The translations under genes and the position numbers were made by a program. This document shows positions 1 through 32,000 of a stretch of 32,000 nt of DNA, in pieces. The DNA comes from an uncultured Eubacteriales bacterium. Its GTDB lineage: Bacteria > Bacillota > Clostridia > Oscillospirales > Oscillospiraceae. Where the stretch lies: positions 5,153-37,152 of the forward strand of contig UROF01000025.1 of assembly GCA_900549475.1 (NCBI GenBank), read 5' to 3'. How positions within the stretch are numbered: the stretch's first letter is position 1; each line of letters starts with the position of its first letter. The notes below the pieces were generated by a model. That model was not told the origin of the DNA. It saw nothing but the letters and a program-made list of their open reading frames with translations, and did not search any database.

Positions 1-82
1 GGATTATTAACTTTTTTGCTCCCCTCGGAGGGGGTTTTCTTCTTTGCCATCGGTGTGTTCCTTACTGTTTATTTTGGATGCC

Positions 83-512
83 GGGGAGGGCTGGTGCCAC
101 TGAATCAGCGGGCAGCGGCCCTCAGCGCTGTTTTGTCTCCGACGGGTTCACTTTTGGACGCCCAAAAGTGAACCGAAAAAGCGCCAGCCCCCTTCGGGCT
201 GGACCCCCGCTTTTGTCCAATCGGACGCCATCAGGGGAGGGCTGCGCAGCCACTGAGACGCCGCGGCATGCTTCTCGTCGGCGCACCCCGCGCAACAAGA
301 AACATCCCTCAGCCCGAGGGCCGTCAGGCGAAGTCAGACACCCGCCGCACCGATTACGAGGGGCCAGCGGCCCGCGGTATTTCAGTGGCTGCCCGGTATC
401 AACCCTGATACAGACTGATTGGACAAAAGCGGGGACCGGGGTGGCCCCGGCGCTTTTTTGGTGACTTTTTGTGCGTACAAAAAGTTACCCGGGTCCGGGG
501 CGGGAAGCCACG
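83..512. repeat. Foldback multi-hairpin intergenic repeat, copy A (full palindromic copy with a short apex)
   Basis: The left arm has hairpin H1 at 145-174 (GGTTCACTTTTGG-acgc-CCAAAAGTGAACC), hairpin H2 at 184-202 (CCAGCCC-ccttc-GGGCTGG) and the core CCCCGCTTTTGTCCAATCGGAC at 205-226. The right arm mirrors it: core CTGATTGGACAAAAGCGGGG at 415-434, H2' at 436-450 and H1' at 460-489. The inner arms are CAGCCACTGA (247-256) and TCAGTGGCTG (382-391). The same modules recur at 1087-1348, 5903-6431, 14101-14733, 17603-18418 and 31850-32000. Confidence 0.8.
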
Positions 513-518
513 GGAGGC

Positions 519-719
519 TTATCGCTGGCGGCAGACCAGCTCATCCAGGGTAATGTCGTACAGGTCTGCCAGCGCAATGAGGGTCTCCATGGGCGGCGTA
601 CGGTCGCCGTGCTCATAGTATTGATAGACCCGCAGGGAGATCCCCAATTTTTCGGCAATCTCCTGCTGCTTCAGCCCTTTGGATAATCGCAGGGACAGCA
701 GGTGTTCTGAAAATGTCAT
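519..719 (-). CDS. XRE-family helix-turn-helix transcriptional regulator (66 aa)
   Basis: The translation MTFSEHLLSLRLSKGLKQQEIAEKLGISLRVYQYYEHGDRTPPMETLIALADLYDITLDELV is a classic Cro/C1 HTH. An AAAGAGGG ribosome-binding site lies upstream of the ATG at 719. The longer ORF start at 746 has no RBS. Confidence 0.85.
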   Translation of the reverse strand: MTFSEHLLSLRLSKGLKQQEIAEKLGISLRVYQYYEHGDRTPPMETLIALADLYDITLDELVCRQR

Positions 720-732
720 AGACCCTCTTTTC

Positions 733-793
733 CTTGACAAGCACAATTGTGCATGTTATACTGCTATCATAGCACGCACAATTGTGCTTCTCA
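733..793. promoter_or_regulatory. Overlapping divergent promoters, each with a GCACAATTGTGC palindromic operator in its spacer
   Basis: The rightward promoter has TTGACA at 733-738, a 17-nt spacer and TATACT at 756-761. The leftward promoter has TTGAGA at 793-788, a 17-nt spacer and TATGAT at 770-765. The perfect 12-bp palindrome GCACAATTGTGC occurs twice, at 740-751 and 775-786, once inside each spacer. Confidence 0.6.
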
Positions 794-815
794 ATATCTG
801 GTGGGGGTAAATCGG

Positions 816-1070
816 ATGAACGAATACGAGGAATGTCTGTTTTACTATATCATGGAACATGAGTGGCCCGGCCTGTTGGAGCAAGAGGCGTACCAGGTCC
901 TGGCGGGGAGCCGGGACGAGGCGCTGAATGCTTTGACAGAGACCTTCACCCCGGAGCAGCGGCGGCTGTACATGGCCTATGAGCCCCGGTGCAACGCCGC
1001 ATGCTCCGCAGAGATGCAGTACTTGTTCCATAAATCCTTCCGTTTGGGCCTGCACCTGGCCCGCCTGTAA
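816..1070 (+). CDS. Small hypothetical helical protein (84 aa) divergent from the XRE regulator
   Basis: The ORF starts MNEYEECLFYY and is preceded by a GGTGGGGG ribosome-binding site. Codon usage looks coding. It resembles the small uncharacterised proteins often paired with XRE regulators in Clostridia, but I cannot name the family with certainty. Confidence 0.6.
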   Translation: MNEYEECLFYYIMEHEWPGLLEQEAYQVLAGSRDEALNALTETFTPEQRRLYMAYEPRCNAACSAEMQYLFHKSFRLGLHLARL

Positions 1071-1086
1071 GCGCTGATAGAACCAA

Positions 1087-1348
1087 CCCTCAGCCCGAGG
1101 GGCGACAGCCGAAGTGAGATTCCCGCCGCACCGATTACGAGGGGCCAGCGGCCCTGCAGAAATTCAGTGGCAACGCAGTATCAAGACTTGATACAGACCG
1201 ATTGGGCAAAAACGGGGTCCGGGGTGTCCCCGGCGGCGTTTTGGTTACTTTGCCGCCGAGGGCAAAGTAACCCGCGCTTACGGCGCGGAATATCCCCAAA
1301 CAGCCTGAAGGGCTGAAACAAGAAACATTCAGAGGAATCCTCCTCTGA
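1087..1348. repeat. Foldback-repeat family, copy B (single right-arm half-unit)
   Basis: It contains CCCTCAGCCCGAGGG, CCGCCGCACCGATTACGAGG and TTCAGTGGC, then the core CCGATTGGGCAAAAACGGGG at 1198-1217. H2' follows at 1219-1233 and H1' at 1243-1272 (GGTTACTTTGCC-gccgag-GGCAAAGTAACC). Three further hairpins follow: H3 at 1272-1288, H4 at 1301-1315 and H5 at 1329-1348 (TCAGAGGA-atcc-TCCTCTGA). No matching left arm is present. Confidence 0.8.
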
Positions 1349-1376
1349 CCCCCCCGCCGCCGGGGCAAGGCGGCCT

Positions 1377-3374
1377 TTACGAAATATCCGCCAGATCCAA
1401 AAACTTATATCCGTTCTCGGCGATGTGCTCCTTACGCCCCTGGAGATTGTCCCCCAGCAGCAGGTCAAACATGGCGGCGGTGGCCTCCGCATCCTCGGGC
1501 ATCACCTTGATGAGCCGCCGGGTCTCCGGGTTCATGGTGGTCAGCCACATCATGTCCGGGTCGTTCTCGCCCAGACCTTTGCTCCGATCCACCTTCACCT
1601 TTTTCCCCTCCAGGCCCTTGAGAATCTCCGCCTTCTCCCGCTCGGAGTAGGCAAACCAGGTCTTGTCCCCGCTGTTGATCTCAAAGAGGGGGGACTCGGC
1701 GATATACACATACCCCTCCTGGATGAGGGTGGGGCAGAGACGGTAGAGCATGGTCAGAATCAGCGTCCGGATCTGGAAGCCGTCCACGTCCGCATCGGTG
1801 CAGATGACCACCTTGCTCCACCGGAGATTCCCCAGGTCAAAGGCGCTCAGCTCCTTCACGTGCTTGTTCTGGACCTCCACGCCGCAGCCCAGCACCTTCA
1901 TCAGGTCCGTGATGATCTCACTTTTGAAAATACGGGCGTAATCCGCCTTCAGGCAGTTCAATATCTTGCCCCGGACCGGCATGATCCCCTGGAACTCCGC
2001 GTCCCGGCTCAGCTTTACGCTGCCCAGAGCGGAATCGCCCTCTACAATATAGAGCTCCCGGCGGCTCACGTCCTTGGTCCGGCAGTCCACAAACTTCTGG
2101 ACCCGGTTGGCGATGTCGATGGTGCCGGAGAGGTTCTTCTTGATGTTCAGCCGGGTCTGCTCCGCCCGCTCCCGGCTGCGCTTGTTCACCAGCACCTGGC
2201 CGGCTACCCGCTCAGCGTCGGCGGGATTTTCGATAAAGTAGATCTCCAGGCGGCTGCGGAGGAACTCCGTCATGGCCTCCTGGATGAATTTATTGGTGAT
2301 GGCCTTCTTGGTCTGGTTTTCGTAGCTGGTCTGGGTGGAGAAGTTACTGCTGACCAGCACCAGACAGTCCTCCACATCCGCCCAGGTGACCTTGCTCTCG
2401 TTTTTCTGGTACTTGCTGTTCTGGCGCAGCCATGCGTCGATGGCTCCCACAAAGGCGGAGCGGGTAGCCTTCTCCGGACTGCCTCCATGCTCCAGCCAGC
2501 TGGAGTTGTGGTAGTGCTCAATGATGGCCACCCGGTTGGAGAAGCAGAAGGCCGTCGACAGCTTTACCTTGTACTCGTCCTTGTCGGCACGGTCCCGGCC
2601 CCGGCGCTCCGCCTCCCAGAACACCGGCAGGGTCAGGCTGTCCTCACCCGCCAGCTCTTTCACATAGTCGGCGATGCCGTTCTCATAGAAGAACTCCTCG
2701 GTCTCAAACTTCCCCGGGGCAGTCTCGTTCTTGAACACAAAGGTGATACCGGCGTTGACCACCGCCTGGCGCTTCATGACGCCGGTGAAGTAGTCCGCCG
2801 GGATGGCGATATCGGTGAACACCTCCAGGTCGGGAAGCCACCTCGTACGGGTGCCGGTGCGCTTTTTGGTGAGAGGGGTCTTTTGCAGCTCCTCTCCCTT
2901 TTTGCCCTTTACCTTGCCCTTTTCAAAATGGAGCTGATACTCATAGCCGTCCCGCCAGACGGTGACGTCCATCCAGGCGGAGGAGTACTGGGTGGCACAG
3001 GAGCCCAGACCATTGAGGCCCAGGGAATACTCGTAGTTCTCGCCCTGGTTGTTGCCGTACTTGCCGCCGGCGTAGAGCTCACAGAACACCAGCTCCCAGT
3101 TGTACCGCTTTTCCTTCTCGTTCCAATCCACCGGGCAGCCCCGGCCCGCGTCCTCTACCTCCACGCTGTGGTCCAGGAAACGGGTGACGGTGATCTTTTT
3201 GCCGTGGCCCTCCCGGGCCTCGTCGATGGAGTTGGACAATATCTCAAATACGGCGTGCTCGCAGCCCTCCAGGCCATCGGAGCCAAAAATGACACCGGGC
3301 CGTTTCCGGACCCGGTCGGCTCCCTTCAGGGCACTGATGGACTCGTTGCCGTAGCTTGGTTTCTTTTCTGCCAT
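1377..3374 (-). CDS. Type IIA DNA topoisomerase subunit B (GyrB/ParE family, 665 aa)
   Basis: The N-terminus has GHKL ATPase motifs (RKRPGVIFGS, EILSNSIDEA, GLNGLG). A Toprim EGDSA motif (LYIVEGDSALGS) and PVRGKILN are also present. A GGAGGAA ribosome-binding site precedes the start. No A subunit is adjacent, so I cannot decide between gyrB and parE. Confidence 0.95.
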   Translation of the reverse strand: MAEKKPSYGNESISALKGADRVRKRPGVIFGSDGLEGCEHAVFEILSNSIDEAREGHGKKITVTRFLDHSVEVEDAGRGCPVDWNEKEKRYNWELVFCELYAGGKYGNNQGENYEYSLGLNGLGSCATQYSSAWMDVTVWRDGYEYQLHFEKGKVKGKKGEELQKTPLTKKRTGTRTRWLPDLEVFTDIAIPADYFTGVMKRQAVVNAGITFVFKNETAPGKFETEEFFYENGIADYVKELAGEDSLTLPVFWEAERRGRDRADKDEYKVKLSTAFCFSNRVAIIEHYHNSSWLEHGGSPEKATRSAFVGAIDAWLRQNSKYQKNESKVTWADVEDCLVLVSSNFSTQTSYENQTKKAITNKFIQEAMTEFLRSRLEIYFIENPADAERVAGQVLVNKRSRERAEQTRLNIKKNLSGTIDIANRVQKFVDCRTKDVSRRELYIVEGDSALGSVKLSRDAEFQGIMPVRGKILNCLKADYARIFKSEIITDLMKVLGCGVEVQNKHVKELSAFDLGNLRWSKVVICTDADVDGFQIRTLILTMLYRLCPTLIQEGYVYIAESPLFEINSGDKTWFAYSEREKAEILKGLEGKKVKVDRSKGLGENDPDMMWLTTMNPETRRLIKVMPEDAEATAAMFDLLLGDNLQGRKEHIAENGYKFLDLADIS

Positions 3375-3583
3375 AGGTTCCTCCGCTGTGTAAAATCAGT
3401 CCGCAACAGTATTAGTTTACCAAATCCCGCCGTCAATGGCAACCCCTCCCGGCCCATTTCACCTGCCCCACACGCCGTTCTTACCTGTCTTTGACAAAAA
3501 ACCATAAAACTCCGAAAAAAGTGACCAGGCGCTCCACAGGGCATAATCGGAAGAAACCCCCGCAACTTCCTGCCAGAACAAGG

Positions 3584-3630
3584 TTTTACACATTATCCAC
3601 ACAGTTTTCCACACGCTTATGTTAACCACC
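3584..3630 (+). promoter_or_regulatory. Cluster of head-to-tail DnaA-box-like 9-mers outside oriC
   Basis: The boxes are TTTTACACA (3584-3592, 2 mismatches), TTATCCACA (3593-3601, perfect consensus), TTTTCCACA (3605-3613, 1 mismatch) and TTAACCACC (3622-3630, 2 mismatches). All four share one orientation. Confidence 0.55.
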
Positions 3631-3732
3631 GTCGCCGGAAAAAGTGATGGTTCCCCTTTCCCCGGCAGGAAAATCTTTCCTCCGGCGGAAAATAGCACCC
3701 ATTTCTGCCTGTCCACCGGCCGTCTATGGCTG

Positions 3733-3769
3733 TCTCCCGGGCGGAGACTGCACCCCGGGAGATTTTCTT
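3733..3769 (+). terminator. Terminator-like hairpin upstream of the metG promoter
   Basis: The stem TCTCCCGGG (3733-3741) pairs with CCCGGGAGA (3754-3762) and is followed by TTTTCTT. No upstream plus-strand gene is present for it to terminate. Confidence 0.4.
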
Positions 3770-3772
3770 CCG

Positions 3773-3811
3773 CCGGAATACTTGTAAAGTATTCCCGGGA
3801 TGTGGTATACT
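3773..3811 (+). promoter_or_regulatory. Putative metG promoter with an overlapping palindrome
   Basis: The -35 is TTGTAA (3782-3787), the spacer is 18 nt, and an extended -10 reads TGgTATACT (3806-3811). The palindrome GGAATACTT-gta-AAGTATTCC (3775-3795) covers the -35. Confidence 0.5.
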
Positions 3812-3871
3812 ATATCTTACGTTTGATTGCCGATTACGTCCCCCATTCGGGACTTACAGGAGGTTTTCCCT

Positions 3872-5851
3872 ATGGAGAACAAGAGATATTATATCACAAC
3901 CCCCATCTACTATCCCTCAGACAAGCTCCACATCGGCCACACCTACTGCACCGTGGCCACCGACGCCCTGGCCCGCTACAAGCGCCTCCAGGGCTATGAC
4001 GTCATGTTCCTCACCGGTACCGACGAGCACGGTCAGAAGATCGAGGACAAGGCCAAGGATGCCGGCGTCACCCCGCAGGAATATGTGGACAAGATCGTAG
4101 AGGGTGAAGGCGGCGTTCTGGACCTGTGGAAGCTGATGAACATCTCCAACGACCGCTTTATCCGCACCACTGACGACTACCATGTCTCCGCTATCCAGAA
4201 GATCTTCAAGAAGATGTACGACAACGGAGACATCTACAAGGGCACCTACAAGGGCAAGTACTGCAAGCCCTGCGAGAGCTTCTGGACCGAGAGCCAGCTC
4301 AAGGACGGCAAGTGCCCCGACTGCGGCCGTGAGGTCCAGGACGCGGAGGAGGAGGCCTACTTCTTCCGTCTGAGCAAGTACGCCGATAAGATCCAGGATC
4401 TCCTGGAGAACACCGACTTTCTGGAGCCCCGGAGCCGGGTCAACGAGATGGTGAACAACTTCATCAAGCCGGGCCTGGAGGATCTGTGCGTGTCCCGCAC
4501 CAGCTTCACCTGGGGCGTGCCTGTGGACTTTGACCCGGGCCATGTGGTGTATGTGTGGATCGACGCTCTCTCCAACTACATCACCGCCCTGGGCTACGAC
4601 AACGACAAGTACGACGATTTCGACAAGTTCTGGCCTGCCGATGTCCACATCGTGGGCAAGGAGATCGTCCGCTTCCACTCCATCATCTGGCCCGCCATGC
4701 TCATGAGCCTGGGTCTGCCCCTGCCCAAGAAGGTGTTCGGCCACGGCTGGCTCCTGCTGGACGGCGGCAAGATGTCCAAGTCCAAGGGCAACGTGGTGGA
4801 CCCCTATATCCTGGCTCAGATGTTCGGAGTGGACGCCCTGCGTTTCTTCCTCATGCGGACCTTCCCCTTCGGCTCTGACGGCAACTTCTCCAACGAGCTG
4901 CTGATCCAGACCATCAACACCGACCTTGCCAACGACCTGGGCAACCTGGTCAGCCGCACCACCGCCATGGTGGGCAAGTATTTCGGCGGCAAGCTGCCGG
5001 AAGGCTGCCGCACCTGGGACAAGCCCGAAGCCTTTGACACGGAGCTCATCACCATGGCCTCCGCTCTCCGGGACAAGTACCAGAAGGATATGGATACCTA
5101 CGCCCCCCACAAGGCCCTGGAGGAGATCTTTGCCGTGATCCAGCGGGCCAACAAGTATATCGACGAGAACGCCCCCTGGGCTTTGGCCAAGGATATGGAG
5201 GCCAACGGCGGCCGTCTGGCCCACGTCCTCTACAACCTGCTGGAGGCCACCCGGATCTGCGCCATTCTGCTGATCCCCTTCATGCCTGAGAGCATGGACA
5301 AGCTCTTTGTCCAGATCGGGGCGGGGGAGGACGTCCGCACCTGGGACAGCGCCGCGGTGTGGGGCGGCCTCAGCGACGGCGCCGCCGTCACCAAGGGCGA
5401 GAACCTGTTCCCCCGTGTGGATGCGGAGAAGGCTCTGGAGGAGCTGGAGCGGCTGGAGGCTGAGGCCAAGAAGGCCACCCTCCCCGACGTGGAGGTGGAG
5501 CCCCAGCTCACCGAGGAGGTGCCCTTCGACACCTTCTGCCAGTGTGATCTCCGGGCAGTGAAGGTGAAAGCCTGCGAGAACGTGAAGAAGAGCAACAAGC
5601 TCCTGAAGTTCACTCTGGACGACGGTACCGGCACTGACCGGCAGATCCTCTCCGGCATCGCCCTGTACTATAAGCCCGAGGAGCTGGTGGGCAAGACCCT
5701 GGTGGCCATCGTGAACCTGCCGCCCCGGAAGATGATGGGCCAGGAGAGCTGCGGTATGCTGATCTCCGCCGTCCACAAGGAGAAGGGGGAGGAGAAGCTC
5801 CATCTTCTCATGGTGGACGATTCCATCCCCGCCGGAGCCAAGCTCTGCTGA
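3872..5851 (+). CDS. metG: Methionine--tRNA ligase with a C-terminal tRNA-binding (EMAP/Trbp111-like) domain
   Basis: The product has the HIGH motif (KLHIGHTYC), KMSKS (GGKMSKSKGN) and a zinc knuckle (CKPCESFW...CPDCG). A C-terminal OB-fold tRNA-binding segment is present. An AGGAGG ribosome-binding site lies 8 nt before the ATG at 3872. Confidence 0.97.
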   Translation: MENKRYYITTPIYYPSDKLHIGHTYCTVATDALARYKRLQGYDVMFLTGTDEHGQKIEDKAKDAGVTPQEYVDKIVEGEGGVLDLWKLMNISNDRFIRTTDDYHVSAIQKIFKKMYDNGDIYKGTYKGKYCKPCESFWTESQLKDGKCPDCGREVQDAEEEAYFFRLSKYADKIQDLLENTDFLEPRSRVNEMVNNFIKPGLEDLCVSRTSFTWGVPVDFDPGHVVYVWIDALSNYITALGYDNDKYDDFDKFWPADVHIVGKEIVRFHSIIWPAMLMSLGLPLPKKVFGHGWLLLDGGKMSKSKGNVVDPYILAQMFGVDALRFFLMRTFPFGSDGNFSNELLIQTINTDLANDLGNLVSRTTAMVGKYFGGKLPEGCRTWDKPEAFDTELITMASALRDKYQKDMDTYAPHKALEEIFAVIQRANKYIDENAPWALAKDMEANGGRLAHVLYNLLEATRICAILLIPFMPESMDKLFVQIGAGEDVRTWDSAAVWGGLSDGAAVTKGENLFPRVDAEKALEELERLEAEAKKATLPDVEVEPQLTEEVPFDTFCQCDLRAVKVKACENVKKSNKLLKFTLDDGTGTDRQILSGIALYYKPEELVGKTLVAIVNLPPRKMMGQESCGMLISAVHKEKGEEKLHLLMVDDSIPAGAKLC

Positions 5852-5867
5852 GAGATGATGTTGATTC

Positions 5868-5897
5868 GGGGCCGGTCCTCCGGGACCGGCCCCTTTT
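5868..5897 (+). terminator. Intrinsic terminator of metG
   Basis: The hairpin GGGGCCGGTCC-tccg-GGACCGGCCCC is followed by TTTT. Confidence 0.85.
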
Positions 5898-5902
5898 CTG
5901 CC

Positions 5903-6431
5903 GGTGCGCCGTCCCCGGACCCGGTGTTTGCTATTGGGGGCCTTCCCGGCCCCAAACCCCGGGTTCACTTTTGGCCGCCCAAAAGTGAACCGAAAAAGCG
6001 CCAGCCCCCTTCGGGCTGGACCCCCGCTGTTGTCTAATCGGACACCCCCAGCCCTGCCGCTGTGGTGCCACTGAACCAGTGCCTTTTGGCATCTGATCTG
6101 CGGCGGGTTGCGCGTCCAGCTTCGGCTGTCGCCCTGTTAAAGGGGTAGAACCATCTGTCTGTTTCGCATAATCAGAAGCGTCTATCGACTCGAGGGCCGT
6201 CAGGCGAAGTGCGCAGACCGCCGCACCGATTACGAAGGAGCCGGAGGCCCCGCGGTATTTCAGTGGCAACCGGGCATCTCCCTTGCTTGTGTCCGATTGG
6301 ACAAACAGAGGGGGGTCCGGGGTCTCCCCGGCGCGCTTTTGCCTACTTTTCCCGCGAAGGAAAAGTAGGCCTGCGGAGCATACCCAGCCCGGAGGGCTGA
6401 TAAAAGGAGATTCAGAGGAACCATCCTCTGA
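5903..6431. repeat. Foldback multi-hairpin repeat, copy C (full palindromic copy)
   Basis: The left arm has H1 at 5962-5991, H2 (CCAGCCC-ccttc-GGGCTGG) and the core at 6022-6043. The inner arms are GTGCCACTGAAC and TTCAGTGGCAAC. The right arm has the core at 6293-6313 and H1' at 6341-6370 (GCCTACTTTTCC-cgcgaa-GGAAAAGTAGGC). H4 and H5 (6412-6431) follow. Confidence 0.8.
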
Positions 6432-6481
6432 TACCATCCCCCGGCCGGTGGGAACCGGCAAAACAAGAAAGGAGCCCCGCC

Positions 6482-7249
6482 ATGGCGCTGTTTGACACCC
6501 ATGCCCACTACGACGATTCCCAGTTCGACCCGGACCGGGAGGAACTGCTTGCGGCCCTGCCGGAAAACGGCGTAGGCCTGGTGGTGAACCCCGGCTGCGA
6601 TATCCCCACCTCCCGGCAGGCCCTGGCCCTGGCGGAGCGGTATCCCCACGTCTACGCCGCTGTGGGCTACCACCCGGAGAACTGCGGCCCCTATGTACCG
6701 GAGGAACTGGATATCCTCCGCTCCCTGGCAAAGCACCCCAAGGCGGTGGCCATCGGGGAGATCGGTTTGGACTACTACTGGGAGGAAAATCCCCCCCGGG
6801 ACTTCCAGCAGCAGGTGTTCCGCGCCCAGCTGCAGCTGGCCCAGGAGCTTGATCTGCCGGTGATCGTCCACGACCGGGAGGCCCACGGCGACAGCCTGGC
6901 CATTATCAAGGAATTCCCCGCCGTCCGGGGAGTGTTCCACTGCTTTTCCGGCAGCGCGGAGATGGCAAGGGAGCTGGTCAAGCTGGGGTGGATGATCTCC
7001 TTCACCGGGGTCCTCACCTACAAAAACGCCCGCAAGGCCCTGGAGGCCGCGGCGGCGGTGCCTATGGACCATCTGATGATCGAAACCGACAGCCCCTACA
7101 TGGCCCCGGTACCCAACCGCGGCCAGCGCAACGACTCCCGGAACGTGGCCTTCATCTGCCGGAAACTGGCGGAGGTGAAGGGCATCTCCCCGGAGGAGTG
7201 CGAACGTATTACCTGGGAAAACGGGAAGCGGTTCTTCCGCATCCCCTGA
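6482..7249 (+). CDS. tatD: TatD-family metal-dependent hydrolase/DNase (YabD-like)
   Basis: The N-terminus MALFDTHAHYDD carries the HxH motif, and the protein shows TatD-wide similarity. Its position after metG matches the conserved metG-yabD arrangement. Confidence 0.93.
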   Translation: MALFDTHAHYDDSQFDPDREELLAALPENGVGLVVNPGCDIPTSRQALALAERYPHVYAAVGYHPENCGPYVPEELDILRSLAKHPKAVAIGEIGLDYYWEENPPRDFQQQVFRAQLQLAQELDLPVIVHDREAHGDSLAIIKEFPAVRGVFHCFSGSAEMARELVKLGWMISFTGVLTYKNARKALEAAAAVPMDHLMIETDSPYMAPVPNRGQRNDSRNVAFICRKLAEVKGISPEECERITWENGKRFFRIP

Positions 7250-7277
7250 TAAAAATCTGCCCCTCAAAGCAGCAGAA

Positions 7278-7310
7278 GAGGCCGCCGGATGCCCGGCGGC
7301 CTCTTTTTTT
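7278..7310. terminator. Hairpin terminator shared by the convergent tatD and TetR genes
   Basis: The hairpin GAGGCCGCCGG-atgc-CCGGCGGCCTC is followed by TTTTTTT on the plus strand. Confidence 0.8.
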
Positions 7311-7884
7311 ACTCTTTTTCTGTCTCCAGGAACCCCACGCCCCGGAGCATGATCCCCTCGGCGGCAGCAGCCACCTCCTCCGCCGGCGTGGTCATGCCCT
7401 CCACCAGCCACCGCTCCAGCAGACCGATACACCCGGCACTGACAAAAGCGTAAAAGTAATCCAGCTGCCGCTGGCTGGCCCCCGCAAAATACCGGGTATA
7501 CCCCGCGAGATAAGGCCCTCTGGCTCCCTCCAGCAGCCGGTGGATAAACTCCCGGTCCCCATAGGGGCCCAGGATCACCGTACAGGCGTCAGCATTGCTG
7601 CGCAGGCACCGGAAGATCCCCTCCGTCACCTCCAGAGGGGAAGGGGTGCCCTCCATCAGCGGTGCCAGAGCCTGCTGAAGATCTGCAATGAGCTCGTCCT
7701 CCATGTGGGAGCGCAGGTCGTAGAGATCCCGATAGTGGGCATAAAAGGTGCCCCGGTTGATCCCCGCCGCCTGACACAGCTCCTTGACGGAAATGCTCTC
7801 TATGGGCTTTTTTGCCAGCAGATCTGTAAAAGCCTTGCGGATCAACGTCTGGGTCACCCGGACCCGGTGGTCCAGCTTTTCCAT
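7309..7884 (-). CDS. TetR/AcrR-family transcriptional regulator
   Basis: The N-terminal HTH reads ISVKELCQAAGINRGTFYAHYRDLYDL. A GGAGGG ribosome-binding site precedes the start. Confidence 0.9.
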   Translation of the reverse strand: MEKLDHRVRVTQTLIRKAFTDLLAKKPIESISVKELCQAAGINRGTFYAHYRDLYDLRSHMEDELIADLQQALAPLMEGTPSPLEVTEGIFRCLRSNADACTVILGPYGDREFIHRLLEGARGPYLAGYTRYFAGASQRQLDYFYAFVSAGCIGLLERWLVEGMTTPAEEVAAAAEGIMLRGVGFLETEKE

Positions 7885-7962
7885 ATGTCCCTCCTGATTT
7901 TGTAAATTTTCCGTTACGGAGTGGGTTTTTTCAACAGATTATGGCAAAGATGTTGATAAAAC

Positions 7963-8015
7963 GGACACAGAGAAAAAATGTGTCCCTTGTTCGGCCTGTT
8001 TTCTTTGAGTATACT
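7963..8015 (+). promoter_or_regulatory. Candidate TetR operator and promoter of the SDR gene
   Basis: The inverted repeat is GGACACA (7963-7969), a 9-nt spacer, and TGTGTCC (7979-7985). It abuts a -35 TTGTTC (7987-7992), a 17-nt spacer and a -10 TATACT (8010-8015). Confidence 0.45.
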
Positions 8016-8068
8016 ACACATAGAGACGTAAAGCAACACGCTGTTCAGTAACGCGAGGAGGCGATCCT

Positions 8069-9082
8069 ATGGAACGGCTGTTTATCATTACCGGAGCGGA
8101 CGGTCACCTGGGTGGGACTTTGATCCGCCTGCTGCGCCGCCGGAAGGCTATGGTCCGCGGTCTGGTGCTGCCGGGCCACATGCCCCCTGTGGGGGACGGC
8201 GTTACCTATTTCCAGGGGGATGTATGCCAGCCGGAGAGCCTGGAGCCACTGTTTCAGGACATTCCCGCCGGCACCTGGGTGTGCCTCATCCACACCGCCG
8301 GTATCGTGGACATCTCCGGGGAGGTGCTGCCTCTGGTGCGGGCCGTGAACGTGGACGGCACGAAACATATCCTCTCCCTCTGCCAAAAGCACGCTGTGGA
8401 CCGGCTGGTATATGTCAGCTCCGTCCACGCCATCCCGGAGGGGGATAAGACCCAGGTCCTCCATGAGATCACCCACTTTGACCCCGACGCGGTGGTGGGA
8501 GGCTACGCCAAGACCAAGGCGGAGGCCACCCAGGCGGTACTGGACGCGGCAGCGGCGGGCCTGGACGCGGTGGTGGTGCACCCCTCCGGCATCCTGGGGC
8601 CCTATGACCGCAGCGGCAACCACCTGGTACAGCTGGTCAACGACTATCTCCAGGGGAAGCTGCCCGCCTGCGTCACCGGAGGCTACGACTTTGTGGACGT
8701 ACGGGATGTGGCTCTGGGGTGCCTGCTGGCGGCGGAAAAGGGCCGGAAAGGGGAGTGCTATATCCTCTCCAACCGTCACTATGAGGTACGGGAGCTGCTG
8801 AGCATCCTCCGCTCCGTGGCAGGCGGCAGACGGCTGCCGGTGCTGCCCATGTGGATGGCCCGGGCAGCGGCGCCGGGGCTCCAATGGCTGGCCCGGCGGC
8901 AGAAAAAACGGCCCCTTTACACCAGCTACTCCCTCTACACTCTCCGCAGCAACGACAAGTTCTCCCACGACAAGGCTACCGCCGAGCTGGGCTACCGGCC
9001 CCGGGATCTGGTACAGACCCTGCGGGACACCGCCGCCTGGCTCCGTGGGAAAAACAGCTCCGCCAAAGGGGAGGCCCACTGA
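8069..9082 (+). CDS. NAD(P)-dependent epimerase/dehydratase-family oxidoreductase (extended SDR)
   Basis: The Rossmann motif is ITGADGHLGG. A YxxxK-type segment (GGYAKTKAEA) is present. A GAGGAGG ribosome-binding site precedes the start. Confidence 0.9.
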   Translation: MERLFIITGADGHLGGTLIRLLRRRKAMVRGLVLPGHMPPVGDGVTYFQGDVCQPESLEPLFQDIPAGTWVCLIHTAGIVDISGEVLPLVRAVNVDGTKHILSLCQKHAVDRLVYVSSVHAIPEGDKTQVLHEITHFDPDAVVGGYAKTKAEATQAVLDAAAAGLDAVVVHPSGILGPYDRSGNHLVQLVNDYLQGKLPACVTGGYDFVDVRDVALGCLLAAEKGRKGECYILSNRHYEVRELLSILRSVAGGRRLPVLPMWMARAAAPGLQWLARRQKKRPLYTSYSLYTLRSNDKFSHDKATAELGYRPRDLVQTLRDTAAWLRGKNSSAKGEAH

Positions 9083-9109
9083 TGGGTCCACTCTGTCAGA
9101 CACAAAAGG

Positions 9110-9140
9110 GAAGGCCCGCATTGCCGGGCCTTCTTTTTTT
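9110..9140 (+). terminator. Intrinsic terminator of the SDR gene
   Basis: The hairpin GAAGGCCCG-cattgc-CGGGCCTTC is followed by TTTTTTT. Confidence 0.85.
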
Positions 9141-9262
9141 ATCTTGCGGCATATTTTTCCAGGCCGCCTCCGGACCGCCCCGCCGCCAATGTGAAAAATG
9201 GAATAAATTTTCCTCCCTGCGGGCACCCTAGAGACAGCTTTCCGGCAGAGGACAACTTGTGG

Positions 9263-9303
9263 TTGACAGAACCGGAAAAGTTTGTTATTATATTAACGTT
9301 AAT
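9263..9303 (+). promoter_or_regulatory. Promoter of the alcohol dehydrogenase gene with an adjacent palindrome
   Basis: The -35 is TTGACA (9263-9268), the spacer is 17 nt and the -10 is TATTAT (9286-9291). It is immediately followed by the perfect 12-bp palindrome ATTAACGTTAAT (9292-9303). Confidence 0.55.
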
Positions 9304-9337
9304 AATTTAACAAATAACCGCACAGGAGGACAATGCC

Positions 9338-10399
9338 ATGAAAATGAAAGGTTACGCTATGCTGGGTATCGGCAAGACCGGCTGGATCGAGAAGGACGTT
9401 CCCGCCTGCGGGCCCCTGGACGCCATCGTCCGGCCCATCGCCGTCTCCCCCTGTACCTCTGATATACACACCGTTTGGGAAGGCGCCATCGGCGAGCGCA
9501 CCGACATGATCCTGGGCCACGAGGCCGTGGGCGAGATCGTGGAGGTAGGCTCCCTGGTCAAGGACCTGAAGGTGGGGGAGAAGGTCATCGTCCCCGCCAT
9601 CACCCCCGACTGGGGCAGTCTGGAGGCCCAGGGGGGCTACTCCATGCACTCCGGCGGCATGCTCTCCGGCTGGAAATTCTCCAACTTCAAGGACGGCGTA
9701 TTTGCTGAATACTTCCATGTCAACGAGGCCGACGCCAATCTGGCCCGGCTGCCGGAGGGCCTGGACCCTGCCGCTGCCGTCATGCTCAGCGACATGGTGC
9801 CCACCGGCTTCCACGGCGCGGAGCTGGCAGATGTGCAGTACGGTGACAGCGTGTGCGTCATCGGCATCGGCCCTGTGGGCCTGATGGCCGTGGCGGGCGC
9901 GGCCCTGCGGGGGGCGGGGCGGCTGTTCGCCGTGGGCTCCCGGCCCAACTGCGTGGAGGTGGCCAAGGCCTACGGCGCCACTGACATCATCAACTACCGT
10001 GAGGGCGACATCGTGGCGCAGATCATGGACAAAACCGGCGGCAAGGGCGTGGACAAGGTGATCATCGCCGGCGGCGACAACGACACCTTTATCCAGGCCA
10101 TCAACATGCTCAAGCCCGGCGGACGGATCGGCAACGTCAACTACCTGGGCTCCGGTGACTATGTCCGCATCCCCCGGGTGGAGTGGGGCTGCGGCATGGG
10201 CCACAAGACCATCGCCGGCGGCCTCATGCCCGGCGGACGGCTGCGGATGGAGAAGCTGGCCGCCCTGCTGGTCAACGGCCGGCTGGACACCTCCAAACTG
10301 CTGACCCATCGCTACCAGGGCTTTGACCACCTGGAGGAGGCCCTGCTGCTGATGAAGGACAAGCCCAAGGATCTCATCAAGCCTGTGGTGGTGATGTAA
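9338..10399 (+). CDS. adh: Zinc-dependent NADP-dependent secondary alcohol dehydrogenase (TbADH/CbADH-like)
   Basis: The product resembles, along its full length, the Thermoanaerobacter brockii / Clostridium beijerinckii secondary ADH as I recall it. Matching segments include CTSDIHTV, GHEAVGE, GIGPVGLMAVAGA and KDKPKDLIKPVV. An AGGAGG ribosome-binding site precedes the start. Confidence 0.95.
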   Translation: MKMKGYAMLGIGKTGWIEKDVPACGPLDAIVRPIAVSPCTSDIHTVWEGAIGERTDMILGHEAVGEIVEVGSLVKDLKVGEKVIVPAITPDWGSLEAQGGYSMHSGGMLSGWKFSNFKDGVFAEYFHVNEADANLARLPEGLDPAAAVMLSDMVPTGFHGAELADVQYGDSVCVIGIGPVGLMAVAGAALRGAGRLFAVGSRPNCVEVAKAYGATDIINYREGDIVAQIMDKTGGKGVDKVIIAGGDNDTFIQAINMLKPGGRIGNVNYLGSGDYVRIPRVEWGCGMGHKTIAGGLMPGGRLRMEKLAALLVNGRLDTSKLLTHRYQGFDHLEEALLLMKDKPKDLIKPVVVM

Positions 10400-10438
10400 A
10401 ACTCTTCCCGGACACTCTCTGCCGGAAAAAAACAGGCA

Positions 10439-10477
10439 GGGCGGCTCCCCCCGATCGGGGGGAGCCGCCCTCTTTTT
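10439..10477 (+). terminator. Intrinsic terminator of adh
   Basis: The hairpin GGGCGGCTCCCCCC-gatc-GGGGGGAGCCGCCC is followed by TCTTTTT. Confidence 0.85.
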
Positions 10478-10600
10478 CTGCTGTGAAACAAGGGGTATTT
10501 TTCCGGGAAAATGGCGGAAAACGCCCTAAAATCCCGGCGCAACAAATCGTTTCTTGACGGTACGGGCAAAATCTGCTACCGTGGCGGCGAGGTGATAGAC

Positions 10601-11287
10601 ATGACGATCCCACAGAATCTAAAGGACCTGCGCCGCCTCTCCGGTATGACCCAGGAGCAGGTGGCGGAGAAGGTGGGCCTGACCCGGCAGGCCATCTCCA
10701 GCTATGAGTCCGGGCGGACCCAGCCGGACCTTGCCATGCTGGAAAAGCTGGCGGAGGTCTACGGGGTGGAGATCACAGACGTGCTTTACGGCGCCGCCCC
10801 CCGCCAGCAGCGGCTGCGGCTCCTGCGGCGGCTGGCCCTGGGCTTTGCCGTGACAGTGCTGGGACTGCTGCTGCTGCGCTCGGCGGTGAGGCTGTGGGCC
10901 AACACCTTCCTGGCCTTCCCCGACGGCACGATCATCACCGAGGCCACAAAGCCCCTGTTGGATCAGCGCATTGCCATCGGCGATTTCTGTGAAGGGCTGG
11001 AAAGCCTGGCAGGGACGGTGTCCCTCCTGGGCTGTCTCATTCTGGGGGCCGTCATGGCCTTTGTGAAGCCCCTGCCCCCCGCCAAAACGGTGGTCTGGGC
11101 CTTTCTGGCCTTCCTGGCCGCTGCCGGAGCAGTCACCGTGCCCTTCGCCCTGCTGGACGGGCTCTACCAGCCCATCGACTACTACCTGCCGGTGGAGCTG
11201 ATGGTCCTGCCGCCGGTGGTGCTGCTGCTGCTCTGGTGGGGCATCCTGGCCCTGGTCCGGCGGAAAAAGGACCGTTCCGCCCTATAG
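10601..11287 (+). CDS. Membrane-anchored XRE-family HTH protein
   Basis: The N-terminal HTH is LRRLSGMTQEQVAEKVGLTRQAISSYESG. Several hydrophobic helices follow. A GAGGTGA ribosome-binding site precedes the ATG at 10601. Confidence 0.8.
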   Translation: MTIPQNLKDLRRLSGMTQEQVAEKVGLTRQAISSYESGRTQPDLAMLEKLAEVYGVEITDVLYGAAPRQQRLRLLRRLALGFAVTVLGLLLLRSAVRLWANTFLAFPDGTIITEATKPLLDQRIAIGDFCEGLESLAGTVSLLGCLILGAVMAFVKPLPPAKTVVWAFLAFLAAAGAVTVPFALLDGLYQPIDYYLPVELMVLPPVVLLLLWWGILALVRRKKDRSAL

Positions 11288-11335
11288 ACCGTCCGGAATC
11301 CCCACCGGGTGGTCCCATCCATTGGAACGTATCCC

Positions 11336-11875
11336 TTATTTCCATTCGTGGCTGAGAATCCGCATCATAATAAAATCACTGTATGTATTGTTGTAGTAAT
11401 AGGCCTCTTCCTGAATACCTTCCTGCTTGAATCCGATCTTCTTGTAGAACGCCAGCGCATCGGTATTCAATCCCACTACCCCGATGGAGACACGGTGCAT
11501 GTCATACTGGTGGAAGGCCATATCCAGCATGATGCGAATGGCTTCTGTCCCGTAGCCCTTATGCTGCATCTTTGGATCGGGAATGATGATCGTAAGATCG
11601 GTCTGGTGCCATGCGGGAAACATACGGAGCAGGCCCGTCTCACCTATGATATTGCCGTCCAGATCTGTAATCGTGAACCAAACCGAGTCTTTCGATTTAT
11701 GGTTGACGGTAATGCAAGTTTTCATCTCTTCCTCAATGATAGGCTTCTCAAAACCGCATTGAAACATAACCTTCGGCTGATTGAACCAATAGGTATAAAA
11801 CGGCACATCTTCTTCTCTTTGCTCCCGCAAAATAATCCGTTTCCCTCTGATTTCTTGATCCATATGTTTTCTCAT
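11336..11875 (-). CDS. GNAT-family N-acetyltransferase (RimJ/RimL-like)
   Basis: The acetyl-CoA binding segment is QHKGYGTEAIRIMLDMAF...FYKKIGF. The gene is visibly AT-rich compared with its neighbours. An alternative start lies at 11863. The 312-aa ORF extension overlaps the MocR gene in another frame and is spurious. Confidence 0.85.
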   Translation of the reverse strand: MRKHMDQEIRGKRIILREQREEDVPFYTYWFNQPKVMFQCGFEKPIIEEEMKTCITVNHKSKDSVWFTITDLDGNIIGETGLLRMFPAWHQTDLTIIIPDPKMQHKGYGTEAIRIMLDMAFHQYDMHRVSIGVVGLNTDALAFYKKIGFKQEGIQEEAYYYNNTYSDFIMMRILSHEWK

Positions 11876-11916
11876 AAACCTTTCTTTTATTTCTGCCGAT
11901 GCCGGTTTTAGCCCCA

Positions 11917-13332
11917 TCAGCCCCAGGCCCGCTTCAGGGCCGCCGTCAGGGCGGGGATGTCCTCGTCCTGAAGGGAGGCGTAGCCCAGCACCACCGTATT
12001 CTCCGGGCAGGTCTCCCGGTCCTCCATGTAGTACTGGCTCAAGCCCCGGAGGGCCACCCCCTCCCGCCGGGCGGAATGGACCATGGCCTGCTCCCCGGGG
12101 CCGTCCCGGAGGGTCAGCAGCAGGTGGAGCCCGGTGTGGCGGCCCTGGAGGACGATGTTCTCCCGGCCGAAGGCCTCCTCCAGGGCGGAGGCCAGGGCGG
12201 ACATCCGGCCCCGGTACACGCTGCGCATCCGGGAGAGATGGCGGGTAAAATGGCCCTGGGACAGGAAACGGCACAGGGTCTGTTGCTCAAAGCGGCTGAC
12301 GGTGTTGGCGTAGCTGCCGAACACCGCCTGGTACCGGCCCAGCAGGCCCATGGGCAGCACCATGCAGGCGATACGGATGCTGGGAGCCAGGCTCTTGGAG
12401 AAGGTGCAGAGATAGATCACCGGTCCCCACCGGCCGCCCATACCCTGGAGACTGGGGAGAGGCCGGGTATCAAAGCGGAACTCCGCGTCGTAGTCGTCCT
12501 CCAGAATATACCGTCCCGGCCGGGCCTGGGCCCACCGCAGCAGCTGGGAGCGGCGGGCGGCAGGCATGGTAACGGCGGTAGGGAAGTGGTGGCTGGGGGT
12601 GACATAACACAGGTCCGCCCCGCTTTGCTCCAGGCCCTCCGCCGAGAGGCCCCCCTCGTCAATGACCACACACCGGCAGGGTATGCCGTTGTTCTCCAAA
12701 ATCATCCGGGAGCGGTCGTAGCCCGGGTTTTCCACCGCCGCCGTCACCGGCCCCAGCAGCCGGGCCGCCAGGCCCAGCAGATACTCCACACCGGCTCCCA
12801 CCACGATCTGTTCCACGCCGCAGTCCACCCCCCGGTAGGCCCGGAGGTACTCCGCCAGCTCCCGGCGCAGGTCCTCGTCCCCCTGACGGTGGCCGTGGCG
12901 CAGCAGCTCCGGCTCTCCGTAGAGGAGATCCCGCTGAATTCTTCCCCAGGTGCGGAAGGGGAACAGGGCGGTATCCACGCCGCCGGTGGAGAGGTCAAAT
13001 TTCGGCGGCGGCTCCTCATCCCCGGCGGGGCGCCCGCCGCCGGAAAGCCGCTGGGAGGGAGGCGCCTCCACCGCCGGAAAACCGCCGCTCTCCAGCACGA
13101 AAAAGCCGCTGCGCTGCCGGGCCTCCAGATACCCCTCCGCCACCAGCATCTGGTAGGCGGCGTCCACCGTGTTTACCGCCACCGCCAGCTGGCCCGCCAG
13201 GGCCCGCTTTCCCGGCAGCCGGTCTCCCGGCTTCAGAACACCGGAACGGATCTGTGATGCCAGGCTCTCATAGAGCTGCTGATACAGGGGTTTTTCCCCG
13301 CCGCTGTCCAGACACAGCGTCAGCTGCAGCAT
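11917..13332 (-). CDS. MocR/PdxR-type regulator (GntR HTH fused to a PLP-dependent aminotransferase-like domain)
   Basis: The N-terminal winged HTH reads PLYQQLYESLASQIRSGVLKPGDRLPGKRALAGQLAVAVNTV. A roughly 350-aa aminotransferase fold with an SKSLAPSIR lysine motif follows. A GGGAGGTGG ribosome-binding site precedes the ATG at 13332. Confidence 0.92.
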   Translation of the reverse strand: MLQLTLCLDSGGEKPLYQQLYESLASQIRSGVLKPGDRLPGKRALAGQLAVAVNTVDAAYQMLVAEGYLEARQRSGFFVLESGGFPAVEAPPSQRLSGGGRPAGDEEPPPKFDLSTGGVDTALFPFRTWGRIQRDLLYGEPELLRHGHRQGDEDLRRELAEYLRAYRGVDCGVEQIVVGAGVEYLLGLAARLLGPVTAAVENPGYDRSRMILENNGIPCRCVVIDEGGLSAEGLEQSGADLCYVTPSHHFPTAVTMPAARRSQLLRWAQARPGRYILEDDYDAEFRFDTRPLPSLQGMGGRWGPVIYLCTFSKSLAPSIRIACMVLPMGLLGRYQAVFGSYANTVSRFEQQTLCRFLSQGHFTRHLSRMRSVYRGRMSALASALEEAFGRENIVLQGRHTGLHLLLTLRDGPGEQAMVHSARREGVALRGLSQYYMEDRETCPENTVVLGYASLQDEDIPALTAALKRAWG

Positions 13333-13456
13333 AGGACCACCTCCCAAACTGAACCCATAAAATATCTATATTCTGGGTGTTTCAATAGAATCAGATATTT
13401 GTATAATAGCACATAGAAAAAGCCGCCGTCAAGGCGGCGGCAGGGAGGAACGAACC

Positions 13457-14047
13457 ATGATCCACGAAAGTAAAGAGACAAAACTGCTGGTGAAGCTGTG
13501 CGTGGCCGCTATGATGGCCGCCCTGGTATTTGCCGGAAACTATATGCGGGTGAAGATCCCCGTGAGCCTGGGCGGCACCACCGCCTTCACCCTGGCCAAC
13601 ATCCTCTGCGCCCTGTCGGGACTGCTGCTGGGGCCCTGGTGGGGCGGCCTGGCGGCGGGCCTTGGCTCCGCTATCTTTGATATGCTGGACCCGGAGTACA
13701 TTGTGGAGGCCCCCATCACCTTTGTGACCAAGGGTATGTACGGCTTGGTAGCGGGATTGGTACTCTACTATCTGTTCCGCAATGCCAAGGAGAAGTACGG
13801 TCCCCAGCTCATCGCCACCGCCTGCGCCGCAGTGTGCTATATGGTGGTCTACTCCGTGAAGGTGTTTTTCTACAACGGCATGCTGATCCAGGGCTTGCCC
13901 GGTGCGGATCAGTGCTGGCTGCTGGTGCTGTCCAAGATGCCTGCCACCGTCTTTAACGGCGTGGTGGCTATGGTGGGCGCGCCTATCCTGGGCGTGGCGG
14001 TGATGAAGGCTCTGCGCAGCGCCCATATGGGGAAGCTACTGGCCTGA
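13457..14047 (+). CDS. ECF-transporter S component (substrate-binding integral membrane protein); possibly specific for vitamin B6 or a related compound
   Basis: The product is a 196-aa polytopic protein with the typical S-component layout. It is divergently paired with the MocR/PdxR-type regulator. An AGGGAGGA ribosome-binding site precedes the start. Substrate specificity is inferred only from this context. Confidence 0.8.
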   Translation: MIHESKETKLLVKLCVAAMMAALVFAGNYMRVKIPVSLGGTTAFTLANILCALSGLLLGPWWGGLAAGLGSAIFDMLDPEYIVEAPITFVTKGMYGLVAGLVLYYLFRNAKEKYGPQLIATACAAVCYMVVYSVKVFFYNGMLIQGLPGADQCWLLVLSKMPATVFNGVVAMVGAPILGVAVMKALRSAHMGKLLA

Positions 14048-14061
14048 CAGGAGAGGGATAA

Positions 14062-14100
14062 AGAGAGGTCCGCCGGTGGGCGGACCTCTCTTTTTGTTTT
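14062..14100 (+). terminator. Intrinsic terminator of the ECF S-component gene
   Basis: The hairpin AGAGAGGTCCGCC-ggtg-GGCGGACCTCTCT is followed by TTTTGTTTT. Confidence 0.9.
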
Positions 14101-14733
14101 TGCCGGGGCTGCGGCCCCGGTGCCCGGTTTTTGCGGGGCCTACCCGGCCCAGGCGGCATATCCGAAGTAAGCCGCTTCGGGCTTCGGTTCCCGGGCCTAC
14201 CCGGCCCGGACCCGGGTAACTTTTTGTACGCACAAAAAGTTACCAAAAAGGCGCCGGGGAGACCCCAGACCCCCGTTTTTTCCCAATCGGACACCTGCAA
14301 AGGAGCACTGCGCAGCCACTGAACTACCGAATCCTTCGGGTATCTGATCTCCGCCGGGTATCTCGTCCGGCTTCGGCTGACACCCTTTTGAAGGGGAAGA
14401 TGAATCTTTTTTCTGCCGCGAACTGCCTGCGCCTATGAAAAGCAACCAGGTTTCCGATAAGAAAAACGTGCAAAGTCCCCCATCCCGAGGGGCGACAGCC
14501 GAAGTGGGATACCCACCGCACCGATCACGAGGAGGCCGAAGGCAAAGCGGTATTTCAGCGGCAGCCGGGTATCACCCCTGATCGTGTCCGATTGGGCAAC
14601 AGCGGTGGTCCGGCCCGAAGGGGGCCGGCGCTTTTTCGGTCCACTTTTGTGCGTACAAAAGTGGACCCGCCGGAGGCAAAACAGCGCTGAGGGCCGCTGC
14701 CCGCCCCCTTTGAACCCCCGGGGTGCGGGGTGG
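14101..14733. repeat. Foldback multi-hairpin repeat, copy D (full palindromic copy)
   Basis: The left arm has H1 at 14215-14244 (GGTAACTTTTTGT-acgc-ACAAAAAGTTACC) and the core at 14270-14292. The right arm has the core at 14588-14608 and H1' at 14638-14667 (GGTCCACTTTTGT-gcgt-ACAAAAGTGGACC). The distal right end is the reverse complement of the distal left ends of copies A and E. An internal direct repeat GGGCCTACCCGGCCC lies at 14136-14150 and 14193-14207. Confidence 0.8.
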
Positions 14734-14846
14734 AGCTCCCGCTGGTAAGCACCAGGATTCCATTCCCTCCGGTGGAAAGCGGCAAAATAATTCCTTTCAT
14801 CAGCATAAAATTTTTCTTTTGGGAAAAACTTTCCCCAAAAGGAGGA

Positions 14847-15299
14847 ATGTCTGTGGATATTACCCGGGACATGAGCAAACAGGAATACGCCGCGCTGATC
14901 AAACAGCGGGAAAAGCCCTCGCCCATCGTAAAGGACTGCACCCTGGCCTTTCTCATCGGCGGGGCCATCTGCGTACTGGGCCAGCTGATCCGGGAGGGTT
15001 GGCTGTCCCTGGGCCTCAGCGACCAGGACGCCGCCACCGCTACCTCCGCATCGCTCATCCTGCTGTCGGTACTGCTGACGGGACTCAACGTCTACAACAA
15101 GATCGCCCGGTTCGGCGGGGCGGGGACCCTGGTGCCTATCACCGGTTTTGCCAACGCTGTGGCCTCCCCGGCCATCGACTTCCGCAGCGAGGGCTTCGTC
15201 ACCGGTATGGCCGCCCGGATGTTTACCGTGGCAGGGCCGGTGATCGTCTACGGCGTCATCGCCAGCGCCATTTATGGTGTATTCCTGTGTTTGTGGTGA
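14847..15299 (+). CDS. spoVAC: Stage V sporulation protein AC
   Basis: The product resembles SpoVAC along its length, for example FLIGGAICVLGQ, GAGTLVPITGFANA and RSEGFV. Candidate starts are the ATG at 14847, the GTG at 14853 (best spacing from the GGAGG site) and the ATG at 14871 (best match to the N-termini of homologues). Confidence 0.9.
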   Translation: MSVDITRDMSKQEYAALIKQREKPSPIVKDCTLAFLIGGAICVLGQLIREGWLSLGLSDQDAATATSASLILLSVLLTGLNVYNKIARFGGAGTLVPITGFANAVASPAIDFRSEGFVTGMAARMFTVAGPVIVYGVIASAIYGVFLCLW

Positions 15300-15306
15300 C
15301 AAGAAA

Positions 15307-15340
15307 GAGGGCCTGTACCGGTAAAACCGGACAGGCCCTC
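15307..15340. terminator. Hairpin between the convergent spoVAC and MATE genes
   Basis: The stem GAGGGCCTGT pairs with ACAGGCCCTC. On the minus strand the hairpin is followed by TTTCTT. Confidence 0.7.
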
Positions 15341-15354
15341 TCTGTCATGCTTTT

Positions 15355-16705
15355 TTACTCCGCCAGACTGCCCCGGCGCTTCCAGCGGCCGGAGAGGAAG
15401 TAGAGCACGGTAGCGATGGAACCAAAGATCCAGCCGATACCAAAGCCATAGTACATATAATCCGGCCCGAAGAAGTGGGCCAGCAGATACACTCCGGGGA
15501 TACGCAGCAGCACCTGACTGGTCACCACCGTCAGCATGGGCACCACGCTCTCGCCCGCCCCCCGCATCACGCTGCACATGGTGAACTGCACCGCAAAGAA
15601 GGGGTAGAAGGGCAGGATACACTGCAGCAGCAGAGCCGCCCCCCGGATGGCCCCCTGGCTGTCGGTAAAGAAGGACGCGGCGGCAAACCGGGCAGGGTAT
15701 AGGATGGCAATGATCAGCACACACCAGGCGATGGAGTAGCAGATACCGGTGAATACGCCCCGGCGGACCCGGTCCTCCTTCTTGGCCCCCACATTCTGCC
15801 CCACAAAGGCGGTAATGGCAGAGGCAATGGCCTGGATGGGCAGGAAGGCCATGCTGTCCAGCTTGTTGCCCACGTTGTAGCCGGCGGCATAGGAGATTGA
15901 CCTGGCTCATGACGGCCATCATGCCCATGGATACGGTGGCAAACTGGATGCCCGCCGGCAGGCCGATGCCCATGATCTTTTTGAACAGGCCCTTGTCAAA
16001 GCGCAGGCAGAAGGGCCGGATGGCAAAGGCGGTATAGTTGCGGTTGATATAGAACACGCCGAAGATCCAGGAGCAGAACTGGGAGATAATGGTGGCGATG
16101 GCCACGCCCGCCACCCCCCAGTGGAACTGGAGGACGAACAGCAGGTCCAGCACGATGTTCATTACCGCCGAAATACCCAGGAACAGCAGGGAGGCCCGGC
16201 TGTTGCCCACTCCCTGGAGGATACCGGAGTTGATATTATAGCCAATGGTACCGATCAGGCCTCCGGACACGATCATCAGGTACAGGTAGGCCTCTCCCAT
16301 GGCGGCGTCCTCCACCCGCATCAGCACCAGTACCGGTCGGGCGATCAGCAGGGCCACCACTGTAATGGGCACCACCGCCAGGGTGAAGAAGGTATAGGTG
16401 GTATCCACCACGTCCCGGATCCGTTCCATCTTCCCAGCGCCGTAGTACTGGGCGATGGTGACGGTGGTACCGTTGCTGAGCCCCATAAAGAGGGACGTGA
16501 ACATAAAGATCACCGGATAGCCGATGCCTACGGCGGCCAGAGCCGCCTCACTGACAAACCGGCCCACCACCCAGCTGTCCACCATGTTGTACAGCTGCTG
16601 CAGCAGGCTCCCCAAAAACATAGGGAAGGCAAAGGCCAGCAAATGGCCGGCGATGCTTCCCTCCGTCATATTCCGCAGCTTGTGGCTGCTTGTCTGTTTC
16701 TCCAT
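15355..16705 (-). pseudogene. MATE-family efflux transporter interrupted by a +1 frameshift
   Basis: The N-terminal part (from the ATG at 16705 after a GGAGGGAG site, MEKQTSS...MGMMAVMSQVN) and the C-terminal part (...GNKLDSMAFLPIQ... ending at 15355) are in different frames. Removing one base near 15895 (minus strand AAT-C-TCC-TAT) restores the expected ...SQVNSYAAGYNVGNKLDS... Confidence 0.85.
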
Positions 16706-16847
16706 CTCTCCCTCCGCCCAGGCGGGGCGCTCCTCTCCCTCAGATTTCTTTCTCCTTCTTATCGTGTATTTCCGCAAATTGCAATTGTTTTCCCCAGGAC
16801 CCCCTGGTATACTGATATCACTATTCCCCACCAAAGGAGAACTGCCC

Positions 16848-17600
16848 ATGAAACTGATTTCCTGGAACGTCAACGGCCTGCGTGCCTGCCTGCAGAAGGG
16901 CTTTCTGGACTTCTGCCGGGACAGCGGCGCCGACATATACTGCCTGCAGGAGACAAAGCTCCAGGCAGGCCAGGCGGAGGTGGACCTGCCCGGTTACCAC
17001 ATGTACTGGAACTACGCCGACAAGAAGGGCTACTCCGGCACCGCCATCTTTACCCGGCAGGAGCCTCTCTCTGTGACCTACGGCTTCGGTGAGGACCTCC
17101 ACCGCCACGAGGGCCGGGTCATTACCGCCGAATTTCCCGACTTCTATCTGGTGTGCTGCTACACCCCCAACGCCCAGGACGGCCTCAAGCGCATCGACTA
17201 CCGCATGCAGTGGGAGGACGACTTCCGCGCCTACCTCACGGAGCTGGATGGGAAAAAGCCGGTGGTCCTCTGCGGCGACCTGAATGTGGCCCACCAGGAG
17301 ATCGACCTGAAGAACCCCGGCCCCAACCGGGGCAACGCCGGTTTCTCCGACGAGGAGCGGGGCAAGATGACGGAGCTGCTCTCTGCCGGATTCGTGGACA
17401 CCTTCCGCCATCTGTACCCGGACCGTACCGGGGCCTACAGCTGGTGGAGCTACCGCTTCAACGCCCGGAAGAACAACGCCGGGTGGCGGATCGACTACTT
17501 TATCGTTTCCCAGCGGCTCACCGACCGGGTGGCAGCAGCGGACATCCTCTCCGATGTGTACGGCAGCGACCACTGCCCGGTACTGCTGGAGCTGAAGTGA
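16848..17600 (+). CDS. xth: Exodeoxyribonuclease III (AP endonuclease, ExoA/Xth family)
   Basis: Diagnostic segments are [26 protein letters not shown] and SDHCPV. Confidence 0.95.
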
Positions 17601-17602
17601 GA

Positions 17603-18418
17603 AAACTCCCGGGGCGTCCTGCCCCGGAGCCTCAGCCTCGCACCGGCTGGGCGGATGCAGTCAACCGATGCAGGACTGATTCGCCCGTCGCCGGGCGGGC
17701 AGGAACGCAGCGGGGCCGACTTTAGTCCCGGAGCCCGGGGACTTCCGAAGGAGCCAGAAGCGGCCCTCAGCGCTGTTTTGTCTCCGACGGGTCCACTTTT
17801 GTACGCACAAAAGCGGACGGAAAAAGCGCCAGCCCCCTTCGGGCTGGACCCCCGCTTTTGTCCAATCGGTCATTATCAGATTTGAAACTTCCCTGCCGCT
17901 GAAGCAGCGCTTTTTGGCATCTGATCTGTGGCGGGTTGCTCGTCCAGCTTCGGCTGTCGCCCTGTTAAAGAGACAGGCGAATCTGAGTTTTGTGTCTGGC
18001 CATTGCGCCTATCAAAACTGCGCAGGTTCGCGTCAGCAAAAAAGAAACGCCCCTCAGCCCGAGGGCCGACAGGCGAAGCGGGATACCCACCGCACCGATT
18101 ACGAGGGAACCGTAGGCCCCGCGGAAATTCAATGGCAACCGGGTATCCCCCTTGCAGGCGTCCGATTGGACAAAACGGGGTCCGCAAGGTGAATTGGCCG
18201 AAGGCCAAGAGAGGGTGGCCTGGGCCAGGGGAACCCCGGCGGCGTTTTCACCCGCCCACAGGCGGGCGCTTACGAGGCCAACCGCCGCATGGCGGCGGCT
18301 CTTAGGCCGAGTGGGTTACTTTGCCGCCGAGGGCAAAGTAACCCGTGCCGGAGCACGGAATACCCATAAAACATCCCGAAGGGTTAATAAAGAGACTCTC
18401 AGAGGCCCCCTCCCCTGA
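17603..18418. repeat. Foldback multi-hairpin repeat, copy E (largest and most complete copy)
   Basis: The left arm has H1 at 17791-17818, H2 at 17830-17848 and the core at 17850-17871. The long inner arms run roughly 17891-17965 and 18050-18150. The right arm has the core at 18160-18180, an extra hairpin-rich insertion at 18183-18312 and H1' at 18314-18343. H3, H4 and H5 follow, ending at 18418. Confidence 0.8.
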
Positions 18419-18420
18419 TG

Positions 18421-18460
18421 AAAACAACGAAAAGAGCCGTCCCCGTATGGGGACGGCTCT
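18421..18460 (-). terminator. Intrinsic terminator of rpsT
   Basis: On the minus strand the hairpin AGAGCCGTCCCC-atac-GGGGACGGCTCT is followed by TTTCGTTGTTTT. Confidence 0.85.
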
Positions 18461-18479
18461 CTTGGTTTGCTTGTCAAAA

Positions 18480-18743
18480 TCAGCCGACGCTGTTGAGCTT
18501 CAGAGTCATGGCGCTCTTCTTGTGAGCGGCATTGTTCTTGTGCAGAATGCCCTTGGCAGCGGCCTTATCCACGGCCTTGACTGCGACCTTGTACGCGCCC
18601 TCGGCCTCGGTGCGATTGCCTTCGGCGGCAGCGACCTCAAACTTCTTGACAGCGGTCTTCATGGCGGAACGCTCGGCCTTGTTGCGGGCATTGCGCGCCT
18701 CAGCCACCAGCACGCGCTTCTTAGCGGACTTAATATTCGGCAA
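18480..18743 (-). CDS. rpsT: 30S ribosomal protein S20
   Basis: The sequence PNIKSAKKRVLVAEARNARNKA is typical of S20. A TTG start at 18743 lies 7 nt after a GGAGGAGG site. The GTG at 18752 overlaps the ribosome-binding site. Confidence 0.93.
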   Translation of the reverse strand: MPNIKSAKKRVLVAEARNARNKAERSAMKTAVKKFEVAAAEGNRTEAEGAYKVAVKAVDKAAAKGILHKNNAAHKKSAMTLKLNSVG

Positions 18744-18944
18744 ACCAAACACCTCCTCCAGTGGGATCTATGGGGCAAATGTAACACCCACCCCACGCAG
18801 AAATGTATTTTACCATGGTCTTTTCAAAATTGCAAGGGATTTTTTGAATTTTTTCTACCTTTTTTCACATATTTTCTGCGCCGAAGGACAAAATAAAGGC
18901 GTACTACCAGATTTTGTGTCCGGAAAGGCGGGGTATCACAAATT

Positions 18945-19832
18945 ATGCTGACCATTCGTACCGACCTGGCGGTGGAGGCCCATGCCCTGTGGCGGCGGAA
19001 GGCAGGGGAGACAGCTGCGCTGTCCGGGGTCTCCGCCGGGGAGTCCCTGTGCCGGGGTCTGCCGGTGACCCATGTGGAGATCCTGGATGAGGAGGGCGCC
19101 AACGTCCTGGGCAAGCCCCGGGGCCGCTACTGCACCCTGGACGTATCCGCCCTGTGGCGGCGGAAGGAGGACGCCCCCCGCCGCTGTGCCCTGGCGGTGG
19201 CAGAGCTGCTGGCGCCTCTGCTGCCGGAAGAAGGGCCGATCCTGGCGGCGGGGCTGGGAAACCGGGCCATGACCCCCGACGCCCTGGGCCCCCGGACAGT
19301 GGACCAGCTGCTGGTGACCCGGCATCTCACCGGCGTCCTGCCGGGATTGCGGCCTGTGGCCGCCCTGGCGGCGGGGGTACTGGGAGACACCGGGCTGGAG
19401 GCGGCGGAGTGGGTCCGGGGAGCGGCGGAGCACATCCGCCCCGCCGGGGTGATCGTCATTGACGCCCTGGCGGCAGGTGACCTGGACAGACTGTGCAGCT
19501 CTATTCAGATCTCTGACGCGGGGCTCATTCCGGGCAGCGGCGTGGGAAACCACCGGAAGGCCCTTACCCAGGACGTTCTGGGGGTTCCGGTGATCTCTCT
19601 GGGAGTTCCCACGGTGGTGGACGCCGCCACGGTAGCGGTGCACATTCTGGAGGAGGCGGGGCGGCCGGCGGAGGACTGCGCCGCCCTCCACGGCAAGGGG
19701 GCAAAGCTGTTTGTCACCCCCGACGGCATCGACCGGCAGATCCGGGAGCTGTCGGCGGTACTGGCCCGGGGGATCAGCCTGGCGCTCCAGCCGGGACTGT
19801 CCTATGAGGACCTGGAGGCACTCCTGGCCTGA
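18945..19832 (+). CDS. gpr: GPR endopeptidase (spore germination protease)
   Basis: Diagnostic segments are RTDLAVEA, GLGNRAMTPDALGP, VIVIDALAA and LIPGSGVGN. The gene is divergent from rpsT, as in Bacillus. Confidence 0.92.
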   Translation: MLTIRTDLAVEAHALWRRKAGETAALSGVSAGESLCRGLPVTHVEILDEEGANVLGKPRGRYCTLDVSALWRRKEDAPRRCALAVAELLAPLLPEEGPILAAGLGNRAMTPDALGPRTVDQLLVTRHLTGVLPGLRPVAALAAGVLGDTGLEAAEWVRGAAEHIRPAGVIVIDALAAGDLDRLCSSIQISDAGLIPGSGVGNHRKALTQDVLGVPVISLGVPTVVDAATVAVHILEEAGRPAEDCAALHGKGAKLFVTPDGIDRQIRELSAVLARGISLALQPGLSYEDLEALLA

Positions 19833-19870
19833 ACGGGAACGAAACTGCCTGCAGCAGGATGAGAAAGAGA

Positions 19871-19897
19871 AAAGAGCGCTTTTCAGCGCTCTTTTTC
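19871..19897 (+). terminator. Terminator hairpin of gpr
   Basis: The hairpin is AAAGAGCGC-ttttca-GCGCTCTTT plus additional T residues. The stop codon of the convergent HAD gene lies in the loop. Confidence 0.6.
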
Positions 19898-20725
19898 CAT
19901 TCTCTCCACGATTTCCCCAATGGATCCCTCCAGGCAGTGGCACACCACCGTAGCCCCGGAGGACAGGACCTCCGGCACAGCGTTGGCCGGGCAGAAGGCC
20001 CGGTCTGCCGCTGAGAGCATCGGCAGGTCATTGAGATGGTCCCCGGCGCACAGCAGCGTATGGCAGCCGCACAGATCCCGGAGCTTTCGGGCCATCTCTC
20101 CCTTGTTGGCTCCCTTGGCTGTCAGCTCCAGCAGCTCTCCGCTGGAGAAGATCAATTCGTAATATTCTGTGAGCCCCTCCCGGACCATCTCCGCCCGCAG
20201 GGTGTCCAGCTCCTCCTTGGGCCCCACAAACAGGGCCTTCACCAGGGGACGGGGCACCTTCTCCGGGTCTATGCAGGAGATCTCCTCATACCGGGCTCCT
20301 GTCAGCTTGGCGTGGCGGGCATTCCAGGCTGTAGGCCGCAGGACCTGGACAAAATTGGCGTCCGGGTACAGTTCCACCGCCACCTGGGGGAAACGCTCCG
20401 CTATGGCGGCGATGTGGGTCGGGGCCACGTCCGGCAGGAAGTTTTTCACCACATATTCCCCCCGCTCCAGATCATAGATGGCTCCGCCGTTGTCCACGAT
20501 GATGGGGGCGTTCATCGGTACCTCGTGGGCATGGCGGCGGAACGCCTCCAGGGCCCGGCCGGTTGCCACCGCAAACCGGCCTCCCTCCGCCATCCAGCGA
20601 TGGATACCATCCAGGTTCCTCTGGCTCATGGGGGGCCGGGGGGAACCATCCCGCAGGGCCTCCTCCGTATATAAAAGCGTGTTGTCGTAGTCGCTCAGCA
20701 GCAGCATGCCGTCAAATTTTCCCAT
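19883..20725 (-). CDS. HAD-superfamily hydrolase, Cof-type (HAD-IIB) phosphatase
   Basis: The HAD motifs present are LLLSDYDNTL (motif I), ATGR, KGANKG and GDHLNDLPM (motif IV). Confidence 0.88.
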   Translation of the reverse strand: MGKFDGMLLLSDYDNTLLYTEEALRDGSPRPPMSQRNLDGIHRWMAEGGRFAVATGRALEAFRRHAHEVPMNAPIIVDNGGAIYDLERGEYVVKNFLPDVAPTHIAAIAERFPQVAVELYPDANFVQVLRPTAWNARHAKLTGARYEEISCIDPEKVPRPLVKALFVGPKEELDTLRAEMVREGLTEYYELIFSSGELLELTAKGANKGEMARKLRDLCGCHTLLCAGDHLNDLPMLSAADRAFCPANAVPEVLSSGATVVCHCLEGSIGEIVERMEKER

Positions 20726-20884
20726 GGCGCTCTCCGCCCTTTCTCTCTTGGTTGGTATGCTTTCATGATACCCCCTTTTCTTCTCTTTTGCAATGGCGGA
20801 AACAGAGAGGTATATCCCGGACAGGCCGTGCATACAGTGGGACATGCACCTTGAGAGAGGCACCTATGGAAAGGAAGATGACAC

Positions 20885-22051
20885 ATGACCATCAAACGCA
20901 GGCCCCGGCCCCAGCGGCGGCGGCAGCTCACCGCACTGGCACTGGCCATAGCCATTCCCTGGCTGGTAGCGGTCACCGCCGCCAGCGACACCGGTAAGGC
21001 AGCTCTCAGCGCCCTGGGACAGCAGGGGGACCTGGCACTGCACATCCTGCGGGGACAGCTGGGAGACAGCAGGGAGGAGGATGCCCTTCCCGCCTCTGTA
21101 TCCCTGGCCATCGGCCAGAGCCCGGTCCTGCTGGCAGGAAGGACGGAGATCCTGGATCTGCGGCGCAGTCAGGAGGACGACACCCCCGACAGCCAGCCCC
21201 AGCAGGAGGAGCCGGTCACAGAAACGCCGGAGGAACCGGAGACGCCTCTGGTCTTTGCCGACAACGGCGTTACCGCCCGGACCCTGGTACCTACCTCCAC
21301 TGACGGCTACATCGTCGCTGGGGACGTATATATCAGCAACGGCTCTGTCAACGCCTTTGACGCCTCTCTCTTTGACGGCACCTTTGCCGCCCGGCTGTCG
21401 GAGGAGGAAGGGCCGCAGGTCCTGATTGTACATACCCACGGCAGCGAGGCCTACACCATGCCTCCCGGGGAGGAATACGAGGCCAGCAGCGAGTGCCGCA
21501 CCACCGACTGCAATTACAACGTGGTCAGGGTAGGGGATGAGATCGCTGCTGCCCTGGAGGAAGCAGGCATCAGCGTCATTCACGACGCCACTCTCCACGA
21601 CTATCCCCAGTACAGCGGGGCCTATGACCGATCCCTTGCCACCATCAACAGCTATCTGGAGCAGTATCCCAGTATTTCCTTTGTGCTGGACATTCACCGT
21701 GACGCCATCTCCGACGGGGAGGGGAACATGTACAAGGTGGTCAGCAATGTGGCAGGGGTCAACGCCGCCCAGATGACCTTCGTCATCGGCACCGACGGCG
21801 GCGGCCTGGAGCATCCCAACTGGCGGGAGAACCTGAAGCTGGCGGCAGCGGTGCAGCAGAATCTGCTGGATGACTACCCCACCCTCATGCGGCCCATCAC
21901 TGTCCGGAACTCCCGGTACAACCAGCATGTCACCACCGGGAGCCTCCTGGTAGAAATGGGCGCCGCCGGCAACTCCCTGGACGAGGCCCTGCTCTCTGGT
22001 CGGCTCCTGGGCCAGGCCCTGGCGGAGACCATCCTCTCGGCAGAAGGGTGA
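20885..22051 (+). CDS. spoIIP: Stage II sporulation protein P
   Basis: An N-terminal transmembrane segment is followed by the SpoIIP amidase-like domain, with IVHTHGSEAY, DIHRD and SLLVEMG. Confidence 0.92.
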   Translation: MTIKRRPRPQRRRQLTALALAIAIPWLVAVTAASDTGKAALSALGQQGDLALHILRGQLGDSREEDALPASVSLAIGQSPVLLAGRTEILDLRRSQEDDTPDSQPQQEEPVTETPEEPETPLVFADNGVTARTLVPTSTDGYIVAGDVYISNGSVNAFDASLFDGTFAARLSEEEGPQVLIVHTHGSEAYTMPPGEEYEASSECRTTDCNYNVVRVGDEIAAALEEAGISVIHDATLHDYPQYSGAYDRSLATINSYLEQYPSISFVLDIHRDAISDGEGNMYKVVSNVAGVNAAQMTFVIGTDGGGLEHPNWRENLKLAAAVQQNLLDDYPTLMRPITVRNSRYNQHVTTGSLLVEMGAAGNSLDEALLSGRLLGQALAETILSAEG

Positions 22052-22103
22052 CAATTTACGAAGGTTCTCTTTCTTTTCTTGAAAGAAAAGAAACAAAAGA
22101 ACT

Positions 22104-22288
22104 TTAGGGGCAAACTCCGTTTGCCCTGGAAAGTAACCAGAGAAGCACCCTTGGGGGAGCTCGAGGGGGCGGAGCCCGCCTCGAATCAAATCGAATGCCC
22201 CGCGTCAGCGGCCTGCGCAGCAGGGGTTTTCCCGCCCCGGCGGGAAAATACGGCATTCTTAGGCAAACTCCGTTTGCCCTGGAAAGGT
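22104..22288 (+). repeat. Pair of 25-nt direct repeats, each a small hairpin, within a degenerate relative of the foldback family
   Basis: GGCAAACTCCGTTTGCCCTGGAAAG occurs at 22109-22133 and 22262-22286, with the stem GGCAAAC pairing with GTTTGCC. Nearby, TTTTCCCGCC-ccg-GCGGGAAAA and GAAATATCCCTGTCAAACAGGGCCTGAAAC resemble modules H1 and H4 of the main family. Confidence 0.5.
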
Positions 22289-22384
22289 CAAAAATCCACT
22301 TTCCACAGGGGACGGGTCAAATGGGGAAAAGTCGGAGGATAACCCACTCTTTTTGGGAAATATCCCTGTCAAACAGGGCCTGAA

Positions 22385-22425
22385 ACAAAAAATCACGCCG
22401 GATCTTTCCACAGATCCGGCGTGAT
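22385..22425 (-). terminator. Intrinsic terminator of the PadR-operon membrane protein gene
   Basis: A 14-bp stem ATCACGCCGGATCT pairs with AGATCCGGCGTGAT. On the minus strand it is followed by TTTTTT. Confidence 0.85.
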
Positions 22426-22443
22426 TTGTGTATAGCGTGGGTT

Positions 22444-23811
22444 TTATCCCTGTCTGGGCCGCAGGGAGAGGATCAATTCCCCGTTCTCCCAGCGGACTCT
22501 CCGGAAAGCGGCACTCCTGTTCCGGCAGACAGCGGGGGCCGTCTCCGGCAAACCGCCGTCCCGGAGGGAAGAGAGGGCCAGGCCGATGAGAAACAGATCC
22601 ACCGCCGTATTGACGTTGCCTACCACCAGGGGAAATCCTCCGGGCAGCACCGGCACCCCCAGGGTCAGGCTCAGGCTGGCCAGAGCCTGGACCGCCAGAG
22701 TCGTCAGGACCGCCAGGCACACCGCCCGGCCCAGAGTCTGCCGCAGATGGATGGTTTTCCACAGCAGCCACAGGAAAAAGGCCAGAAACGCCCCCACCAG
22801 CACCAGGAAGGGCAGCCACCCCCAGGTGCAGATCAGGTTTACCAGCAGGGCATCGCCGTCCATCTCAGGGACGGCCTGCTGCAGGGTGAAGCCCTCGGTC
22901 GCCGCCCAGGCAGGGGTATCCGCCGGGCCGATCCACTGGGCCAGCGACAGGGCCTCCCGGAGGATAAACGCAAAATAGCCCTGGTTCGTGGGGCTCAGGC
23001 CCGCGAAGAGGCTATACTGCAGACGCTCCCACCGGGCCGCAATGATCAGGGCCAATACCCCCAAACCCAGCGCCAGCACCAGGACCACGGATTTCCAGCG
23101 GCCCAGGCCCAGCCAGTCCCGCCAGGCGAAGAACAGGCCCAGCACCAGCGCCGCCATCGTCACCTGTACCAGGGCATAGACACTGGGGCACAGGCAGCAG
23201 GCGGCCGCTACAAAGGCCGTCCAGCCCAGGCACAGAGCGGCCCCCCGCCACCGCTTTCCCCGCTGGGTCCATAAAAGCAAAGCCAGGGTCAGGGCAAACA
23301 GGGCCAGCAGCTGGGCGGACAGCCAGGCCGGACCGCTGACCCTCCAGGGCAGGAAGCAGAGAAACCCCACCCCCAGGGCGGCGCAGGCCCACCAGGCCCG
23401 CCGGCCCAGGGCGCTCACATCCAGCAGATACCCGGCGGCCAGGGCTGCCGCCCCCACAAGGCCCCCCAGCAGGTCCATCTGCCGGTCCCACAGACTGATA
23501 TACGGGACATCGGCGGTGAGGGAATACCGCAGAAAGGCCCCCGCCGCCGTCAGCGCCAGAGCCATCAGCAGCAGTCCCCACTGGGGCCGGGGCCGGTGGA
23601 CCCGGTCCAGGTCGGCCCCCAAAATGGCCGGGTCGCCCATCTGCCGCACCGCCTCCACCTGGGCCTTATCCTCGTCCATGCCCTGGGCCATGTAGGCGTC
23701 CCGCTGATCCAGCAGGTGGGTACGGATCTCCTCTGTCAGGGGGGACCGGGCCTTTTTCCAACGGATCTCCGCCCCTACGGCCTCCACAAAAGCGTCGATC
23801 CGGTCAGGCAA
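22444..23811 (-). CDS. Polytopic membrane protein with a PadR-associated N-terminal cytoplasmic domain and a divergent FtsW/RodA/SpoVE (SEDS)-like transmembrane body
   Basis: The TTG start overlaps the padR stop (TTGCCTGA). The N-terminal roughly 70 aa (IDAFVEAVGAEIRWKK...EEIRTHLLDQ...GDP) resemble the prefix domain found on membrane partners of PadR. About 10 transmembrane helices follow. The C-terminal LGVPVLPGGFPLVVGN occupies the position of the SEDS G-x-PLPF-x-SYGGSS motif. Confidence 0.8.
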   Translation of the reverse strand: MPDRIDAFVEAVGAEIRWKKARSPLTEEIRTHLLDQRDAYMAQGMDEDKAQVEAVRQMGDPAILGADLDRVHRPRPQWGLLLMALALTAAGAFLRYSLTADVPYISLWDRQMDLLGGLVGAAALAAGYLLDVSALGRRAWWACAALGVGFLCFLPWRVSGPAWLSAQLLALFALTLALLLWTQRGKRWRGAALCLGWTAFVAAACCLCPSVYALVQVTMAALVLGLFFAWRDWLGLGRWKSVVLVLALGLGVLALIIAARWERLQYSLFAGLSPTNQGYFAFILREALSLAQWIGPADTPAWAATEGFTLQQAVPEMDGDALLVNLICTWGWLPFLVLVGAFLAFFLWLLWKTIHLRQTLGRAVCLAVLTTLAVQALASLSLTLGVPVLPGGFPLVVGNVNTAVDLFLIGLALSSLRDGGLPETAPAVCRNRSAAFRRVRWENGELILSLRPRQG

Positions 23812-24139
23812 GGCACTCGCCTCCCCTCAGCACCTGTTCCACAGCGGTCACATACTGCCGCCACTCCTGTTCCTTTTCCACCAGCCGCCCCCGACCGGCG
23901 GCAGTGAGGCGGTAATACCGCCGGGGTCGGGTACTGCCCTCTCCCTCCAGGTAGGCCTCGATATCCCCCCGCTCCTCCAGGGTGTGGAGCAGGGGATAGA
24001 GGGTCCCCGCCTTCAGGTCGAAGGTGTGGTCGGACCGGCGGGCCAGGGTCTCGATCATCTGGTAGCCGTACATATCCTGTTCTTCCAGCAGCTTTAACAG
24101 CAGCATGGCTGTGCTGCCGGACAGAAGGGCCTTGTCCAT
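23804..24139 (-). CDS. padR: PadR-family transcriptional regulator
   Basis: The winged-helix signature is LLLKLLEEQDMYGYQMIETL...GTLYPLLHTLEERGDIE. An AGGGAGG ribosome-binding site precedes the start. Confidence 0.92.
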   Translation of the reverse strand: MDKALLSGSTAMLLLKLLEEQDMYGYQMIETLARRSDHTFDLKAGTLYPLLHTLEERGDIEAYLEGEGSTRPRRYYRLTAAGRGRLVEKEQEWRQYVTAVEQVLRGGECLA

Positions 24140-24160
24140 ATAGTTGCCTCCCTATATATG

Positions 24161-24200
24161 TAGATTATCTATATAATACATCGGAAGGCGGATTTGTCAA
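24161..24200 (-). promoter_or_regulatory. Putative padR promoter with a palindromic operator
   Basis: On the minus strand the -35 is TTGACA (24200-24195), the spacer is 16 nt and the -10 is TATTAT (24178-24173). The 11-bp palindrome TAGATTATCTA (24161-24171) lies just downstream and is embedded in ATGT...ACAT. Confidence 0.5.
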
Positions 24201-24252
24201 GACTCTCTCCCGTTTTTTGTGCCGGGGTCCACAGGGCAAGTCCCAGGGAAAG

Positions 24253-24291
24253 CAAAAAAATCCCCCGGACTTTTTCACAAGTCCAGGGGAT
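24253..24291 (-). terminator. Intrinsic terminator of jag
   Basis: A 13-bp stem has one position that is a G-U pair only on the minus-strand transcript. On the minus strand it is followed by TTTTTTT. Confidence 0.8.
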
Positions 24292-24311
24292 TTTGTGCAT
24301 AAAGTGGTGGA

Positions 24312-25244
24312 TCAACCCTTGTTTTCCCGGTCGTAGGCCACGATGACCCGCCGGTTGGGCTCGGTACCCATGGAGTAGGTGGTGACGTTTTCCACATCCT
24401 GCAGAGCAGTGTGGATCACATGGCGCTCGTAAGCGTTCATGGGCTCCAGGGTCACGTTGCGCTTGTACTTGATAACCTTGGCGGCCACCTTCCGGGCCAG
24501 GTGCTGCAGGCTCTGCTCCCGCTTGAGGCGGTAGTTCTCCGCATCCACATGGATACGCACCCGCTTGTCGCTGCCCCGGTTCACGCTGTAGTTGGTCAGC
24601 TGCTGGATGGCGTCCAGGGTCTCACCCCGGCGGCCAATGAGAGCGCCCAGCTTCTCACCCTCCAGGATCACCTTGTAGCGGCCCTTTTCCGGCTGATAGA
24701 TGGTCACCTGAGCGGCAGAGTCCATATGCTGGAGCAGGCCCTCCAGGAAGGTAAGGATCTGCTTTGCCTTCTCATCGTCGTCGCCGCAGGGCTCGCCCAG
24801 ATCCTCAGGCTCCGGCAGAGGGATATTGATCTCCTCCTCACCGGCGGCCTCCTGATCCCGGCGCTGGGACTTATCGGCGGGCTTTTTCTTTTTCTTCCGC
24901 TCGGGCTTCTCGGCCCGGGGGGCCTCCTGAGCGGAGGCGGGAACGGCCTGGGGCTTCTCCTCAGCCTTCTCCACAGGCTTTGCCGCCGGCTTGGGAGCCT
25001 CCGGCTTCTTCTCTGCCGGCTTGGGAGCGGGAGCTGCCTTGGGTGCCAGCTCAACCTCCGGCTCCTCCAGGCCATAGGTCACGCGGACCTTGGCGGGGCT
25101 GGCGCCGATGCCGAAAAATCCGGATTTGGCGCGCTCCAGGATCTCGACGGACACCTCATCCCGATCGAGGCCCAGCTGCGCAAGGGCGCGGCTGACAGCC
25201 TCCTCCTCGGTCTTGCCCGTCATGTCAAGATATTTCATTGCCAT
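24312..25244 (-). CDS. jag: Jag/KhpB RNA-binding protein (Jag_N, KH and R3H domains) with a long Pro/Ala/Lys/Glu-rich linker
   Basis: The N-terminus is KTEEEAVSRALAQLGL. The KH segment is LGALIGRRGETLDAIQ and the R3H segment is MNAYERHVIHTAL. The gene lies directly downstream of yidC. Confidence 0.92.
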   Translation of the reverse strand: MAMKYLDMTGKTEEEAVSRALAQLGLDRDEVSVEILERAKSGFFGIGASPAKVRVTYGLEEPEVELAPKAAPAPKPAEKKPEAPKPAAKPVEKAEEKPQAVPASAQEAPRAEKPERKKKKKPADKSQRRDQEAAGEEEINIPLPEPEDLGEPCGDDDEKAKQILTFLEGLLQHMDSAAQVTIYQPEKGRYKVILEGEKLGALIGRRGETLDAIQQLTNYSVNRGSDKRVRIHVDAENYRLKREQSLQHLARKVAAKVIKYKRNVTLEPMNAYERHVIHTALQDVENVTTYSMGTEPNRRVIVAYDRENKG

Positions 25245-25253
25245 ATCGGGTAC

Positions 25254-26348
25254 TTACTCCTTTGTATCGTATCGGTCTTCCTTATAGCTGCGGCCTCGGG
25301 CATAGGGACGATCTCCCACACGGCCGGCCTCATTGGTGGAGACCTTTTTCTCCGGGGACTTCTGGGGCTGCTTCTTGGGTTTCTTTCCCTCCAGCTCCTT
25401 CAGTTCGGCGGCCCGTTTCTTGGCCTCCTCCATGCGGAGCTGACGGGCGGCGTCCCGCTTGGCGGCACGCTCCTCCTCCTCAGCGGTGATCTTCTTGGTA
25501 TAGAACTTGCCGAGCAGTGCCTCCTGGACCATGGCAAACACACTGTTGGCAATCCAGTAGATGCCCAGGCCTGCCGGCATGATAAAGCCGATCCACAGGG
25601 ACATCAGGGGCATCATCAGGTTCATGGCCTTCATGCTGCCCTGCTGCTGGGTCTGGCCGTTGCTGGCCATGGTGACGACGCTCATCACATAGCTGAGGAC
25701 GGCGGAGATAATGGGAATCAGCATCACGCCGATAAAGGCCCAGGAGAAGCTGAAGCCCTCCTTGATGATCTCCGAGGGGATCTTGGACAGATCCAGACCC
25801 AGGAAGCTGTAGTTGACGTTGATCAGTCCGTCGTAGGAGCCCTGGAAGTTCTCCCAGTGCTGGGAGATGAACTGGGACAGGCCCAGCTGCTCATAGGCGC
25901 CGTAGCTGCTGCCGGCCATGGTGGGGGTATAACCCAGCGTCATGGCGGTTTCCCGCAGGGCGTCGCAGGCCTCCTGGCTCAGACCCATGAAGTGGGTGAT
26001 GGGCATACGGATGACAGAGTTCAGAGGGATCAGGATGAACAGGGGCAGGAAGGACCACAGGCAGCCCCCCATGGGGTTGATCCCTTCCTCCTGGTAGAGC
26101 TTCTGCAGCTCCTCGTTGAATTTCTGCTGATTTTTGGCGTACTGCTTCTGCAGCTCCTGCTGCTTGCTGCTCAGCCGGCCCATACGGACCATGCTGCGCT
26201 TGGATTTCATCTGGAAGGGCAGCACCACCAGCTTCACCACCAGGCCGAAGAGGATGATGGAAATGCCGTAGGAGCCGGTAAAGGCGTACAGCCAGCGCAG
26301 CAGCGCCGCAAAGGGCACGGTAATGATGTTGCCGAGGGCAGAAAACAT
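25254..26348 (-). CDS. yidC: Membrane protein insertase YidC/SpoIIIJ
   Basis: The typical YidC core is present, including GISIILFGLVVKLVVLPF, NPMGGCLW and a basic C-terminal tail. A GGAGGAA ribosome-binding site precedes the start. Confidence 0.95.
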   Translation of the reverse strand: MFSALGNIITVPFAALLRWLYAFTGSYGISIILFGLVVKLVVLPFQMKSKRSMVRMGRLSSKQQELQKQYAKNQQKFNEELQKLYQEEGINPMGGCLWSFLPLFILIPLNSVIRMPITHFMGLSQEACDALRETAMTLGYTPTMAGSSYGAYEQLGLSQFISQHWENFQGSYDGLINVNYSFLGLDLSKIPSEIIKEGFSFSWAFIGVMLIPIISAVLSYVMSVVTMASNGQTQQQGSMKAMNLMMPLMSLWIGFIMPAGLGIYWIANSVFAMVQEALLGKFYTKKITAEEEERAAKRDAARQLRMEEAKKRAAELKELEGKKPKKQPQKSPEKKVSTNEAGRVGDRPYARGRSYKEDRYDTKE

Positions 26349-26428
26349 TGCTTATTTCCTCCGGTCGATTCAATTGTTGGCAGGCGGAGACAGAGCCGCG
26401 GCATCCTCCGGAGAGGACAGCGGCCTTG

Positions 26429-26653
26429 TCAGGGAACAGGGTCGTAGAGATCCCCCTTGTAAAAGGGGTGGCATCGCAAAAAGCGCTTCAGAGCCAGGAA
26501 GCCCCCTTTCAGGGGGCCGTACTTCTCGATGGCTTCCACCGCGTATTGGGAACAGGTGGGAATAAAGCGGCACCGGGGCGGGAGACAGGGTGAGATCTGG
26601 CGCTGGTAGAACCGGATGGCCCCCAGCATCAGCTTTTTCAGCAGGCCTTTCAT
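26429..26653 (-). CDS. yidD: Membrane protein insertion efficiency factor YidD
   Basis: Diagnostic segments are [20 protein letters not shown] and RCHPF. The start overlaps the rnpA stop (ATGA). Confidence 0.93.
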
Positions 26654-26997
26654 CCCTCCGCCTCCTCCGCAAGCCCCAGCTGCCGGCAGGCCTTGTCAAA
26701 GGCGGCGGTGAGCTTGGGCCAGGGGGCGGTGAGGCAGCGGGTCCGGGCCACCAGCACGATATCATAGCCCTGGGCCATGTGGGGCTGGGCCAGACGGTAG
26801 ACCTCCCTGAGGCGGCGGCGGGCCCGGTTGCGGACCACGGCTCCCCCCAGCTTGGTGCTGACAGTGACCCCCAGACGGTTGTGGTCCAGGCGGTTTTTCC
26901 GGCAGTACACCACCACCATAGGCGTTACCGCCGAGCGGCCCTTGCTGTACATCCGGCGGAACACATGATTCTCTTTGATGGTCACCGTCTTTTTCAC
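26650..26997 (-). CDS. rnpA: Ribonuclease P protein component
   Basis: The protein is basic and carries the RNR motif ([12 protein letters not shown]). A GTG start follows a GAAGGTGA ribosome-binding site. The gene lies downstream of rpmH. Confidence 0.93.
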
Positions 26998-27139
26998 GGC
27001 TTACTTCACCTTCCCGGCTGATCTGGCAGTAAGATCCGGGCAGTTTGTCCTATTTTGGGACAAAGCGCCCAAGGGACGGCAGGAAAACCACCTTGCCGTC
27101 CCTCTTGATCTATCTATTTGCGATGCAAACTCCGCGGCC

Positions 27140-27274
27140 TCAATGGGTCAGGCGGGCGCGGCCCTTGGCGCGGCGGCGGGAGAGGACCTTCCGGCCGTTG
27201 GCAGTTCTCATCCGCTTGCGGAAACCGTGCTCCTTGGAGCGCTGGCGCTTCTTGGGCTGATAGGTACGGAACAT
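27140..27274 (-). CDS. rpmH: 50S ribosomal protein L34
   Basis: The full translation is [44 protein letters not shown]. An AGGAGG site lies 9 nt upstream of the ATG at 27274. Confidence 0.95.
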
Positions 27275-27584
27275 TTGCATACACCTCCTACTTTTCTTTG
27301 CTGCGGCGCCAAAAGGCCCCGCTACTCGACGGCGGGCGGACAGGATGTCCCACCCCGCAGTTGATGAAATCAGGCCCGTCTTACGACAAGCATCAGTTAT
27401 TATACATAAAAAAGAAACCTGTGTCAATAAAAACTTCTGAAATCTCCCGTCTTTTCCCAAAAATCCCCACCTTTTGCGAACAAAAGAAAAATTATACAAA
27501 ATCTAGTGGTTTTTATCCCAAGAGAAACACCAGATATGGCCTTTTTTCCCGCCAAAAAATTTATCTTATTATTAGAATATGTAT

Positions 27585-27613
27585 TTGCATTTATGACTGT
27601 TTTTTGGTATACT
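27585..27613 (+). promoter_or_regulatory. Putative dnaA promoter
   Basis: The -35 is TTGCAT (27585-27590), the spacer is 17 nt and the -10 is TATACT (27608-27613). It sits at the end of an AT-rich tract running roughly 27390-27615. Confidence 0.5.
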
Positions 27614-27631
27614 GGTTAGGGTATTTTCGCC

Positions 27632-27667
27632 GCGGACCGGAGACATCACCGCCGGTCCGCCTCTTTT
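27632..27667 (+). promoter_or_regulatory. Terminator-like hairpin in the dnaA 5' leader
   Basis: GCGGACCGG (27632-27640) pairs with CCGGTCCGC (27652-27660) and is followed by CTCTTTT. An alternative, overlapping pairing is GTCCGCC (27655-27661) with GGCGGAC (27670-27676). Confidence 0.4.
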
Positions 27668-27786
27668 GGGGCGGACACAGGGGGTACGGCCGCGGCGGCG
27701 GACGGGCGGATGCGCCGCTGTATGCCGGCGCCGGACAGCCTCCGCTTTTGTTTGACGTACTACACACAGAGAAAGGGAGAGCTTCT

Positions 27787-29100
27787 ATGCAATCTGTTTC
27801 CGATATCTGGTCCATGATATTGGCCAGACTCCGGGAGGAGCTGTCGGAGACCACCATCAAGACCTGGTTTGACGACACTACGGTGGTGGCCCTGGAGGGG
27901 GATACCCTGGTGCTCCACTGTCCCAACGACTTCAAGCGCACCAATATCCAGGACCGGTTCCTCACCAATATCGAGGCGGGACTCAAGGACATCTTCTCCT
28001 CCGACATGACGGTAAGGCTTCTGGACGATGAGGGGCTGCGCCGCTACCAGAATCAGGAGGAGCAAAAGCCTACCTCCCTGATGGAGAGCGGGGAGTTCAC
28101 CTTCGAGACCTTCGTGGTGGGCCCCTCCAACAAGCTGGCCTGCTCCGCCGCCCGGGCGGTGGCTGACGCTCCCGGCCAGCACTACAACCCCCTCTTCATT
28201 TACGGCGACTCGGGACTGGGCAAGACCCACCTCCTCTACGCCATCGCCCATGTGATCCGGCAGAACAACCGCAATGCCAGGATCGTATACATCAAGGGCG
28301 ACGAATTCATCAACGACTTCATCGAATCTGTCCGTACCGGTAAGGCCGGCGATTTCCGCACCAAATACCGGGAAGCGGACCTGATGCTGGTGGACGATAT
28401 CCAGTTCGTGGCCGGCAAGGTGGAGACCCAGAATGAATTCTTCCACACCTTCAACACCCTCTACGAGAGCAAAAAGCAGATCGTCCTCACCTCCGACCGG
28501 CCGCCTCACGAGATGGCCCAGCTGGATGACCGTCTGCGGACCCGTTTTGAATGGGGCCTGCTGGTAGACGTACAGCCGCCGGATCTGGAGACCCGCATCG
28601 CCATCATCAAGAACAAGGCGGTGCAGCTGGGCTTCGTCCTCACCGACGAGATCGCCGCCTACATCGCCTCCAAGATCACCGCCAACGTCCGGCAGCTGGA
28701 GGGCACCGTGAAAAAGATCAAGGCCTTCCGAGATCTGGAGGGCAGTGAGATCGACAAGCACGCCGTGGACCGGGCCATCCAGGATATGAGCAAGTCCAAC
28801 GAGTTCATCATCACCCCTGACAGCATCATCAAGGAGATCTGCCGGTACTTCCGGCTGGAGGAGGACCAGATCCGCGGTCAGTCCCGCAGCCGTGACTGCG
28901 TCAACGCCCGTCAGATCGCCATGTATCTCATCCGGCGGATGACCAGCAACTCCCTCAGCGACACCGGTATGGAATTCAGCGGCCGGGATCACACCACCGT
29001 TCTCCACTCCATTGAGCAGGTGGAGAAGAAAATGAAGAAAGATCCTGCCTTCGCTGAGACCGTGAAAGCCATCATCACCAACATCAACTCCAAGAAATAA
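27787..29100 (+). CDS. dnaA: Chromosomal replication initiator protein DnaA
   Basis: The Walker A motif is GDSGLGKTHLL and the Walker B motif is LMLVDDIQF. The C-terminal DNA-binding domain is present (SRDCVNARQIAMYL, GRDHTTVLHS). An AAGGGAG ribosome-binding site precedes the ATG at 27787. The longer ORF start at 27118 is spurious. Confidence 0.97.
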   Translation: MQSVSDIWSMILARLREELSETTIKTWFDDTTVVALEGDTLVLHCPNDFKRTNIQDRFLTNIEAGLKDIFSSDMTVRLLDDEGLRRYQNQEEQKPTSLMESGEFTFETFVVGPSNKLACSAARAVADAPGQHYNPLFIYGDSGLGKTHLLYAIAHVIRQNNRNARIVYIKGDEFINDFIESVRTGKAGDFRTKYREADLMLVDDIQFVAGKVETQNEFFHTFNTLYESKKQIVLTSDRPPHEMAQLDDRLRTRFEWGLLVDVQPPDLETRIAIIKNKAVQLGFVLTDEIAAYIASKITANVRQLEGTVKKIKAFRDLEGSEIDKHAVDRAIQDMSKSNEFIITPDSIIKEICRYFRLEEDQIRGQSRSRDCVNARQIAMYLIRRMTSNSLSDTGMEFSGRDHTTVLHSIEQVEKKMKKDPAFAETVKAIITNINSKK

Positions 29101-29394
29101 AACCCTCACCTGGAGTTATCAACATTTTCCCCTAAATTTTCCACCGATTCCACAAAAAGTTTTCCACAGGGCCTGTGGACAATCCATCCATCCCCGGCAC
29201 CTGTGGAAACCGGTGGACAAGCATCCCCATTTTCCACACCCCCGTGTGGAGCCGCAATCCCTTGTCCTTCAACAGCTTTCGCAGCTTATCCACAAATTTT
29301 TTCTCTACTGCCCCTACTACTGAAAAATATAACAGTTTATGCTTCTGTACGGCACATTATTCCTTCTGCCGGCAGAAAGAAAGGAATACAGCCC
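29101..29394. other. oriC: DnaA-box cluster plus AT-rich unwinding region in the dnaA-dnaN spacer
   Basis: The boxes are TTATCAACA (29116-29124), TTTTCCACC (29137-29145), TTTTCCACA (29160-29168) and TGTGGACAA (29174-29182). Further boxes are TGTGGAAAC (29202-29210), GGTGGACAA (29212-29220), TTTTCCACA (29230-29238) and the perfect TTATCCACA (29286-29294). An AT-rich stretch with repeated CTACT(G) follows at 29295-29340. Confidence 0.8.
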
Positions 29395-30504
29395 ATGAAA
29401 TTTTCCTGTGAAAAAGCCCTTCTGCTGTCAGCGGTCAACACCGCTTCCCGGGCCGTGTCCGCCAAAAGCTCCATTCCTGCCCTGGAAGGCCTTCTGCTGG
29501 AGGCAGACAACGGCCTCACCGTCTCCGGCTACAACATGCAGACCGGTATCCGGACCAAAGTGGCCGCCGATGTCACCGAGGGAGGTTCACTTGTCCTCAG
29601 TGCACGGCTGTTCGGCGACATGATCCGCCGCCTGCCCGACGACGTGGTGGTGTTCGCCTCCGATAAAAATATGAATGTAAAGCTGACCTGCGGCGACGCT
29701 TCCTACGATCTTTCCGCCATTTCTGCCGCCGATTATCCCGAATTGCCCGAGGTAGAGGACCAATTTTCCTTCCAGATCCAGCAAAAAGTGCTGCGGGCCA
29801 TGATCGGCGAGACCTCTTTCGCCGTATCCACCAACGAGGCCCGGCCGGTCCACACCGGTTCCCTCTTTGAAATCGGGGAAAAAGGCCTGACCATGGTGGC
29901 GGTGGACGGATTCCGTCTGGCCCTGCGCCGGGAACCTGTGGAAAAAGTCGACGGCGGCGCCTTCTCCTTCGTAGCCCCCGGCTCCGCCCTCAGTGAAGTG
30001 GAAAAAATCTGCGACGACACCGAGGATCTGGCTGCCGTCACCCTGGGCAACCGCCACCTCCTCTTTGAGGTCGGCCCCACCCAGCTGATCTGCCGCCGGC
30101 TGGAGGGAGAGTTCCTGGACTACAAGACCGCCATCCCCCGGGCCAATCCTATCCACATCGTTGTGGATACCAAGACCATGATCGCCTCCATCGACCGGGT
30201 CAGCGTGGTGATCTCCGACAAGCAGAAGAGCCCCGTCCGGTGTCTTTTTGGGGAGGACAAAGTCTCCCTCTCCGCCAAGACCGCCAACGGCGAGGCCAAG
30301 GATGTATGCAAGATTTCCGGCGACGGGAATAACCTGGAGATCGGCTTCAATAACCGCTATCTGCTGGAGGCCCTGAAGTACTGCCCGGCGGACAGCGTCC
30401 GCATGGAGCTGAACACCGGCATCTCCCCCTGCATCATCGTACCCCTGGAGGGAGAGGAGAATTTCCTCTATATGGTGCTGCCGGTACGGCTGAAAAACAG
30501 CTGA
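29395..30504 (+). CDS. dnaN: DNA polymerase III beta subunit (sliding clamp)
   Basis: The product starts MKFSCEKALLLSAVNTASRAVS..IPALEGLLLEA and shows the three-domain clamp pattern. The ORF start at 29203 lies inside oriC and is spurious. Confidence 0.96.
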   Translation: MKFSCEKALLLSAVNTASRAVSAKSSIPALEGLLLEADNGLTVSGYNMQTGIRTKVAADVTEGGSLVLSARLFGDMIRRLPDDVVVFASDKNMNVKLTCGDASYDLSAISAADYPELPEVEDQFSFQIQQKVLRAMIGETSFAVSTNEARPVHTGSLFEIGEKGLTMVAVDGFRLALRREPVEKVDGGAFSFVAPGSALSEVEKICDDTEDLAAVTLGNRHLLFEVGPTQLICRRLEGEFLDYKTAIPRANPIHIVVDTKTMIASIDRVSVVISDKQKSPVRCLFGEDKVSLSAKTANGEAKDVCKISGDGNNLEIGFNNRYLLEALKYCPADSVRMELNTGISPCIIVPLEGEENFLYMVLPVRLKNS

Positions 30505-30518
30505 AAGGGTATACTTTT

Positions 30519-30737
30519 ATGGAAACCATTACCATTACCACGGAATTTATCAAACTTCAGGACCTGATGAAATTTGCCGACATGGTATCCTCCGGCGGTG
30601 AGGCCAAGGTGCTGATCCAGGAGGGGGAGGTGTCCGTCAACGGAGAGGTCTGTCTCCAGCGGGGCCGGAAGATCCGGCCGGGGGATGTAGTGTCCTTCCA
30701 GGGCGGACAGTACACAGTATCCTATGCGGATCAATAG
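30519..30737 (+). CDS. yaaA: S4-domain RNA-binding protein YaaA
   Basis: This 72-aa protein contains IKLQDLMKFADMVSSGGEAKVLIQEGEVSVNGEV. It occupies the conserved position between dnaN and recF. Confidence 0.9.
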   Translation: METITITTEFIKLQDLMKFADMVSSGGEAKVLIQEGEVSVNGEVCLQRGRKIRPGDVVSFQGGQYTVSYADQ

Positions 30738-31827
30738 TCTGGATCTGGAGAATTTCCGCAACTATGCCGGGGAACATGTGGATTTCGACCCGGTGTGCAA
30801 CGTGATCTGGGGGGAGAACGCCCAGGGCAAGACCAACCTGCTGGAGGCCATCTGCTGCCTGTCCTGTGGAAAATCACCCCGGACCCGGGGGGATCGGGAG
30901 CTGATCCGTTTTGACACGGAGGGCTTCCGCATCACCGGACAGATCACCAGCCGGGACCGGGAATTCGTCAGCCGTATCGAGGCCTTCCGGGGCAAGCGGC
31001 GGAAGATCACCGTCAACGGCGTGCCTGCCAAGACCTCCGCGGCCCTGGGGCAGGTGCTGAGCACCGTTTTCTTTGCCCCAGAGGACCTGCAGATCATCCG
31101 TTCCGGTGCGGCGGAGCGGCGGAAATTTATGGATATGTCCCTGTGCCAGCTGCGGCCGAAGTATGCCGAAGCTCTGGCAGAATATAACCGCCTCCATGAG
31201 CACAAGACCCGCATCCTCCGGGACTGCGATGAGCGGCCTGACCTTGTTTCCACACTGCCGGACTTCAATCTGCGTATGGCGGAGACAGGGGCGGTGCTGA
31301 TCCACTACCGGGCCAGGTTCGCCGCCATGCTGACGGAGTTTGCCGCGGCGGCCCATCGGGAGTGCTCCGGAGGGAAGGAGGAGCTTTCTGTCCGGTACCA
31401 GACGGTGAAAACCGTAACAGACCCCATGGCGGACTACCGCCAGCTGGTGGCGCAGCTGCTGGAACACCAGCGGCAGCACCACTATGCGGAAGTTTCCTCC
31501 CGTCAGTGCCTGTCGGGACCCCACAAGGACGACTTGGAGGTGCTGCTGGGGGGCCTGAGCGCCAGGGCCTATGCCTCCCAGGGCCAGACCCGGACGGCGG
31601 CGCTGTCTCTGAAGCTGGCGGCACGGGAGATCCACCGGGAGATCCTGGGGGAGTACCCGGTGCTGCTGCTGGACGATGTGCTCAGTGAGCTGGACCCCAA
31701 GCGGCAGGAATTTGTCCTCAACCGCATCAGCGGGGGACAGGTATTTATCACCTGCTGTGAGGACGACCGGCTGGGACGGCTCCTTAACGGAAAAGTGTTC
31801 CACACCCAGGGGGGAAAGCTGACATAG
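30724..31827 (+). CDS. recF: DNA replication and repair protein RecF
   Basis: The Walker A motif is GENAQGKTNLLEA, the signature motif is ASQGQTRTAALSLKLA and the Walker B motif is VLLLDDVLSELD. Confidence 0.96.
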   Translation: MRINSLDLENFRNYAGEHVDFDPVCNVIWGENAQGKTNLLEAICCLSCGKSPRTRGDRELIRFDTEGFRITGQITSRDREFVSRIEAFRGKRRKITVNGVPAKTSAALGQVLSTVFFAPEDLQIIRSGAAERRKFMDMSLCQLRPKYAEALAEYNRLHEHKTRILRDCDERPDLVSTLPDFNLRMAETGAVLIHYRARFAAMLTEFAAAAHRECSGGKEELSVRYQTVKTVTDPMADYRQLVAQLLEHQRQHHYAEVSSRQCLSGPHKDDLEVLLGGLSARAYASQGQTRTAALSLKLAAREIHREILGEYPVLLLDDVLSELDPKRQEFVLNRISGGQVFITCCEDDRLGRLLNGKVFHTQGGKLT

Positions 31828-31849
31828 CAAGGAGCGGCGCTCCTTTGAC

Positions 31850-32000
31850 CAGCGGGCGGGGGCTGTGTGTCCCCAAGCCCCGGGATTTTCTGAAGGGGCC
31901 AGCAGTGGCCCTCGACGCTGTTATGCCTCCGGCGGCCCCATTTTTGGACGCCCAAAAATGGGGGAAAAAACCGCTGGGGAGACCCCAGACCCCCATATTT
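31850..32000. repeat. Foldback-repeat family, copy F (left arm only, cut by the window end)
   Basis: GGCCCTCGACGCTGTTATGCCTCCGGCGG is followed by H1 at 31936-31963 (CCCCATTTTTGG-acgc-CCAAAAATGGGG). H2 lies at 31974-31988 (CTGGGG-aga-CCCCAG) and is followed by ACCCCC. It is nearly identical to the left arm of copy D. Confidence 0.7.

Follow-up and report, generated by a model that had tools for sequence, protein, structure and literature searches.

BOX elements of Streptococcus pneumoniae and ERIC/IRU elements of Enterobacteria are modular intergenic repeats that are transcribed with their neighbours and act at the RNA level. Bacterial MITEs, the Correia elements of Neisseria among them, can come with a terminator or promoter, and the attC sites of integrons keep a conserved structure with varying sequence and are active as single-stranded hairpins. 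Interspersed palindromic repeats have been studied almost wholly in Proteobacteria and a few pathogens. REP elements, for which roles in termination and mRNA stability have been proposed (PMC6006769, PMC2817692, PMC3733652), are hairpins of 21-65 nt per unit in which the basal stem (7-20 nt) is fully paired and the loop has 2-5 nt (PMC6006769); those of the CGTC-tagged type have a terminal CGTC, a stem of 8-9 bp whose first two positions are A-T, a loop of 4-5 nt and a CCA tail (PMC3733652). A word search of two REP surveys returned neither Firmicutes nor Clostridia (PMC2817692, PMC3733652), and a third lists only three Bacillota genomes (PMC12306157).

Here we analyze a hairpin, H1, that belongs to a multi-copy intergenic repeat family of uncultured gut Oscillospiraceae, of which the literature that we searched holds no description. 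The window, i.e., the whole 32,000-nt stretch of DNA analyzed, is a chromosomal origin region with a G+C content near 0.60, and its genes include a gyrB/parE-like gene, metG, tatD, gpr, spoIIP, dnaA, dnaN, and recF.

Results

H1 is one module of a larger mosaic repeat

The window holds ten copies of H1, all of them intergenic, and eight of the ten are arranged in four inverted pairs whose partners lie 250-500 nt apart. Alignment of the ten copies, each oriented from the element centre outward, revealed a common arm of ~120 nt that reads, from the core outward, CCGATTGG, an A-tract, a G+C-rich hairpin (H2), CGC followed by a T-run, H1, CCG, and variable hairpin-rich tails. H1 always comes after H2 and the T-run. 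The arms form inverted pairs around a directional, sequence-conserved, non-coding core of ~200-300 nt, and the whole elements, which are colinear with each other by BLAST, occupy most of their intergenic spacers. H1 is one module of this larger mosaic repeat and not an independent element. The elements, their cores, and their H2 hairpins are as follows.

85-520, plus strand: composite element E1 (inverted arm, core, arm)
1079-1348, plus strand: lone right-hand unit U2 (core, H2, T-run, H1, H3, H4, H5), starting ~8 nt past the stop codon of ORF 747-1070
5938-6431, plus strand: composite element E2, in the metG-tatD spacer
14189-14730, plus strand: composite element E3, in the spacer between an ECF S-component gene and a spoVAC-like gene
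17727-18418, plus strand: composite element E4, in the spacer between an exo/endonuclease/phosphatase gene and rpsT; its right arm has two additional hairpin modules, one within H2 and one between the T-run and H1
31869-32000, plus strand: left part of composite element E5, downstream of recF and cut by the window end
345-361, plus strand: conserved core 17-mer CCGCACCGATTACGAGG, found again at 1126-1142, 6221-6237, 14516-14532, and 18090-18106, the last three with 1-2 substitutions
6001-6019, minus strand: H2 of the E2 left arm, a terminator-like G+C-rich hairpin followed by CGCTTTTTC on the outward strand
184-202 (minus), 436-450 (plus), 1219-1233 (plus), 6317-6331 (plus), 14254-14268 (minus), 14610-14628 (plus), 17829-17847 (minus): other H2 sites

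The preliminary description had reported a 12-13 bp stem at ten sites. All ten hairpins are present, eight of them with a perfect stem; the other two carry one G·T (460-489) or one mismatch (17791-17818). In the list below, the strand given for each copy is the outward strand, which runs from the core toward the flank.

145-174, minus strand: H1 of the E1 left arm, GGTTCACTTTTGG/CCAAAAGTGAACC, 13 bp, perfect
460-489, plus strand: H1 of the E1 right arm, GGTGACTTTTTGT/ACAAAAAGTTACC, 13 bp, one G·T on the outward (plus) strand
1243-1272, plus strand: H1 of the lone right-hand unit U2, GGTTACTTTGCC/GGCAAAGTAACC, 12 bp, perfect, 6-nt loop
5962-5991, minus strand: H1 of the E2 left arm, 13 bp, perfect, stem as at 145-174 with one loop base different
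6341-6370, plus strand: H1 of the E2 right arm, GCCTACTTTTCC/GGAAAAGTAGGC, 12 bp, perfect
14215-14244, minus strand: H1 of the E3 left arm, GGTAACTTTTTGT/ACAAAAAGTTACC, 13 bp, perfect
14638-14667, plus strand: H1 of the E3 right arm, GGTCCACTTTTGT/ACAAAAGTGGACC, 13 bp, perfect
17791-17818, minus strand: H1 of the E4 left arm, 12 bp, one G·T on the outward (minus) strand, equal to A·C on the plus strand; the orthologue in locus L170 is perfectly paired
18314-18343, plus strand: H1 of the E4 right arm, stem as at 1243-1272, 12 bp, perfect (13 bp when taken as 18313-18344); a 65-nt hairpin-rich insert lies between T-run and H1
31936-31963, minus strand: H1 of the E5 left arm, CCCCATTTTTGG/CCAAAAATGGGG, 12 bp, perfect

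Perfect hairpins with stems of 12 bp or more and loops of 3-8 nt number 13 in the window (eight H1 copies and five ordinary gene-end hairpins). In 100 dinucleotide-preserving shuffles, the mean count was 0.03 and the highest was 1, which excludes a chance origin. Individual H1 copies have folding energies between -10.5 and -19.6 kcal/mol and z-scores between -4.4 and -7.1. The left and right H1 of one element differ from each other in every element of the window, indicating that the preserved pairing is local and not arm-to-arm.

Rfam gave no match across the whole window at gathering thresholds, and a search of positions 17600-18500 at E<=1 returned just two chance-level matches, both on the adjacent terminator. 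RNAalifold applied to 41 right-hand units supported H2 and a 3-bp hairpin alone, and a simple scan of the E2 and E3 cores found no sigma-70-like promoter in either. We accordingly rejected the unit as a structured small-RNA gene, its core being conserved in sequence with little covarying structure and no promoter-like site in the two cores scanned.

The family recurs in gut metagenomes and in related species

Further copies were collected in several ways, giving a sample of 86 sequences (the window and 85 loci) and 584 kb. A scan of genome contigs used a loose gapped pattern, CCGATTGGNNAA-N18-40-GGCG-N1-3-TTTT; the matches listed were mostly due to chance, and the true loci among them were L066, L067, and L113, from two Oscillospiraceae MAGs. 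A stricter pattern built on the core retrieved 53 metagenome contigs, nearly all from human gut, of which 52 are true copies and one, L145, was rejected as a chance hit. The same pattern had no match in viral contigs; within the collection scanned, the element is not phage-borne. Look-ups with window proteins, which are present in metagenome assemblies only, added 30 orthologous contigs of the same species. For the 358-aa exo/endonuclease ORF no record was found in these look-ups; the called gene has 250 aa, so the 358-aa start is probably wrong. Relatives of the window's RecF include MAGs labelled Oscillibacter sp. and Oscillospiraceae bacterium. Finally, a profile made from the arm segment upstream of H1, with H1 itself excluded, detected 162 arms in the 584 kb. 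H1 follows nearly all of them, apart from arms truncated at the end of a contig and a single disrupted copy in L157.

Lone units start 8-14 nt past a stop codon. Among elements with both neighbours callable by a crude GC3-based gene caller, at partly redundant loci, the neighbouring genes are co-directional in 46 of 62 cases, convergent in 12, and divergent in 4. The single occupied/empty pair found among the 86 sequences (L144 versus L162) sets a 296-nt spacer with a unit against 73 unrelated nucleotides. The whole spacer is replaced in this pair, with no clean junction and no target-site duplication.

We also followed the recF-remA spacer through related species, with the following result for each level of RecF identity to the window's protein.

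RecF 99-100% and 89% identical: element present
RecF 82% identical: element present, with the core in the opposite orientation
RecF 77% identical: spacer down to 2 nt, and no family member in 37 kb
RecF 72% identical: different core, with a hairpin and T/A-run and 13-bp H1-like hairpins on its flanks, the latter with the new stems GGGTACTTTTTGT and GTTACTTTTCTTG

Conservation in related species, which the preliminary description had proposed to examine, thus extends to RecF identities of 89%, 82%, and 72%, with H1-like hairpins standing beside a hairpin and T-run at each. The recurrence of H1 and of the arm layout around a different core means that the logic of the arms, H1 included, is older and more widespread than the core.

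The pairing of H1 is conserved while its sequence changes

The 162 arms yielded 43 distinct 34-nt H1 sequences with more than 20 different fully paired stems. We measured covariation on a gapless alignment of these sequences anchored on the loop, i.e., on the hairpin itself. Standard pairs fill 94.5% of the cells, compared to 68.5% in shuffles (none of 500 as high), and sliding the 3' partner lowers this share to 36-58%. For covariation, the score was 0.668, versus 0.20 in shuffles (again none of 500 as high). In columns 7-9, part of the signal reflects a one-base register shift that both stem arms mirror, i.e., a compensated indel rather than a substitution. Besides the commonest ones, 24 further standard pair types occur over the 13 pairs, compared to a shuffle mean of 19.8 (12 of 500 as high), and 10 of the 13 pairs have changed on both sides, compared to a shuffle mean of 9.0 (111 of 500 as high). 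The proposal that secondary structure rather than primary sequence is maintained in H1 is therefore borne out by the alignment of the collected instances and the covariation statistic, and the pairing of H1 is under structural constraint.

This constraint leaves room for some sequence conservation. The outer 3-5 bp and inner 2-3 bp of the stem vary with pairing retained, and there is next to no change in the stem core ACTTTT/AAAAGT (with ATTTTT or ACTTTG as alternatives) or in the CG at the centre of the loop, so that H1 is not fully sequence-independent.

G·U intermediates connect some of the stem variants. Complete pathways are present in H1, for instance from GGTGAC/GTCACC through GGTGAC/GTTACC, with a G·T, to GGTAAC/GTTACC. 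Two more are found in H2, the first leading from CCAGCCC/GGGCTGG through CCGGCCC/GGGCTGG (G·T) to CCGGCCC/GGGCCGG, and the second from CCGGGG/CCCCGG through CTGGGG/CCCCGG (T·G) to CTGGGG/CCCCAG. The preliminary description had also noted double changes in H3 and H5. The one in H3 is real, if small: a single pair changes from C-G to T-A, and a T·G intermediate exists. For H5 we found no support, since its stem TCAGAGGA/TCCTCTGA shows no covariation and the copy at 18398-18418 has a one-sided change that produces an A·C mismatch. The short neighbouring hairpins H4 and H5 both retain uncorrected mismatches.

Mismatches are biased toward one strand

Mismatches were then counted as distinct types on the outward strand. 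H1 shows nine G·T or T·G against one internal and one terminal A·C, H2 three against none, and H3 one against none. The total of ~13 G·T/T·G versus 1-2 A·C has a probability of ~0.001-0.004 under symmetry (binomial), and the bias is common to left and right arms. A duplex site or a cruciform is symmetric in this respect and a hairpin formed by one strand is not, so the asymmetry favours a one-strand hairpin. More specifically, tolerance of G·T with almost no A·C on the outward strand points to a single-stranded structure, probably of RNA. At least five of the ~13 G·T events are C-to-T changes on the outward strand, and strand-biased deamination without selection could contribute to the excess or produce it. 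Whether by selection or by deamination, the outward strand is the special one. The T-run follows H2 on this same strand in all ten arms of the window, and a terminator scan flags H2 in the outward orientation.

Modules are exchanged between copies and alleles

The same type of H1 can be found together with as many as five classes of H2 and four types of tail. Exchange is also visible between alleles of a single locus: at metG-tatD, strains with identical TatD carry GGTTCAC..GG, GGTTCAC..GT, or GGTCAC..TCC as the left H1 and GCCTAC..CC or GGTCAC..TCG as the right H1, their inserted modules differ, and their spacers range from 631 to 862 nt. The elements evolve by block exchange of modules between copies and alleles. 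Because H1 is shuffled relative to H2 and the tails, even between strains with an identical flanking protein at the same locus, clonal subfamilies are not the explanation for the diversity of stems. By the same token, variants spread as cassettes by recombination, so that independent events are far fewer than copies. Breakpoints can fall within H1 itself; such recombinant stems are rare and mismatched, and were found once each (GGTAAC/GTCACC in L198 and GGTTCAC/GTGGACC in L195). Between L179 and L176, one such block change is limited to the inner stem and loop of H1.

Discussion

Possible roles of H1

The reading of these data to which we give about an even chance is that H1 is a structure-constrained hairpin module that serves as a stem-loop of outward transcripts beyond the H2 terminator, and that it is kept by selection and spread by recombination. 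The hairpin would form in one strand only, most likely RNA produced by transcription running outward through H2 and the U-tract. Transcription that leaves the core would meet an intrinsic terminator in H2 and its T-run. In read-through transcripts, H1 would be a stable stem-loop, and by analogy with REP, BOX, and ERIC we infer that it would stop 3' exonucleases, direct processing, or provide a second barrier. Copies with broken stems would be removed by selection, and new stems would arise via G·U intermediates before spreading by recombination. Such a role in RNA has several observations to contend with. H1 lies beyond the U-tract of H2, and a terminated transcript would not contain it, so that read-through is required. 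The simple promoter scan of the E2 and E3 cores was negative for sigma-70-like sites, and RNAalifold found little covarying structure in the core. A bias common to both arms requires divergent transcription, inversion of the core, or exchange of arms between sides, and with ~13 events, of which at least five are C-to-T, the G·T excess is one that deamination could generate without selection.

The one-strand bias would also suit a hairpin of single-stranded DNA, since G·T is likewise the best-tolerated mismatch in DNA hairpins, and it is conceivable, though unlikely, that H1 is the substrate of a dedicated enzyme, such as a RAYT- or IS200-type HUH/Y1 transposase or another recombinase. Cutting and rejoining at the hairpin foot would then move or exchange modules, and the hairpin would persist as something that the enzyme requires, like those of REP, the ends of IS608, and integron attC. 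H1 resembles REP hairpins in size and shape (7-20 bp stem, 2-5 nt loop; PMC6006769), and its copies come in inverted pairs. Modules are exchanged in blocks, including the change inside the inner stem and loop that separates L179 from L176, and an enzyme could recognize the conserved stem core and loop CG. However, the foot of H1 has neither a GT[AG]G nor a CGTC guide, and the two arms favour different strands, in contrast to the IS200/IS605 situation, in which the enzyme works on the same strand at either end. Moreover, the sole occupied/empty pair is a whole-spacer replacement with no clean junction, and no Y1/RAYT homologue turned up in the 584 kb, a weak test that used tblastn with approximate queries on partial genomes.

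Correction of short quasi-palindromes by template switching is an established mutational process. Pairing might thus be kept by DNA mechanics, i.e., intrastrand template switching together with gene conversion among copies, which would perfect palindromes with neither function nor selection; we judge this distinctly improbable. It would accommodate the evident block exchange between copies, the recombinant stems broken inside H1 in L198 and L195, and the register shifts mirrored in both stem arms. Yet it does not predict that G·T should outnumber A·C on one strand, gives no account of why a species with another core has kept the stem core, the loop CG, and the adjacency to H2 and T-run, and is at odds with the uncorrected mismatches of H4 and H5.

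A long shot is that the composite element as a whole is an undescribed functional unit, in which the core with its 17-mer would be insulated on both sides by outward terminators and could flip or be exchanged between its inverted arms, H1 being the single-strand hairpin handle of a dedicated protein that drives the cassette exchange between strains. If so, the hypervariability of the spacers beside identical genes would be an active, programmed process and not passive decay.

It is very unlikely, in our opinion, that H1 is a palindromic operator bound as duplex DNA by a dimeric protein, with ACTTTT/AAAAGT as the half-sites. These hexamers are the most conserved part of the stem, and the conserved sequence blocks of the core could bind proteins, but the spacing of the hexamers is not fixed (8 to 10 bp), complementarity extends to the bases between the half-sites and beyond them although a dimer would not need this, and strand asymmetry of mismatches is unexpected for duplex recognition. 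Finally, the possibility raised by the preliminary description itself, that covariation is only apparent because two or three clonal subfamilies each inherited their own stem with its flanks, is extremely remote: the same stem does occur in many copies (e.g., 20 of GGTGACTTTTTGT) and some stems are tied to a single tail type, but more than 20 paired stems across at least four species-level lineages, with 24 further standard pair types over 13 pairs, G·U intermediates, shuffling relative to H2 and tails, and new stems in other species (e.g., GGTTCCTTTGCC, GCCTACTTTTCCC, GGGTACTTTTTGT, and GTTACTTTTCTTG), speak against it.

Significance of the repeats

The family fills many intergenic spacers of abundant, uncultured human-gut Oscillospiraceae and makes these spacers far more variable than the adjoining genes. 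Two features stand out: G·T is tolerated strand-asymmetrically in the left as well as the right arm, and alleles of a spacer are extremely mosaic even where the genes beside it are identical. The repeats probably shape the positions of transcript ends and may seed rearrangements. In metagenomes, the spacers could serve as strain-level markers, and they are a likely source of assembly breaks. Furthermore, with its many natural variants and strand-asymmetric mismatches, H1 offers a clean case for distinguishing maintenance of a stem at the RNA level from maintenance at the DNA level.

Comparison with known repeats

Intrinsic terminators, integron attC sites, and MITEs each share some features with the family. 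Like a bidirectional intrinsic terminator, an element has H2 with an upstream A-tract and a downstream T-run and sits at gene ends; H1 itself was rejected as a terminator, as no T-run follows its stem on either strand, and it is the adjacent H2 that has one. With attC, H1 shares a structure that is conserved while the sequence varies. That candidate was set aside: RYYYAAC/GTTRRRY sites are absent, and the outer stems GGTNAC/GTNACC, GCCTAC, and CCCCAT do not fit. Unlike attC, H1 has no extrahelical bases, is found with no cassette array or integrase, and occurs in copies 5-14 kb apart among housekeeping genes. Correia elements and other MITEs are likewise intergenic and multi-copy, with inverted arms and a presence that varies between relatives; in contrast, the elements described here have no defined terminal inverted-repeat ends, and their outer tails are mosaic and differ between copies. 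These mosaic outer ends, together with the lack of a target-site duplication in the single case of L144/L162, led us to reject a classical MITE.

REP, BIME, and REPIN sequences are closer in organization: they too are many short extragenic palindromes, found as inverted pairs in mosaic arrays with other motifs, located at gene ends, and kept as stems by compensating changes. H1 falls within the size range of REP hairpins, with a stem of 12-13 bp, a loop of 4 nt (6 nt if the closing position is unpaired), and a unit of 28-30 nt. It also shares with REP the many extragenic copies, often as inverted dimers, at a distance between partners that is unlike that of REPINs. The tags differ, however. 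No GTAG or GTGG stands beside H1, where a REP tag GT[AG]G would lie 0-2 nt 5' of the foot; on the outward strand, H1 is instead preceded by a T-run (TTTTC, TTTTG), and on the other strand by CGACG, CCCGG, or CCGCG. A CGTC-tagged REP was also rejected, since H1 has a 12-13 bp stem with a G-C foot, and CGTC/CGCC is restricted to the 3' side of the hairpin on the outward strand and to certain tail types. GTAG-tagged REP elements are associated with a cognate tnpA(REP)/RAYT gene that the repeats flank. A tblastn search of the 584 kb of incomplete genomes with approximate IS200 TnpA and E. coli RAYT queries gave one weak hit, in L161, to a HAD-like ORF. Apart from the lack of a GT[AG]G or CGTC tag, the family differs from REP/BIME/REPIN in that a conserved core, and not a short spacer, parts the two hairpins of a pair by 250-500 nt, in that each H1 is coupled to a terminator-like hairpin and T-run, and in its host, a Firmicute family, REP being known from Proteobacteria. 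The family is outside the tagged REP super-families, the classical MITEs, and the families of Rfam.

BOX and ERIC elements offer a further parallel, as they measure one hundred to several hundred nucleotides, have mutually complementary ends, and contain internal modules that are variable or inserted. There is no sequence relationship with them; in contrast to BOX and ERIC, the arms here hold local hairpins that are better conserved than arm-to-arm pairing, and each arm has a terminator-like hairpin. In its way of working, the family nevertheless resembles REP/BIME/REPIN, BOX, and ERIC, all being interspersed mosaic hairpin repeats that are located at gene ends and preserve their stems through compensatory changes.

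The element core is conserved in sequence

Within the repeat family, whose composite elements carry inverted arms round a non-coding core, the core keeps its sequence and not its structure (alignment A4; window 296-460 and equivalents). Three near-invariant blocks, CCGCACCGATTACGAGG, ATTTCAGTGGC and CCGATTGG, stand out across 41 units, and the motif CCGATT occurs twice in the core, with about 75 nt between the two occurrences. They are possible binding sites for proteins. In each composite element the left half is an inverted copy that has diverged; on the + strand it contains a C(UUCG)G-type hairpin, CAGCTTCGGCTG. The right arm of E4, the composite between the exo/endonuclease/phosphatase gene and rpsT, also carries additional sequence:

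18180-18313, two inserted modules, E4 right arm

The first module (about 46 nt, GCAAGGTGAATTGGCCGAAGGCCAAGAGAGGGTGGCCTGGGCCAGG) lies inside H2, the G+C-rich hairpin that precedes the T-run, and the second (65 nt, CACCCGCC...GCCGAGTG) lies between the T-run and H1, the 12-13 bp hairpin of the arm. Each is made up of small hairpins, and copies of both exist in further strains and at further loci.

Neighboring palindromes and genes

Two long hairpins in the window bear no relation to the repeat family and are probably gene terminators:

10438-10471, perfect 34-nt palindrome AGGGCGGCTCCCCCCGATCGGGGGGAGCCGCCCT, read as two abutting 17-nt arms or as a 15-bp stem with a 4-nt loop
22390-22427, perfect hairpin with a 16-bp stem and a 6-nt loop

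Another palindrome, GCACAATTGTGC, is present twice at 737-790, between what we take to be a small XRE-type gene (about 530-720, - strand) and the divergent ORF 747-1070; this pair is probably an operator pair. For one further gene, comparison with related contigs suggests which paralogue it is:

1377-3374, - strand, GyrB/ParE-type topoisomerase subunit gene

Because recF, a remA-like gene and bPH_2 are followed in those contigs by a canonical gyrB-gyrA pair, the window gene is probably a second, parE-like paralogue.

Variation of the element among strains and species

Among metagenome strains with identical TatD (window 5852-6481 versus L174-L183), the metG-tatD spacer ranges from 631 to 862 nt and differs in module content, while the coding DNA on either side is nearly invariant; the spacers are much more variable than the genes. 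In two contigs, the arm nearest tatD is connected to other upstream genes:

L180, 1692-2109, mgtE
L182, 1860-2574, tRNA_edit/DUF6199, with the core inverted with respect to tatD

These joins reflect either rearrangement by element-element recombination or assembly chimeras at the repeat.

Between recF and remA, core orientation in a species with 82% RecF identity to the window (L206, 11105-12031) is reversed compared with an 89% species (L204, 11105-11969) and the window species (31828-32000). This pattern would be consistent with flipping of the core between its inverted arms. In a 77% species, recF is separated from a downstream 86-aa gene by 2 nt (L208, 11113-11115), and the 37 kb covered showed no repeat-family member. 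It follows that the recF locus can do without the element and that its distribution among relatives is patchy.

Follow-up and report, generated by a model that had tools for sequence, protein, structure and literature searches.

The gap between the stop codon of xth (17600) and the rpsT terminator (18432-18464) is filled by a long palindromic repeat at 17603-18418, here called copy E, and the question raised by this locus is what kind of element it represents. The window, by which we mean the whole 32,000-nt stretch of DNA that was analysed, had been described in a sequence-only reading as carrying six clear copies of an unnamed foldback repeat, together amounting to about 2.8 kb or some 9% of its length and filling almost every long intergenic gap. 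Repeat scans, alignment and nhmmer profile searches bore out six copies at the coordinates then given, with copy B now starting at 1079. The members of the family gave nhmmer E-values of 1e-30 to 1e-127, total 2829 nt (8.8% of the window) and occupy 6 of the approximately 9 intergenic gaps longer than 250 nt. A region at 22100-22385 which had been taken for a degenerate relative was ruled out as a family member, as zero matches to the arm profiles were found there. It is a different repeat, a 153-bp unit between perfect 25-nt direct repeats (22109-22133 and 22262-22286) which is present in 0, 1 or approximately 1.7 copies among strains.

Copies in the window and anatomy of copy E

The six copies, all given on the plus strand, differ in completeness. 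Copy A (83-512) comprises module X, hairpins H1 and H2 with a short L arm (175-258), and a full R arm (299-459) joined to it, with H2' at 436-450 and H1' at 461-488; in strain L118 a stretch of 252 bp lying between 9-bp direct repeats (CAGCGGCCC) is absent from this copy. Copy B (1079-1348) begins 9 nt past the stop codon of a DUF6809-like gene and consists of an R arm alone (1081-1242) with H2', H1' (1243-1273) and the tail. Copy C (5903-6431), with its L arm at 5992-6157 and R arm at 6176-6340, lies between metG and tatD, and copy D (14101-14733) has an L arm at 14246-14408, an R arm at 14471-14636 and an inverted X module at 14669-14710. Copy E (17603-18418) is a complete cargo-less foldback element with accessory modules (nhmmer 421 bits). 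The window end cuts copy F (31850-32000), leaving its left part only. Copy F is complete in L131 at 11243-11633; in L127-L134 the complete copy sits between recF and remA, a site that is also occupied in the L095 species.

Reading copy E from the left, an outer extension, module X (17745-17790, plus strand, ..GGAGCCAGAAGCGGCCC TCAGCGCTGTTTTGTCTCCGACGG), precedes hairpin H1 (17791-17818, plus strand, GTCCACTTTTGT-ACGC-ACAAAAGCGGAC). Copies A and F also have module X, copy D carries it inverted on its right side, and in L182 it has the look of an insertion that separates the outer inverted repeat from H1. The L-type arm (17820-17985, plus strand) contains the boxes TTGTCCAATCGG, GCCGCTGAA, GGCATCTGATCTGTGGCGGGT and CAGCTTCGGCTGTCGCCCTGTTAAAG, together with hairpin H2 (17829-17847), which on the minus strand is followed by CGCTTTTTC and is terminator-like, facing out of the element. 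The order of motifs quoted earlier for the left arm, namely outer extension, H1, GAAAAAGCG, H2, ACCCCCGCTTTTGTCCAATCGG, GCCACTGA, CATCTGATCT.. and CTTCGGCTG, agreed with the sequence. The apex (17986-18044, plus strand) had been thought specific to each copy; it instead holds optional modules common to several copies and species, and the module of approximately 45 nt found in copy E (..TTGCGCCTATCAAAAC..CAGGTT..) is shared with copy D and with copies of other species (alignment columns 238-285). The R-type arm (18045-18248) runs on the plus strand in inverted orientation with CCCGAGGGCCGACAGGCGAAG, CCCACCGCACCGATTACGAGG, TTCAATGGC and GTCCGATTGGACAAA, and contains a 42-nt insert peculiar to copy E (18181-18222) as well as a degenerate H2', after which comes GGCGTTTT. 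There follow, on the plus strand, an optional two-hairpin module of 64-65 nt (18249-18312, CACCCGCCCACAGGCGGGCG..CCGCCGCATGGCGGCGG..), whose presence or absence at loci C and F depends on the strain, hairpin H1' (18313-18344, GGGTTACTTTGCCGCCGAGGGCAAAGTAACCC) and a tail module (18345-18418) of three small hairpins with a TCAGAGG..CCTCTGA-like end, which is common to copies B, C, E and F. Small modules were also found inserted within hairpin loops.

No open reading frame was conserved among the elements, and a coding region was rejected: stop-free stretches are long (median 103 codons) but occur on either strand and in differing frames and phases between copies, and indels are mostly not in threes. 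No transposase and no integrase was found among the 29 ORFs scanned in the window, and so the earlier statement that the copies share no reading frame and that the window holds no transposase gene was sustained. The family also remained without a name. The whole window gave 0 matches at gathering threshold in Rfam 15, with only chance-level matches for copy E (E >= 2), and a known RNA family was therefore rejected; a phage or plasmid origin was rejected as blastn against plasmid and phage records and a search of IMG/VR viral contigs gave no match. We found no tRNA or tmRNA genes in the window and no description of the foldback family in the literature searched. Relatives were found in human-gut Oscillospiraceae only, a range which is a lower bound because the scan of a genome collection with a 20-mer motif yielded at least about 100 chance matches, in GC-rich genomes.

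Arm architecture, folding and transcription signals

Searches of 644 kb of related DNA gave 124 profile matches and 68 full cores. An element consists of one L-type and one R-type arm, each of approximately 165 nt, or up to about 300 nt with accessory modules. The two are inverted relative to each other in all full copies, and arm-level profiles place L(+) and R(-) adjacent in almost all copies. The core measures 330-450 nt and the repeated unit 330-800 nt including conserved non-hairpin boxes. Each arm carries hairpins H1 and H2, optional hairpin modules and four sequence boxes that are nearly invariant over copies and species. Among the boxes are TGTCCAATCGGACA, GCCACTGAA, ATCTGATCT and ACCGATTACGAGG, and one is an operator-like 5-4-5 palindrome, TGTCC AATC GGACA. 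The arm types differ from one another (..ATCTGATCT.. in L versus ..ACCGATTACGAGG.. in R) and each is kept in all copies, which gives every core a clear polarity (for example 246 versus 89 bits on the two strands). The description of the full copies as giant imperfect palindromes thus stood in part: palindromic folding is real (z = -8.7 for copy C folded as RNA, z = -6.0 for copy E as DNA), but the right arm is not a simple reverse complement of the left.

The H1 hairpin is a palindrome of 28-32 nt around a conserved ACTTTT..AAAAGT core, and compensatory changes distinguish its stem from copy to copy (6 matches versus 0.33 expected). The stem of H2 covaries as well (CG 42/TA 10; GC 30/AT 24). 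In an unbiased scan clear covariation was confined to H2 and H2'. Among the consensus helices, double changes cluster in H2' (helix 10) and a few occur in helix 2. The long-range helices of the consensus are paired in 96% of cells and, in 54 non-redundant copies at approximately 73% identity, are nearly without compensatory change, both sides being simply conserved. This pattern suggests that constraint probably acts at the level of DNA rather than of RNA. The combination of invariant boxes and variable linkers, that is, conservation which is heterogeneous from site to site, points to ongoing selection, a pattern that a host or RNA function could also yield.

Neither folding energy nor the counts of G-U versus A-C pairs gave a consistent strand. 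The plus strand folded better in 13 of 23 copies with a mean difference of -2.3 kcal/mol, and at variable pairs the 34 U-G cells and 31 C-A cells are about equal. Four base pairs are conserved as G-U on the plus strand (for example 111/351 in 20 of 23 copies and 135/329 in 16 of 23).

Terminator-like sites were in excess (25 versus 5.4 expected; 22 versus 6.5 expected). H2 scores as terminator-like on the minus strand and H2' on the plus strand, so that each hairpin with its T-run faces outward on its own side of the element. No promoter-like site was found in or before the elements, and copies C and D are each preceded by a strong terminator belonging to the gene upstream. Copies were also seen to sit beside terminator hairpins. 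In gaps between co-directional genes the sense orientation was found 24 times versus 3, or 4 with copy A of the window included (13 versus 4 in the non-redundant set, p = 0.049). Adjacent elements mostly share their orientation (13 pairs versus 4), including those on both sides of a cluster of DnaA boxes at 29116-29294, and the tendency to co-orientation extends over 5-30 kb.

Several of these features would be expected if the elements were structured RNAs of approximately 350-450 nt, transcribed in the sense direction with neighbouring genes by read-through or as leaders and ending at the H2' terminator, where the long foldback with its conserved internal loops would either be the functional RNA itself or serve in cis as a signal for processing, stability or attenuation. 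Both the weak sense bias and the four conserved G-U pairs fit a role at the RNA level, and the co-orientation of adjacent elements across the DnaA-box cluster, the terminator-like H2' at the 3' end, the heterogeneous conservation and the optional modules at equal structural positions across species, reminiscent of expansion segments, are in line with it. Elements of this kind would also resemble OLE, GOLLD, ROOL and HEARO/omega RNA in being 350-800 nt long, highly structured and limited to certain Firmicutes lineages. Unlike those ornate RNAs, however, the family has no match in Rfam, is present in many copies per genome, has helices that do not covary and is palindromic on both strands, the minus strand folding as well as the plus. 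The lack of promoter-like sites, the position of copies C and D after strong terminators and the near absence of compensatory change in the long-range helices of the 54 non-redundant copies also speak against it, as do arms arranged L-L and R-R or parted to flank genes, which an RNA fold would not tolerate. A structured RNA, which the sequence-only reading had offered as one possibility, is therefore poorly supported and we consider it unlikely.

Cassettes, occupied sites and strain variation

Where paired arms stand 0.5-0.7 kb apart they always enclose HTH_3, RHH or DUF6809-like genes (8 distinct cases), each cassette pairing an XRE HTH gene with a DUF6809-like or RHH gene and having its own promoters. 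The cassette between copies A and B (519-1070) contains an XRE HTH gene (519-719, minus strand) and a DUF6809-like gene (816-1070, plus strand) with face-to-face, sigma-70-like promoters and palindromic operators at 734-794. Searches of NCBIfam with the cargo proteins returned generic XRE matches only, below cut-offs, and the AlphaFold model of the DUF6809-like protein is a four-helix structure of low confidence (pLDDT 59.6). The same HTH/DUF6809 cassette is also found between inverted arms in L182 and L186, and with its arms it occurs in two contexts, its orthologues lying between parC and parE in the window and L182 but between mutS and a miaB-like gene in L186. The arms flanking the L182 cassette share 90% identity over 143 nt. 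The cassette operators (GCACAATTGTGC in the window, AGACAAnTTGTCT in L182) differ from the arm boxes. The unit of arms and cassette is reminiscent of a mobile insertion cassette (MIC). No autonomous relative bearing these arms was found, and no arm pair in the 644 kb encloses cargo larger than approximately 0.7 kb.

Filled and empty sites were identified at two loci. The metG-tatD gap is 3 nt in the L182 species versus 630-861 nt in the window species, with a relic GAGATG at the left junction of this site; conversely, the gpr-HAD gap is 50 nt in the window versus approximately 1040 nt, with arms and cargo, in L112. A target-site duplication is at most a possible 3-bp ATG at metG-tatD and none is visible at gpr-HAD, the outer ends of the elements being blurred by accessory modules. 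The two sites share no common target motif. Paralogous copies are 67%-80% identical (median 73%), and as no pair exceeds 93% nothing points to recent transposition.

Where TatD or RecF is identical between strains the flanks differ by 1%-2%, while the element differs by 5%-26% in addition to indels, and the metG-tatD spacer is a block mosaic in strains that share the same TatD. When divergent 60-nt blocks were tested, most had a paralogous locus matching at approximately 90% or more, some of them inverted. Judged from these block matches, strains diverge block by block through ectopic gene conversion between paralogs. Within a species copies stay in place but their blocks are rapidly rewritten from paralogs. 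Elements in strains L124 and L125 show rearrangements and an inverted core.

Nature and significance of the family

Our preferred reading, to which we give a probability of roughly 0.55, is that copy E belongs, as a member without cargo, to a lineage-specific family of transposon-like, non-autonomous DNA elements. The family as a whole is best read as MITE/MIC-like, and with an apex of merely 20-130 nt between the L-type and R-type arm most copies, E included, are MITE-like. The suggestion of a mobile foldback element made in the earlier reading was accordingly the best supported of its proposals, given the filled and empty sites and arms that act as long terminal inverted repeats around cassettes; the REPIN-like label attached to it was not supported, since the elements are far larger, their arms are L/R-asymmetric and no RAYT was found in the 644 kb. 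In such elements the conserved boxes would be bound by a recombinase or transposase that is provided in trans, and once many copies were present arms and cassettes could also spread by homologous recombination or gene conversion. For the host, the outward-facing hairpins may make the element a bidirectional transcription insulator, and the gene that follows may obtain a ribosome-binding site from the tail, for instance at tatD and remA.

The family looks like an oversized form of the miniature transposon-like repeats of bacteria, not like a new kind of biology. Like the MITEs of other bacteria (Correia/NEMIS in Neisseria, ERIC/IRU in enterobacteria, RUP in pneumococcus and bcr1 in Bacillus cereus) its members are non-coding, intergenic and multi-copy, have terminal inverted repeats with whole-element foldback, affect transcript ends and show filled and empty sites between related genomes. 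The arms are much longer, however (165-300 nt, with several hairpins and four boxes, versus approximately 15-40 nt in MITEs). Unlike in MITEs, L and R arms are distinct and conserved, no convincing target-site duplication was identified, a parent IS was not found in the window or the 644 kb, and the boxes are invariant even though the copies are old (approximately 73% identical). The MICs, such as MIC231 of Bacillus cereus, likewise have inverted transposon-type ends around passenger genes without a transposase, and their ends also occur cargo-less. The ends of MIC231 are those of IS231, whereas no IS with the ends of the foldback family was found in the window or the 644 kb, and the present family has as its cargo, in every case, two small DNA-binding proteins with their own divergent promoters.

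A different route of movement would be that of a REP/REPIN or IS200/IS605 PATE-type element, transferred as single-stranded DNA by an HUH Y1 enzyme (RAYT/TnpA) encoded elsewhere and recognising H1/H2. The covarying 28-32-nt H1 palindrome with its ACTTTT..AAAAGT core, the lack of a convincing target-site duplication, co-orientation over 5-30 kb, modules inserted inside hairpin loops and copies beside terminator hairpins are all compatible with this. REP/BIME, REPIN-RAYT, BOX of Streptococcus pneumoniae and RIME of rhizobia are likewise intergenic, modular palindrome mosaics of alternating orientation which vary between strains, have compensatory stem changes and act through hairpins on transcription ends. 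A REP unit is nevertheless 20-40 nt and a REPIN approximately 100 nt, so that H1 alone fits in size while the repeated unit of 330-800 nt does not. Elements here are 5-10 times the size of a REPIN and, compared with REP/BIME, BOX and RIME, have an asymmetric conserved core and may hold gene cargo. The 5' GTAG conserved in REPs is absent from H1. PATEs of the IS200/IS605 type have subterminal hairpins and no terminal inverted repeats, and they insert 3' of a fixed tetra- or pentanucleotide; the long true terminal inverted repeats with conserved boxes seen here are absent from both PATEs and REPINs, and the elements keep their orientation on either side of the probable oriC. With three Y1 probes, tblastn of the 644 kb gave nothing credible for a Y1 transposase or RAYT, and the best match, to a HAD-like protein, was rejected as chance-level. 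A Y1-mobilised element is accordingly improbable, somewhat more so than a structured RNA.

About equally doubtful is a broader proposal, in which the arms would be a cassette-mobility system using a new recombinase or an integrase-free exchange driven by recombination, or the cargo-less foldbacks would be sense-transcribed structured RNAs of approximately 400 nt derived from such ends. If it were true, hairpin-rich L/R ends of approximately 200 nt would move or exchange XRE + DUF6809 or RHH cassettes between intergenic sites. Integron attC sites are comparable in being imperfect palindromes associated with small cassettes, promoter-containing or promoterless, and in conserving structure over sequence in some hairpins; they differ in that a cassette has a single attC rather than two inverted arms, and the present elements have no integrase or array and are scattered among housekeeping genes. 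Neither the window nor the 644 kb of related DNA yielded a transposase or recombinase.

The elements could instead be host-maintained DNA platforms for a putative binding protein, either the XRE-type cassette proteins or a nucleoid protein, which spread and are homogenised only by homologous recombination, the arms serving as portable homology for exchange of regulator cassettes between loci. Pervasive gene conversion between paralogs, boxes that are invariant in old copies, the operator-like TGTCC AATC GGACA box, cargo that always encodes a DNA-binding protein and the rearrangements with an inverted core in L124 and L125 would all follow. The 3-nt metG-tatD junction, however, offers no prior homology and recombination alone cannot place an element there, and the cassette operators are unlike the arm boxes; we regard this as the least probable of the explanations weighed here. 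The further idea of cruciform signals linked to the origin was rejected despite the DnaA-box cluster, as the family occurs in many unrelated contexts, beside mutS, gpr, dut, remA and other genes.

The family bears on a group of organisms, the gut Oscillospiraceae, which are abundant but little characterised and in which a repeat family covering approximately 9% of a housekeeping region had until now been undescribed. Its elements split operons such as metG-tatD, put terminator-like hairpins and new ribosome-binding sites between core genes, and change five to fifteen times faster than their flanks, so that they give rise to regulatory variation at the level of strains and to chromosomal rearrangement. 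Short-read assemblies will break at them and spurious gene calls will result, as was the case at two loci. The link between the arms and the XRE cassettes provides a handle on the origin and movement of the elements and may point to a new mobilising enzyme or recombination route.

Copies, setting and anatomy of the repeats

The six window copies of the foldback repeat, A (83-512), B (1079-1348), C (5903-6431), D (14101-14733), E (17603-18418, the copy under study) and F (31850-32000, full-length in other strains, as at 11243-11633 of strain stretch L131), were recovered by repeat finding and alignment and by a profile made from C, D and E (E-values 1e-30 to 1e-127). Together they make up 8.8% of the window and are intergenic without exception. 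Six of the seven places at which the sequence-only reading had put copies were thus confirmed by these searches. The seventh, 22100-22385, which had been taken for a degenerate relative, was rejected as a family member. It was matched by no arm profile and is built of a 153-bp unit flanked by two perfect 25-nt direct repeats, GGCAAACTCCGTTTGCCCTGGAAAG, in the spacer separating spoIIP from the gene next to it (22109-22286). This unit, present in 0, 1 or about 1.7 copies among strains with identical RecF, has no relation to the foldback elements and represents an independent small repeat or duplication polymorphism.

The window genes (parC/parE-like, metG, tatD, spoVAC, xth, rpsT, gpr, spoIIP, jag, yidC, rnpA, dnaA, dnaN and recF) mark the source organism as a spore-forming member of the Clostridia with 60% G+C. 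The six copies in the window and just past its end all point the same way. A cluster of five DnaA-box-like sites (TTATCCACA, at most one mismatch) in the dnaA/dnaN gap at 29116-29294 is the probable oriC; it sits between copies E and F, yet both have the same orientation. DnaA-box-like sites numbered 24 in the whole window against 3.4 expected, and two further sites, one perfect, were observed in the divergent parE-metG promoter gap (3593-3613). GC skew was negative over the entire window with no turn at dnaA, and left of the probable origin (1-27000) roughly half of the genes are directed towards it, head-on to replication. Both features are unusual in a Firmicute, and repeat-seeded inversions may be the cause.

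Alignment of 23 cores (L arm, apex and R arm) and arm-level profiles revealed two arm types, L and R. The L arm runs GAAAAAGCGCC, hairpin H2, ACCCCCGCTTTTGTCCAATCGG and a variable stretch, then GCCACTGAA, another variable stretch, GGCATCTGATCT, four variable bases and CGGGT, then CTTCGGCTGAC-GCCCTGTTAAAGGG. Read on the same strand, the R arm comprises CCCGAGGGCCGTCAGGCGAAG, CCCACCGCACCGATTACGAGG, a small GGCC hairpin, TTCAGTGGC, GTCCGATTGGACAAA, hairpin H2' and finally a T-run. Each arm is a diverged, inverted copy of the other; each type is conserved throughout the copies and species, which gives every core a polarity. Outside the core lie H1 and H1', 28-32-nt palindromes with an ACTTTT..AAAAGT core whose stems are distinguished by compensatory changes. 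The other modules are an outer extension (X) and a two-hairpin module of ~65 nt, both around the core, an apex module of ~45 nt, a ~50-nt module within hairpin loops and a tail of three hairpins. The ~50-nt module, ..TCATTTGAAT..GGGCGG..GGCCTACGGGC (L120/L121 ~900-950, L103, L112 1286-1338), turned up inside the apex loop in some cores and within the loop of an H1 hairpin, and resembles an even smaller insertion unit landing in hairpin loops.

Folding, strand and neighboring genes

The proposed foldback structure was strongly borne out, with z = -8.7 for copy C as RNA, z = -6.0 for copy E as DNA, and 96% pairing in the consensus helices. It is unlikely that the elements are sense-transcribed structured RNAs. 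Two observations favor such a reading: G-U is conserved at four plus-strand pairs, and elements flanked by co-directional genes lie sense 24 times against 3 antisense (4 with copy A scored by hand), a bias of 13 to 4 (p = 0.049) once redundant sites are merged. Against it, U-G and C-A cells are about equally frequent at variable pairs (34 vs 31), only 13 of 23 copies fold more stably as the plus strand, and no promoter-like site was detected within or ahead of the elements. Clear covariation among 54 non-redundant copies (median identity 73%) was confined to H2 and H2', while the long-range helices are conserved on both sides. The case for an RNA fold is thin, and the pattern is that of putative protein-binding DNA, with sequence-specific boxes in an inverted repeat, plus small hairpins required to fold. 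Adjacent copies are mostly co-oriented (13 vs 4, arm-level profile matches).

Intrinsic-terminator-like sites were scored at H2 (minus strand) and H2' (plus strand), giving one outward-facing site per element side; such sites numbered 25 against 5.4 expected and 22 against 6.5 expected. AAGGAG, new in the window species, precedes the tatD start codon, and remA, after copy F, is preceded by a near-identical hairpin and AAGGAG; the element tail seems to supply the downstream gene with its ribosome-binding site. The final tail hairpin, followed by CAAAA..AAGGAG, abuts both starts (window 6441-6481; L131 ~11760-11801). Annotated "proteins" of 170 and 66 residues that fall within foldback elements (L129 11235-11747; L186 1451-1651) are spurious ORFs, because G+C-rich palindromes hold long stop-free stretches.

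Gene cassettes between arms

Arms 0.5-0.7 kb apart enclosed small DNA-binding-protein genes every time, and the arm-level profile search found no arm pairs enclosing more than ~0.7 kb. Among related stretches, the L141 type has L and inverted L arms around two XRE HTH genes, L112 has L and R arms with RHH-like and HTH genes, L160 and L007 have R and L arms with DUF6809-like and HTH genes, L007 also has two R arms with HTH and RHH genes, and L095 carries an Arc-like gene. The window cassette, which pairs an HTH gene (519-719) with a DUF6809-like gene (816-1070), is bounded by copy A and by B, a lone R arm. Homologues of its DUF6809-like protein led us to the sister species L182, where the same cassette between parC and parE is flanked by inverted R arms (90% identical over 143 nt), and to the lineage L186, where the cassette with one R and one L arm lies between mutS and a miaB-like gene. 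The arms-plus-cargo unit is therefore known in two genomic contexts.

Facing each other between the two window cargo genes (734-794) are two strong promoters of sigma-70-like type, TTGACA-17-TATACT and TTGAGA-17-TATGAT, each with an extended -10 TG; together they overlap a 12-bp palindrome, GCACAATTGTGC, that is present twice. This region would form a cI/Cro-like or toxin-antitoxin-like switch; the palindromes differ in the orthologous L182 and L186 cassettes. Separately, a ~530-bp AT-rich segment with a 77-aa HTH gene, lacking flanking foldback arms, separates a SHOCT-domain gene from an RNase H gene in most strains (L127 17540-18138) and is missing in L132 (17545-17610).

Gain, scrambling and identity of the family

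The metG-tatD spacing is 3 nt in the L182 species and 630-861 nt of element in the window species, where the left junction keeps a relic GAGATG. Conversely, the gpr and HAD genes are separated by 50 nt in the window but in L112 by ~1 kb made up of arms and cargo, and the recF-remA site is also filled in a second species (L095). Between strains with identical TatD or RecF, flanks differ by 1-2% over 1.2 kb and elements by 5-26%, with indels of up to ~270 alignment columns. These element differences are arranged in blocks, and most of the divergent blocks tested match another locus at ~90% or better, some from an inverted arm, which indicates ectopic gene conversion between copies. In L118, copy A has lost 252 bp between 9-bp direct repeats. 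Upstream of an identical TatD, the genes differ in L124 (1713-2099; mgtE) and L125 (1942-2564; small unknown genes), and in L125 the foldback core ahead of tatD is inverted. These are chromosomal rearrangements with breakpoints within the repeat, so the repeats also seed rearrangements. No pair of paralogs exceeded 93% identity, which argues against a recent copying burst.

The family was described from sequence as unnamed, and it has no match in Rfam, plasmid and phage records or IMG/VR and is absent from the literature searched. Among the matches listed from a motif scan of species-representative genomes, three uncultured Oscillospiraceae MAGs contained the only true relatives, all others being chance; a cleaner motif matched 47 metagenome stretches, many labelled human gut, and two more lineages with the family were reached through protein look-ups. 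As had been stated, no transposase is present among the window genes scanned, and a search of 644 kb of related DNA detected no Y1 enzyme.

Of the identities suggested earlier, a mobile element is the best supported and a REPIN-like one is not supported. In the features compared, the family does not fit REP/REPIN, PATE, Rfam or attC elements. It behaves like MITEs, MICs and REP/BIME/BOX mosaics and has the MITE and MIC features tested, apart from a known parent IS and a target-site duplication that is defined. The best-supported reading is that of non-autonomous, transposon-like DNA elements in two forms, one MIC-like, carrying regulator cassettes, and one MITE-like, consisting of foldbacks without cargo, E among them. 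Their long composite arms bear putative protein-binding boxes, along with terminator-like hairpins that face outward; the elements would have inserted into intergenic DNA on the time scale of species divergence, and at present would be kept up and scrambled by recombination between copies.
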